Shown here in pieces: positions 1 to 64,000 of a DNA stretch of 64,000 bases (positions are counted from its first letter, which is position 1; each line of letters opens with the position of its first letter). Origin of the DNA: Octopus vulgaris (lineage: Eukaryota); the NCBI GenBank assembly GCA_951406725.2, contig OX597815.1, positions 40,114,001 through 40,178,000 on the forward strand, written 5' to 3'. Both the position numbers and the translations under genes were made by a program. Under the pieces are notes generated by a model. That model did no database searches and was not told where the DNA came from. It saw only the letters and a list, made by a program, of their open reading frames with translations.

Positions 1-530
1 TTAAGACTTCAGACTCACAGAAAATGCTGGTATGGATCATACTGCCGAGCTAAACAACTTTGACATTCACACCCGCAACAGAGGCAGACAAGCTGGAGTC
101 CACCATGAAGCCAATAAAAGACTAGCTTTGTCTTGATTCAAGAAACTCTAAGGCCAAGTAGTTCCTCTACCTCACTTGGTAAAAGGAGAGCACATCTTGA
201 GACATCCAGAGACTTTGCAAGAATAACAGCATCATCAGCAAGATCTAGATCAGTAACTCTAGTTTCACCAATGAGCGCTCCACAACTCGATCGAGCCATC
301 CGGCTAGCTTTCCAGTCTATGCAGACATTGAGCAGAGTGGGAGCCAAAACACAATCCTTAAGGACCCCAGATCTAACCAGAAAGAAATGTCAGATGTTTG
401 AGCCCCAAACTGAACTGTGCTCACTGTTCCAGTATACAAGGCCGTCATAAGCTCAACCAGTCGGGGTGGTGTACCTCTCATCTCCAGGATCTTCCAGAGC
501 ACATCCCTGTCAACCGAGTCAAATGCCTTA
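1..530 (-). mobile_element. RTE-clade LINE, decayed reverse transcriptase fragment
   Basis: Frameshifted minus-strand peptides LWKILEMRGTPPRLVELMTALY, APTLLNVCIDW and DLDLADDAVIL match non-LTR RT motifs (xADD); runs off the window start. Confidence 0.85.
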
Positions 531-2708
531 ATAGGAATAACTTAACAACCAAATATGAGAGGAACAGAATTATAATTTTATCGTCACCGTCGTTCATATG
601 CATGACATCTTGTGCTCATTGATGTTATTTTTGCTGCTAATATCTAATCTCAATGCTTGCACGATGTCGTCATACAAACTGAAATGATAGTCGAAAGTTT
701 TTCCCTTTTTTTTATCAAACACCCCAGCATATAAATTCTTAAGCCTTTATATCATTTCTGTCAAATATCATTTCCATTTCTGTTTATTAACTTGCAACAC
801 CACCTCTTTCAACTAAAACCTTCAGCAATTGCTGTCTGGAGGCTACAATTTATCCTCTTTCGATCAACAGATGGAAATAAAAGTGAAATATTATCCTGAT
901 AGTCTTATATTGCCAATCGTCTGTTCTAATATCGTTTTTGTGTTGTAAATTAACGATGATTGATTGATCTATGTCAATGATTTTAGCTAGTAGCTTATTT
1001 TAACTGATCTTTTCATGTACCTACTGATGTCGCTTTACATCACTACTAACGGTTCTCATTCACTTTCACCACATTACTTTTAACAACCTTAATAGAAACA
1101 CAAAACCTAACATGACACCTAACATGACTGCCATTTAACGCTTTAAAATTCTTCTTTGTCTCACTATTTGCATACGAAGTTTATTTAGTTGTCTAGAAAA
1201 TTTCCTGCCATGCTGCCACATGGTTATCTTTGTGATAAAAAGACACTGAAGATGTCGGACACTTTAGAGCTCTAAATTAAATTACGTGCAGTATTTGAGC
1301 CAATGCGAGAATCTCTTTGTGGTCGCTTGACTAGTAGTAATAGCTGCAAATCTTCCTCAAACAACACTTTACTGTTTCAAAAGCAGTTAATAATATAAAT
1401 CTTGGTATAAATGTTTTAAAATATGTGGTGTTGACGGCCTTAACTCTTTTCATTACATGCCTGACTGATCAGAGTTGGCCTGTAGTTAAACAACTTGCAG
1501 TATTCCGTTTTCACTTGTGTAGTTTCATACTCAAATCCCACAAATCTATTGTGACTGATAAAATATGCATTAGTGATGTAAATTTTAAAAAAGCACTACT
1601 GAGCATATCTTTAATCCCCGCTCCCACTGTCAAAAAATACCTCCAACACTAAAAAGGGCTATTTAATACTGTGTGGTGAAATACCATGGTGATTTAGCTG
1701 CTGTTTCTAGTAGATCGAGTACTCACATAGAGGCTCCTTTGTTGATTCGTTATGTTCTTTTAACTTCTTATTTTTATAGTTTAAACAGTTTCCTTAATTT
1801 CATCAGGTACCCTATATGTAGCACTGATTAAACTTTCTCCAGCACAAAAAAAGGAAAGACTAAGGCAGTAATTTGCATTCTAGTTTGAAACTTAATTGAC
1901 TTCTATATTGCTTCTTACTAAAATTGAATATAACTGCTTTTTCATTGAGATAGCTCTGTTATTACTACTTCACCTACAACTCTTTAGATTAATAATCAAT
2001 GAATCGAACAAAAGAGAGGAAAATATTGAAAATATTCTCTTTCATTAGATATTCTTAAATATGTGCCGAGTACTGTAGAGCACAAACAAGCTGCTAACAA
2101 ACCGGCCTCGAAGTTTCGTTGTCATTAATTGAATTAAAACAGTAATAGACTTTGCAAATTTTGCAAAGTATTGATGCTTGATCAACTGGCGCCAAACGAA
2201 TAAAACTTTACTCAAGAGCATTACAAATGCTCTTCAGAAAGGTATGTACATTAAGCAATTTCATTCACTTAGCCTGTAAATATGTGTGAGTTTTGCGATC
2301 ATTAAAGAATTAAATTCATAGTTTTAATAGACACGAAACATTTTTAAGAAAAATTGTTTTTCAATAGTAATGTTTATCGCCACCTAAACGTGTGTGTTCT
2401 ATAAGAACAGACGATACTACTATTTTAACCCAGGAGGACGCCTTCTCCCTCTGGTTATTCAGTGCACTTAGCACTCGATATATATTGCAAGAGGGGAGAG
2501 AACCCGTACTATTCTACCTTGGAGATAGCCATTTCACGTGATTTCGATCTTATTTTGGTCATCCTCAGTGATGGACACTTGTCTGCTAGACATAATGGCA
2601 GTCTACTCCAGCTTGCAATATAACAGTGTTACATAGCCACTGGTTTTGCAACTAGCAGTGTACTTTTCAGTATAAATATTGCTAAGAGATTTTCTCAGTA
2701 TAAATATT

Positions 2709-2897
2709 CTTTTCTACTCTAAGCACAAGGCCCGAAATTATGGGGAGCGGGGTCAGTCAATTAAAACTTACCCAGTACGCAACTGGTATTTAATTTATCG
2801 ACCCCGAAAGGATAAATTTGAACCCAGAACATAAAGATAGATGAAATACCACTAAGCATTTTGCCCGGTGTGCTAACGTTTCTGCCAGCTCGCCGCC
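2709..2897 (-). mobile_element. tRNA-derived SINE, family A (GGCGGCGAGCTGGCAGAA head)
   Basis: Matches >10 other copies in the window; A-box/B-box-like head; flanked by direct repeat TTTCTCAGTATAAATATT. Confidence 0.85.
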
Positions 2898-3113
2898 TTT
2901 CTCAGTATAAATATTGCTAAGAGATTTTCTTAACGAGCTAGTTTGTTTTCTGCAATACTGTCTGTAAAAGAATAGAAACAGTTCTTGATGGGTGTCAAAT
3001 TTTGATGACAGATTCTATATAGAAAGAATATGACTGCTCTTGGTATATAGAATCGAGACAACTATTTAAATTTCGAATTCACTGATAATCAAATACATGA
3101 AGATGCATGATAC

Positions 3114-3700
3114 TGGTTTCAAATATTGGCACAAGGCCAGCAGTTTGGCAGAGGGGCCAAGTCAATTAAATCTTCCCCAGTACTCAAGTAGTACTTATTT
3201 TATCGACCTCGAACGGATGAAAGGCAAAGCCGACCCCAGCGAAATTTGAACTCAGAACGTAAAGATGGACGAAATGCTGCTAAGAATTTCGCCCAGCGTG
3301 CTAACGATTGTTTTCTACTCTAGGCACAAGGCCCGAAATTTTGGGGGAGGGGGGCAGTCGATTAGATCGACCCCAATACGCAACTGGTAATTAATTTATC
3401 GACCCCGAAAGGATAAAAGTCAAAATCGACGTCGGTGGAATTTAACTCAGAACGTAAAGACAGACGAAACACCTATTTCTTTACTACCCACAAGGGGCTA
3501 AACACAGAGAGGACAAACAAGGACAGACAAACGGATTAAGTCGATTACATCGACCCCAGTGCGTAACTGGTCCTTAATTTATCGACCCCGAAAGGATGAA
3601 AGGCAAAGTCGACCCCAGCGAAATTTGAACTCAGAACGTAACGGCAGATCGCTAAGCATTTCGCCCGGCGTGCTAATGATTTTGCCATCTCACCATCGTC
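3114..3700 (-). mobile_element. Cluster of family A SINEs (monomer plus dimer)
   Basis: Three repeats of the core TTTATCGACC(C/T)CGAA(A/C)GGAT.AAAG and the B-box complement AATTTGAACTCAGAACG. Confidence 0.85.
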
Positions 3701-4129
3701 TAAAGATACATGACATTAAAGTTCGATTTATATTGAAGAAAGGTAACTAATACGAATGAATCTTGAAGAGATAAATTGAAAACCACGGTACAATAAGTAT
3801 TCGATATTTCGTTTGAATATATGTGTCGAACTCGAAAGCAAGAGAACTACAAACAAACCCGTTTTCTTATTCTAGAGTTTAAAAGAGAAGAGTTATGTCT
3901 CTGCATTGGATTTGAGAAAATGAATTACTCCAATGTAAGTTCTTATATAAAGGAAATTAGAAATAAGTGTTACATAAGAATTCTTTATGTTCTCACGATT
4001 CAAAGAACACAATATTAGATTCTTTATACATTGCAATGCATTGATGATTGATCTGCTGGCGCCAAATAAATAATTACGCTCAACAGTAGATACAATCAAG
4101 TGAATATTTTACTGTGAGATTAGTGACAT

Positions 4130-4640
4130 TTCACCCGTGTTCACGTTCTGGATTCTAATTCTCCCGAGGTCGACTTTGCTTCTCATCCTTACGAGTTAGA
4201 TCAAATAAATACCAGTCCAGGACTGGGGCGGGTGTAATCGACTTACCCCTCCCCCGAACTAGCTGGCCTAGTGTCAAAATTTGAAATCAGTATTCTATTG
4301 TAAGATTAAAGAGGCGAGCTCGTTTGAATCGTTAGCACACTGGGCAAAATGCTTAGCGCCATTTCCTCCGCTTTTATGTTCTAAGTTCAAATTCCACCGA
4401 GGTCGCCTTTGCTTTTCATCCTTCCGAGGTCGATAAAATGACTAACAGTTAAAACCTGGGGTCGATGTAATCGACTAGCTCCTTCTATTGAAATTGCTGG
4501 CCCTGTGCCAAAATTTGAGATAAGGCAGCGATCTGGAAGAATCGTTAACATGCCGGGCAAAATTCTCAACGTTCTGAGTTCAAATTCCGCCTAGGTCGAC
4601 TTTGCTTTTCATGCTTTCGGAGTGGGGTGTCGATGAAATA
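4130..4640 (+). mobile_element. Three degenerate family A SINE copies
   Basis: Diverged GTTCAAATTCC.CC.AGGTCG.CTTTGCTTTTCAT cores at about 4145, 4385 and 4575. Confidence 0.75.
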
Positions 4641-7564
4641 CGTACAAGTAATCTATTGCGGTTAGAGTCAATATTGTCGTTTGAAAATGCGTAGTGTGCT
4701 TTCTTCTATATCAGTCTTGAAAAGCAAACATTGGTTTTTCTCACTGTGACACAAGTGACAAATTAAAGAGAAGGATTATAACAGAAATATCGGCCCAGTC
4801 TGGTGATTTCTATATATAACTAAAGGTTCATAAATCTGGGTTTCTTTTCTAACTGGTGTAGAGCATGTGAAGCAAGAACACCCAGAGAAGTTTTTAAATA
4901 TGAGGGAGATTTGGCTGTCATTTTTAACGGCTCCAGTAGTCATATATGGCGCATCTTCTCAGCTCTTAGACAAGTTAGCCAAGTGTTTGTTTCTAAAATC
5001 TGAGTTAAGTTTGGTAAAAAGGAGAATTAGTTTTGTAAGGTCAAAGCTCCTTAACTTAAGTAAAAATTCGAAGTAGTATCCTATTCAGGAGAAAGAATAG
5101 AAAGTAAAATATGCGTCTCGTGCATGAATATGTAATGTTTTCAATTTAAGAAGTGGCTGAAATAAGCGTTAGATTTAAATGTTTATTAGTTTTTAAAATG
5201 TCTTTGTGTGTCGTATTGTATAATAAGTTTGCTCACTGTAGAGAGTTCGCTGACTTATGTTAGTTTTTTGTGAAGGACCAGTGTAAAAGTTGATGAAACG
5301 TTAAGATCCTCTTACTGCTTGAATACTATATTAGCAGAAGGGGGATACCAGTTGCAAACTTTAAGATAAAAATGGAATTACGAACCAGACATAGAGGCAG
5401 CTCCTCCAAGAATGACCACTACTCCTGATGTCTATTTATCTATTCGCTGCACCCTACTAGAATAACTCTTCATTGCTAACCGGTTATTGTCTATAGTGTT
5501 TCTGAAAGAGCTACACAAGCGAAGCGCCAGTTATCCTCTCACAAACGTTTACTGACAATGTTTACTCTGCTTAAAGTTAGATGGAGTTCATCACAAACAG
5601 ATCTATGGAATGAGGTATTTTATTAGCTTCCTGCGGTTGACTCATTGAAACAACTTTGAGTTCCCAGCTGTAAGAGGTGTGAAGTCGAAACCTTTCATTT
5701 AAACTTCTTTTAAAACCTTGAAGTGATGCAAACACATCGCCGTACATTGTGTTTATTGAATAATTATATGTTAACTTATGTGCTACCAACATTTAATTAA
5801 ATAACCCTCTTTCAATTATTACTTGCGCGTATCTCTAGAGAGATAAAAATCAAAGTGAATATTATGATGAAATACTTCCCAATTATTCTCAACACCTAGT
5901 GTTATTTAATATTAATGATTGAAGAACTACGAAATAAGAAATAATGAAAGAAAAATAAAATGAACATAATTGAAAAGTGGAGAGTATGTTTTTTCTTCAT
6001 TGGAAGAGAAATGTATGACTAATTAAGATTACAGATAAGAGAACTTTTGAGAATCACTGCGAGATAAGACTTAATACAAATATTCAAATTTATTTATTTT
6101 CAATATTATAAAATGATCAATAAATAGGTGACAATAAAACTAATAAAAGAAAAAATATTTTCAAAAATTCAGGCCAAGCATATTTTATCAGATCTTTGAC
6201 AATGAAGAATGATTAAGAATCTTTAAACCTTTGGCAGATATAGGAGAGGAGAAAAAGTATTAATAAATGTTTAGCTGGAATAAAAAATAATCACGAAAGC
6301 TGTCTCCAACAGGTCGTGTTATTTGATTTTTACATGAATCAAATGAAAGTGAAGATTCCCCTACAAGGAAACTGCTGTAAGAAATCGGAAAAGTTCCAAA
6401 GAAATAAAAAAAATATATATTTTCTGTCATTTCAAACATTGATAAATGAGAAGAACTTAAAATATGTGATTTATTTCTGGCTGCGAGAACATGTCTCATT
6501 ATGGTTATGTTATAAATTTGAACTGTGGTTGCAATTTCGTTTCGTGATTGCAATTTTGTTTCACAGAAGTTTTTAGACAGAGAAGTTGTATTTATTTTGT
6601 AGACATTTTGTAATATACGTGTTGGAATAACTAACTATGAAGCAACTTTTTGCACGGAATGGAATGGAATTGGTTGAGCCTACTTAAATGTATTACAGCT
6701 ATTTAGCTAGAAAGTGATTTAGGTGTGAACATACTGCATTGCCAGTAACGAAGTACGAACCTTCGACTTCTCGTTCAGTTATGACACTATTTCTATGTGA
6801 TTATAAATACTATAAAGATTGCGTTGTAAGATTTTAGGGAGTTAGAGCGAAGATTAGTGAGGGTGTGCTCGGCAGGAATTGTAAAGTGACGTATTAAATA
6901 TTTTGCCATATTTAGTTCAAGTCCCAATGAGATCATCTTTAGTTTTCGTCTTCCCGCATTTCTGAATCCATAAAATAAAATCAGTCATACTTCGTCCCAC
7001 CCAATCCATCAAACTCCCATTAAAAAAATTTGTATTTATGTAGTAAGCACATGACGACGCCCGGTTGTACACGTTACATGGTTCATGGGTGCTTTGTTGA
7101 AGGTATTCGAACCAGACTTTTGGCAGGAAGTACCGTGACCACTCGATACACCATCACCCTTTACACTTGCCCCAGATACTAAAAGCTAAAACTAAAGCCG
7201 TTGATTAATTCTTCCTCTTCATCTCTAAAATCAATGACCTCCAATCCAACATAGACTCTATACATCACCTTACTAATCCCACATCCTATTCCTCTTCAAT
7301 CCCTCAACCGTTATCGGTAGTTCATCTCAGCTACCCAGACTACACGTTTTGCTTGCCCACCATTCACTCGACTCACCTGATTATGAGCAACGAAGTCTTC
7401 CATTTACTCCACCTAAAATTATCTTTCCCTCACTCCTCCAAATACATCATCTTCCTCTACCTCTCTCCGAAGACCTCGAACTACCAAATCTTGGACTATT
7501 ACTTATCTTACAGTATATAGACACACGCGCGCGCACACGCACACACACAGGACGCCACAAATGA

Positions 7565-8130
7565 ACAATGAAAAAGAGGCATAATTTGATTCAACCTACT
7601 CTTAAGTCTAAACGTAGTAAATGTCGCACATATTTCCCAGTAGTAATTAGCAAGCACTTCTCAACAAAACATAAATATGATAAACTGTTCTGCAGAAACA
7701 ATGCAAAAGTTAGCTAAGGCTGCACAAAAAAGCATAAAACTTACTAAGGAACACGCTGCACATAGTCGCAATTAATGCAACTGCATCAGAACAAGAATAT
7801 CCTTGTTATATGGAAACTGCCCAAAAACTAATATCGTCAACCGAACAACAGTATTACCGAAAAATTGACATCGATGCTACTAGTGGAGCCTTCAAAGGCA
7901 GATATACACAACACATATATTACAGAATATATGCAACTTCTTTGTCTAAAAATATCTGCGAGTTATAATAAAACAATATAACCGCAAATATACAGCGAGA
8001 AATAGACAGCACACAATCATACATGAATTTTTCCGGAATTTTACCCTGAGTACCACAAAAAATACTACATGATCATACAAAACACACATTCGCTTAAAAA
8101 TTGAAATTAAATGATATCGTGCTATATATC
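7565..8130 (+). mobile_element. Penelope-like element remnant (linker and GIY-YIG endonuclease)
   Basis: Decayed peptides II*FN..VISKHFSTKHKYDKLFCRNNAKVS*GCTK and IDATSGAFKGRYTQH resemble the PLE WFNPP/linker region and the YIG..R motif. Confidence 0.7.
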
Positions 8131-9107
8131 ACCTTAAAAAAATGTCCAGAACAACAAACATGATAAGATAAACACCAAATTACGCACGTATGCGTCCTAA
8201 ATACAAACGCACACGCGCGCATGCAAAATGTTTACATCGACAAGATTCTAAAAACAAACATCTGTCCAAATTAAACATACCATATAGACACAGACACAAA
8301 AACTTAGTTGAACTATAAACAGCCGATCTAAATTAAATATAACGAACGCCCCAAATAGACATGAAAGAGAATTTTAAAACGTTTTGGACAAAACACACCA
8401 CGATCCTCACTTTCGCTTAGTCTTCCTTCCTCTCCTGCGTCTGCTGGCGGCTAGCGCCTCCGGTCGTCGCGACCGGCTTCATCAGCGCCTCCGGTCGTCG
8501 CGGCCAGTTTCATCAGTCGCGCGCTGTTCCGCTGCTGACGCCGCCGTTGCTCGGTTTCCGTGCCTTATAATTAAAAACCACAGTTTCCGTTTTCTCCAAA
8601 GAAACAATCAAATTTCTTTAAATTATTTAATAAACAAATTCAATAAACCAAAGCAAACAACTTCACCCATAAAGAAGCATTGAAGCTCTTTATTCTTATC
8701 CAAAACAAATTTCAAAACTCAATAGCAAAAGCCATTCAAGCATGGTAAAACATTTACTATATAGGGCACTCTTAATCATCTTCATAAAATAGTTGAGATC
8801 TGCAAGAACAGAACCACAAAGAGCCAACCCAAATTAAACACATCTCACACCACACATACACAAAGACAAATTAAGACCAAGCCTTGCCTCATATACAACA
8901 AACAAGCACACTGAACTACATATATCAAAGCACAAGGTAAAAACAAGTCTTGACCACGACACAGACTAACATACATATACACACATAAACAAAGAAACAA
9001 AAATCTGAACAACAAATCGTCCCAGATTCTCCAATAAAATAAACAAGAACCTTTGATTAGCTTAACGGGCAAACTTAATAAACCACCCAGGTTCGAAATT
9101 TCCCCAA

Positions 9108-9153
9108 GACACCTGATGAAGGCTGGAGGGTATATCTGCCGAAACGTTGTGTT
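9108..9153 (+). ncRNA. Minimal type I hammerhead ribozyme (PLE pLTR type)
   Basis: GACAC-CTGATGA-A-GGCTG..CTGCC-GAAA-CGT-T-GTGTT: 5-bp stem I, canonical core, stem II with one mismatch, palindromic ACGT stem III; downstream of a PLE remnant. Confidence 0.8.
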
Positions 9154-9947
9154 AACAACAAACAAGATGAGGACAAATATCAGTCAAATGTAAATAATGT
9201 ACATAGCATTAATATTTGCAAACACGACACACATCGAAACAGTGTTGACCAAAAACAGCGTTAATTGATTAACTGATAAATTCCGTAAATAAATAACAAA
9301 GAAAAGATAACAATCTACAAAAGCGGACCGCTCATCAACAAGTACGAAGAAAGTAAACACCAAGCCACAAATACTAACCAATGAAAGGACACAAAAATAA
9401 CATCCAGCCAACGGATGTAAAGAGCAAACCAATGAACAGATATGGACAAGGAACAACACCAACACCGATGAATATTAATTTACAAACAGCCCAAGCTGTT
9501 ATAGTTCTCGCCTGAATGATCGCGATGGCGTGAACTTCGAGTTATAAGATAAACATTTAGTTTCAATAAACTGTATAAAATCCGTGTGTGAAACTGTATA
9601 AACTCTGTGGGTAAGGAGGGTGCACCCGATTCTTCTGATGGAATATCGTGACTTCGTTTCACGGAGCTATCAATGTCGATGCTCGCTGACATTTTCCTTT
9701 GTTTTATGTGTAGCTACAACAACGACTTAGTATTTTTTTTTTTGCATAATGTGCAGTTATATCAACCAGTCATCAATTATCTGTAAGAACAATGCAGATA
9801 AGACATGATTACATTATGCGATTTGCATAAGCAACTTTCCATATAAATACATTATGTACACCCCTTTCTGTTTTTCTGGCTTTCTATTTATATATATATG
9901 CGCGTGTATATGCGCGCGTGTGTGTATGTATGTATGTATGTATCTAA

Positions 9948-10106
9948 GCGCGGTTGAGGGATAAGAGGTTTGCTTTCCAACCATATGGTTCCAGATTCAT
10001 ACCCACTGCGTGGCACCATGACCAAGTCTCTTCTATTAAATCTCCGGGACGACCTAAGCCTTGTGAGTGGATTTTGTAGGGGAGACCAAAAGAAACCTGT
10101 TGTGTG

Positions 10107-10159
<53 letters not shown>

Positions 10160-10360
10160 CATGATTGTCCCCCACCGCCACCTGATGACAACCGATGTTG
10201 GTTTGTTTACGTCCTCGCATATAAGCGATTCAGCAAAAGAATCCGTTAGAATAAGTATAGGGCTAACAAAATAAGTACTGGGATCGATTTGTTTAACCAA
10301 AACATTTCTAGACGGTGCCGCGGCATACTCTCAAACCAATGACCGAAAATAGTAAAAAAG
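9948..10360 (+). mobile_element. CORE-type tRNA-derived SINE, family B (octopus OR2-like), with internal (TG)n
   Basis: ATGGTTCCAGATTCA..CCCACTGCGTGGCACC.TG..CAAG matches copies at 52590-52992 and 53549-53940; the CCTTGGGCAAG-type segment resembles the CORE domain. Confidence 0.75.
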
Positions 10361-10382
10361 GAAAGATAAAAGATGTGTGTGT

Positions 10383-10645
10383 GAGAGAGAGAAAGAGAGA
10401 GAGAGAAAGAGAGAAAGAGAGAGAGAGAGAGAAAGGAGAAAGAGAGAGAGAGAAAGGAGAAAGAGAGAGAGAGAAAGGAGAAAGAGAGAGAGAGAAAGGA
10501 GAAAGAGAGAGAGAGAAAGGAGAAAGAGAGAGAGAGAAAGGAGAAAGAGAGAGAGAGAAAGAAAAGGACACAGAGAGAGAAATGAGGAAGAGAGAGAGAA
10601 AGGAGAAAGATAGAGAGAGAGAGGAAGGGGAAGGGGAGAGAGAGA
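10383..10645. repeat. Polypurine GA-rich minisatellite, 21-bp unit GAGAAAGGAGAAAGAGAGAGA, about 6 copies
   Basis: Direct inspection; source of the spurious EREREKG and FSLSLSP ORFs. Confidence 0.95.
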
Positions 10646-11380
10646 GGCCATTATCAGTGATACTTCGAAGTAAACAGTTGTTGTTTATAATATCCTCATC
10701 ATCATGATTCTATCGTCAATATCATACTTCATGTAGAACATCCTTAGCATCCATGGGTACACAAAGCTATTAAGTAGTATGTGTGGTGGGTTAGGGATTT
10801 GTATGTGCGTCATTGAAAACTGGAAAGTATTTAGATGGAACATGAACAAGAGGATTGAAGACAGTGCTATATATTTTCCTTTGTTTTTCAAATATCGTGT
10901 CAAACGAATCTGATTCGCTATTGTTGTCGATGCTATTATATCGCCACTTCGTGCAGAAAAACAAGAATTCTCTAGTTTACTTTTTGCTTCCTAAGATAAA
11001 AATGCTATATACGATTTCATTCAAAATTGCAATTCACTAAGTCAAAATTCTGAATGCTTGTCGACATGAACAAATATTTTATTATATGTAAACCGTGTGT
11101 TTCTGAAATTATAATAGGCAAGCGTTATGCTCTACCATATTTACCTCTTAAACTATGTTAACGAAACGCATCGATTTTCCAACAAATTCTGAATCCTTTC
11201 AAAATCACAGAGATAAAATTTATTGTATAATTTTTCATTCACTTCATTTGTTTGTCTTCGGAGATTACCTTTTCGGCAATACAGAGAAGGCGTATCATGC
11301 ATTATTTAACTTTACATTGATTTCGTATGAACTTGTAACGAGCGTCGTAAATCAAGTTGTAAACTCCTCTCATAGTTTTC

Positions 11381-11824
11381 GGATCTTCTCGGTTCGAACG
11401 GCAGTCTTTTCTAGCGGTGTCATATGAAATTGTCACCCATAATTATGACCCTAGAATCGATCTATTGCATTTCAATCTCTTTTAGGGTTATGGTTAGTTA
11501 GGGTTAGGGTTACTGTTAGGGTTAGAGGTGGGAGGAAGAGTATCTTTTTTTCTTCAGAAATGTAAATAAACCCAATCTGTTTCTTAAACGAGGGACATAT
11601 TCATATGGCACAGAATGTTGTTTACCTCAATGGACGTCAGCGATTGGTTGAAATTGCAGAAATTGAAGAAAAAAACAACAAATATCTTACAAACTATAGA
11701 ATTTTCTCAATAAAGCCAAGAGAAAAAGATGTTTTATAAACACATTCTACCAGTATACGAAGTTTAAAATTTTTTAGTTACCTAGAAATTATGTTAAAAA
11801 CTGCCGTTCAAACCGAAAAGATCC
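11381..11824. mobile_element. MITE with ~24-bp TIRs, 8-bp TSD and internal TTAGGG repeats
   Basis: GGATCTTCTCGGTTCGAACGGCAG ... CTGCCGTTCAAACCGAAAAGATCC; TSD TAGTTTTC at 11373-11380 and 11825-11832. Confidence 0.92.
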
Positions 11825-12942
11825 TAGTTTTCTACTCGCTGAGGCCAGTTCAGGTTAAAGCTATTTCATTCCATCTACCCCTCTAATATTATAACCCTCT
11901 ATTTGTATTTCCCTACAAAATACTGTGTGTTTGTCTTCGTCAAAGAAAAAAATTGACACGTTCTGCTAAAAGGCTGTCGGCTGAATCTTCTTCAACGTAT
12001 TGCCAGTACTTATTTCAGTGATACACAAATTTATGAAATACAGTTTTGAACTTGATAATACTTGAACTTCAAACTGAAAGAGAGAAAGAGGGAAAGCTGG
12101 ATATGCAAATAGTTAATCTAATTAATGAGCAATAAAAATATATACAAAGAGAAATACTTATGCAGTAAGGATAAGACAACAGTAGTTCAATTACTATTAA
12201 TACAGTAATCTTTATAATAAATTCGAAAGACCGGATATATTTCAGTCTTCTAATGCCTTCTCAGTAATGCGTAGTGCTTTTCTTCATCACTACTCGCCAT
12301 GAGTCAGTAAAGTTTACTCTTCACAATTGAGATTTAATATTATCGAAATGGACTTATCTTCCGTATTCACTAAAATTATTAAAATATTATTAGCCATTGA
12401 GCAATTGTTGTATTCTCCCCACTGCATGGATATTTCCCCTGTTTTTTTTTAATGTTCCCTACATTAACTATGTTAAAAGTAGCTTATCTAATTTTCAGTG
12501 TTCAGAATTATCTCTTTCGGTTCGAAGTTCAACTATTATCTGGTTCAATAATGCATTTCATCATTTGGTGGACTCAATCTATAGATTCAAAGTTGTTCTG
12601 TCGTATTTAGCTTGGCAGTTCTTGCTTAGTAAATGGTACAAAATTCTTTTATAATTCCATTCACATCTAGGAGGCTTTATAGGAATATTAAAACGGTTCC
12701 AATTCTTGACTAGTTCGCTATTTCATAGCCTCCAGAAATATCAAATGCACAGTTGACCATGGCGGGATTTGAGCTGCTGTTTAGCTAAAGTAATGCTAAA
12801 CATGGCATAAGTGCCGTAAGTAAACGCCGTAAGCATTTTGTCAGCATTCAAACGATTTTCAATATCGCGCCCGAATCCACTTTACTTGTCATTCATCCTA
12901 GTTCAATAATGCAAAACTAGCAATACAGTAAATGCTTCGATA

Positions 12943-12945
<3 letters not shown>

Positions 12946-13040
<95 letters not shown>

Positions 13041-13046
13041 TCTCTC
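12946..13046. repeat. (CT)n microsatellite
   Basis: Direct inspection. Confidence 0.98.
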
Positions 13047-15309
13047 ATAAAATCTTCTTTGTATCTGTCAGGAATCATGACCATTTTCAAAGACGCAGTG
13101 GTTGGTAGGAGGGGGGAAATTCTTTTCCAATCGGAGACCCGGCTCGGATACTTAGCAGAGTTGATAGAGCTAAAGATATTTAAATACCCGATGGTAGTGT
13201 TAAACCAAGCGACATCAATATTTGAGTGATCTGTTTTCCTTTAAAATGAGCAGTATTTTTTAAATGATTAGTTAATTTTTATATAGTGTTTTAGCTCTTA
13301 AGCTATTTCATTATTAATCGATGAAATCATTGTAGATATTTCAACCTCTTCAGTCATCTATAGTTGATCATTTTTTTTCTTTTATAATTACTATTTATGG
13401 TTTTATTTGTGTTATATCACCATGTGTTGTGCAATTTCATTGGAGATGACAAGTGAGTGTTCGTAACTTGGTGAGAAATAAATATCGCAAAGGTCTTTGT
13501 TTAAAGAGTACTGAATTCTGTTTTACTTTCTCTCTATGTTCACATCCTTCGCCAATATACATCGCCAAAATACACACACACACACACACGCACACAAACG
13601 CTTGCATAGAGAAATATAAATGGGCCAACCACTGTAGTGAGAGGTCGTCATTCACATGACGAATTGTGTTGTAATATAGCCCCCGCAAATTAGGTCTAGA
13701 AATTACAGGGGAATACCAGTTATACGTAGCCCATTAGCCCGTTTAGACCGAATACACACAAAGTATTACTGATTCTAAATCAAAACTATATCAATGGAAA
13801 TTTCCCTTGTATATTTGAATTAGAATTGCTTTTGGCTTGGCAAAGAAAGAAAATTGATTTAAAATATTAAAAATGTTTTCTCCTATCGCTAAAACTATGT
13901 GTGACTCTTCTTAATTTTTTTCTCTTTCTTATCTTTATTATTTAAAATAAAGACATTTATTTGGGTAATATACTATAATTAATTAATTCAATAATTACTT
14001 TTCCATCACTCCATACTGAAGATGTACAAAATACAGAAACGAGCATGTCCATGGATTTTATAATTATTTAATCTAATATCTATGGTCCCATGTTGAAGAC
14101 GTACAAGATTCAAAAGCAGGCATTTCCAGTGGGAAATATTAAACATCAAACATATAAACAGTATAATATTGAATAACTTACTAATAATAACTTTAAGGAA
14201 AAAAAAAACAAAATGGAAAAAATGCTATCATAAATTAATATAATTTTCCCTTCAAAGCAGTATATAACCGTTGTAAATGAAAATATCAAATGTATATAGA
14301 AGTAAAGGGAAAAACCTGCTATACTTAATTTTGCAATAACGGACGCATTTTTTTTTCATTTTTCATTTTATCTAGTTTCAGCTCACGATCTGTGGCCATG
14401 CTGGAGCACCGCCATTCACGCCATTTAAACTATTTATGTTAACTTGTAATTTGAATTACGTGAAATTTGGTGATTTGTCATCGATTTTAATTTTTATGTA
14501 TGAGAGGCCCACCGAACTTGAAGAGCCTCGGGCTCCACAAGGTTTAAATTCGGCCTTGCTTGTAGATTCAACATGGAGTAAAGGAACAGTAATTATTAAA
14601 TTATTATAGTATATTATCCATGTAAAATTCTTCATTTTAGATCAAAAAGATAAGAAGACAAAATTATGTGCCATATATGGTTTTACAGATAGAGAGAAAT
14701 AATTTTACAGGGGTCGGTGGAACTGATACCAGTAAATCTCTAAAATATCTATTGGAAAAAAAGAGAAGGACAGATTAGACAAAAGGAGTCTTAGATACGT
14801 TTATAAAATTAAGATGGCCACAGTAGAAATACTTTTAATAACCGGTCTGCTAGGTCATGCTTCACTTGGGTATAAACAATGACGACAAAATATAACTTGA
14901 CCTGATAAAAATAGACAATAATGTCACTCAGCTCGGCAAGCATTGTTATGTCGAGATAACTCTCAAATATCATTAAATTTCTATCATTTTATCTCGTTTC
15001 TTTATAATGTAAACTGAAGGCTCCAAAAAAAGTGCGCCCATCTTTGCTTTACAATGTTCGCAGCTCACTGTTTATATTTTGATCATTCATTAGATGATGC
15101 AATATGCTTGCCAACTTTTCTTTTACTTCTAATATGATTGACACATTCGACAGCAAAGCTATTATGATATTTTGTTTGTGATTCGTATTAAACAAACTAT
15201 TAAAAAATGCATTTACTATTGCAACCGAACAAAGCATCTACAATGTTTTTTCTCTTTTGAAATATACAATACGAAGGAAAATATTAAAAGAGTTTTATGT
15301 TTATTTCAG

Positions 15310-15435
15310 TTGCAGTCGTAGTTGCCTTTTTCTTTTGTTGGGCTCCATTTCACATCCAGCGTCTTCTCACTCTTTATGTCAGTAACTGGACGCCACCTTT
15401 ATTACAAATACATTTACATTTATTTTATATATCGG
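15310..15435 (+). CDS. Internal exon (TM6-ECL3) of a neuromedin U/pyrokinin/CAPA-type class A GPCR
   Basis: ttatttcAG acceptor, G|GTAAGT donor, phase 1-1, 126 bp; encodes (x)AVVVAFFFCWAPFHIQRLLTLYVSNWTPPLLQIHLHLFYIS(G), with CWxP and the WAPFHxQRL signature of PRXamide/NMU receptors. Confidence 0.93.
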
Positions 15436-15649
15436 GTAAGTAGCTCTCTTTTCAGACAGCATATCAATTATCTTTATCATAAAGCGAAATAAATTGAGAA
15501 ATTTGTTTATCTGTTTCCTTTTATATAAAAGCAGAAATTTTGAGAAGTCAGAGATGGTAAAGAACATTATCTAAGTAGTTAGTTTAAAATTAACAGACCA
15601 TTGACTTCATTTATATACTTTTTGTTTTGTTTTATTGTACTGATATTTA

Positions 15650-17600
15650 AGTTTTTAGAAACCGTGCTTAAGTTTAATAGAGAGTTAGAAGTTGATCAGG
15701 CTTTTCATATTTTCTGGTTTTGTAGAAGATTTAACCATTGGTATGTAGCTTTGGCTATGTTATCTATGTATGTCATGATGTGAGAGCAAACGGTTTCACA
15801 TGATGTCTGACATTTCGAAACCTGGGAACTAATAATTTGGACGCTTTATTTAAGTATTGTTCACGTGTAGATTAGGTGTGTGTTGTACAAGACTGTTTCC
15901 TTATATGTTTTGTAATCGATGCTGTTGAATGATGTTATGTTCTCATTGGAAAACGACATAAAGTTACTGTTCATGCGAGTTTCAGTTCGTGCGAAGAGAT
16001 GTTTAGATTGCATGTAGATGATGCGTGTTTTTTTAAGCTTGACGGGGGGAATGACGGGTGTTAGAAGATAATGAGTATGGAATACTCATATTATCTCATT
16101 GATGTCAATCTCATTGAATATTCATTGATGCTAATGGCAATAGCATTATTTTCATCGACCTTTTGAATTGCGAAAGATTGCTAATTTATGAATTAGAAGA
16201 GCAAGTATTTGATAGATTTGGTTCAATGAAGGCCACACTATTTTCACATATAAGTGAGAGAAAGACTGGAAGAGATAAAGGTGATGATTTATATATGTTT
16301 CTATCGCTCTTTGAGATACTGGAATGAGAGGCAATGAGCGGTAGTTGAGAAATTGTATGATGTTTTTATGCAATACGATTTGATCCTAGTAAAGAGAGGA
16401 AGGTTGAAGCTTGATAAAGATTGAGGAGCTCAATGTATAATTCTAAGGACTAGTCACCTTGTGTGATCATAGTGAACGGAAAGTTTTGTGCATTAGGGAG
16501 CCTGCTTGTCTGTAATGAGAAGAAAGATAAATTTAAAGAGGAAGGTTCATAAGCAGTTTTGTTTTGTATATGCAGTGTACAATTGAAAACAAAAGCTGCA
16601 ACGAATATCATTGTCTTGTCTGCAATGAGTACTACACACAAGAGGGTGGCTGAAGAGGATTTACCAATGCTGTTAGGTTTCGAAGGGTTTATAGTTCGTG
16701 CAATCCAAGAAGACACCCTTTGCTTTCCTGGTGGCGGCCTCCCAAACATTGAAAATATAAGTAAACGCTTCCGAGTTATTGACTGTTTTATTTTCTCTAA
16801 GTTTACTTGACAGTACTCTTCGTCTGTACCACTACATAGTATATAGAGGATGTCACTTGTTGATTTAGGCTGTGGGAAGATTGAAGAGGGACATGAAAAC
16901 ATAGATGATATCAGTCCTTTGTTTATCTATCTCAAATGACTCGGGAGGAAGATTTACTGCCAAAAATAGTCCTGGTAGAACTGGTAGAGCTGAGTTGATA
17001 AATGTTCGGAGACTGAGTTTGTTATACGAGTGACCTATACAACCTGGATTATTTTGCTGAGACAATGATCAGGTAATCCTTTAGGAACAGGATAAATGTT
17101 GGAGTTAAAGAGTGAGGAAGAGATTAAGAGTATTTACAAACTAAGTATATCAGACAAGGATACGAGTTAGTGAATAGGTTCACAAGCACAGGTAGTTTAA
17201 AATCACGAATGTTCGGCCTCTTCTCCTACAATCTTGTTGAGGAAGGGACACGAACGCATTGATGTCTCCAAGCATGATATACTTTCGGAAAGAAATGAGT
17301 TGGGTTAAATGTATTCATTACCGAACATGTGATAATCGGGTACCTAATGATGATTTGAGAATCTGAAAAATGGAAGAGAAAACAAAGTTAACTAGTGTGA
17401 CGAAAAGAAAATAGAGCCTAAGTAACAGGATATCTTTATTGCTGTGTCTAGATGGGTGTTAGAGAAAGTGAGTTTTACGTAAGTACAGACAACACGTTTT
17501 AGAAAAAAGATGAACTATAGAATAGAATGTAACCTGAACAGTAGAGTTGGTTTAGAACTAGAATATGGGTTTTTTTAATATCTCAGGAAAGAGCAAAAAA
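15650..17600 (-). mobile_element. Heavily decayed CR1-clade LINE ORF2, intronic and antisense
   Basis: NYRSLPLIPVSQRAIETYINHHL resembles the RT domain-1 NYRPISL motif; PKGLPDHCLS resembles the APE SDH motif; boundaries approximate. Confidence 0.65.
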
Positions 17601-17950
17601 TTTACTTATCAGCAGGAGGTGTTGTGTTCAATCAACTATGGATACAGAGTGGGGATAGGAAGTAAGCGTTTCTCAGCATATCGTATCTCGTACTTTATCG
17701 TAGAATATAGCATGGTTGTAACGTAAAATAAACGTTTAGTGAAGGATAAGAATGAGTAAACTACAGCTTATGACTTGGATGGTAAATTAAAGCATTATTT
17801 TCCAACAATGTCAATAATATTAGATATCTTCCGAGATGAAAAATGCTTTCGTCTAAAGCGTTTCAGGATTTGCTCGCAGTTATTCTTGAATATTAGTGTC
17901 AAAAATAATACTTTTAGTCTTGGGATTAGTCTTCAATATTTGCATCTAGA

Positions 17951-18575
17951 AAGGCGGCGAGCAGGCAGAAACGTTAACACTCCGGGCGAAATGCTTAGAG
18001 GTATTTCGTCTGCCGTTACGTTCTGAGTTCAGATTCCGCCGAGGTCGACTTTGCCTTTCATCCTATCGGGGTCGATAAATTAAGTACCAGTTACGCACTA
18101 GGGTCGATTTAATCGACTTAATCCGTTTGTCTGTCCTTGTTTGTCCCCTCTATGTTTAGCCCCTTGTGGGCAGTAAAGAAATAAGAAACGTTAGCGCGCC
18201 AGGCGAAATGCATGACGGTATTTCGTCTGCCGCTACATTCTGAGTTCAAATTCTGCCGAGGTCGACTTTGCCTTTCATCCTTTCGGGGTCGATTAAATAA
18301 GTACTAGTTACGCACTGGGGTCGATTAAATAAGTACTAGTTACGCACTGGGGTCGATATAATCGACTTAATCCGTTTGTCTGTTCTTGTTTGTCCTCTCT
18401 GTGTTTAGCCCCTTGTGGGTAGTAAAGAAATGGGTATTTCGTCTGTCTTTACGTTCTGAGTTCGAATTCCGTCGAGGTCGATTTTGCTTTTCCTCCTTTC
18501 GTACTGCGGTCGATCTAATTGACTGAACCCCTCTCCCAAAACTTTCGGGCCTTGTGCCCTAGAGTAGAAAAGAAT
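17951..18575 (+). mobile_element. Trimeric family A SINE array
   Basis: Three head-to-tail units; internal ~34-bp tandem duplication near 18285-18355. Confidence 0.88.
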
Positions 18576-18734
18576 ACTTGCATTTAGAAAAATAAGTGAC
18601 TTGCAAACACGCTCCATCGCTGGAAAAATGCTTTGCCTTATTTTGTTCCATCTGTCAACGTTCTGAGTTCAAATCTTATCAACGTTAACCTATATTTTTT
18701 TCTTTAGATAAATAAAATAGGTGGCAGTTAATAT

Positions 18735-18940
18735 TGGTTTCAAATTTTGGCACAAGGCCAGCAATTTCGGGGGAGTGCTAAGTCGATTACATCGACCCCA
18801 GTACGCAACATTTTATCGACCCCGAAAGGATGAAAGGTAAAGTCGACCCCAGTGGCATTTGGACCCGGAACATGAAGACAGGCGAAATGCCGCTAAACAT
18901 TTTGCCCGGCGTACTAACGAGTCTGCCAGTTCACCTCCTT
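18735..18940 (-). mobile_element. Family A SINE with 15-bp TSD
   Basis: TSD GGTGGCAGTTAATAT at 18720-18734 and 18941-18955. Confidence 0.88.
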
Positions 18941-19594
18941 GGTGGCAGTTAATATCAGGATCAGTGCAATCAAGCCTTCCTCTGCCTCAAATTTGTAATT
19001 TGTGTTTATGTCATGAATCCATAGAGGACAGTGAATAATACAAACATTGGATCGGCATTTCAATTTTTTTTGCAATGTTTGGCTATACTTCTTTAAGTTC
19101 CGAGTTCAAATCCCACCGAGATTACCTTTTTGTCTTTCATTCGTCCTAGTCCATAACTATAAAATGGCAAATAGCAGTCGTTTAAATTTACTATACTATT
19201 CCCTTAATGTAATAAATCAATATTTCTAAGATTTGTGGTTGACGAATAACCTTGAGCAGCATAAGTAGGTTCACTAATTAATTACGTTTCTCCTTATGAA
19301 TGCAAATCTTGCCTGTTTGACTTTTAATTTTGTCCTTCCGATGTTGGTAAAATAAGCACAAAAAATTTTACTAGAATCGATTGATGTTGAGTTTAGATCT
19401 TTACAATTTTAAGAATTAATATTTTCTCCAAGAAATGTAACAGTAACTAAGAATTCCTTTGTGTATATATATCAAGAGCCAGATTTTTCAAGCTTTTTAT
19501 TTCTTTGTCTCAAAATATTTATTTCCTTTTCTTTATACTATTTATTTGTTAATTAGTTATTAATTCAAAAATCTCTTTTTTTCTTCCACTACAG

Positions 19595-19749
19595 GGATCC
19601 TGTATTTTTCCCATTCGGCTATCAACCCAATCCTGTATAATATAATGTCAGAGAAATATAAGTCTGCATTCTTACAAACATTTTGTTGTCGTCGGTGCAA
19701 GGATGTTCAGCACAGAGTCAATTCTGTAGTTACACAGCATACCGGTTAG
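19595..19749 (+). CDS. Terminal coding exon (TM7, helix 8, C-tail) of the same GPCR
   Basis: Polypyrimidine tract plus cAG acceptor; splices in phase to the previous exon (G+GG=Gly); encodes ILYFSHSAINPILYNIMSEKYKSAFLQTFCCRRCKDVQHRVNSVVTQHTG*, with NPxxY and post-helix-8 cysteines. Confidence 0.93.
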
Positions 19750-19944
19750 CAACAACCGAACGAATATCCACTAAGTAAAAAGAGAAATATGACTGTAGAC
19801 GAATCTACAGTATAACCGAAATTGTTATGGTAATTATTTAAAAAGATAGTCATTAAAAGCTGAGATATCGTTCCCTTTATATCAAGAGCAATATTGTAAT
19901 AGGTTACATTTTCAAATCTAAAATACTCAGCGTATAGTATAATT

Positions 19945-20363
19945 GGATCTTTTCGGTTTGAACGGCAGTTCTTAGCATAATTTCTAGGTAACTAAAAAAT
20001 GTTAAGCTTCGTATACTGGTAGAATGTGTTTATAAAACATCTTTTTCTCTTGGCTTTTATTGAGAAAATTCTATAGTTTGTAAGATATTTGTTGCTTTTT
20101 TTTTCTTCTTCAATTTCTGCAATTTCAACCAATCAGTGACGTCTATTGAGTTAAAAAGCATTCTGTGCCGTATGAATATGTCCCTCGTTTAAGAAACAGA
20201 TTGGGTTTATTTACATTTGTGAAGAAAAAAAGATACCCTTCCCCTAGCCCTAACCCTAACTAACCCTAACCCTAAAAGAGATTGAAATGTAATAGATCGA
20301 TTCTAGGGTCATAATTATGGGTGACACCGCTAGAAAAAACTGCCGTTCAAACCGAAAAGATCC
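19945..20363. mobile_element. Second copy of the TTAGGG-containing MITE, opposite orientation
   Basis: Same TIRs as 11381-11824; TSD GTATAATT/GTAAAATT (7/8); CCCTAA repeats near 20245-20275. Confidence 0.92.
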
Positions 20364-21199
20364 GTAAAATTTTCATCCTCTAATAAGAAAAGTAATTGAT
20401 AAATATATGTTGCAGTATAATGTGGTATCACATCACAACAATATAGAGCAGTTACAGAGGTGTATCTATATAACTTAACTTTATAAAGTAAGTATTGAGA
20501 TTTCAAAAAAGTTTATTTTCATATTACAAAGCTCTGTCAGTTCTACGTGTTACTTTTAACCAGGAATATAGAACATATTTTGTTTTTAGGTTGTTCTCAT
20601 TGTGCTAAGCTAATAAGATATAAACCATATAGTTGAGTAGAACCCGTCTATCTATTCTGATATCTAAGGGGACTTTGAATAACGTGTATAACTCAAATGC
20701 GTAGTGAAACATTATGAGCTCGTAGTCTGTTTCACAGTTACGAAACTTCAAACGAAAGGGTAACATTTTACTTACTAGAAACAACATTAACTTCCTAATA
20801 GATGTTTTTTTTTAAAAAAAAAAGGAAATGTGAAACCTGTTCACAAACAACAATTCAAATTACTCTACCATTCACGATCAAATTTTAACAAATGGAAGTC
20901 ACGCCAGAACAGCTTGATTTAAAATTACAAGCAGAAAGGAGAAAAGTCTCTGATAGGATAAGAATATATCGATGAGGTAGTAATTTTTTTACAGGATGAT
21001 CTCTTAGCAATGGTAAATTATTGATAAAAATATCGGTAGTTTTTTGTTTTTTTTTTAGGGAAAACTCTATTTACCCATACTAAATGTTCATTACTACTAA
21101 AGTATAGTACATCTAATATACAGACTCCTGGTTAATTTTTATGGCTCATTATCACATCACTTATTGTTAGTACTCCTATTTACATTAAGCTTCGTGTAT

Positions 21200-21830
21200 G
21201 TTTCTAATTTGCAGCAGTACTCATATAAAGCATCCCTGAATTGTAGTATCATTGGGTTTAAAGTTATTTAGTTGAATGAAACCAGTCGGCTCTGAGGGAC
21301 GAAGACTACTGTAGAAGCGGTAGAAAAGGTAACTGAAGAGACAACAGGTATGTTCTTCAGGAGTTAGTATTTGGTGGTTGGCGACTTCGTGCCAATCCGT
21401 TGGATGGATGACGGAAGTGATCTAGGATATCTGCATTTGCAGTACCACCCCAAATGTTGGAATAATATTCAATGTGCATCTCAAGTTATGTAATGGGTTG
21501 GTAACTGTTGGCAGCTGAACTGCCTTCTGATCCTGAGAGGAAGGCCAGTTTTTGAGATATATTTCTTACTGGATCTGGAAAAAGGAACCGTGCCTATGAA
21601 CTGTACAGGATCTCCGATATCGGTGAACTTAATGCTGTTGATGTTGTTTAAAATGCTGTAGATCAACACCAAAAAGACGTACATGAACCGAGAAGAGACT
21701 CTAGGGAATCTGTTGTAGTCTGGTATTCTGTTGTATTGGGGCTGTGAAAACCCCAGAGAAGCTCTCAATGCGATGGCAATTATTCGGGTTGGCACTAACT
21801 TTAATTGAAACAGAATCGTGGTGTGAGCCT
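21200..21830 (-). mobile_element. Decayed CR1-clade LINE 3' region
   Basis: Mosaic frames give LRIRRQFSCQQL, EYYSNIWGGTA and LFYRFYSSL, resembling the EYCSxxW and LFYRYY C-terminal motifs. Confidence 0.6.
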
Positions 21831-22735
21831 TTGTATTATGGCTAGACCTTTAGAAATATTTGAACTCGTCAGTGCAAGCTATCGACATTATTATTTTATG
21901 CCCTAGCATCTGTCCAACTTAGTATAATGTCTGCTGATTTATTTTTATAATTGATGCAACCGAGATGTTCCAATTGAGGTGGCGGAATCTGAACTCAGAA
22001 CACAAAGAGCTGAAAACAAATACCACAAAATATGTCATGTGACTCTTTAACAATTCCCCAAACCACTACCCTAGATTGGTAACTAGATTTGTCGACCCCG
22101 ATCAAAGTCGATATCGGTGATATTTGAAATCAGGGCACAGAGATCTGGAACAATAACTGCAAGACATTCTACCCGATCCTCTAACGACTTGGCTAATTCG
22201 CTTAACGAAACTTATTTTTTTATTAATACAGTATCAATACTGTTTACTTACCTGCTGGTGATTGCTTACAGGAAGATAAAATTGAGTCTGGAAGACTTCA
22301 GTGCATTATCCATGGACACACAAGACATATTCGGTAACGAAAAATGAACTACCAACACTTTAGCTCTGCCTCCGTTAATTACTAAACAACACAGATATTA
22401 AATAAGACCTCAAAGAAGTCGTTCGATTTGCATAAAAAAATCAGTCAAATCTTTCTCAAAACATACCAACCTGTTTGAAACAAGGAAGTACATACTGGAT
22501 AATGCAGACCAAGATATACTGTCTAAAAATATGACGAATGGTCATGGCTGGAACACTGTTAAGTATGTATCAGGTCGATGAGAGTTGAGCTGGAGTTGAA
22601 CATCAACCACAGCTAAAATATATACGAGCTTATGACGTAGCCAGCCTTTAAATGTTCGGCTGACCTGCTGATAATAGCGTCTTAGAAAATAAAGAACAAT
22701 GGTTAATATAGCTCTGAGCTCATGTGTCTTGAAGC

Positions 22736-22779
<44 letters not shown>

Positions 22780-23050
22780 CAATGTTTGTTTTCGTTCTGT
22801 TTTTGTTCCCAACATTGACCCTCCATAAATCCCAAATTATATTTTGGTACTTATGTGAGTAACTGTCTTCGAAGACTCATATTATCGTTGAATGCTCGAA
22901 ATGAGGAGTAGATAGATAGCTGACAACTGATGAAGGGTCGTTTTTTGTGTTACTTGTCCTGTTTTCCATTTGTTTCTCTCGTTGTTTGCGTATTGAACTC
23001 ATTTGTTTTCGAATTTCATGTTGTTTATTGTTGGTGACGTCCTGTGCATA

Positions 23051-23115
<65 letters not shown>

Positions 23116-23359
23116 ATGTATGTATGTATGTATGTATGTATGGTTGTAAGTATATATGTATGTACATATATGCTGCATATATATATTATTCATATTATTT
23201 GATTGAACACCACGCATCCATTTCCAAATATATATATGTGAGTGTGTGTGTGTGTGTTTCCAATTTAAATTCAGACAGGGGTGTTTTCAACAGTGCTACC
23301 CTATATTACGACGACTAATAAGAAATGGCTTATTAAAGAACTATCCTACTCCCCATTTC

Positions 23360-23390
<31 letters not shown>

Positions 23391-23694
23391 CATACATACA
23401 TACATACATACATACATACATACATACATACCTGATTACTACCTCCCACTTTGAAGAGTATGCGTTTGCAATCCATTAACAGGAAATATCAACCAAATAC
23501 CTGATGTATAAAAGGGACAGAGATGCAGGAAAAGCAGTAAAATGTGACAACCGATGCAGACTCAGAGGAGTTAACTCTTATGTGAATAGACGCACATATT
23601 TGGGTGTATGCATCGACAGTTCATGCAACACACAAATTCAACCACGTATTTACAAACACCATGAACTCAAAGAAAAATTGTACATACATACATA

Positions 23695-23922
23695 CTTCTT
23701 TACTACCCACAAGGGGCTAAACACAGAGGGGACAAACAAGGACAGACAAACGGATTAAGTCGATTACATCGATCCCAGTGCGTAACTGGTACTTAATTTA
23801 TCGACCCCGAAAGGATGAAAGGCAAAGTCGACCTCGGCGGAATTTGAACTCAGAACGTAACGGCAGACTAAATACTGCTACGCATTTCGACCGGCGTGCT
23901 AACGTTTCTGCCAACTCGCCGC
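23695..23922 (-). mobile_element. Family A SINE
   Basis: Near-consensus full-length copy. Confidence 0.9.
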
Positions 23923-23984
23923 TACATACATATAAATACACACACACACACACACACAATAAGAGCTGAAAGGGACGAAGAAAA

Positions 23985-24520
23985 TAAATTTATTCCATCC
24001 ACTATTTAACAACCAGCATAGACAGAAGCTTCCTATCTCTAGTTAGATTCTGTTTCCACAAACTTTCCAATGTGAGTAATGTAGCTTTTCTTGTCTGGAC
24101 AACATACTTCCAAGAGTTCACACAATAATTTTTTATATACATCCTGATACTCCTATCGTAACAACCAATGGTAACTTCAGAAATTATTCTAAGTAGAAAT
24201 TATTCAATGTATTCCCTGTGGAGCAACTATGACATCTGCACATTGTATGGATAAGAATTACACATAATTCGTAGTAACACCTTTAAAAACCAGTATAACT
24301 AATATATACTTGTATTTAGGCCAGCGACAAACAGAACTTCACTTCTGAGACGATTTGTTTGGAAAGGAACCGCGGAACTGAGCGTTCTTCCATTATGGAC
24401 AGAGCTATCCCACATACTAACAAGGCTAACCTTCCCAATACACAACTAGTTTTAAATTATGTATAATTGAGAAGCTGCAAATCCTGAAACACTCTAGACC
24501 ATCGCTGAACAGAAGATTCC
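23985..24520 (+). mobile_element. Penelope-like element remnant (GIY-YIG region)
   Basis: Decayed FHPLFN, SNTFKNQYN, RRFVWK and LCIIEKLQILKHSRPSLNRR, parallel to the remnant at 7565-8130. Confidence 0.6.
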
Positions 24521-27226
24521 AAATTCTATCTCGAGTCTTAATCTCTGATTCTGAGATGCGTATATTGATGAAAACACCCAAACAAACACGCGCACACGAT
24601 CTATGTAGTTGCAGATAAAACTGGGCAAAAAGTCTCTTTCCTTTAATGTGTAATGATTGATTGCCAAACGATATCCTAATTGGTTGGGATAAGGGTGAAA
24701 TCAACTACACTAAGCTTACCAGCCATGTTTTCACTTTACAGATATCCTGAGCTGCCACATTCTCCTTAGTAACATACCTGTTGTCTCCTCCAACAAACTG
24801 TGAGGAAAAGCTTATAAGTTATTCGTCATAGAAAGTATATAAAGTCACTAAACGAGAAGCATTATGAAATAGCTTCGTTGTCGTCGTCGTGATGATAATG
24901 GTGGTGGTGGTGGTGGTGGTGGTGTTACACCTGCTGCTGCTAGGAACGCAATGATTCCTTCATAGGTATATTGACATTTAATTATATGCGTGTATCATAT
25001 GTGTTTATAGTCCTACCGTATCTTATTATACACTCTTTTGTCTGTGTGTAATCACTTTTTAAGTGCATATAAATTCTAGATTAATCATCAATTAACTTAA
25101 TATTTGATAATTATTGTATATCAATTTCTTTGATTTCGCAAAAGGTTACAAATCTCGGAAATTCATAATACTCTCCATAGCAAAACATTGTTATCTCCAT
25201 TGTGCGTATCACATTTTCACAAATATTTATTTAGTATTGATTTAGCACGGCATAAGGTGATGCTGGTGGGAGTGCTCTATCTTTGATGATGTTTTCCGTA
25301 AGCCTTTAGCAGTGCAAGTGAAGCAAAATGGCTTCAAACTAAAATCAAGCGTTCATATTCTATGGCGCTCGCATATATAGACCACAACTTTCATACACAA
25401 ACCATAAACTCAATATAAAATCTAAAGAATATATGAAAAGTGAAATAGTAATAATAAACGCATAGAGAAAACTTATATGGAAAGTCAAACTAAAACAAGA
25501 TTATTTATTCATTAAGATACTGTTGGTACCGAAAACAATGTTTTAACGTTAAAAACAATTTCTTTTTATTATTTTTTTACTAGCTCCAGTAACTCCGGTC
25601 TGTTGCTTAGCTGGGATTGAAACCTTGAAACAAGAAATTACATTTCGGTTAATTAATGGTTAGTTCGTTTGCTGTTAACCGGTTGATCAGAGTGATACTT
25701 CTGTTCTATCATGCTCTTAAATAATGTCTAACCGATCTTCAAGATGCAAAACCTTTATTTATTCAATTACGATGGACGCTTTCATGTTTTTCATCCCTCC
25801 ATCAGCTTTTCTTCTTTTTTTTTTTTCGTTTTTATAAATCCAAGATCTTCCTTTCATAACTGTTTTATCGGCAAAAGCCTTGGTTTATTATCATGGCATA
25901 CCCTCATAGATCATCATTCTTCTTCATTTGTGAATAAGTTTTCTGTGAACAATAAAAAAAGAAGACAACATAAGAAATTATGATATATCTCTCACAAAAT
26001 ATTATTGTCAAAATAACACTGATATGTGTGTATGTGCGTGTGTATTTACATACATACGCGCATACGCACGTGCATACATATATATTGTCATCTGACAATA
26101 TCAATCTCCAAACGAACTTGAAACATTTCTTTCAACAGCCATCTTTTCACATAAATAATAATATGAATATTCACATAAATTTGGAGAAAGATTTTAAAAA
26201 CCTTTATTGCCTCAACGTTTCTGAAATGCTTCACATGTAGACGATTTCCTAGATAAACTACGATGTATTTATCTAAATAATACTTCACGGAGCAGTTTTT
26301 ACAATTACCTACTTTGCTTCCTCAAATGAAATATTTTTCCCTTATATAAATATTTTCTTTCAATCTTCTCCATGAATCTTATAAGCAAATTGACAAATTA
26401 CAATGACATTTATACCAGTTCCCATAAATCCGAAATATGTAATATATTTGTCATTGCCTTTCATTTCACCGTATATACTATATATACATTTCTCTCCCTC
26501 TTTCTCTCTCTCTCTCCCTCTCTCTCTCCCTCTCCCTCTCTCCTCTCATATTGCTCTATCTCCTCTCTGTTTTGTGTGTTTAGTGTGGTTATTTTGTTTT
26601 ACAAAGTATATTTATATTGTTACAATTATCGCTACCACTGCTGTTCAAAAGTCACTTGAAAACTACATATGTCGTTTCCTCTTCAGTCATAGAAGACAAT
26701 ATTTATTGAATGCTCCGAACTTCTAGCTTCCAGTCTTGCAAATTGTGAACATTGAAGGAATAATGAATTATCATAAATATAATTTATGTCGACTTCTTTT
26801 GACTGTGTTCTTTTCTTTATTGTAGCCATCACAGTTAAAGGTCACGCTGGACATCTTTTCCAAAGACACATCTGCATATCTGTTGTGGTGTGGTTGATTG
26901 AATGATATTACTGTTACGTTTTTTATGTTAGTGACATAGAAGGCAAAGTTAACCATTGTGGGGTTCCAAATTTTAAGGCAGAGAAACGAAACTAATTGCT
27001 GTCAGGAATCTAGAATGGTTTTCTAGTGTATCTATCGATATATCTCTGGATAGAGTATCAGACCACAAACCGAAAGAACGCTTAACTCTTAAATGACCCA
27101 GCCCACATAGATATGTGTGCACTATATAACAAAAACAATTTGTCTCAGTAAGCGTTGACAGCATTAAGCCATTAATAAATGCTTCGTATTCAAAGCTTAA
27201 AACTCTCTTGCAGGTGTCACTCACAA

Positions 27227-27274
<48 letters not shown>

Positions 27275-28104
27275 AGAAAGCGATTTTACGAGAATGGTTT
27301 ACCCAGGATACACTATATAAAAACGATATCGTCAATGGTTCCCTTGCAGAAGAATGGGTTAAAAGATTCACTGTATATCAACTGAGTTACTTTCAAAAAT
27401 TAACTTTTCACTTAGAATACCTGGCCTATACTATCCTGTAGGATCAGTTTGTGGACAATTAAAACATTACAATAATCACCAATGATATTTTAAAGGTAAG
27501 AGGTATCGACTGGGGCACTTTCTTCATATCTACATTAAAACATGGTATCAAATTAACTTCTCTGATATTATAGTTATTTTAAACAGAGAAATACTGACGT
27601 GAAAATGTCTTCTTTGTACCAGACACATAACCAACTTGCAGAGACACACAACCTACTTTTACACTAATTATGTGACAATATAAATTTCTCACTCAATAAA
27701 GCTAATTGCTTTTAAGAAGACAATGGAAATTACTATTACACATCTTTTTGTCATTTAAGATATGAAACCCAAAGTCGACCCTGGGAGAAAATGAAATCAG
27801 AACACCAAGGAAAGACTAAATGTACCATTTGATTGACTTTACCTTTATTCCAGAAGTGTCATCAATGGTCAAAATCTCTACAGACATAGAAAGGATAGTT
27901 GAATGGTAGAATGGCAAAACGGAATATCATTAAATATCTTACAGTACTTTGTTGCGGCCTAGGGTCGGTTTTACCTTACATATAGTGTGAAAGCAATATA
28001 AACCACATCAATTAAAACCAATCTTGAGGTGGGGTGAGTGCTTTCAAAGGTCATAACTATATTCCATTGCTTTTGGCTGAGACAGAAAATAAAAATATAT
28101 ACTA

Positions 28105-28670
28105 TTGGGTTGTCCGGAAAGTTCGTGCCGATATTTTAAAAAAAGAAAAAGGTCAATAAATACTTGCCATTACATTTTTAATCAACCAAATATGAACCAT
28201 TTTGTTGCACAATGCGTCTCCATATTTCCTTTAACTTGAAAATACCCTCTTCCCAGAATTGAGGTGGTTTCATGGCAAAGAATTCATCAAGGTATTTTTT
28301 TACGTTATCTAAGGAATCGAAATTTTTACCATTAAGACTATTCTGCAGAGACCTGAATAAGTGGGAATCCGAAGGAGCAATATCTGGTGAATGTGGAGAG
28401 TGGAGTAACACATCCCAGCCGAGCTGCAGCAATTTTTGTCTGGTTCCCAAAGCATCAAGTGCCGAAAATGAACTTTCTTATCTTCCATTTTAAAGGGTTA
28501 TAGAATTAACACAAGTTATAGGAACATTAACCTTCTTCCACGAAAAGATAGCTTAAACTGTGCTCTAAATGGAGGTGTAGTCAAATCATATTTTATGGAC
28601 TCAACCATGTTCTAAAATAAGTCGAAAGGTAAGCTACTATAAATCGGCACGAACTTTCCGGACAACCCAC
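28105..28670 (-). mobile_element. Internally deleted mariner transposon
   Basis: 28-bp TIR TTGGGTTGTCCGGAAAGTTCGTGCCGAT, TA TSDs; N-terminus MEDKKVHFRHLMLW (ATG at 28488) joined to the C-terminus with HSPDIAPSD (28178-28450). Confidence 0.95.
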
Positions 28671-29374
28671 TATTATCGATTCAGTGGACTACACACTTCT
28701 CTTATAAATGTGTATTTTTATAAACTATCGTAAAAAAATCGATATTAAATTATAGAAATTGAAGAAAAGAAAGCATGAAGGCTTTTAGTTATTATTGTTG
28801 TTGTTGTTGTTGTTGTCGTTATTGTTGTTGTTATCTACACTTCACACTCAAGATATGAGTGAATGAAATTAATAAGGAATGCTATCCGCACGAAAAATAA
28901 CAATCAAGTTAAAAGTCATCATACTGGATTTAGTGACGATGGAAAATCTAATTAATTAACAATATTTACACAATGAGGAGAAGAAAGTATTAAGTCAATG
29001 ACTCAATGATTAATATTTTTGAATGGTTTGTACAAGAGAGAAGTGTCAGGACCCATGGCGTTTTGTATGATCTCTGACAGTGGTAGCAGGGAAAAGGGAT
29101 AAAGAACGCGGTGATTTCAAATAAGATATCTAGTCCAAATATTTTGCTACAAAGCGGAATCCGCTTGAGCAATCCAATGACCAGGTGGTGATTGGAAACT
29201 AGACGATGGATTAATTCTATCACTCACGTTAAGTCTACCAACTTGGGAAATTTGCACTGAAATAAATAAAATGTATATATATTATACATATGCACACACA
29301 CACACGCATGTGTGTATATGTGTATATCTGTGTATGAATACAAATATATATGTATGTATATCTATATATGTATG

Positions 29375-29409
<35 letters not shown>

Positions 29410-29601
29410 CGTGTGTACCGTTGGCGATTTTTTTTCCTCTGTCTTCCCTTCTCTGGAGCTTTCCTTCTCCTATGTTTCCGACGAAGAGCTCCGCTCGAAA
29501 CGTTAAACCCTCCTTCTTCCCTTCTTTCCTGAGCGTCCAATAATACTATATTTGTTCCACGTCCTCGCGTTGTTGTGTTTTTTGTGTTTTCTTGTTTGGA
29601 T

Positions 29602-29606
<5 letters not shown>
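29410..29606 (+). mobile_element. PLE pLTR-type fragment within (TA)n; an inverted, deleted relative lies at 29942-30035
   Basis: Contains a hammerhead; both ends (CGTTGGCGATTTT and TTGTTTGGATT) recur reverse-complemented at 29942-30035. Confidence 0.7.
29474..29508 (+). ncRNA. Minimal hammerhead ribozyme, U4C core variant
   Basis: GTTT-CCGACGA-A-GAGC tcc GCTC-GAAA-CGT-T-AAAC; stems I and II perfect. Confidence 0.75.
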
Positions 29607-29661
<55 letters not shown>

Positions 29662-30079
29662 CATCATCATCATCATTGTTCGACCGTGGTCGAGACTTTC
29701 ATAGTCTTTTCAAATAGCTAATAATGTGTGCGCGCGCCACTACTACACACATTGGAAAGCATTGTACAACCAAGTACTAAAGAAGATCTTTCCTCCTCCA
29801 TGAAACAAAGCTGTTCCCGCTGGACGTCAACCCAGTATTTCTAAGCTACGGACCCAGTGATTTATTGTAAGGTTATCTCCCTAGATAGATTGCCTTCACT
29901 GCGGCTAAGGAGCCCTTTCTACCCCATATATATATATAGCGAATCCAAACAAAATAGAGCAAACATGAAAAACAACAACCGGAAGACGTGGTACAACAAC
30001 CGGAAGACGGAGGAAGAAAATCGCCAACGATTCTACGTGGTTACATTTTGAAATGACCGGAAGAGTGCAAGAGAAGGAG

Positions 30080-31030
30080 GCATGTGTGTGTATATGTGGG
30101 TATGTGCGTGAGCGCAGGTCTGTGTGTGTGTGTGTGTGTGTTTGTATGTGTGTGTGTGATGTGTGTGTGTGAGTGCGTTTGTATGTGTGTGTGTGTGGTT
30201 TTGGTTGTTTATGTGAGTGGACTTTGTGTCGCTTAATGTTGTAGGAAGAATTTATTGTAAGAATCTATAGTAGGAGTGGCTGTCTTTTGTGTAGTGTGTT
30301 CCTTCACATGTGCGTAGGAGAATGGTCAGTAGAAAGGTGTTTAACTGTGTGTGCGTGTATGTATATGTTGTGTATGTGTGTGTTTTGCGTGCAGTGTGTG
30401 CCCGTGTGTGTGTGTGCGTGTGTGTGTGTATGTATGTGTGTGTAAGTGCGTGTGTGTATGTGTGTGTGTGTGTTTGTGCGTTCGTGTGTGTGCGTATGTG
30501 TATGTCCATGTATGTATAATTGTGTACGTGTATGTATGAGTGTGTGTTGTGTGTGCGTGTGTACGTGTATGTATGAGTGTGTGTTGTGTGTGCGTGTAGA
30601 AGGTATGTATGTGTGAGCGTGTGAGTGTATGTATGTATATGTGTGTGCATGTATGTGTGTGCGCGTGTATGTGTGTGCGTATGTGTGCGTGAACGAGAGG
30701 TTGTATGTGGAGGTAAATGTGTGATTTTTGCATGTGTGTGCGTGTGTGTGTATGTGTGTGTGCGTGTGTGCATGTATGTGTGTGAGTGTACGTATATATT
30801 GTGTGTGCCTGTGTATGTGTGTGCATGTGTATGTATGTGTGTGTGTATCTGAGTTTGTGTATGCGTAGGGTTGTATGTGGAGTTGTGTATGTTAGGTTTA
30901 TGTGTGTTCCTGTGTGTTTGTGTGCGTGCGTGTGTGTGTTTATGCCTATGTGAGTGTAATTATGTGCGTGTCTGCATGAGTGTGTGTTGTATGTGTGGGA
31001 GGTATGTGTATGTACACGTGAGAAGTTTGA
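30080..31030. repeat. Long degenerate (TG)n tract
   Basis: Direct inspection; source of the 289-aa and 173-aa His/Thr ORFs. Confidence 0.95.
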
Positions 31031-31368
31031 ATGGTGTGCGTATGGCAGTTGTGGAGGTGATGGTGGTGGTACTGGTGATAGTGATGGTTGTAAATAATCA
31101 ACAAAAAGAGAGAGAAAAAAGGTTAAAATAAAAACTTGTACTGACCCCCGAATGGAAAGACAAAAAATGTTGTTTATCGTGAAGCTTTGCACTAAGTTCC
31201 AAGTCCACATATTATATCATTCTTTTGAGGAAAATTGTTCATTGGTTGAAAAATATTGGTCAAGTTTAATAAAAGTTTACATTACTCAGTGCATGAAGTG
31301 TCATTATTGGGCTCAAGGTCCAATGAAGAGCCCTCCACAGGAGCTAGCTTTAAGCTAGTATATATATA

Positions 31369-31487
31369 TCACGTGACCACGTGACCGACCAGACCATCAA
31401 ACGTTGTAACACATCGCTGGTCACAATGCGTTCGCATTGTTTTAGCCTTCGAATGACGCCACCCCGCTGGCTAAGCGAGCAAGCCAA
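31369..31487 (-). mobile_element. 3' fragment of SINE family C2
   Basis: Reverse complement of about 52165-52284. Confidence 0.85.
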
Positions 31488-31488
31488 G

Positions 31489-31547
<59 letters not shown>

Positions 31548-31650
31548 GTGTGTGTGTGTGTGTGTGTGAGTGTCTGTGTGTCTGAGTGTGTGTATGTACA
31601 TATATGTGTGTGTGTGTATTTAAGTCAATATGCATTTAAATATTTATATA

Positions 31651-31850
31651 CAGTAATCACTCGTCATATCGCGGTTCACATATCGCATCCTCAGCACATC
31701 GTTGATTTTTTTCTGACTAATATAGGTAAATTTATATCGCAGACTCATCAGTATATCGCGGGTTTCAGCGGCCGACAACTATTTTTATTTTTTAGATTTT
31801 AATTATTTCTGTGGTGATATAAGCATTTCCACGCCTAAAAATTAATAAAT
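31651..31850. mobile_element. Possible pogo/Tigger-type MITE end
   Basis: TA-CAGTAATCACTCG terminus followed by several ATATCGC subterminal repeats; second end not found. Confidence 0.45.
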
Positions 31851-32085
31851 TAATAAATGAAAATACGATTTGACTTTATGCCAAACTTTGAAACCAATAT
31901 GAATACATATACATGCATGCATACATACATACATACATACATACATACATACATACATACATACATACATGTATGTATGTATGTATGTATTTTCAGTTCC
32001 TTCAGGTTGCTTTTATGCAGTCTTTATACATTTTTGTGGTATGTACTTTGGAATCTTATTGCCTTCTATATACATACATGCATGT

Positions 32086-32620
32086 AATAGGATTCTAAAA
32101 TACAAACCACAAAAATGTACAAAGACTTCATAAAAGCAGCCTGAAGAAACTGAAAATCAATTTAATGAACTAGGAAGAACTAGCTTTGGAAGAGCTGAGA
32201 TGAGGAAGCGTATAAGGGAAGGCTATAAAACTTTTGAAGCGAATCGCCATGAGCACGAAAGCCTAAATCGCCGGCTTCGGAGGGGCTGTCTTCAGAACGT
32301 CAATAAGAACATGAAGTGTTGGAGGATATGAAAGCTATGACTGTGTGCCCTTTTCTAAGTCTGGGTATGTCAAACATTTGAAGTCCCATGAAAGATTAAC
32401 TGTATGTAACGTCCTTCCTCCTAGGCTGGGTGATTTCGGGTCTGAAAAGAGACATATGGTGGTTCACAGAAATCATATCTCACAAAGTAATCCAATCAAT
32501 CCAGTGACATGGACTTTTGTCTATCACTTATGCTTCAAACCATACAGATCTTCAGTGGGATTGAATAGCCATCTGACAGTTCATAGATGGAAAGTCAGAA
32601 ACGTCATTGACAACGAGGAA
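32086..32620 (+). mobile_element. RTE-like LINE C-terminal remnant with C2H2 motifs
   Basis: PQKC-KDFIKAA-KKLKI..EELALERAEMRKRIREG, SGYVKHLKSH and CFKPYRSSVGLNSHLTVH. Confidence 0.7.
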
Positions 32621-32806
32621 GCTCAGAGAAACAAGAGTCACCATGTATGTATTTATGCATGCATGTAAGTATGTATGTGTGTATGTATGCATGTGTGCAT
32701 AATAGTATTATGTATGTATGCATATAAGCAAGTATGCATGCATGCATGCATGTAAGAGTCTGCATGTGTATGGGTAAAACAGGTGGATAATTAACTTTCA
32801 AACGTA

Positions 32807-34078
32807 CATGGTGTCTCAGAAAGATTTATCCATGTTTAAAACTCTTTCTAAAGAATATCGATCCAGATGATATTATCTACATTTTACATAAAGATTTGCA
32901 TATGTCCTTTGTTCATGTGTCTATTGTTTCGTTCGACTATAACAGGTTTGGAACAAACATGGCGTCGAAAGCAAAACGTGACCAAATTGTCGCTTTGAAA
33001 ACAGCAGGAGTGAGAAATAAAGACATAATAAAACAGTTGAATGTACCGTAAAACAGTGTTCAATACCTGGAAATGATATATGGAAACTGCTACTACCTTT
33101 AGCAGGCCAATTCCAAGTAGGAAACGATCAGTTCGTAACAAACAAACTGTTAAAGCTGCGAAGAAGTGAATGAACCGAAATACTCGCAGGAGCGCAAGAA
33201 AAATTGTAAAAGCTCTTGATATTTCGAAATTATCAATGCACAGGATTTTTAAAGAGAATTTAAAGCTAACTGCATACAAGAAACAATCTGAAGAGTTAAT
33301 TTCAGTAGCTTCCAAGAAGAAACGGTTCCACAGTGGTAAAACCATGTTATCTGAGATGAAATGCGCCGCTAACAGTGTTAATCTGGCCCGATGAGAAGAT
33401 CATCACCGTAGAGGCAGTTACCAAGAAGCAGAATGATAAGCTTTATGCACGTAATACAAGACTTGCTCGAAGGTAGCAGGAGTCATTTACGTCATCAGAA
33501 GCCAGCTTTACTCACGGTGTGGGCTGCAGTTGCATCTGATGGGTTCAAGTCTACTTTGATCTTCATCGATGCTGGCGTCAAGGTCAACAGTGAAGTTTAT
33601 GTGAAAATGTCGGATGGGAAAGTGTTATCCTGGGTCATAGAAACATTTGGTGACCATTACATCTTCACTCAAGGCGCATCCAATTTGATACAGAGGTGAT
33701 GCAAAGAGCATTCCAGCGGTTTTGGGGACAAGACCATATGACATCCCTCAAGTCCAAATATCAATCCCATGGACTTTGCTATCTCGTCCATCTTAGTAAT
33801 GCTTCTGCGTGCTCCTATTCAAATGTGTCAGATCTGAAGAAAGCCCTTCTGTCTCCATGGGTCAAGTTGGATGAAGAGGTGGTACGGCACTCATGCAACT
33901 CAGTGACCACTCGTTTGCAGGCTATGATCAAGACAAAGGGTGGTCATTTTGAAATATAATTACTGAAATGGAATGACAATTTTCATTAGAATGCGTGTGC
34001 CAAATTTCATTATCTTACCTTAAATTTATTTTGAATAATTAAGAAAAATCAATGGGTAAATCTTTCTGGGACACCCCG
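32807..34078 (+). mobile_element. Tc1/mariner transposon, maT (DD37D)-like, near full length, pseudogenised
   Basis: 27-bp TIRs C(AT/GG)GGTGTC(T/C)CAGAAAGATTTA(T/C)CCAT with TA TSDs; disrupted transposase 32959-33959 with WPDEKIITVE, QKPALLTVWAAVASDG and SSPNINPMDFAI; the second catalytic D region is deleted. Confidence 0.9.
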
Positions 34079-34084
34079 TACTTC

Positions 34085-34490
34085 TTTGTAGCAGCGAAAT
34101 TTCAAATCTTAGTGCTATGCTTGTTACAGACAACTTAATGGGGATGTTAGTACAAGTTTCTGTGTCTACTGCTGTCAAAGGATCTATTGGAAATATTTTT
34201 ATCCGAATGTTGCTATCAAATGACAATAATTTTCTTCTGACTTGTAGAATAATGTTTTATCTTGTTCGAAGAAATCGAGAATAGGTCGATATATGAAAAT
34301 GGCTTTTAGAATGAAGCCTTTTGTGATTGATGGATGTGATGTCGGATTGTGACGAAAGTACATTTGTGTTTGCGATGAACAGATTGGAATCAATTTATAT
34401 TTACATCCGTGACTTTGCATAGAGCTTGGTGTGAATTTTTCTTTGTTTTAGAAATAATTTTGTCTCGAATTTCCTTCTTAGCTTTACACA
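34085..34490 (-). mobile_element. Decayed PLE RT fragment (second lineage)
   Basis: IN*FQSVHRKHKCTFV..SDIT..HPSITKGFILKA resembles the PLE RT motif A region. Confidence 0.5.
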
Positions 34491-34499
34491 GTTGAATGT

Positions 34500-35160
34500 A
34501 GACGGAACAGGGGATGGAAAGCTTGGTGTGTTTAGGGTGGGAGGAGGAGAAGTTGTGGTATGAGTGTGAGTCTGTGTGTTTGTAGTGGAAGGAGGTGGTA
34601 AGAGTGGAGTGATGAAAGCTGACCGAAATGTCAAGAAAGGAGACAGAGGTGTCAAAGATAGTGCAGGAGAAGTGGAGGGCAGGATGGAAAGATTTGACAA
34701 AAGAGAGGAAGGAGTCTAGATGTTCGCGAAATATTTGGGCCTCAACATAGCCAACGAACAGGTTTGCATAGTTGGGGCCCATTCTCGTTCCCATGGCCAC
34801 TCCCGAGTACTGATGGTAGAAATCACCCGCGAACGAAAAGCAGTTGAGTGAGAGAACAAGTTCGGCCAGACGAACCAGTGTGGAGGTGTCGGGTTAGGGG
34901 TTGGATCGTGGTGAGGGATCACCGTGTAAGGGCTCTGGATGTCGAGAGTGAAGAGAAGTTTAGAGGGGCCAGGAGGGAAGGAGAAAGAGTTGAACAAACG
35001 AAGCGTATGGTTGGTATCATGGATTTGAGAAGGGAGAGAAGCAACTAGGGGGGGGGGCAAGGGAGGGAGAAGGGTAGTGGAGGAGTTGGGGTAGTGGCAT
35101 TGGGTATGATGGAATGGAGGAGTGAGTGGAGTTTATGAAGTTTGATGTTGGCAACAAATT
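34500..35160 (-). mobile_element. Penelope-like (Neptune-type) RT fragment
   Basis: LLFTLDIQSPYTVIPH, GVAMGTRMGPNYANLFVG, VSFLDISV and HYKHTDSHSYHNFSSSHP are typical PLE RT motifs. Confidence 0.92.
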
Positions 35161-35295
35161 GATGAAAGTTATGATTTAAATTAATTATATAACGCAAAGT
35201 GTTGTGAGCATGGGATGGCGACAGAGAGGAGAAAAAGATGGAAAAAGCCGGAGGGAGAAGACGGTCGATGGTATGTGTATATGTATGCCATCATG

Positions 35296-35344
<49 letters not shown>

Positions 35345-35454
35345 ATGCCATCATCATCATCATCATAATCATTTATTGTCTGTTTTCTATGCTGACATGG
35401 GTTGAACGCTTCAATAATCGGCGAACCACAGGCCTGCGTCGAGTTCCAATGTCA

Positions 35455-35932
35455 ACCCGTCTGATAAGGGTACACCAAGCACATGCATCACAACCATATG
35501 TGCACGACATGGTGATCTCATATAAAGATAAACAGCGCATGACCTTGGAGGTGGGGCCCAGTTAGAAGTTTCTTCTGGTCGAGTAACCCATCCCGCTCAA
35601 AAGGTCCCTGAATAAGGATTGTTTAAGGATTTTGAACGAAACACCCATGTTTCCAGAGGTCAATTATTCAAACCCCAAAGAATCCCTCTCAACACATGGC
35701 TATGATGCTCCCCCACTACTTCTGCTCGTGATCAGAGATGCACATATCGTCAGCCACTAAGGGACATGCTCAACAGGTTATGTTCAAAGAAGTGACAAGC
35801 AAATTTGTGGTATTAAGCAGAATATTTGCTGTACCCCATCTTTTATACCAAGACAAAACAATGTACATGATAACACTTCCAATCAGTTAAGATCAGAAAC
35901 CACGAGACCCAATGCCCGGTACTGCATCAGGG

Positions 35933-35935
<3 letters not shown>
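35455..35935 (-). repeat. Unclassified element abutting a (TAA)n tract, possibly the 5' region of an R4/Dong-type retroelement
   Basis: More GC-rich block with a sharp junction to (TTA)n at 35933; no coding motif recognised. Confidence 0.35.
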
Positions 35936-35994
<59 letters not shown>

Positions 35995-36699
35995 GCAAAA
36001 GTGTGAGCTGAGACAAAATAGCTAAAATAATTTGATGAATATTCTCTACATTTTATTTACAACGCTCACGAAACAGTTTTATTTTCGTGTAATACTGGAG
36101 CATGTTTGTTTTTTTTAATACCAAATGACAGTTCTCTTTGTGCTAATATGAAATGACAGGAATGTGAGTTATTGATTGGACAAAGTAAACATTCTCGATG
36201 TTTTAAACGTGTCGCATGTATTGGTGTTCGTTAATGCAAATGTGTGAACGTCTACAGCTATTTTTAATAACTGGTTGCTGTAGAGGGATTTGGAATTAAA
36301 CTGAAAAGTTGTTTTGCTAATAAAGCACTCGGGAACAATTTTACGTTGAGGAACATCAAAGTGATTTTTTTCTTTTAAACACAACATTGTTGCTTCAGGA
36401 GATTTAACGACTTATTATCGACGATAGGTTTTTCCAAAAATTCTATCTGAACTTAATTATATTCAAAGCCAATTTGATGCAAATGTAATTTCAAAGCAAA
36501 TTTCTGTTTCTGATTCATTACAAAATGCTAAAAATGTCTTCGGGGTTCCAGAATTGATATAACAGTAGCCTTTCTAAAACAAGCGCAGAAACGTTTGTTA
36601 AGGAATTAGATCTAATTAGTTTATTAGAAATTAAATACTTGACATAACTGAAAACGATATGGAAAAAAGAAGTGAATAGATTGACTATTTATGACAAAA

Positions 36700-37470
36700 T
36701 TAAAGTAGAAACCATGATTATGGGATTGCAGATATATCAAGCTCTTACTACTGTTAACTCTAACTCTAACATAGAATCGAATAAAGGTATTTCAGAAACT
36801 TCACTGACCTGTATTCATGCGAAGAAAATATTATTGCACCTTAGTTTCACACTTATTCATAAATTGTACTCAACTAGAGCACTTATCGCTACTGTTGTCG
36901 AGTCTCACTATCATCGGTAATCATTTCAAGCGAAAGTACATCCTTGACATAAATAGAATAACATTCCAACGAGTGGCTCTTCTCTTCAGAGCCAGAAAGA
37001 AGATACTTCATCGCCTAACAATTAAGACTCTACAAAGCTCAAATGATTGTCATAAAGGTGTATTGCACTCAAATGTGGGCAGTGCTGCTGTTGTATACAC
37101 AGGTATCACGGACCGCATTCATTAAAGGGCCACTCGGCTTATTGGTATGAAGTCATTCCCAGACACATTCTTGACCACTACTGCCTTATCTCTCTAACTT
37201 TTCCATTGCAACTATAATGACCTCTGCTCCTCGGTACTAGCTGAGATCTTATCACCTCCGTTCAGGCATTCATGTCTTACTCACCTCTCTTCCTTTCATC
37301 ACACTTGTTAAACTCACATCAAAAAATTAGCAATGATCACTGCATCCAATCGTTACTTTCCAGGACCTCGACATCCAAGAAATTCTTTTCCTGCGACTCA
37401 TTCCTGCATACATTGACTTACAGTGGTTCAAGAGCAACACTAGTGACATTGCTCCTTCCTCTGAATTCGG
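36700..37470 (+). mobile_element. Decayed CR1-clade LINE 3' end
   Basis: QRVALLFRARKK, GSAAVVYTGITDRIH*RATRLIG and LFHCNYNDLCSSVLAE. Confidence 0.75.
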
Positions 37471-37536
37471 GAAGTACTACATATAAACACGCACGCACAT
37501 GCTGCTGAGATGCAAAGATGCAAAAAACACTTTTGC

Positions 37537-37569
<33 letters not shown>

Positions 37570-37734
37570 AATCAAAGGTAAGGCAAAAGGAAGATGACAA
37601 GCGGAATCGAACAAAACACAACATACTGAAAAATAGACGATAACATAACAGACGGACCATTTGCAGCAGATTTCCTCATCAGTCGATTATATATGTGCAC
37701 ATATTTATATATATATATATATATACGTATATAT

Positions 37735-37772
<38 letters not shown>

Positions 37773-37960
37773 TCTTTTATTTGTTTCAATTATAGGACTG
37801 TGGCTATGCTGGAGCACTGCCTTTAGTCGAATAAATCGCCCCCTGGATTTATTTTATCGGTCATGGGAACGTAATCACACCACCATCGGTTGTCAAGTGA
37901 TGGTGGGGGTACAAACACGTACACAAACATATATACATAATACACACACACACACACACT

Positions 37961-37991
<31 letters not shown>

Positions 37992-38293
37992 AAATTAATT
38001 AATTTTAATAATTAATAATTTTACCAAGTAGTCAGCCCAACGGTCTGGACGTCATTTCTCTCGCTTCTCAACATTTTTTTCTCTTTTCACTATTTTCTTC
38101 TCTTCTATTTATTCTATATCCTTTCAAAATTTCTCCCAGACGTTACCCATTACAATTCGTCTTGGCCTAACCTACGTATATATATAATTTAAATAATGAG
38201 GGTGATAAATTGAATATTAATTTAATTAACATCAATTTAAAACCAGTGGCCTAGCATATAGAAAAATCTGAAAATTCAGAAAAATTGTATTAC

Positions 38294-38594
38294 ATGCGTA
38301 TAAGAAGGGATGATCACTTAGTGGACATCCAATATGCTAGAAATAGACCACCTACGATCTAACCACAAAGGAAAAGAATGTTCTCTAGAAAAATTCAGCA
38401 AACACCAGAACATTTAATGGCGAAACTAGTCTACGATAAATTCTTTATTTTGTATATTTTCATTTGTCTTACCCACTTATGTTCTGGTGTTTGCTGAATT
38501 TTTCTAGAGAACATTCTTTTCTTTTGTGGTTAGATCGTAGGTGATCTATTTCTAACATACTTGGATGTCCACTTAGTGGTCATCCCTTCTTATA

Positions 38595-38599
<5 letters not shown>
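38294..38599. repeat. ~120-bp inverted repeat with a hammerhead 3' half in the spacer
   Basis: Arms 38294-38413 and 38479-38599; GGC-GAAA-CTAGT-C at 38419-38431. Confidence 0.9.
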
Positions 38600-38632
<33 letters not shown>

Positions 38633-38898
38633 TAAACACTGCTTGGCGCTAATATTACGGTAATTTCTTCGGCTAGGCGGTCTAATGGCGCAAATCAGCC
38701 ACTGTTGTTGACAGTATTTTAGTTAAAGCTATAGCTTCAATAGGGTCTGTCCAGAGTTGCCTCTCTTAGATATTTCCCTAACGGCTAAGGAGCTAGAAAC
38801 ATCGATGTCTGACAGATGGCGACACTGGACAGATATGGTGTTTTTACACCTATTTACCATAAGAGAAAATTTTCTCCGCGATAACTGCCGTGAATTTG

Positions 38899-38939
<41 letters not shown>

Positions 38940-39778
38940 GAGACAGACAGATAGACAGATAGACAGACAGACAGAAAGAATGTCATAATGGTATTTAGAT
39001 TATATGCACATGGAATGCAAATTACACTGATTTATTGAGAAAAGAACTTTGATCCGGACTTTGTTTGGCAATATATGATGTATTGCACTAAGTTTATATC
39101 AAATATAATTAAAATATTAATATGTAAATTTGATACATTTATTTAACATCAGTTTCTGACTATTTCTTTTAAATTGACGCCATTTTTTTTTTGATGGAAC
39201 GAGTATACTATGATGTGGGTGGGGGGTACTTTCAGCCAACAACTTTTGTTTTATAATTGCTACCAGTATTTTCTACTTGGAAAGCAAATAAGGAAAATGT
39301 CAGAATGAAAATGATACAGTGACTGACGAGTCACATAATAAATACGAAAATTTAAAAAAAAAAACATGCTCAGATGAAAATGATATAAAGTAAGTAAGAG
39401 GTAATATCATACAATAAATATAACTGCTGATTAAAAAAATAGGGCTTCTATCAGTCATCAATAAGAGCCGAGACATTCATTGAAATTGATTGCCTGGAGA
39501 AGATTTCTATGAAAAGACAACCAACTACTGCAAGAATATAATAGATGAATATGGGAAGATAAATGGATTTGTCACATGTATAAGTCAACATTCATAGACA
39601 GGTGTACAGTAAAACATTCCAAAATATAGTTCGTTCGATGTGGTAAAACTCGCGAATGTATTGAGTGTGTGCGCGCGCGCGCGTGTTTGTGTGTATGTGT
39701 ATAGTGTGATAAGTGCCCAACGCACGAAACTCACGGACCATGTGTCACTCTGCTACTTCTGCTGAATATTAATATATA

Positions 39779-39830
<52 letters not shown>

Positions 39831-41184
39831 TCCGGTTAGGGTAAAAGGTAGAGTATTTCCAGAGAAGCACTCAACCCGAATTCTGTGCTATCGTTGCTGT
39901 CGGATTCCAGACTAATGCCAAAGTTGATCATGTGTAGAAAATCCTGGTTTCACGACGGTAAAACCGTTGTGTGGTGATAGTTGTTTGATCTCGAATTTCC
40001 GTGGTGTGGAAAGCACCCCCCCCCCACCCCCAGTAGCTTGCAGTGGACAAATGATTTACAATATCAATCAATCATTTTCCTTCTTGGTAGATTATGAATT
40101 CCAGTTCATGGTTCCAAGGTTCGTTGTGATGATGGATTTTTAAAATTTATCATTTTCTTTCTTTTTTTCAGATGCAAGAACTTTTTTTTTTTTCAGATGC
40201 AAGAACCTTTGAAGCAAAGAACAAAATTTTCCAACGACAACTAGTGTTAGTAAATTAAATGCTCACAGGAAAACTGGAAAAGTTATATTAAGCTGGGACT
40301 CCAGCTAATTAACCAATCTTTATTAAATACTCTTTTTCACATCAGAGTTGTATTCTTTCAAAATTATTACTCTAAAGCGAAGAGTTTTCAAATAAATTAA
40401 TAAATCGTTTAATTATTTGATAAATAGGCAATGAAAATGGATTACCTGGCATTCTCTTGCCGTTTAAATCACTAAGAACTATGCGTGTTGTCTGATAACT
40501 AAGATGTTGATTCCTCTGCTATCTAATTTATAATTCGATGTGTTAATTGCGAAAAAAAAAATCATTCATATGATTAAAATGTAAATTAGTTAACACGAAT
40601 GTCATGTGTGAATTATTAGCTTTCACGAAAAAAGAGGTAACAACCGCCATATTTCAATAGAGGAGATTTGCCATTATTCAGATTATCGTTTCTAAAAATA
40701 CCGGATAATTTTACATTGTATGCAATCTAATATCGCAGTTTTTCAGTTGAAGACTTTACGGGTCTTAACACCAAAATTAGTTCGCAAGGCTATATTTTTT
40801 TCAAGGCATAATTGTTTCTGCTATCCAAAATATCAATGTAATATTCTCATTTTTCTTTATTTTCCCATTTTTGTGTATGAGCAGTTGAATGTTAAATAAA
40901 CATGATGTTGCAAGCCTGATATTTAAAGCATGGTATTTAAGTAATCGTAAAGAAGAGCATCAGTATGTAATTCAAAGATAAAGTAAACTGGAACAATCAG
41001 AATTCATACTTCAGTATAAGTTGATAAGTTACATCAGTTCTATACCACTATGCGCTTCATATCGTCTACTTTATACGACAATAATAATTCCTCGAAAATA
41101 ATTCAAGTGTCATTAAGTCAGTAATTAAATCTTAGTCTCCATGTTCCTGAAGCAAGTTAGTTTGATGGAGTGCAACAGACTTAA

Positions 41185-41415
41185 GGCGGCGAACTGGCAG
41201 AAACGTTAGCACGCCGGGCGAAATGCGCAGCCGTATTTCGTCTGCCGGTACGTTCTGAGTTCAAATTCCACCGAGGTCGACTTTGCCTTTCATCCTTTCG
41301 GGGTCGATAAATTTAGTACCAGTTACGCACTAGGGTCGATGTAATCGACTTTATCCGTTTGTCTGTTCTTGTTTGTCCCCTCTATGTTTAGCCCCTTGTG
41401 GGTTATAAAGAAACA
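41185..41415 (+). mobile_element. Family A SINE flanked by a 105-bp direct repeat
   Basis: 41080-41184 equals 41416-41520 with 4 mismatches. Confidence 0.92.
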
Positions 41416-41816
41416 AATAATAATTCCTCGAAAATAATTCAAGTGTCATTAAGTCACTAATTTAATCTTAGTCTCCATGTTCCTGAAGCAAGTCAGTTTG
41501 ATGGAGTGCAACAGATTTAATGATACTAATAACGACTGGGTTCATAATTATAAAGTGCATATATTAAATATAAGTTGCTCACATCAGAATCGAAACTCGA
41601 TTGTTTGTGTCGGTCCACTAGAAGCTTACTTCCCAACTTTGTCACAAATTTTAGATGCCAACTCTCTTACTGCCGGAACAAGAATTTCATACGTAAAATA
41701 CGAACAAGTTGGCAGCTACAGACAGCCATAACTCGAATAGTAAAATTCTATCGATTAAGTACATTCGGTACCAAAGCAGACTAAACTCCAACGAAAAGGA
41801 AAGGAAATACACTTAA

Positions 41817-42494
41817 CCCATTAACGGCCAAATTATATTATTCATACTTTTGGGCTTTACCAGGAATCTTTGGAGTTAACATAATATATAGCATTTAAAA
41901 TTTCATCATGTGTAAATTATTTTGGAAATTATGATAAATTTTTCGAAAAGTCCCAAATAGGAATAGCTGAAAAATGCTTACCCTATTTACCCTTTTCTAT
42001 TCAATTTCAATAATAAACATTTTAGTTTTTTTTCTTAAACTGTAGTATCAAATGCGAATGTGTATGAAATATCAATGAATGATATAGATAAGAATGCAAA
42101 AAAAAAAAAAACCTTTCCAAAACAGTCGATATTTTTGTAGTTCAAAAATTGCGATTTATGACATAAAATGTCCTCCACAATTAGCCAGAGCTAATAATGA
42201 CAAATTTTAACTACTAAATATTTATTTCTTTACTACCCACAAGGGGCTAAACACAGAGAAGTCGACCTCGGCGGAATTTGAACTCGGAACGTAACGACAG
42301 ACGAAATACGGCTACGCAGGTCGCCCGGCGTGCTAACGTTTCTGCCAGCTCGCCGCCTTTTTAACTACTAAATATTGTTAAACACACCACTGCAAATGCA
42401 ATGTAAATAAGCAATTCACTTTAAATACAACGAACAACCGGTAGTGAGACTGATTTTAGCAGTTCCACAAATGGAGCTCATGGCAAGCAATGGG
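41817..42494. mobile_element. Non-autonomous piggyBac-like element with a nested SINE (about 42222-42357)
   Basis: TTAA-CCCATTAACGGCCA ... TGGCAAGCAATGGG-TTAA; nested SINE TSD TTTTAACTACTAAATAT. Confidence 0.75.
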
Positions 42495-43599
42495 TTAATA
42501 TGGAAATAGTAGGATATTAAAATAAGTTTCTGTCTGTGATGCAAATTAAATTCCTTTGTATCATAAAAGTATTGATATCACTGTAACCGTTAGGTATATA
42601 GCAAAATATTACTTTGTACAAAAATATTATATAGTTATACTACTTTATGCTACAAAATAAAACTGCAAAATAAAACTGGTATATAAACTACCTTTCTATT
42701 ATATTCGTACAATAATCTACATATTAACTCCAGTAAATTGCTTGCAAAAACATCATAGACTAGACACACTTAACAAGTTCTGAACAAAACAGTCAGAATA
42801 CCTTCGAGCAATCAACACTTCCCAACTCAATATACATAATCACATACAACTTGAATATGGTAGGCTTCTTAAATGCAGTGTTTTAGAGGACCTCCGTCGG
42901 TCATCGTTGACTATGCATGCGCAGACCTGAGCAAGGTTTTTTTTACGAAAATTAGCAGTTGCTAATTCATGGAAGTACTCCTTCTCCACGACACTAACGA
43001 TTAGCCAAGGGAAAGACTGCCAACTTGAATTGATTCAATTTGCTTTCAATGTCGACATGCATTGACAAGCAAGAAAGAAAAACTCGATTAAAATCATTCG
43101 ATGGAAATTTGTTAACAAAAAACATGATACTTGTTCAAATGGATCTGATTTAGTGAAGCCAAAATACAAGCTACGCACTTTTTAGATCTTCTCAGAGAAG
43201 CATATTCTAATTTAGTCAACAAGAGTAAGAATATGAAAAAAAAAATAGAGAAATAGAGGGTATTTAGTGATATTGATTATGAATATCATTAAATGCCTAA
43301 GTTGAAATCCCACCGAGCTCAACTTTGCCTTTTCATCCTTCCGATAGAATAAAGTATCAATGAATTACTGTTGTCTATATAAACGACTACACTCACCACT
43401 AAAAGTTATAGGCCATATGTCTAAATTAGAAACAATTATTATCATTATTCCGCTTGTTGCACAGTATTCGTTGCTGGTGGTGTAATACGGGTGCCTGCTG
43501 ACAACAACCAACAGACTGAGGTGGCACTTTCAATTGTCAAGCACTTTTCTAAGTATTCTAGCACTTCCAAAGAGTGAGTGTTGTTATTATTATTATTAT

Positions 43600-44630
43600 T
43601 CTTTTTAGCACAGATTTTGCTGTAACTCCTGAGTCTTACATGTGTAGTGGAATTGCTACCTGCAGCCTATGGTACCATGCTATCTGCTCTTTCCAACTAT
43701 CTAATACTTTCCTGATTATTCTGGCCGTGCCAAGGGAGCAAACCTTTTGTAAGAGTTCTACTGGGCACTTCCTTTATATTCTGCTTGATTCCTTCTGGTA
43801 CTGTCCCCAAGGATCAAACAATAATTGACATTATCTTCTCCTTCTTCATTTTCCATAGCTGCGCTATTTCGTACTTAAGAGGATTTTATTTACCTATTTT
43901 TTCGCCTTCTTTCTTGACTATTCGTAGGTCAAAGGAGCACGCAACATCAACTGTATAGCATGTGTGCCTCTTGTCCACCACCACCAGGTCCGGTCTGTTA
44001 TGCTCTAGCAGCTGATCTGTTTGGATTGGGAAACCCTAGAGGATTTTGCAAGTCTACGACGTAGCCACACTTTGCAGTTTGTGCTCAAACCACGTCTTAC
44101 TTCTCTCTGGCCCCCACTTTTCGCACTGTTTCCAATGTAGCACTTCTGCTGCCTCATTGTGCAGCCACAGCTTGTAGCGGTTTTGCATTCGTTCGCAATA
44201 TGAGCAATGGTTTCAACCACTCTGTTACAGATGCAGCACAGCGGATACACTTGCTCATTCCTGAGGTTGACCTTCCAATTCGTAGTCAAAGTTTGGTCTT
44301 GCACTGCCAGTATAGTGCTCTCAGTTACTTTTTCCAGTGTTCATTTCTTCAGTCAATCCCACCTATGTTTTCCAGCAACTTAAGCTCTGGCTGCATAGAG
44401 CTGATTGTGTAGTTCCTTGTTGCATAATGCTTCTTCATGTCCTTTTTGCACTTCTTCCTTTGTTTCCCCTTTTTGTCTGCTTTCACTATTTCCTCATTCC
44501 TAACTGACACTAGCAAGGTTTCCTTACTTTGGGATAGGTACCCCATTAAGCTCCCGAGTTCGATACATACGCAGTCTTCCACTCTTACCAGTCCTCTTCC
44601 TTCATTTGCTCTTTCCATGTATAGGTAGTG
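43600..44630 (-). mobile_element. R4/Dong-clade (RLE) non-LTR retrotransposon 3' remnant
   Basis: EGRGL, QDQTL, CCICNRVVETIAHIANEC (CCHC), HNRPDLVVVD..VDV (RLE) and LGTARIIRKVLD; ends in (TAA)n. Confidence 0.9.
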
Positions 44631-44907
44631 TCTGTACGTGGATAACGAGGTCTATGTATCGTTAGGGTCTTGCATGCGTGGCGGGCTTACTGCTTGCAGC
44701 CTACGGTACCATGCTTTCCATTCTTTTCGGCTATCTAATACTTTCCTGATTATTCTGGCCATACCAAGGAGGTAAACTTTTTGTAACAGGTCTACTGAGC
44801 ACACTATTCTAATTTCCTTTATATTCTTCTTGGTGCCTTCTGATACTGTTCCCAAGAACCAAACAATAATTGGCACTATCTTCACCTTATTCATATTCCA
44901 TAGCCAG

Positions 44908-46776
44908 TATAGTGATTTCAGATTACCTCCCACTCAGATAACCCCCACCCACCCCGGCAACTTGAAATCGCTTTCAGATTACCCCCGGGAGTAACTTGAA
45001 ATCGATTTCAAGTTACCCCCTACGATTTCAGATTACCTCCACCTAAAATCTTTCCCTAAATGTTCGTCACCGTGATAGCAAATAGGAGAAATATTATGTT
45101 TATTATTATTATCATCATCATCATCATTTTTCTTTCGTAACTTACAAATATAATTACCAAAAAGTATAATAATAATACAAGTTTGCATCAATGTATGTGT
45201 TGATGTTTATTATGTGTGTGCATGAGTAATGTACATTTGTAAATGAAAGAGAAATTCAGAGCTTTCATTTAGTTGGAGTTTCACTTAGTTACTTAGAAAT
45301 GAAGAAATTTGAAAGAAGCATATCCAGAATGGCTACTTTTAGTATATTAGAATAGCTCAGTCTGTTCAAAAAGAACAATACAATGGGAAACACAAGCAAC
45401 AGCAGTTCAGCATTAGAAATAAAGTTCTGCTCAAAAATCTGATTAGAGAGGATAAAAGGGAGGACATTTTACGGAACGCCGCACAGGTCGTTACACTGTT
45501 GCAGAAGTTTGTGACAAAAATACATATCGACTTTCAAATAGCAATAAAGTACTAGAAAGAAAGTAAATGCTACCAACCTCATTCGATGTATTGAGTAACC
45601 ACCAGCAAGTAAAAAATTTTAAAAGCTCCAAAATTAGAAGAAAAAACTGCAGTGATGTTTTGATGTATATAAATACATTTCGTTACCAATTTAAAGCGTA
45701 TAAATAAATTTCGCTTTGTATATAAAACACATATTGTTCTTCAAATCAATCTCTTATCGTTACATTCTGTCAACTCAACTCAGTCCACTATAAATAATAT
45801 CCATCTGCTACATATCTATTGGAAAAACGTATTCTAATCCGGTAATTGTTCAGTGTAGTTATATAAAAAAAGTGAATAAAATTAAGGGGAGATATGTAGT
45901 AAAAGAAGCAGCTTACTTTTTATACAGTATTAAGACTGGCGATCGCCGCCAGAAAGTGAACAAATGTCTTCTTAGTGAAATTGTGCCAGAGAAACTCATT
46001 GCAGATACGAAACAAACAATTCGTCCGACGTCCCAAAATCTCGTCTCAACTTCCGTTTCACAGGCATTCACATATTTTCCACATTTTGTGTGAACGTCTT
46101 GATCATGAAGGATCAACAAAATGTTATTGGTGTATAATCCATTGAGGATACCGATGTTATTATATGCTTGCCATCCATCGCTGGCTGTGTGAGACTCAGG
46201 TAAAAATCCACCTTTATATCAGCTCAGTTAAAGTTTCTTCTGTGCGGTCAGGTGCTTCGACCAAAAAACACTTTCTTGAGACTCTCTCTATGTCACCGAA
46301 TATCCAATATCCCTTTGCTTCTTTTACTACTTATCTCCCCCTTAATTTTTATTAACCTTTTTTATATAACTAAATTGAACAATTACTTCTAATCCAAATC
46401 ACTTTCTCATAAATAAAAAAAAATAATAAAATGTTTTTATTTAATAAAAAATGCAATGCAGATAGTTAACATTTTTTTCAGCGTATCATAAAAGTGTTTT
46501 TAAAAAATCTAATATTTTTGTCGTATTTTCATATTTTAAGATTAGTTTACAATCTTGAATGTAATCTGTGGTTAATGTAATAAATATATCAGGAGTAGTA
46601 AGTCTTAGAATTTATTATTTTAGCAAAATCCTTGAAGAGGTAATGTGAACAGCGCGGGGGTAATATGAAATCGGTTTCAGGCTACCTTCCCACCCCCACC
46701 CACGGTAATTTGAAATGTATTTCAGATTACAGGGAGGTGGCTTCAAATGGGGAGGGGGTAACTTGAAATCTTTACA
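44908..46776 (+). mobile_element. Ginger1-type DNA transposon remnant
   Basis: T(A)T..ACA termini, subterminal GATTTCAAGTTACC repeats in both TIRs, decayed CCGG TSD (CCAG/TCGG), integrase C-terminal GPY/F-like domain IRIAQSVQKEQYN..FSIRNKVLLKN..TGRYTV..TYRL at about 45343-45598. Confidence 0.8.
45841..46387 (-). mobile_element. Merlin (IS1595/IS1016-like) transposon, internally deleted
   Basis: ~70-bp TIRs starting GGTAATTGTTCA; 8-bp TSD TCTAATCC (45833-45840, 46388-46395); remnants GYWIFGDIERVSRKCFLVEAPDRTEETL, SDGWQAY, FVDP and EFLW. Confidence 0.92.
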
Positions 46777-47163
46777 TCGGGCTATTTCGTACTTAAGAGG
46801 ATTCTATCAATCTATCTTTTCGTCTTCCTTCTTGACTATTTGTGGGTCAAAGCGGCATGCAACATCGACTATATAGCACGTGTGGTCCACCTTGTCCACC
46901 ACCACTAGGTCCGGTCTGTTATGCTCTAGCACCTGATCTGTTTGGATTGGGAAATCTCAGAGGATTTTGCTAGTCTCCGACTCTGCTACTCTCTGCGGTT
47001 TGTGCTCATATCACGTCTTGCCTCTCTCTAGCCTCCACTTTTCGCAGTTTCCAATTTTATCTCTTTCGCTAACTAGTCGTGTCGCCACAGCTTGTAGTGG
47101 TTTGGGACAACTCTAGAGCTATTATTATAATTATAAGTAGTAGTAGTAGTAGTAGTAGTAGTA

Positions 47164-47208
<45 letters not shown>

Positions 47209-47739
47209 AAGAAGAAGAGGTGGTGGTGCGGCGATGATACTCTAATGAATTGTTTGGCAATGTAGCTAAAGAGAAATGACAGAAATCCAATTTGTATGCT
47301 TGAAGAATCAAATCATTTTGGGGGGAAACTAGAGAAATTTTCTGACAGCGTATTTAATCAAATCATTGGAAAAGGTTTAACAAATCTCTTCATTGAATGA
47401 TAGGGCTATCATCAAATATTTCATCTCCATGCTGTGTAACATGGGAAGTATAATTTCAAATCATCCTTGCAAGTTATCGAGCTATTTTTCAATTTGACAA
47501 ATACTGACGTTGAAAAGTCACAAATTTTGTCTTAACACTGTGATCTTTGACTTCTTTCATAGTTGAAGTGAATAAAATTATATAAAGCATTAACTTGGCA
47601 TTGAAGAGTCTATTCACGCTATAAAAGTGTTAATTCATAGCATGGAGTTTGTTTAAAGTCTGGAAATTGTCGGCGGGTAAATTTCAAACCCAGACTTAGA
47701 TTAGACAATATTTTACAAATGAAGAGTGTTCCGAAATTT

Positions 47740-47757
47740 ATGCAAGTGTGGGCGTAA

Positions 47758-47793
<36 letters not shown>

Positions 47794-47972
47794 TTTTTTT
47801 TTTCTTCTTTCAAATTTGCTTCCATTTCTTGCCGAGTGTCTTCCCGACTCCTAGGGCAAAGAAACTCATAGTATACATTGGTAGGCCATTAAACCAAACT
47901 CAATAGTTCGTTCATTTTTTTTTTCATTTTTTTTTTTAAGTTAAATTAAAATACATGCAAGTGTGGGCGTAA

Positions 47973-48026
<54 letters not shown>

Positions 48027-48249
48027 CATCATTATTATTTTCTTTTTCTTTCAAATTTGCTTCCATTTCTTGCCGAGTGTCTTCCCGACTCCTAGGACAA
48101 AGAAACTCATAGTATATATTGGTAGGCCATTAAACTAAACAATAGTTCGTTCATTTTTTTTTTAAGTTAAATTAAAATACATGGGTAGTAATAGTTCTCA
48201 CATCGACAATGCTCTTCTCAATACGTGTGATGTACCAGTTAAGACAATC

Positions 48250-48250
<1 letters not shown>
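47740..48250 (-). mobile_element. R4/Dong-type 3' end inside (TAA)n with a ~215-bp tandem duplication
   Basis: KIVLTGTSHVLRRALSM* at about 48197-48250; duplicated units 47740-47954 and 47955-48180. Confidence 0.75.
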
Positions 48251-48309
<59 letters not shown>

Positions 48310-48315
<6 letters not shown>

Positions 48316-49655
48316 GACATAGGTCGTTTAATCTGCCCATGTTGATAAAGTAAGTCTTCTTCCTGTTCCTTTTCGTTGCAGACAAATAGTATGTCACAAG
48401 CAGAAGCAACGTGCTGTCATTGAGTTCTTGGCGTAGGAAAGGTGCGAGCAGTCTGACATCATGGAGAAAGCTACGGAGAAAGCTGCAGGTTGTTTATGGA
48501 AATGATGCCAATGACAAGAACAATGTGTACAGATGGATGAAGAAGTTTTGAAGAAGGAAAAGCAGCTTTGAAGACAAACCACGCAGCGAGAGAGCATTAA
48601 CTGTTGTCACTGGCACGAATCGCTAGTGAGTGGACAAATTGTTTCACGTGAACAGATAAGTCATAATCTGTGAGTGTGTTGGACAGCTGGACTGTGATCC
48701 CGATGCATTACAGAAGACTGCGGCAGATTTTGAATATCGGAAAGTATGTGCAAAATGGGGATCTCGGCAGGTGACACACCATTTGAAAGACAGAAGGGTG
48801 CTCTAATCTGCTAAAATGTTCGAAACCAACGAAGACAACGTTTATTTCCGATCTGGTGACAGGACGAAATGTGGTCGTATCTATATGATCCAGAAATGAA
48901 GGTTTAGTTCATAGAATGGCGCTACACTTCTTCTCCAATGCCTAATAAGTTCAAGGACCAACGATCAGTACAGAAAGGCATGGTGAATATTTGGTGTGTA
49001 ACAAAGGCTCCATTCTCATTGAAACTTTTGAAATGTAGCTGCTCAGTGGTCTTTCATCCTTTCGGGGTCGATAAATTAAGCACCAGTTTCGCACTGGGGT
49101 CGATGTAATCGACTTAATCCCTTTGTCTGTCCTTGTTTTTCCCCTCTAACTTTAGCCCCTTGTGGGTAGTAAAGAGATAGGTAATATTGTGACACTCAAA
49201 GAGCTTAGTAGGAGGAAGAGGCCGAACAAGAATCTAAAAATAGTTTACATTCCTCATGACAGTGTACGACCATGCACATCTTTAGCAACAAATCGGGCAA
49301 TTGGCAAATTGGGCTGATCAGTGATGCTCCGTCCGCCAATAAAACCGGATATAGTACCTTTAGATTTTCACATGTTCGGTTCAATAAAGGGTAGTTTCAG
49401 AGACACCGATTTTATGACACAGACGATGAGTAAAAGGCTGTAAAAATTGATATAACAGTGCACGCCTGAATTTTTTCAAAAAGGATTCGAGAATTGGGTT
49501 CAACAATGACATAAATGCATCGCTTGTGATGGAAACTGTGTTAAGTAGTACCTTTGTATAGACGGAGAGCTAATCTAATCAACATATGCAATTTGAACGA
49601 CCTCTGGCACTTAAAAAGTTATACCCGCTTTTGCGTTACATTTGATACAGCCCAC
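48310..49655 (+). mobile_element. Decayed mariner transposon interrupted by a SINE fragment (49050-49182)
   Basis: KQRAVIEFL, YRKVCAKW, LVT-DEMWSYLYDPE, HDSVRP, PPIKPDIVPLDFHMFG and *HKCIACDG. Confidence 0.88.
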
Positions 49656-49690
49656 TTGTGTGTGTACATAATATATCTGTACCATATATA

Positions 49691-50075
49691 CTTTTCTACT
49701 TTAGGCACAAGGCCCGAAATTTTGGCGGAGGGGGCCAGGACCCCAGTACGCAAATGGTACTTAATTTATCGACCCCGAAAGGACGAAAGGTAAAGTCGAC
49801 CTCGGCAGAATTTGAACTCAGAACATAAAGACAGACGAAATACCTATTTCTTTATTACCCACAAGGGGCTAAACATAGAGGGGACAAACAAGGACAGACA
49901 TAGGTATTAAGTCGATTACATCGACCCCAGTGCGTAACTGGTGCTTAATTTATCGACCCCGAAAGGACGAAAGGCAAAGTCGACCTCGGCGGAATTTGAA
50001 CTCAGAACATAAAGACAGACGAAATACCGCTAAGCATTTCACCCGGCGTGCTAACGCTTCTGCCAGCTCGCCGCC
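49691..50075 (-). mobile_element. Dimeric family A SINE with a single 17-bp TSD
   Basis: TSD TATCTGTACCATATATA flanks both units together. Confidence 0.9.
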
Positions 50076-50209
50076 TTATCTGTACCATATATAGTGCAAG
50101 AAATGCTATTTCGACAGCCTTCCATTTCTTCCTAATATCAAATCCTTGGCTTAATACCAACTAACAGAGATACACCGCGTTGCTCGGTATTAAATGGCAT
50201 AGTTTTTTA

Positions 50210-50496
50210 TTCATTTACTTGTTTCAGTCATTTGACTGCGGCCATGCTGGAACTCCGCCTTTGGTTGAAAACAAATCGACCCCTGGACTTATTTTTGTAA
50301 TTCTAGTACTTATTCTATCGGTGTCTTTTGCCGAAATGCTAAGTAAGTTACGGGGACGTAAACACATCAACATCGATTGTCAGCCGATGGTTGGGGTACT
50401 AACACAAATACACACAAATATGCACTTATATACGATGGGCTTCTTTCAGTTTCTGTCTACCAAATCCACTCACAAGGCTTTAATCGGCCCGAGGCT

Positions 50497-50497
<1 letters not shown>
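50210..50497 (-). mobile_element. Family B (CORE-type) SINE, 5' truncated
   Basis: Similar to 52590-52992. Confidence 0.8.
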
Positions 50498-50567
<70 letters not shown>

Positions 50568-51142
50568 TGTGTGTGTGTATGTATGTATGTATGTATGTAT
50601 GTATGTATGTATGTATATAAATGTATGAGTATGTATGTATGTATGTATGTATGTATTGTGTTTAATGAAATATATTATACTATAAACGTATTTTAACGAT
50701 GAATAACAACTTGAAAAAATAACTTATCCAGTCCCTTCTTATATCTTATCCATTGATAAAAAATTGGTACTTATAATTTCCATCATAGAATTTCCTCCTG
50801 TATTGCTCATATATTTTGGTAAATGCACATTTAATCCCCCTAATTAGACGGATACACGTTTTTACTTTTATAATAATATATGGTTTCATACATTTGTAAT
50901 ACCTTATTTCTCGTAAACAATCTAAAAACCACATCCCCTAGTCATATCACTATAACCTATTATATTATACTCACTAACCTATACACTCATCAACTTTTTA
51001 CTAATATAATTCTTAATTTAATTTAATTTAATTTAATATAATCGAATCTAGTTTCAATATCTATTTTTACTCTCATACCTACCCATAGTTAACTATAAAT
51101 TATTTGTTTCTATGTTTTCATACATATATAACTTTTATATAG

Positions 51143-51527
51143 TGGAGGCGCAATGGCCCAGTGGTTAGGGCAGCGGACTCGCGGTCGTAGGATCGCGGTT
51201 TCGATTCCCAGACCGGGCGTTGTGAGTGTTTATTGAGCGAAAACACCTAAAGCTCCACGAGGCTCCGGCAGGGATGGTGGTGATCCCTGCTGTACTCTTT
51301 CACCACAACTTTCTCTCACTCTTACTTCCTGTTTCTGTTGTACCTGTATTTCAAAGGGCCGGCCTTGTCACTCTCTGTGTCACGCTGAATGTCCCCGAGA
51401 ACTACGTTAAGGGTACACGTGTCTGTGGTGTGCTCAGCCACTTACACGTTAATTTCACGAGCAGGCTGTTCCGTTGATTCGGATCAACCGGAACTCTCGT
51501 CGTCGTAACCGACGGAGTGCTTCCAAC
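51143..51527 (+). mobile_element. tRNA-derived SINE, family C1, full length
   Basis: Head GGCGCAATGGCCCAGTGGTTAGGGCAGCGGAC..GGTTTCGATTCCC (A and B boxes); TSD AACTTTTATATAG (51130-51142, 51528-51540). Confidence 0.92.
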
Positions 51528-51978
51528 AACTTTTATATAGCTTGTTTGTCATCTGTTAACCATTAACTAACCATAGCAACGTCATGACCTTTCAAATAAA
51601 TAAGCTGACCAATTAGATTACGTGAATAACCACAACCCGCTCCCCATTACCAATAGGGATTCAGTAACTTGTTAACTATAGAATAACGGAAGTTAATACA
51701 GTATCTTGTTAACTACCCGGAGATTTAATGCATTTACTAATGCATTTACTAATGCATTACAACTGCTGTCATAAATATTGATATAAACTTTCACCCCATA
51801 ATGGGAACCATGATTGCTGGCCCTCAACTATAAACACATCATATATTTATGTATATGTATATCTATGTGTGTATATTTATTCATTCATTCATTCATTTAT
51901 TTATATGCAAGGACAATACGGACCACTGCAGGAATACACCTTACCTAACGCATGAAGTATGTGCGTATATATATGCAG

Positions 51979-52284
51979 TGATGGCGCAATGGCCCAGTGG
52001 TTAGGGCAGCGGACTCGCGGCCGTAGGATCGCGGTTTCGATTCCCAGACCGGGCGTTGTGAGTGTTTATTGAGCGAAAACACCTAAAAGCTCCACGAGAC
52101 TCCGGCAGGGGGAGGTGATCCCTGCTGTACTCTTTCACCACTCTTTCTCCCACTCTTTCTTCTGTTGGCCTGCTCGCTTAGCCAGCGGGGTGGCGTCATT
52201 CGAAGGCTAAAACAATGCGAACGCATTGTGACCAGCGATGTGTAACTACATCTGATGGACTGGTCGGTCACGTGATCACGTGAC
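51979..52284 (+). mobile_element. tRNA-derived SINE, family C2 (C1 head, different tail)
   Basis: First ~170 bp match C1; the tail matches 31369-31487. Confidence 0.9.
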
Positions 52285-52589
52285 ATATATGTATATATAC
52301 ATATGTGTGTGTGTGTATCTGTATTTGTATATATATGTGTGTGTGTGTGTATTTCTCCTTTTATGTGTAATTTCAGTTCTAAAAACTGTACCCCTCTCAA
52401 ACTCCATTATTTTCTTCGATTATACTGTTATTTCTCTTTCTCTTTTTATGCATGCTCTAATAAGAATATTGTACTACACCTACTAATAACTAATTCTGTT
52501 ATAAGTATGTACATGCATATATACATGCATGTCTGTATGTATATATATATATATGTATGGATGTGTATGTATATATGTAAACGTATATT

Positions 52590-52992
52590 ACTCTTTTACT
52601 CTTTTACTTGTTTCAGTCATTTGACTGCGGCCATGCTGGAGCACCGCCTTTAGTCGGGCAAATCGCCCCCGGGACTTATTCTTTGTAAGCCTAGTACTTA
52701 TTCTATCGGTCTCTCTTTTGCCAAACCGCTAAGTGACGGGGACGTAAACACACCAGCATTGGTTGTCAAGCAATGCTAGGGAGACAAACACACACACACA
52801 CAAACACACACACATAATACATATATATATATATATACATATATACGACAGGCTTCTTTCAGTTTCCGTCTACCAAAATCCATTCACAAGGCATTGGTCG
52901 GCCTGGGGCTATAGCAGAAGACACTGCCCAAGATGCCACGCAGTGGGACTGAACCCGGAACCATGTGGTTGGTTAGCAAGCTACTTACCACA
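52590..52992 (-). mobile_element. Family B (CORE-type) SINE, near full length
   Basis: tRNA-like head, CORE-like segment, internal (TA)/(TG) tract, GAGTAAAA tail. Confidence 0.88.
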
Positions 52993-53046
52993 CATATATT
53001 TATATATGCATAAATTAGCCCTATGAACTTCGACTATCTTATAAAA

Positions 53047-53170
53047 CTCTCTGACGAAGCCTAGAGGATACCCAAGTAACCTAACTTTATCTACAGATTA
53101 CTACAATACACTGAAAAGATGGAAATAACATATGGGGTACCGTGACCTCTAAGCTGAAACAGCTGTAAGA
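53047..53170 (+). ncRNA. Hammerhead ribozyme with a 78-nt insertion in stem II
   Basis: TCT-CTGACGA-AGCCTAGAGG..CCTCTAAGCT-GAAA-CAGCTGT-A-AGA; 9/10-bp stem II, palindromic ACAGCTGT stem III, GUA site. Confidence 0.75.
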
Positions 53171-53294
53171 AACTGTTCTTCTTTCTCGAACTCTTTCATA
53201 TAAATAAATAGACATAATATAATGTCGAGCAGCTGATGAATACTTCTTCTGGATTCCCTCCATTTTCTTCTTGCCATATATATATATATATATA

Positions 53295-53668
53295 CTCTTT
53301 ACTATCTTTTACTCTTTTACTTGTTTCAGTCATTTGACTGCGGCCATGCTGGAGCACCGCCTTTAATCGAGCAACTCGATCCCGGGACTTATTCTTTGTA
53401 AGCCCAGTACTTATTCTATCGGTCTGTTTTGCCGAACCGCTAAGTTACGGGGACGCAAACACGCCAGTATCGGTTGTCAAGCAATGCTAGGGGGACAAAC
53501 ACAGACACACAAACACACACACATACATATATGGGACTGAACCCGTAACCATGGTTCCGGGTTCAGTCCCACTGCGTGGCATCTTGGGCAAGTGTCTTCT
53601 GCTATAGCCCCGGGCCGACCAATGCCTTGTGAGTAGATTTGGTAGACGGAAACTGAAAGAAGCCTGTC

Positions 53669-53718
<50 letters not shown>

Positions 53719-53940
53719 GTATATGTATGTGTGTGTTTGTGTGACTTTGTTTGTCTCCCTAGCATTGCTTGACAACCGATGCTGGTGTGTTTACGTCCCC
53801 GTAACTTAGCTGTTCGGCAAAAGAGACCGATAGAATAAGTACTGGGCTTACAAAGAATAAGTCCCGGGGTCGATTTGCTCGACTAAAGGGCGGTGCTCCA
53901 GCATGGCCGCAGTCAAATGACTGAAGCAAGTAAAAGAGTA
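53295..53940. mobile_element. Head-to-head pair of family B SINEs
   Basis: Minus copy 53295-53551 (internally deleted) and plus copy 53552-53940, joined at a 38-bp near-palindrome. Confidence 0.85.
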
Positions 53941-54047
53941 ATGTGTTTATTCTCTTGCACACATATATACATATATATATATATACACACATATATATAT
54001 ATATATATAAAAACATATACATATATATACATACATATATATATATA

Positions 54048-54440
54048 CTAGCAGTATCGCCCGGCGTTGCTCGGGTTTGTAAGGGAAATAATTATATAAG
54101 CATTTTTAGAGATGTAAAGTATAATAGCCATCTCAATATGGCTAACCACAAAGGGGAGGGGTGTTACTGTAGCTTTTTACGTTCTGAGATTTAATAATAA
54201 ATTTTAGAGAGTTACTTCCCTTATATATGTCAAAAATGGATTAAAAATGGGAAAAATTGATGGTAAATTTTTTTTAAATCGTAGACTCATCGTAGACGCG
54301 CGCTAATACCCAGACGGTCTCGATATGAATCACGACTATAAGATACCCGGTTTTGGTTAAACTGCACCGCAAAATGTGGGAGTAGTTAGGAATCTAAATC
54401 GTAGGAGACAGACACACAACCTCACTTTTATATATAAAGA
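54048..54440 (-). mobile_element. Non-autonomous Helitron
   Basis: On the minus strand: A|TCTTTATATATAAAAG 5' end, hairpin CCCGAGCAACGCCGGG, CTAG|T 3' end, no TSD. Confidence 0.9.
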
Positions 54441-54541
54441 TTTCCTCTATTTACATAATATTGAGGTCTCTTTCTTTCTTTTGTTATCTTACTGTTTTTA
54501 CCAATATACATATATATATATATATATATAAATATATATAT

Positions 54542-54866
54542 AGTTACAGAGATGTACTTGCATAGCAAGTGACTTGATCTGAGATCGTGTGCTGGAACGA
54601 AAACAGTTGCAGCGTTGAAGGTGTTTATAAGCCATTTAAGAAACACACAAAAACCGTTAGATTCACTTCAACATTTAAATTTAATTTGTCAAAATATTTT
54701 CATCGCTTTGAGACCGCGACCTGTTAGCACGATATTTTTGTCAGTGAACAGGTCGCGGTCTCAAAGCGACGAAAATATTTTGGCAAATTAAATTTAAATG
54801 TTGAAGTGAATGTAACGGTTTTTGTGTGTTTCTTAAATGGCTTACAAACACCTTCCACGCTGCAAT
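54542..54866. mobile_element. Inverted pair of hammerhead-bearing pLTR-like repeats next to (TA)n
   Basis: About 54608-54725 is the reverse complement of 54747-54864; a third copy lies at 57860-58052. Confidence 0.88.
54737..54787 (+). ncRNA. Minimal hammerhead with flipped G3-C8 core
   Basis: TTTGTCA-GTGAACA-G-GTCGC ggtctcaaa GCGAC-GAAA-ATATT-T-TGGCAAA. Confidence 0.7.
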
Positions 54867-55249
54867 ATATATATACACACATATATATATATGTGTGTAT
54901 GTATGTATGTATGTATGTATGTATGTATGTATGTATGTATGTGTGTATATGTGTATGCATGTATGTGTGTGTGTGTGCGTGTCTGTGCTTGTGATTGTCC
55001 TCCACCACTGCTTGACAACGAATGTTGGTTTGTTTACATCCCTGTCACCTAGTGGTTTGACAAAGGAAACAGATAGAATAAGTACAATGCTTACAAAAAT
55101 AAAAGTGGAGTTGATTCATTAAACTACAATTCTTCAAGGCATTGCCCCAGCATGGCCACAGACCAATGGCTGGAAAAAGCAGAAGAATAAAAGAATACAT
55201 TCTCTGCTTTGGTCTTATGTTCAAGGCATGAGAAAGCTTGAGTTTACAT

Positions 55250-55530
55250 GAGAAGGCCTAACAGACCTGGTAGAAACAGCAACCAAATCTCCCTCAAATC
55301 ACACCTCACTGTCTTATGTATGTATATATATATATATGAGCCAATGAGGGGGACCTCTACATGGTAGCTAGACCTGGTAGAAATAGCAGCCAAATTTCCC
55401 CCAAATCACACCTTACTGTCTTATCTATGTATATATGTATGTATGAGCCTATGAGGGAGACCCCTACATGGCAGCTAGACCTGGTAGAAATACCAGCCAA
55501 ATTTCCCCCAAATCACACCTTACTGTCTTA
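55250..55530 (+). repeat. Three tandem ~107-bp units of a dispersed repeat fragment
   Basis: AGACCTGGTAGAAA.A.CA.CCAAAT.TCCC.CAAATCACACC near 55263, 55370 and 55477; related fragments near 1320, 1690 and 22400. Confidence 0.8.
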
Positions 55531-55773
55531 TCTTTCTGCTACTTGGATATAGGTGTTATATTCGTCGTAAAAAACTTTCCTGTCACACACTCACGCACAC
55601 GCACACACACACACACACACGCACCCTCACACACACACACACGCGCACACCCACACACACCCACTCACACACACGCACGTTAGCTTACAATTTTATTTAT
55701 ATATTTGCGTGTCAATGTGTGGAAAGAGGAAGTGGGAGGCAGAGTGAAAGAATCACTCACTACAGTAAGTCAA

Positions 55774-56044
55774 TTACTTTCATTTTATTCGTTGCCTACT
55801 GTGTGTGTGCGTTTGCGTGTGGTGTAAACCAGACTAAGAAAAGCATTTGACACACACACCAGAATGTGAGTTTTCTGTAAATTTTGCTTAATTGGAGTTT
55901 AAATTTTAAAAACTGGACCTGGCATGACGCGATGCATTGTACTCTTAAAAATGTTAGGTAAATTGTAATTGAAGAAATCCTATATTGTAGATTTCTATAA
56001 CTCCCAAACGGAGGCAGATAAAATCTGCCTTTTATAATAAGAGA
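55774..56044 (-). mobile_element. Helitron-like 5' end, second family (near-identical copy at 57571-57842)
   Basis: Minus strand begins A|TCTCTTATTATAAAAGG with a subterminal hairpin AGGCAGAT-TTT-ATCTGCCT; no 3' CTAG found. Confidence 0.6.
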
Positions 56045-56056
56045 TATATATATATA

Positions 56057-56692
56057 CTAGCAGTATCGCCCGGCGTTGCTCGGGTTTGTAAGGGAAATAA
56101 CTATATAAGCATTTTTAGAGAGTTATAGCCAAAAAATAGCAAAAAATGCATTAAAAATGGAAAAAATATGATGGTAAATTTTTTTTAAATCGTTGACTCA
56201 TCGTAGACATTTTTAGAGAGTTACTTCCCTTATATAATAGCGAAAAAATGCATTAAAATGGAAAAAAAACGATGGTAAATTTTTTTTTAAATCGTAGACT
56301 CATGTAGACGCTTTCTTAGCCATTTCTGTTTTGGTGTCTTCAAGCCATGAAGTCGTTGTTCTAAAAGAACGCTGGTCTCCTTGACAACGCATTACGACGT
56401 TGATTTCCTTACACTCCCTTCCCCACAGGTGCAAGTGTGAGCGTGGACGCCAACTCCGCCGCCATCGACACACGAAAAATTATGCATTAAAATGGAATAA
56501 AATATGATGTTAAGTTATTTTTAAAATCGTAGACTCATCGTAGACGCGCGCTAATACTCAGACGGGCTCGATATGAATCACGACTATAAGCTACCCGAAT
56601 TTGGTTAAACTGCACCGCAAAATGTGGGAGTAGTTAGGAATCTAAATCGAAGGGGACAGACACTCACACAACTACAGTTTTATATATATAGA
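56057..56692 (-). mobile_element. Non-autonomous Helitron, longer variant of 54048-54440
   Basis: Same 3' hairpin and CTAG, TC 5' end; internal tandem ~90-bp units plus an extra block at 56310-56475. Confidence 0.9.
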
Positions 56693-56699
56693 TATACAT

Positions 56700-57070
56700 A
56701 GCGCAGTAGTGGTGAGATATGACAGCAAAGAAAAGCATACATTCACTCTCTGCATGCAATTAGACTCGGAAAGTTCGTGAGGAACCCATTGACCCAATTT
56801 GCTGACTTTTCCGATAGCACACAGGTGTCAATGAATGGTTGAATGACCAAATCCAAGCTTCTCTGCTAGTTCCTCAACAGTTACGATGATATTTTGTTCC
56901 ACCAGGGTTTTCAGGATGTCCTTGTCGAGTTCTACAGATCTTTCAGGATGAGGCTCGTCTTCTAGGCTTTAGTTTATGGCTCGGGATTTCTGGAACCACC
57001 ATTGACACTGCCTTACGCTTATTGTCCAATCCCCATATACTGCATTAATATTTCTTGTACTTTGCACACA
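56700..57070 (-). mobile_element. Mariner transposase N-terminal fragment
   Basis: RNINAVYG..VRQCQWWFQK..LEDEP..LGQWVPHEL. Confidence 0.85.
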
Positions 57071-58001
57071 TTTATATTCTGTTATTCTTTTATATGTTTC
57101 AGCCTTGAGGTTGTGGCCATGCTGGATCATGTGTGTGTGTGTGTGTGTGTGTCTATCTGTCTGTCTGTATGTATGTATATATGTATATGTATGTGTGTGA
57201 ACAATAATATTTTCAACAGATGTGTTGCAAATGTATCTGATTGTTCTCAAGCTTCAATACTGTGTGTGTGTGTATGTGTGTATGTATGTATGTATATGTA
57301 TGTATGTATGTATGTATGTGTGTATGTGTGTGTGTATGTATGTGTGTGTGTATGTGTGTATGTATGTATGTATGTATGTATGTATGTATGTATGTATGTA
57401 TGTATGTATGTATGTATGAGTGTATGTTTACTTTATTACTAATTACTCTCTTCCAAGAACATTTTCACTCACTCTTAGCTCTTAGCTTCCCATACATTTT
57501 ACTCATGTATCTATCAGCGTCATAGACAGAATACTTTCACTTTAGTCTTCCTCAAATCACTCTGTCGCTATTTACTTTCATTTTATTCGTTGCCCACTGT
57601 GTGTGTGCGTTTGCGTGTGGTGTAAACCAGACTAAGAAAAGCATTTGACACACACACCAGAATGTGAGTTTTCTGTAAATTTTGCTTAATTGGAGTTTAA
57701 ATTTTAAAAACTGGACCTGGCATGACGCGATGCATTGTACTCTCAAAAATGCAAGGTAAATTGTAATTGAAGAAATCCTATATTGTAGATTTGTATAACT
57801 CCCAAAGGGAGGCAGATAAAATCTGCCTTTTATAATAAGAGATATATATATATATATATGTTACGGAGATGTACTCGCATAGCAAGTAATTTGATCTGAG
57901 ATCGTGTGCTGAAACGAAAACAATTGCAGCGTGGAAGGTGTTTATAAGCCATTTAAGAAACACACAAAAGCCGTTCGATTCACTCCAACATTTAAGTTTA
58001 A

Positions 58002-58051
58002 TTTGTCAAAATATTTTCGTCGCTAAAATCCGCGACCTGTTCACTGACAAA
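58002..58051 (-). ncRNA. Minimal hammerhead with flipped G3-C8 core (second copy)
   Basis: Minus strand TTTGTCA-GTGAACA-G-GTCGC ggatttta GCGAC-GAAA-ATATT-T-TGACAAA; perfect 7-bp stem I. Confidence 0.72.
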
Positions 58052-58071
58052 GATATATATATATACATAAA

Positions 58072-58270
<199 letters not shown>

Positions 58271-58289
58271 TATATTCATACCGAAAAAA

Positions 58290-60668
58290 TACCTGATTAC
58301 CTTCCCCTGTTTGGAAATCTTATACCTCATATGCTAGCGAAGAGATGACACAACATCGGTAAGGAAATTTGAGAAATTTGAAAAGAAAATACCAAACCCT
58401 CTGTGGTTGGTGCAAAGTCCCTTCCAGACCTAGAGTTACGTGGTGGTCGAATTGTATGGTAGACAAAGCCATTAGAGCAAAGAAACAGGCCTGGAAAGCC
58501 TGGAAGGGTGTGGGTAGCGGAGAACTGTACCAGGTAGCCAAAAGGAGGACTGGGCGGCAGGTATACATAGCCAAGAGCGAAGCGGTAAAGAAGAAGCTTG
58601 CCAATGTCCAGTGACGTGAGGACCAAAGAACTGAAGTATTTTGGATTGCAAGACAATATGTGAGAGAAAATTGTGATGTCACAGGAGAGAAATGTGTCCA
58701 CATGGATGATGGTGCACTTGCTTTTAATGATTCAGAAGAGAAGGAGGTTTGGAGAAGCCATTAGGAAAGACTGCTGAATATGGAGAATGAATGGCAGGAG
58801 GAGAGCCTGCCAAATGTTGACCCAGTAGAGGGGCGGGCTACCCGAATAGACAGCTCCCTAGTAGATAAGGCAATTAAAGTTATGAAACCAGGAAAAGCTC
58901 CCGGTCCATCAGGAATCACTGCCGAGATGCTTAAAACATCTGGTGATGTGGGCTATGGCCTAGTCACCCGCATTGTAAACCAGGTAGTTTATGACGGAGT
59001 CATACCCAACGACTGGCGTAGCAGCACCATAGTCAACTGCTACAAGGGTAAAGGTGATCCTCTAGATAGAAATAACTACAGGGGTATCAAACAGCTGGAT
59101 CAGGTGATGAAGGTCACAGAGAGAGTCATAGCCCATCTCATCAGGGAGAAAGTCTGCCTAGATGAGATATAGTTCGGGTTTGTGCCGGGTAGAAGAACCA
59201 CTGACGCCATATTCCTGATTCGACAACTGCAGGAGAAATACCTAGCTAAAGATAAACCCCTATACTTAACTTTTGTGGACTTGGAGAAAGCCTTTGACAG
59301 GGTCCCCCGATCCCTTATCTGGTGGGCGATGGGGAAACTGGAGATTGACGACTGGTTAATAAGGGCTGTACAGGCCATTTACAGAGAGGCCGTTAGTAAG
59401 ATTAGGATTGGCAATGAGTATAGTGAAGAATTCCGGGTAGAAGTAGGCGTTCACCAAGGTTCAGCCCTCAGTCGCCTTTTATTCATCATAGTCCTCCAGA
59501 CAATAACAGAGGAATTCAAGACGGGTTGCCCCTGGGAGCTCCTCTATACTGATGACCTGGCCCTCATAACAGAATCACTACCGGAACTAGAAAAGAAATT
59601 TCGTGTGCGGAAGCTACGTTTAGAATCAAAAGACCTTAGAGTCAATGTAGCAAAGACCAAAGTTCTAGTAAGTAGGAAGGCGAACTCATCACACACCCCT
59701 TATGTAGGTGGCCCTGCTCGATATGTAGAAAAGGTGTAGGTAGAAACCCCATAAGATGTACCCAGTGTAAGCTATGGACGCATAAGAGGTGCGGCAATAT
59801 CAAAGGAAAATTAACCGAGAAGATAGCTTTCGTGTGCGGGGAGAAACTAGAAGTAGTTGATAGTTTCCGCTACCTAGGTGACCAAGTTAGTAGTGGGGGT
59901 GGAAACTCAGAGAGTGTTACCACCAGAATAAGAATAGCCTGGGTAAAGTTGAGAAAGTTTCTTCCCCTACTCGCTCAGAGTGAAAGGTAGATTGTACGAC
60001 GCCACGCAGTGAAACATGGGCTGTGACTGCGGAGGACATCCGTAGGCTCGAAAGAAATGAAGCTAGCATGATCCGCTGGATGTGTAATGTCAGTGTGCAT
60101 GCACGAGAGTGTAAGCGCCCTGAGAGAAATGTTGAACATAAGAAGCATCAGATGTGGAGTGCAGGAGAGACGTTTGCGTTGGTATGGGCATGTACTATGG
60201 ATGGATGAGGAGAGATGTGTGAAGGAATCCGGGGTAGAGGTAGACCCAGGAAGACATGGGATGAGGTGATCAAGCATGACCTTCGAACGTTGGGCCTCAC
60301 AGAGGCAATGACGAAAGACCGAGATCTCTGGAGATATGCTGTGACTGCGAAGACCCGACAAATGAAGTGAGTTTATGGCTCGCAGGACGGCCTGCTGTGC
60401 TAACCTTGGATCATGGGGTGACCTGCTGTGCTTGAGGAGAACTATTGAGTCAAGTACATCAACATCAAAATAAAATCAAATGGAAATTGTAGTTGTGATG
60501 CACCCACTACACTCACGGAGTGGTCGGCGTTAGGAAGGGCATCCAGCTGTAGAAACACTGTCAGATCAGACTGGAGCCTGGTGCAGCCTCCTGGCTTCCC
60601 AGACCCCGGTCGAACCGTTCAACCCATGCTAGCATGTAAAATGGACGTTAAATGATGATGATGATGAT
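58290..60668 (+). mobile_element. RTE-clade LINE, 5' truncated, disrupted ORF2 plus 3' UTR and (GAT)n tail
   Basis: KAPGPSGI, NYRGIK, FVDLEKAFDRVPR, GVHQGSAL, LLYTDDL, FRYLG and RRLRWYGHV, with stops and frameshifts. Confidence 0.95.
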
Positions 60669-60689
60669 ATACACATAAATATATAATAT

Positions 60690-61206
60690 TAATAGTTATC
60701 GCCAAGCTAACACGGTTATCCAAGAAAATAGGGCGAATGCTACCGTTGATTAGCTGCAAGAGGCGATCGCCTCTAGCTGCCTCTTGTGACACATAAACCT
60801 GTGTCCAAAACAATCTTCGAAAAGGGGAGATCAGCAGCTTCCCCTTGCTGGTTCAACATCCACAGACTAGTTTCGGGGTGATTGCTCGTTCACAATGTGG
60901 AGTAGCCGAACTCAGCAGGCATCGGTGTTGACTGTCTGTTCGAAGGTTCTAATGGACAAAGATATATGTGTCACAAAGCTAGCTAGAGGCGATGGCCTCT
61001 TGGAGCTAATCAACGGCAGCATTCGCCCTATTTTCCAGGACTGCCATGTTAGCTTGGCGATAAATATTACTGTCCAGTACTGCTGCCGTAATCTCCTTTA
61101 GAGAGATTTTAAAATATTAATATTAATATATATATAAAGGAGATTACGACAGCAGTACTGGATAGTAATATTTATCGCCAAGCTAACATGGCAGTCCTGG
61201 AAAATA
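60690..61206. repeat. Compound inverted repeat (three alternating arms)
   Basis: 60690-60821 vs 60939-61069 (diverged); 61029-61100 vs 61135-61206 (72 bp, 2 mismatches). Confidence 0.9.
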
Positions 61207-61407
61207 TATACACATATATATACATATATATATATACATAATATATATGATATATATATACATATATATATGTATACATATATACATATATATACATATC
61301 TATACATATGTATATATACATATATATATATATACATATATACATATACATATACATATATATACATATGTATATATATGCATATATATACATATATATA
61401 TGTATAT

Positions 61408-61466
<59 letters not shown>

Positions 61467-61603
61467 CATATATAAGAGTAAACAAGAGACACAGAGACAG
61501 GCAGAAACAAGGAAAATGCCACTTGTATTTGAACACTCTACAAATATTCTTTTAAAAAAAAACTTTTCCGCTAATTTTCCTAAATTTAATTGTTTAATTG
61601 TTA

Positions 61604-61639
61604 CAGTTGAAAATGTCTCAATGACTGAAACCGGTACGG
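61604..61639 (+). ncRNA. Candidate decayed hammerhead with U3-A8 core
   Basis: CAG-TTGAAAA-T-GTC tcaat GAC-T-GAAA-CCGGT-A-CGG; palindromic ACCGGT stem III; stem I imperfect. Confidence 0.45.
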
Positions 61640-61753
61640 AAATTTTTTTATAGAATTATTTTAGCATTTTCTATCTTGACTTTATTTCCATACACACATA
61701 TATATATATACACATATATACATATACACATATGTATATACGCTTATATGTAT

Positions 61754-61784
<31 letters not shown>

Positions 61785-61833
61785 TGCATAAATATATATA
61801 TATATTACACATAGATATATATATATATATATA

Positions 61834-62167
61834 TAGTTGAAAAAATATCGTTATAGGTATAAATATGCCATAAACCATTATAGAAAAATGGAGGAGAAAA
61901 ATATGTTCAATCAAAATTAGATTTGATACAAAACTGAATTCAATACATATTCGCGTTTCAAAGGACAATACAAATTTGTAAGAAAAAGATTATAACCATA
62001 GTAATTATAAGTAGATTTATGCATTTTCGTTTTCATCAGTGGACAAATTTATGCCTTGTCATTTTCATCAGTGATTTTTTTTCTGCATGTATGTACATTT
62101 TTACTTAAATATTGTAACTTCTTTCAAGCATCGTCTTGCCTATCACTTTTTAACTTCGTATGAATTA

Positions 62168-62242
<75 letters not shown>

Positions 62243-62837
62243 GCTTTTCAATATTAATATGTATATCTATAAATCTCTTTGGTCTTTTTTCTACTAATCC
62301 ACATGTTACGTTATATTATACTATACACACGTAGCACTATTTACTATACTTTGTCTCGACCAATTACCATTTTTTAAACACAACCGGTAGATTTTTGTTC
62401 TTATTTTTATGTTATAGTTCACCGCACATATAGACGTGCATACAGATTGATATGTCTGGCTTTCTTTCTCTTTCGCTTCTCTTACTATTATTATTACCGT
62501 TATTTTTTCCCTTTTACAACTTGCTTGTAAATATCCGATGTTTTCCCTCTTACCCATTTGTATTCTCCCTTACTGTATCTTATTTTAATTTAATTTATAT
62601 TATTTTTTGATGTCCTTACAAAAATTACTCACACTGATGAAAATGGCAATGCATAAATCTAATTATAATTACTATGGTTATAATCTTTTTCTTACATGTT
62701 TGTATTGTCCTTTGAAATGCGCGTAAGTATTGAATCCTGTTTTGTATTAAATCTAATTTTGATTCAACATCTTTTTCTCCTCCATTTTTCTATAATTGTT
62801 TCTGGTATATTTATACCTATAACGATATTTTCAACTA
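61834..62837. repeat. Inverted pair of ~205-bp pLTR-like repeats, each beginning at CTGATGA
   Basis: 61834-62042 (minus) vs 62631-62837 (plus). Confidence 0.85.
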
Positions 62838-63132
62838 CTATTTTCATATTTTTGTTAGTTGCTCTGGGTGGGTTTTTTTATGAATATGATGAATCTTTAT
62901 TAGAAATTATTCTTTCTCTCTTTTTTGGACATTTCAAAAACGTTGAATTGTTCTCATCTGAACTTAATTTCCCCATATATACATATATATATATATATAT
63001 ATAAACATATTCAGTCTTTGGTATTAATAGATATGTGGGTATTCTGTTTGAGATTATGCAAAAAATAACATAACGAGTATATTGGAAGGTGAATTCTTAT
63101 TAATTTCTATTGTGTATTTTGTATATTTCTAG

Positions 63133-64000
63133 AGAGTCCTAGCAAGCCCACTGCAGTTCCTCTTTCAGAGCTTCCTTGCAGCTGGCAAACTTCAAAGAAA
63201 ACTGAAGGAAGGTAAAATATGCCCTATTCATAAAGGAGGTAGCAGAGCGGAGGCCAAGAACTACAGGCCTATCTCTCTGATCTCACACATCAGCAAGGTC
63301 ATGGAACGAATAGTCAGAAGGAAACTGATCACCTTCCTTGAAGAAAATGACTTGCTGCCTGACACCCAACATGGTTTCCGACCAGGAAGAAGCTGCTTAA
63401 CTCAGCTCCTACAACGCTATGACTGGGTGCTGAAACGACTGCTCAACCACTCAAATGTGGAAGTAATATATCTCGACTTTGCAAAGGCCTTTGATAAAGT
63501 CGATCATGGAACGATATGTCACAAACTGCGTGATCTTAGCATAGTTGGAAAACTGGGAGAATGGCTTCATGACTTTCTGAAAGATAGAAGTCAGGTGGTA
63601 GTAGCCAATGGGGCCACTTCCATTAACACGCAAATAGTGAGCGGTGTTCCGCAGGGCACTGTTTTGGGACCACTACTGTTCATAATGGCCCTCTCAGACA
63701 TGCCCTCAGCCACGCAGAGAGCTACGATCACAAGTTATGCAGATGATACAAAAGTTTCACAGGCAATACAGAACCCTGAGGACACTAAACGCCTGCAATG
63801 TGAGCTGGACAAAATATACAAGTGGGCTGAAAAGAATAGCATGCAGTTCAATGCTGAAAAGTTTCAAGCTTTATACTATCAGCATGCAAAACTAAATGCA
63901 ATACCCAATGAATACACTGGACCCGGAGGAATTGCAATCCCAGAGGCACAATCAGTGCGTGACCTGGGTATTTACATGAGTGATGACGCAACCTTTCGTG
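63133..64000 (+). mobile_element. CR1-clade LINE RT, uninterrupted frame of 289 codons running off the window
   Basis: NYRPISLISHISKVMERIV, QHGFRPGRSC, YLDFAKAFDKVDH, SGVPQGTVLGPLLF, YADD and RDLGI; absent from the ORF track because no stop lies inside the window. Confidence 0.96.

Follow-up and report, generated by a model that had tools for sequence, protein, structure and literature searches.

A UAG stop codon probably opened by A-to-I editing in an octopus neuromedin U/PRXamide-type receptor, ahead of a predicted PDZ ligand

The receptor gene and the sequence beyond its stop codon

The window, by which we mean the whole 64,000-nucleotide stretch that was analysed (G000:C2:40114001-40178000), holds the 3' part of a receptor gene whose locus is single-copy in G000. 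The gene has four coding exons, two of which lie within the window, and the two upstream coding exons are located 5' of it, at G000:C2:40058707-40059039 and 40108546-40109280. The penultimate coding exon (15310-15435, + strand) encodes TM6, the third extracellular loop, and the first half of TM7; it is identified by its Pfam 7tm_1 match, its 100% match to P0008, and its splice sites, and two spliced contigs, X20 and X10, have its 3' end as their loose end. The constitutive coding part of the last exon (19595-19746, + strand) encodes the end of TM7 with NPILY, helix 8, a Cys-Cys pair, and a short tail, matches the ends of P0002, P0005, P0006, and P0008, and is closed by a TAG at 19747-19749. 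The 7tm_1 profile (PF00001) is complete, covering profile positions 1-260 of 260, both in P0008, which corresponds to the window exons (179.8 bits), and in P0005 (177.8 bits); with a curated cut-off of 30.5, this places the protein among the rhodopsin-family GPCRs. The best matches in the PDB are human NMUR1 (8e-61) and NMUR2 (4e-56), followed by the neurotensin receptor (5e-53). Among 56 matches, those with names are pyrokinin, capa, or NMU receptor-like and the others are unnamed or generic, and the cluster relatives from O. vulgaris, O. sinensis, and O. bimaculoides are named pyrokinin-1, capa, or NMU receptor-like. Judged by these closest named and solved relatives, the gene is assigned to the neuromedin U (NMU)/PRXamide-type GPCRs of Octopus.

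Six database models make up the cluster, of which four contain this exon and end at its TAG, and two use another last exon. The models that stop at this TAG come from O. sinensis, O. bimaculoides, and O. vulgaris (NCBI/UniRef). Isoforms P0002 and P0006 skip exon 3, losing TM6, and in isoforms P0004 and P0007 exon 2 is joined to a different, short last exon at 40196-40255 (+ strand), which was located by tblastn as an exact match to the O. vulgaris model; none of these four isoforms would be a whole receptor. The nearest paralogue, and the only close one, is found on C13 of G000 (L004:295-768), where TM6 to the end is contained in one exon, without the intron seen in the window gene, and where the tail is different, longer, and without a PDZ-type end. 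By eye, the last intron has several short interspersed repeat copies in both orientations between 17950 and 18950, and open stretches resembling pieces of retroelement reverse transcriptases are seen elsewhere in the window, at 59173-59739 (+ strand) and 34390-34893 (- strand).

Beyond the TAG, the frame stays open for 21 codons, QQPNEYPLSKKRNMTVDESTV (19750-19812, + strand), up to a second stop, TAA (19813-19815, + strand), that is identical in all runs covering it. Class I PDZ ligands have Ser or Thr at position -2 and a hydrophobic residue at the free C-terminus, and the extension ends in just this way: the codons for E-S-T-V stand directly before the TAA (19801-19812, + strand), form a predicted class I PDZ ligand, and are unchanged in X8, X9, X10, X11, X13, and X20. 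As a chance baseline, we used the 7137 stop-to-stop stretches in all six frames of the whole window. Stretches of at least 21 open codons number 1994 of 7137 (28%), and ends of the form [ST]x[VIL] occur in 215 (3.0%), [ST]xV in 40 (0.56%), and [DE][ST]xV in 5 (0.07%), a count that includes the extension of this receptor. Because openness over 21 codons is common and a [DE][ST]xV end is rare, the signal of the extension lies in its end motif rather than in its length. An earlier reading made from the letters of the sequence alone (the sequence-only reading) had said as much, calling the 21 open codons unremarkable and the terminal motif the signal, and the two frequencies bear this out. Its coordinates were also accurate throughout, for the TAG, the 21 open codons, the TAA, a hairpin within the extension, CGGTTA at 19743-19748, TAACCG at 19813-19818, and the TAG-CAA-CAA context. 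Counted from NPILY on, the unedited form has 41 residues with 3 Ser/Thr after the Cys pair and no PDZ ligand, and the edited form has 63 residues with 7 Ser/Thr after the Cys pair and the predicted PDZ ligand.

Position 19748 in DNA-type and RNA-type runs and in the published record

We compared 8 of 24 listed runs, all as contigs. None of the 24 is on record as RNA, and five runs (from 4 studies) were guessed to be RNA-type and three (X13, X11, and X8) DNA-type; none of the five RNA-type runs has any depth on the intron, and X20 and X10 are spliced to the upstream exon. In X9 (organism A, RNA-type), a 1692-base contig with a depth of 10.6 has a single difference over 19594-19945, which is A>G at 19748, a position corresponding to G000:C2:40133748. 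The same change is found in X20 (organism E, RNA-type) on a spliced contig whose depth of 3.88 is below our error line of 5. X10, from organism A and from the same study as X9, is spliced too, and one of its contigs stops at 19747 and the next begins at 19749, presumably an assembly outcome where two letters are read at 19748. X12 and X19 (organism A, RNA-type) have A at 19748, with X19 reaching only 23 bases past it. The DNA-type runs X13 (organism E), X11 (organism D), and X8 (organism A, flagged as a possible source of the reference DNA itself) all have TAG, and X13 carries all 6 other listed substitutions of X20 without the change at 19748. The tally at this position is thus G in 2/5, a break in 1/5, and A in 2/5 RNA-type runs, with the two G runs from two octopus taxa, as against A in 3/3 DNA-type runs. 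A high-copy repeat in the 3' UTR (19945-20240) is very abundant in the RNA-type runs, and the X9 contig ends at its edge.

An A in DNA and a G in RNA at the middle of a UAG is what defines a stop-loss site, and it is the result that the sequence-only reading had named as its check: G appears in RNA-type contigs and is absent from DNA-type contigs. We consider this evidence strong but not final, because none of the DNA and RNA runs can be paired as those of one known animal, and because an editing level cannot be read from contigs. The alternatives that had been offered with that reading, a sequencing error or a recent or private nonsense allele, were rejected, since the TAG is present in 3/3 DNA-type runs under three organism labels and the models of three Octopus species end there.

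A table in print probably includes this edit already, for one species. Table S5-1 of Zhang et al. 2023 (Cell Rep, PMC9989829), which covers four neural tissues and used matching DNA for its calls, lists in row 3145 a TAG=>TGG change of O. bimaculoides at KQ420068:41595, codon 96 of Ocbimv22026542, a "neuropeptides capa receptor-like" model with a single row in that table, in 4 neural samples and at a level of 0.716. We take this row to be, very probably, the orthologous site, a match made on name, codon, and length rather than on sequence: exons 3 and 4 together give 93 residues against a 95-residue fragment, with 2 residues unexplained. The record of P0005 bears the same name, "neuropeptides capa receptor-like", and the tail of the sole close paralogue is longer. 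The level of 0.71635 is common to row 3145 and row 183 (D. melanogaster DopEcR) of the same table, which is either a coincidence or a table slip, and X20 and the data of PMC9989829 may not be independent of one another. As it stands in the table, row 3145 is a bare entry for a fragmentary model, without the extension, the PDZ motif, a second species, or a history. The table holds 13 TAG=>TGG rows for O. bimaculoides, and stop edits are not discussed in the article's text, where "stop" occurs once, in a reference. Row 4230 of the table concerns an "NMU receptor 2-like" model with an Ile>Val edit.

Stop-loss sites are rare in the comparison of Shoshan et al. (PMC8382921), which treats UAG>UGG as a known class and, within conserved orthologue groups, counts 4 such sites for O. 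vulgaris and 2 for O. bimaculoides. The supplement of PMC5850729 had no match for this site, nor did a term search of PMC9068888, and no discussion of the site or of octopus capa receptor editing was found in the literature searched, a search that several editing tables fall outside. Because the edit is probably already tabulated, the novelty of the site is limited; what was not found in print is a second taxon with the edit, its link to an ancestral PDZ end, and a candidate distal partner. Together with a published row that very likely describes the same site, the contigs support the stop-loss A-to-I editing first proposed from sequence, and we are close to certain that the editing is real.

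Ancestry of the extension and RNA structure around the stop

In a quick tree of 56 rows, built without outgroup families, the octopus protein pairs with P0003 (69% identical, SH-aLRT 100), an unnamed homologue that may be the squid or cuttlefish orthologue. Counted from NPILY, P0003 continues for 143 residues, the last three being T-x-V. When the extension and P0003 are anchored at their ends, 5 of the last 14 residues are identical (Leu, Ser, and Lys at -13 to -11, Asn at -8, and Val at 0). This score, for a 14-residue span that was picked after looking and rests on one homologue, is reached by 0/136 other homologue ends and 0/1993 random stretches, and by 2/1993 random stretches either when gaps are allowed or when the last three residues are omitted. 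An unanchored local alignment of the extension and P0003 is not significant (37% of 2000 shuffles). Similar ends recur in the family: of 53 further homologues, 50 have the anchor motif, and among these [ST]x[VIL] ends are found in 21/50 and [ST]xV ends in 14/50, spread over the tree, with 29/50 having no [ST]x[VIL] end. Another 88 new representatives, 85 with the motif, gave 27/85 and 10/85, respectively. The family frequencies of 21/50 and 27/85 for [ST]x[VIL] compare with 215/7137 by chance, and the median homologue tail is ~152 residues, compared with 41 in the unedited octopus form. Since the extension resembles the end of P0003 and S/T-x-V/I/L ends are common in the family, the TAG is likely derived and the PDZ-type end old, and we consider it likely that the extension is the ancestral receptor C-terminus. 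Of the earlier proposal that editing adds a tail, a lengthened receptor tail remains likely, but given its likeness to the C-terminus of P0003, this tail looks restored rather than newly added.

A search for exon-sized orthologue fragments found none, and among 50% representatives we saw no further cephalopod-like tail and no octopod outgroup with or without the TAG. Between organisms A and E, the coding part of the last exon has 3 changes, all synonymous, the extension has 1 change, a non-synonymous Thr>Ile at 19793 in organism E that lies outside ESTV, and the first 120 bases of the UTR have 4 changes and a 16-base insertion in E. The frame of the extension is open in all taxa compared (A, D, and E). 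With so few changes, a selection test on the extension is not feasible. The same two organisms show 0 differences over the 127 bases from 19666 to 19792 and 8 substitutions elsewhere in 19595-19935, numbers too small for significance.

ADAR needs double-stranded RNA, and in local folds A19748 is unpaired, lying in the 6-base loop of a 5-bp hairpin (19743-19758, + strand; P 0.31-0.999 by window) in which CGGTT pairs with the nearer AACCG at 19754-19758. The sequence-only reading had suggested a helix across the stop, between CGGTTA (19743-19748) and TAACCG (19813-19818); this candidate was dropped, as CGGTT prefers AACCG 19754-19758 and the pairing has a P of 0.000-0.069 in local folds. The 8-bp hairpin that it saw inside the extension (19792-19811, + strand) is indeed perfect and is predicted in 4/4 local folds (P 0.99-1.00), and the Thr>Ile change of organism E turns one of its C-G pairs into a U-G wobble. 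When folded with 25580-25740, A19748 becomes paired (P 0.997), a level that shuffles also reach. Long-range pairing would most likely provide the double-stranded substrate.

The segment at 25636-25715 (+ strand), 5.9 kb downstream, is the best complement that either strand of the window offers; it is on the sense strand, has a single match in G000, and lies before the exon at 40196, from which the transcription unit appears able to extend beyond it. AATAAA motifs stand at 22688, 23983, 25453, and 25951. Its predicted duplex with 19700-19835 has 64 colinear base pairs, a number not beyond chance; the edited A falls within an 11-bp helix, and the 8-bp hairpin forms a side arm. Windows of this segment rank first and second of 254 by co-fold pairing, where 11 windows exceed 0.5, and it is top by duplex energy and by Watson-Crick score (45.5, top of 1268 windows), but only 7th of 240 by dimer energy gain. 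Shuffles match it in 3/40, 57/200, 24/100, and 15/100, and when G-U pairs are scored they do so in 125/200, where the segment is not the top match; other exon pieces find complements that are equal or better. We therefore did not accept 25636-25715 as an established partner, because shuffles reach its scores and other exon pieces do as well, and, although it is the best candidate, we give it a little less than even odds of filling the role. A second segment complementary to the edited site is found at 25595-25615, 40 bases before this one.

Interpretation and comparison with known systems

The reading that we prefer, at a probability of roughly 0.7, is that the TAG of the DNA becomes TGG in part of the spliced RNA, likely through A-to-I conversion by ADAR (UAG to UIG, read as Trp), and that this adds Trp and 21 residues with a predicted, likely ancestral ESTV end. 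The gene carries a TAG and an open extension, and DNA and RNA differ at this codon in two octopus taxa. The ancestral tail would have been long and would have ended in S/T-x-V. In the Octopus line this tail may then have become shorter, and an in-frame TAG may have gone to fixation 22 codons ahead of its former end, the stop being tolerable since editing reopens the frame. ADAR would edit UAG to UIG on part of the messages, with ribosomes reading Trp and continuing to the TAA, and ADAR activity would set the proportions in which each cell mixes short and long receptors. Scaffolding and recycling of GPCRs are governed by PDZ ligands on their tails. The long receptor, which would gain four more Ser/Thr and the predicted class I PDZ ligand, may be the form held by scaffolds, and it may differ from the short one in localisation, recycling, or desensitisation. 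We think it very likely that the long form is translated; counting against a translated tail, a squid proteomics preprint (10.64898/2025.12.15.694494) ranked stop-to-Trp recoding as non-existent in its data. For binding of the long form to a PDZ protein, as its predicted end would allow, we lean towards yes, and a regulated and adaptive ratio of short to long receptor we hold to be doubtful. A more far-reaching version, somewhat less likely again, would have an ancestral PDZ anchor made editing-gated, with the derived amber codon opened through a duplex 5.9 kb away and neurons setting the scaffolded and free shares by cell type or temperature; if true, a restorative edit would have been turned into a regulated switch on a whole interaction module.

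The closest competitor shares this mechanism and differs from the preferred reading only on purpose. It holds that editing restores a long receptor that is needed, that the short form is waste, and that the TAG drifted to fixation hidden by ADAR, with no switch involved, and we put it only slightly below an even chance. It agrees with the ancestral look of the extension, with the high published level (0.72, PMC9989829), and with the argument of Jiang and Zhang (PMC6881472) that coleoid recoding is accounted for by restorative editing, with no net gain. It agrees less well with the difference among RNA runs in the letter read at 19748, with the finding of Shoshan et al. (PMC8382921) that shared sites with strong editing are resistant to A>G mutation, and with the retention of the TAG in three species' models and 3/3 DNA-type runs, though one A>G would give TGG; this last point is weak because the species are close. 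The extension could instead be idle, the edit being real but one of thousands, the PDZ-like end due to chance or decay, and the short receptor the working form. Such a view draws on the 13 TAG=>TGG rows in O. bimaculoides alone (PMC9989829), on the 3% of random stretches that end in [ST]x[VIL], on the non-synonymous nature of the sole extension change between A and E, and on the C13 paralogue and the 29/50 homologues without such an end. We consider it unlikely, given that [DE][ST]xV ends occur in just 5/7137 stretches, that the likeness to the end of the sister protein P0003 is register-specific, and that the frame is intact in all taxa compared while the adjacent 3' UTR has a 16-base insertion in E.

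CARYYA is the consensus after UAG in programmed readthrough, and the CAACAA found here departs from it at one position. The leaky context UAG-CAA-CAA was therefore correctly described by the sequence-only reading, one mismatch included, but readthrough is not needed, as the RNA itself carries G at 19748. Despite the C directly after the stop, a stable hairpin 43 bases downstream of it, and a report that editing does not account for most readthrough in Drosophila (PMC3840789), we hold it very unlikely that ribosomes reading through UAG-CAA are the main source of the long form; such readthrough could give a few percent on unedited messages at most. Hardly more probable is that the G at 19748 is a genomic TAG/TGG polymorphism with no editing at all. 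The DNA and RNA runs are without matched individuals and contigs drop minor alleles, which favours this view, but the polymorphism must be common to two taxa ~2.5% apart and yet absent from 3/3 DNA-type runs and the models of three species, the change is an A>G in a UAG triplet, and the row of Zhang 2023 (PMC9989829) was called against matching DNA.

It is disputed whether recoding in coleoids is adaptive or only hides harmful mutations (PMC8382921, PMC6881472), and the adaptive and harm-permitting hypotheses predict different patterns across octopods. Most recoding sites swap one residue; at this site, a single edit would put on or take off an entire recognisable receptor module, and therefore both receptor forms can be expressed and compared. 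Because all the database models that we saw end at the TAG or lack the exon, they likely miss a form that may dominate in neurons.

Among the systems with which the octopus site can be compared, DopEcR and CG18208 are GPCRs, and the tail added in hepatitis delta virus carries a prenylation signal. As far as the sources describe them, the octopus site has the sequence of a stop-loss site and works like the stop edits of DopEcR, the delta virus's amber/W site, and the stop-correcting edits of fungi. In the table of PMC9989829, Drosophila DopEcR has an ADAR-type UAG to UGG change at the stop of a receptor gene that is kept between sister species, at levels of 0.72 in D. melanogaster and 0.59 in D. 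simulans (Table S5-1), and CG18208 and a Ptychodera GABA-B receptor are listed with stop-loss edits too; all three belong to receptor families other than that of the octopus receptor. In hepatitis delta virus, an amber codon edited by ADAR likewise yields a lengthened protein whose role differs (PMC6832723, PMC8402866), but there it lies in a viral RNA on a rod-like duplex, rather than in a host GPCR with a predicted PDZ ligand. In filamentous fungi, editing reopens a genomic UAG in PUK1 and Dbf2 and restores or extends the protein (PMC4817773, PMC13123824), a process that, unlike the one proposed for the octopus, is ADAR-independent and tied to the sexual stage, and that prefers hairpin loops (PMC11156358). 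Of the same receptor family is the NMU receptor of the slug Deroceras reticulatum (P0053), whose forms Ra and Rb differ only in the C-terminal tail and respond differently, by ~twofold (PMC7749107). These two forms are made by alternative splicing, and the slug receptor falls in another subclade of the tree than the octopus receptor.
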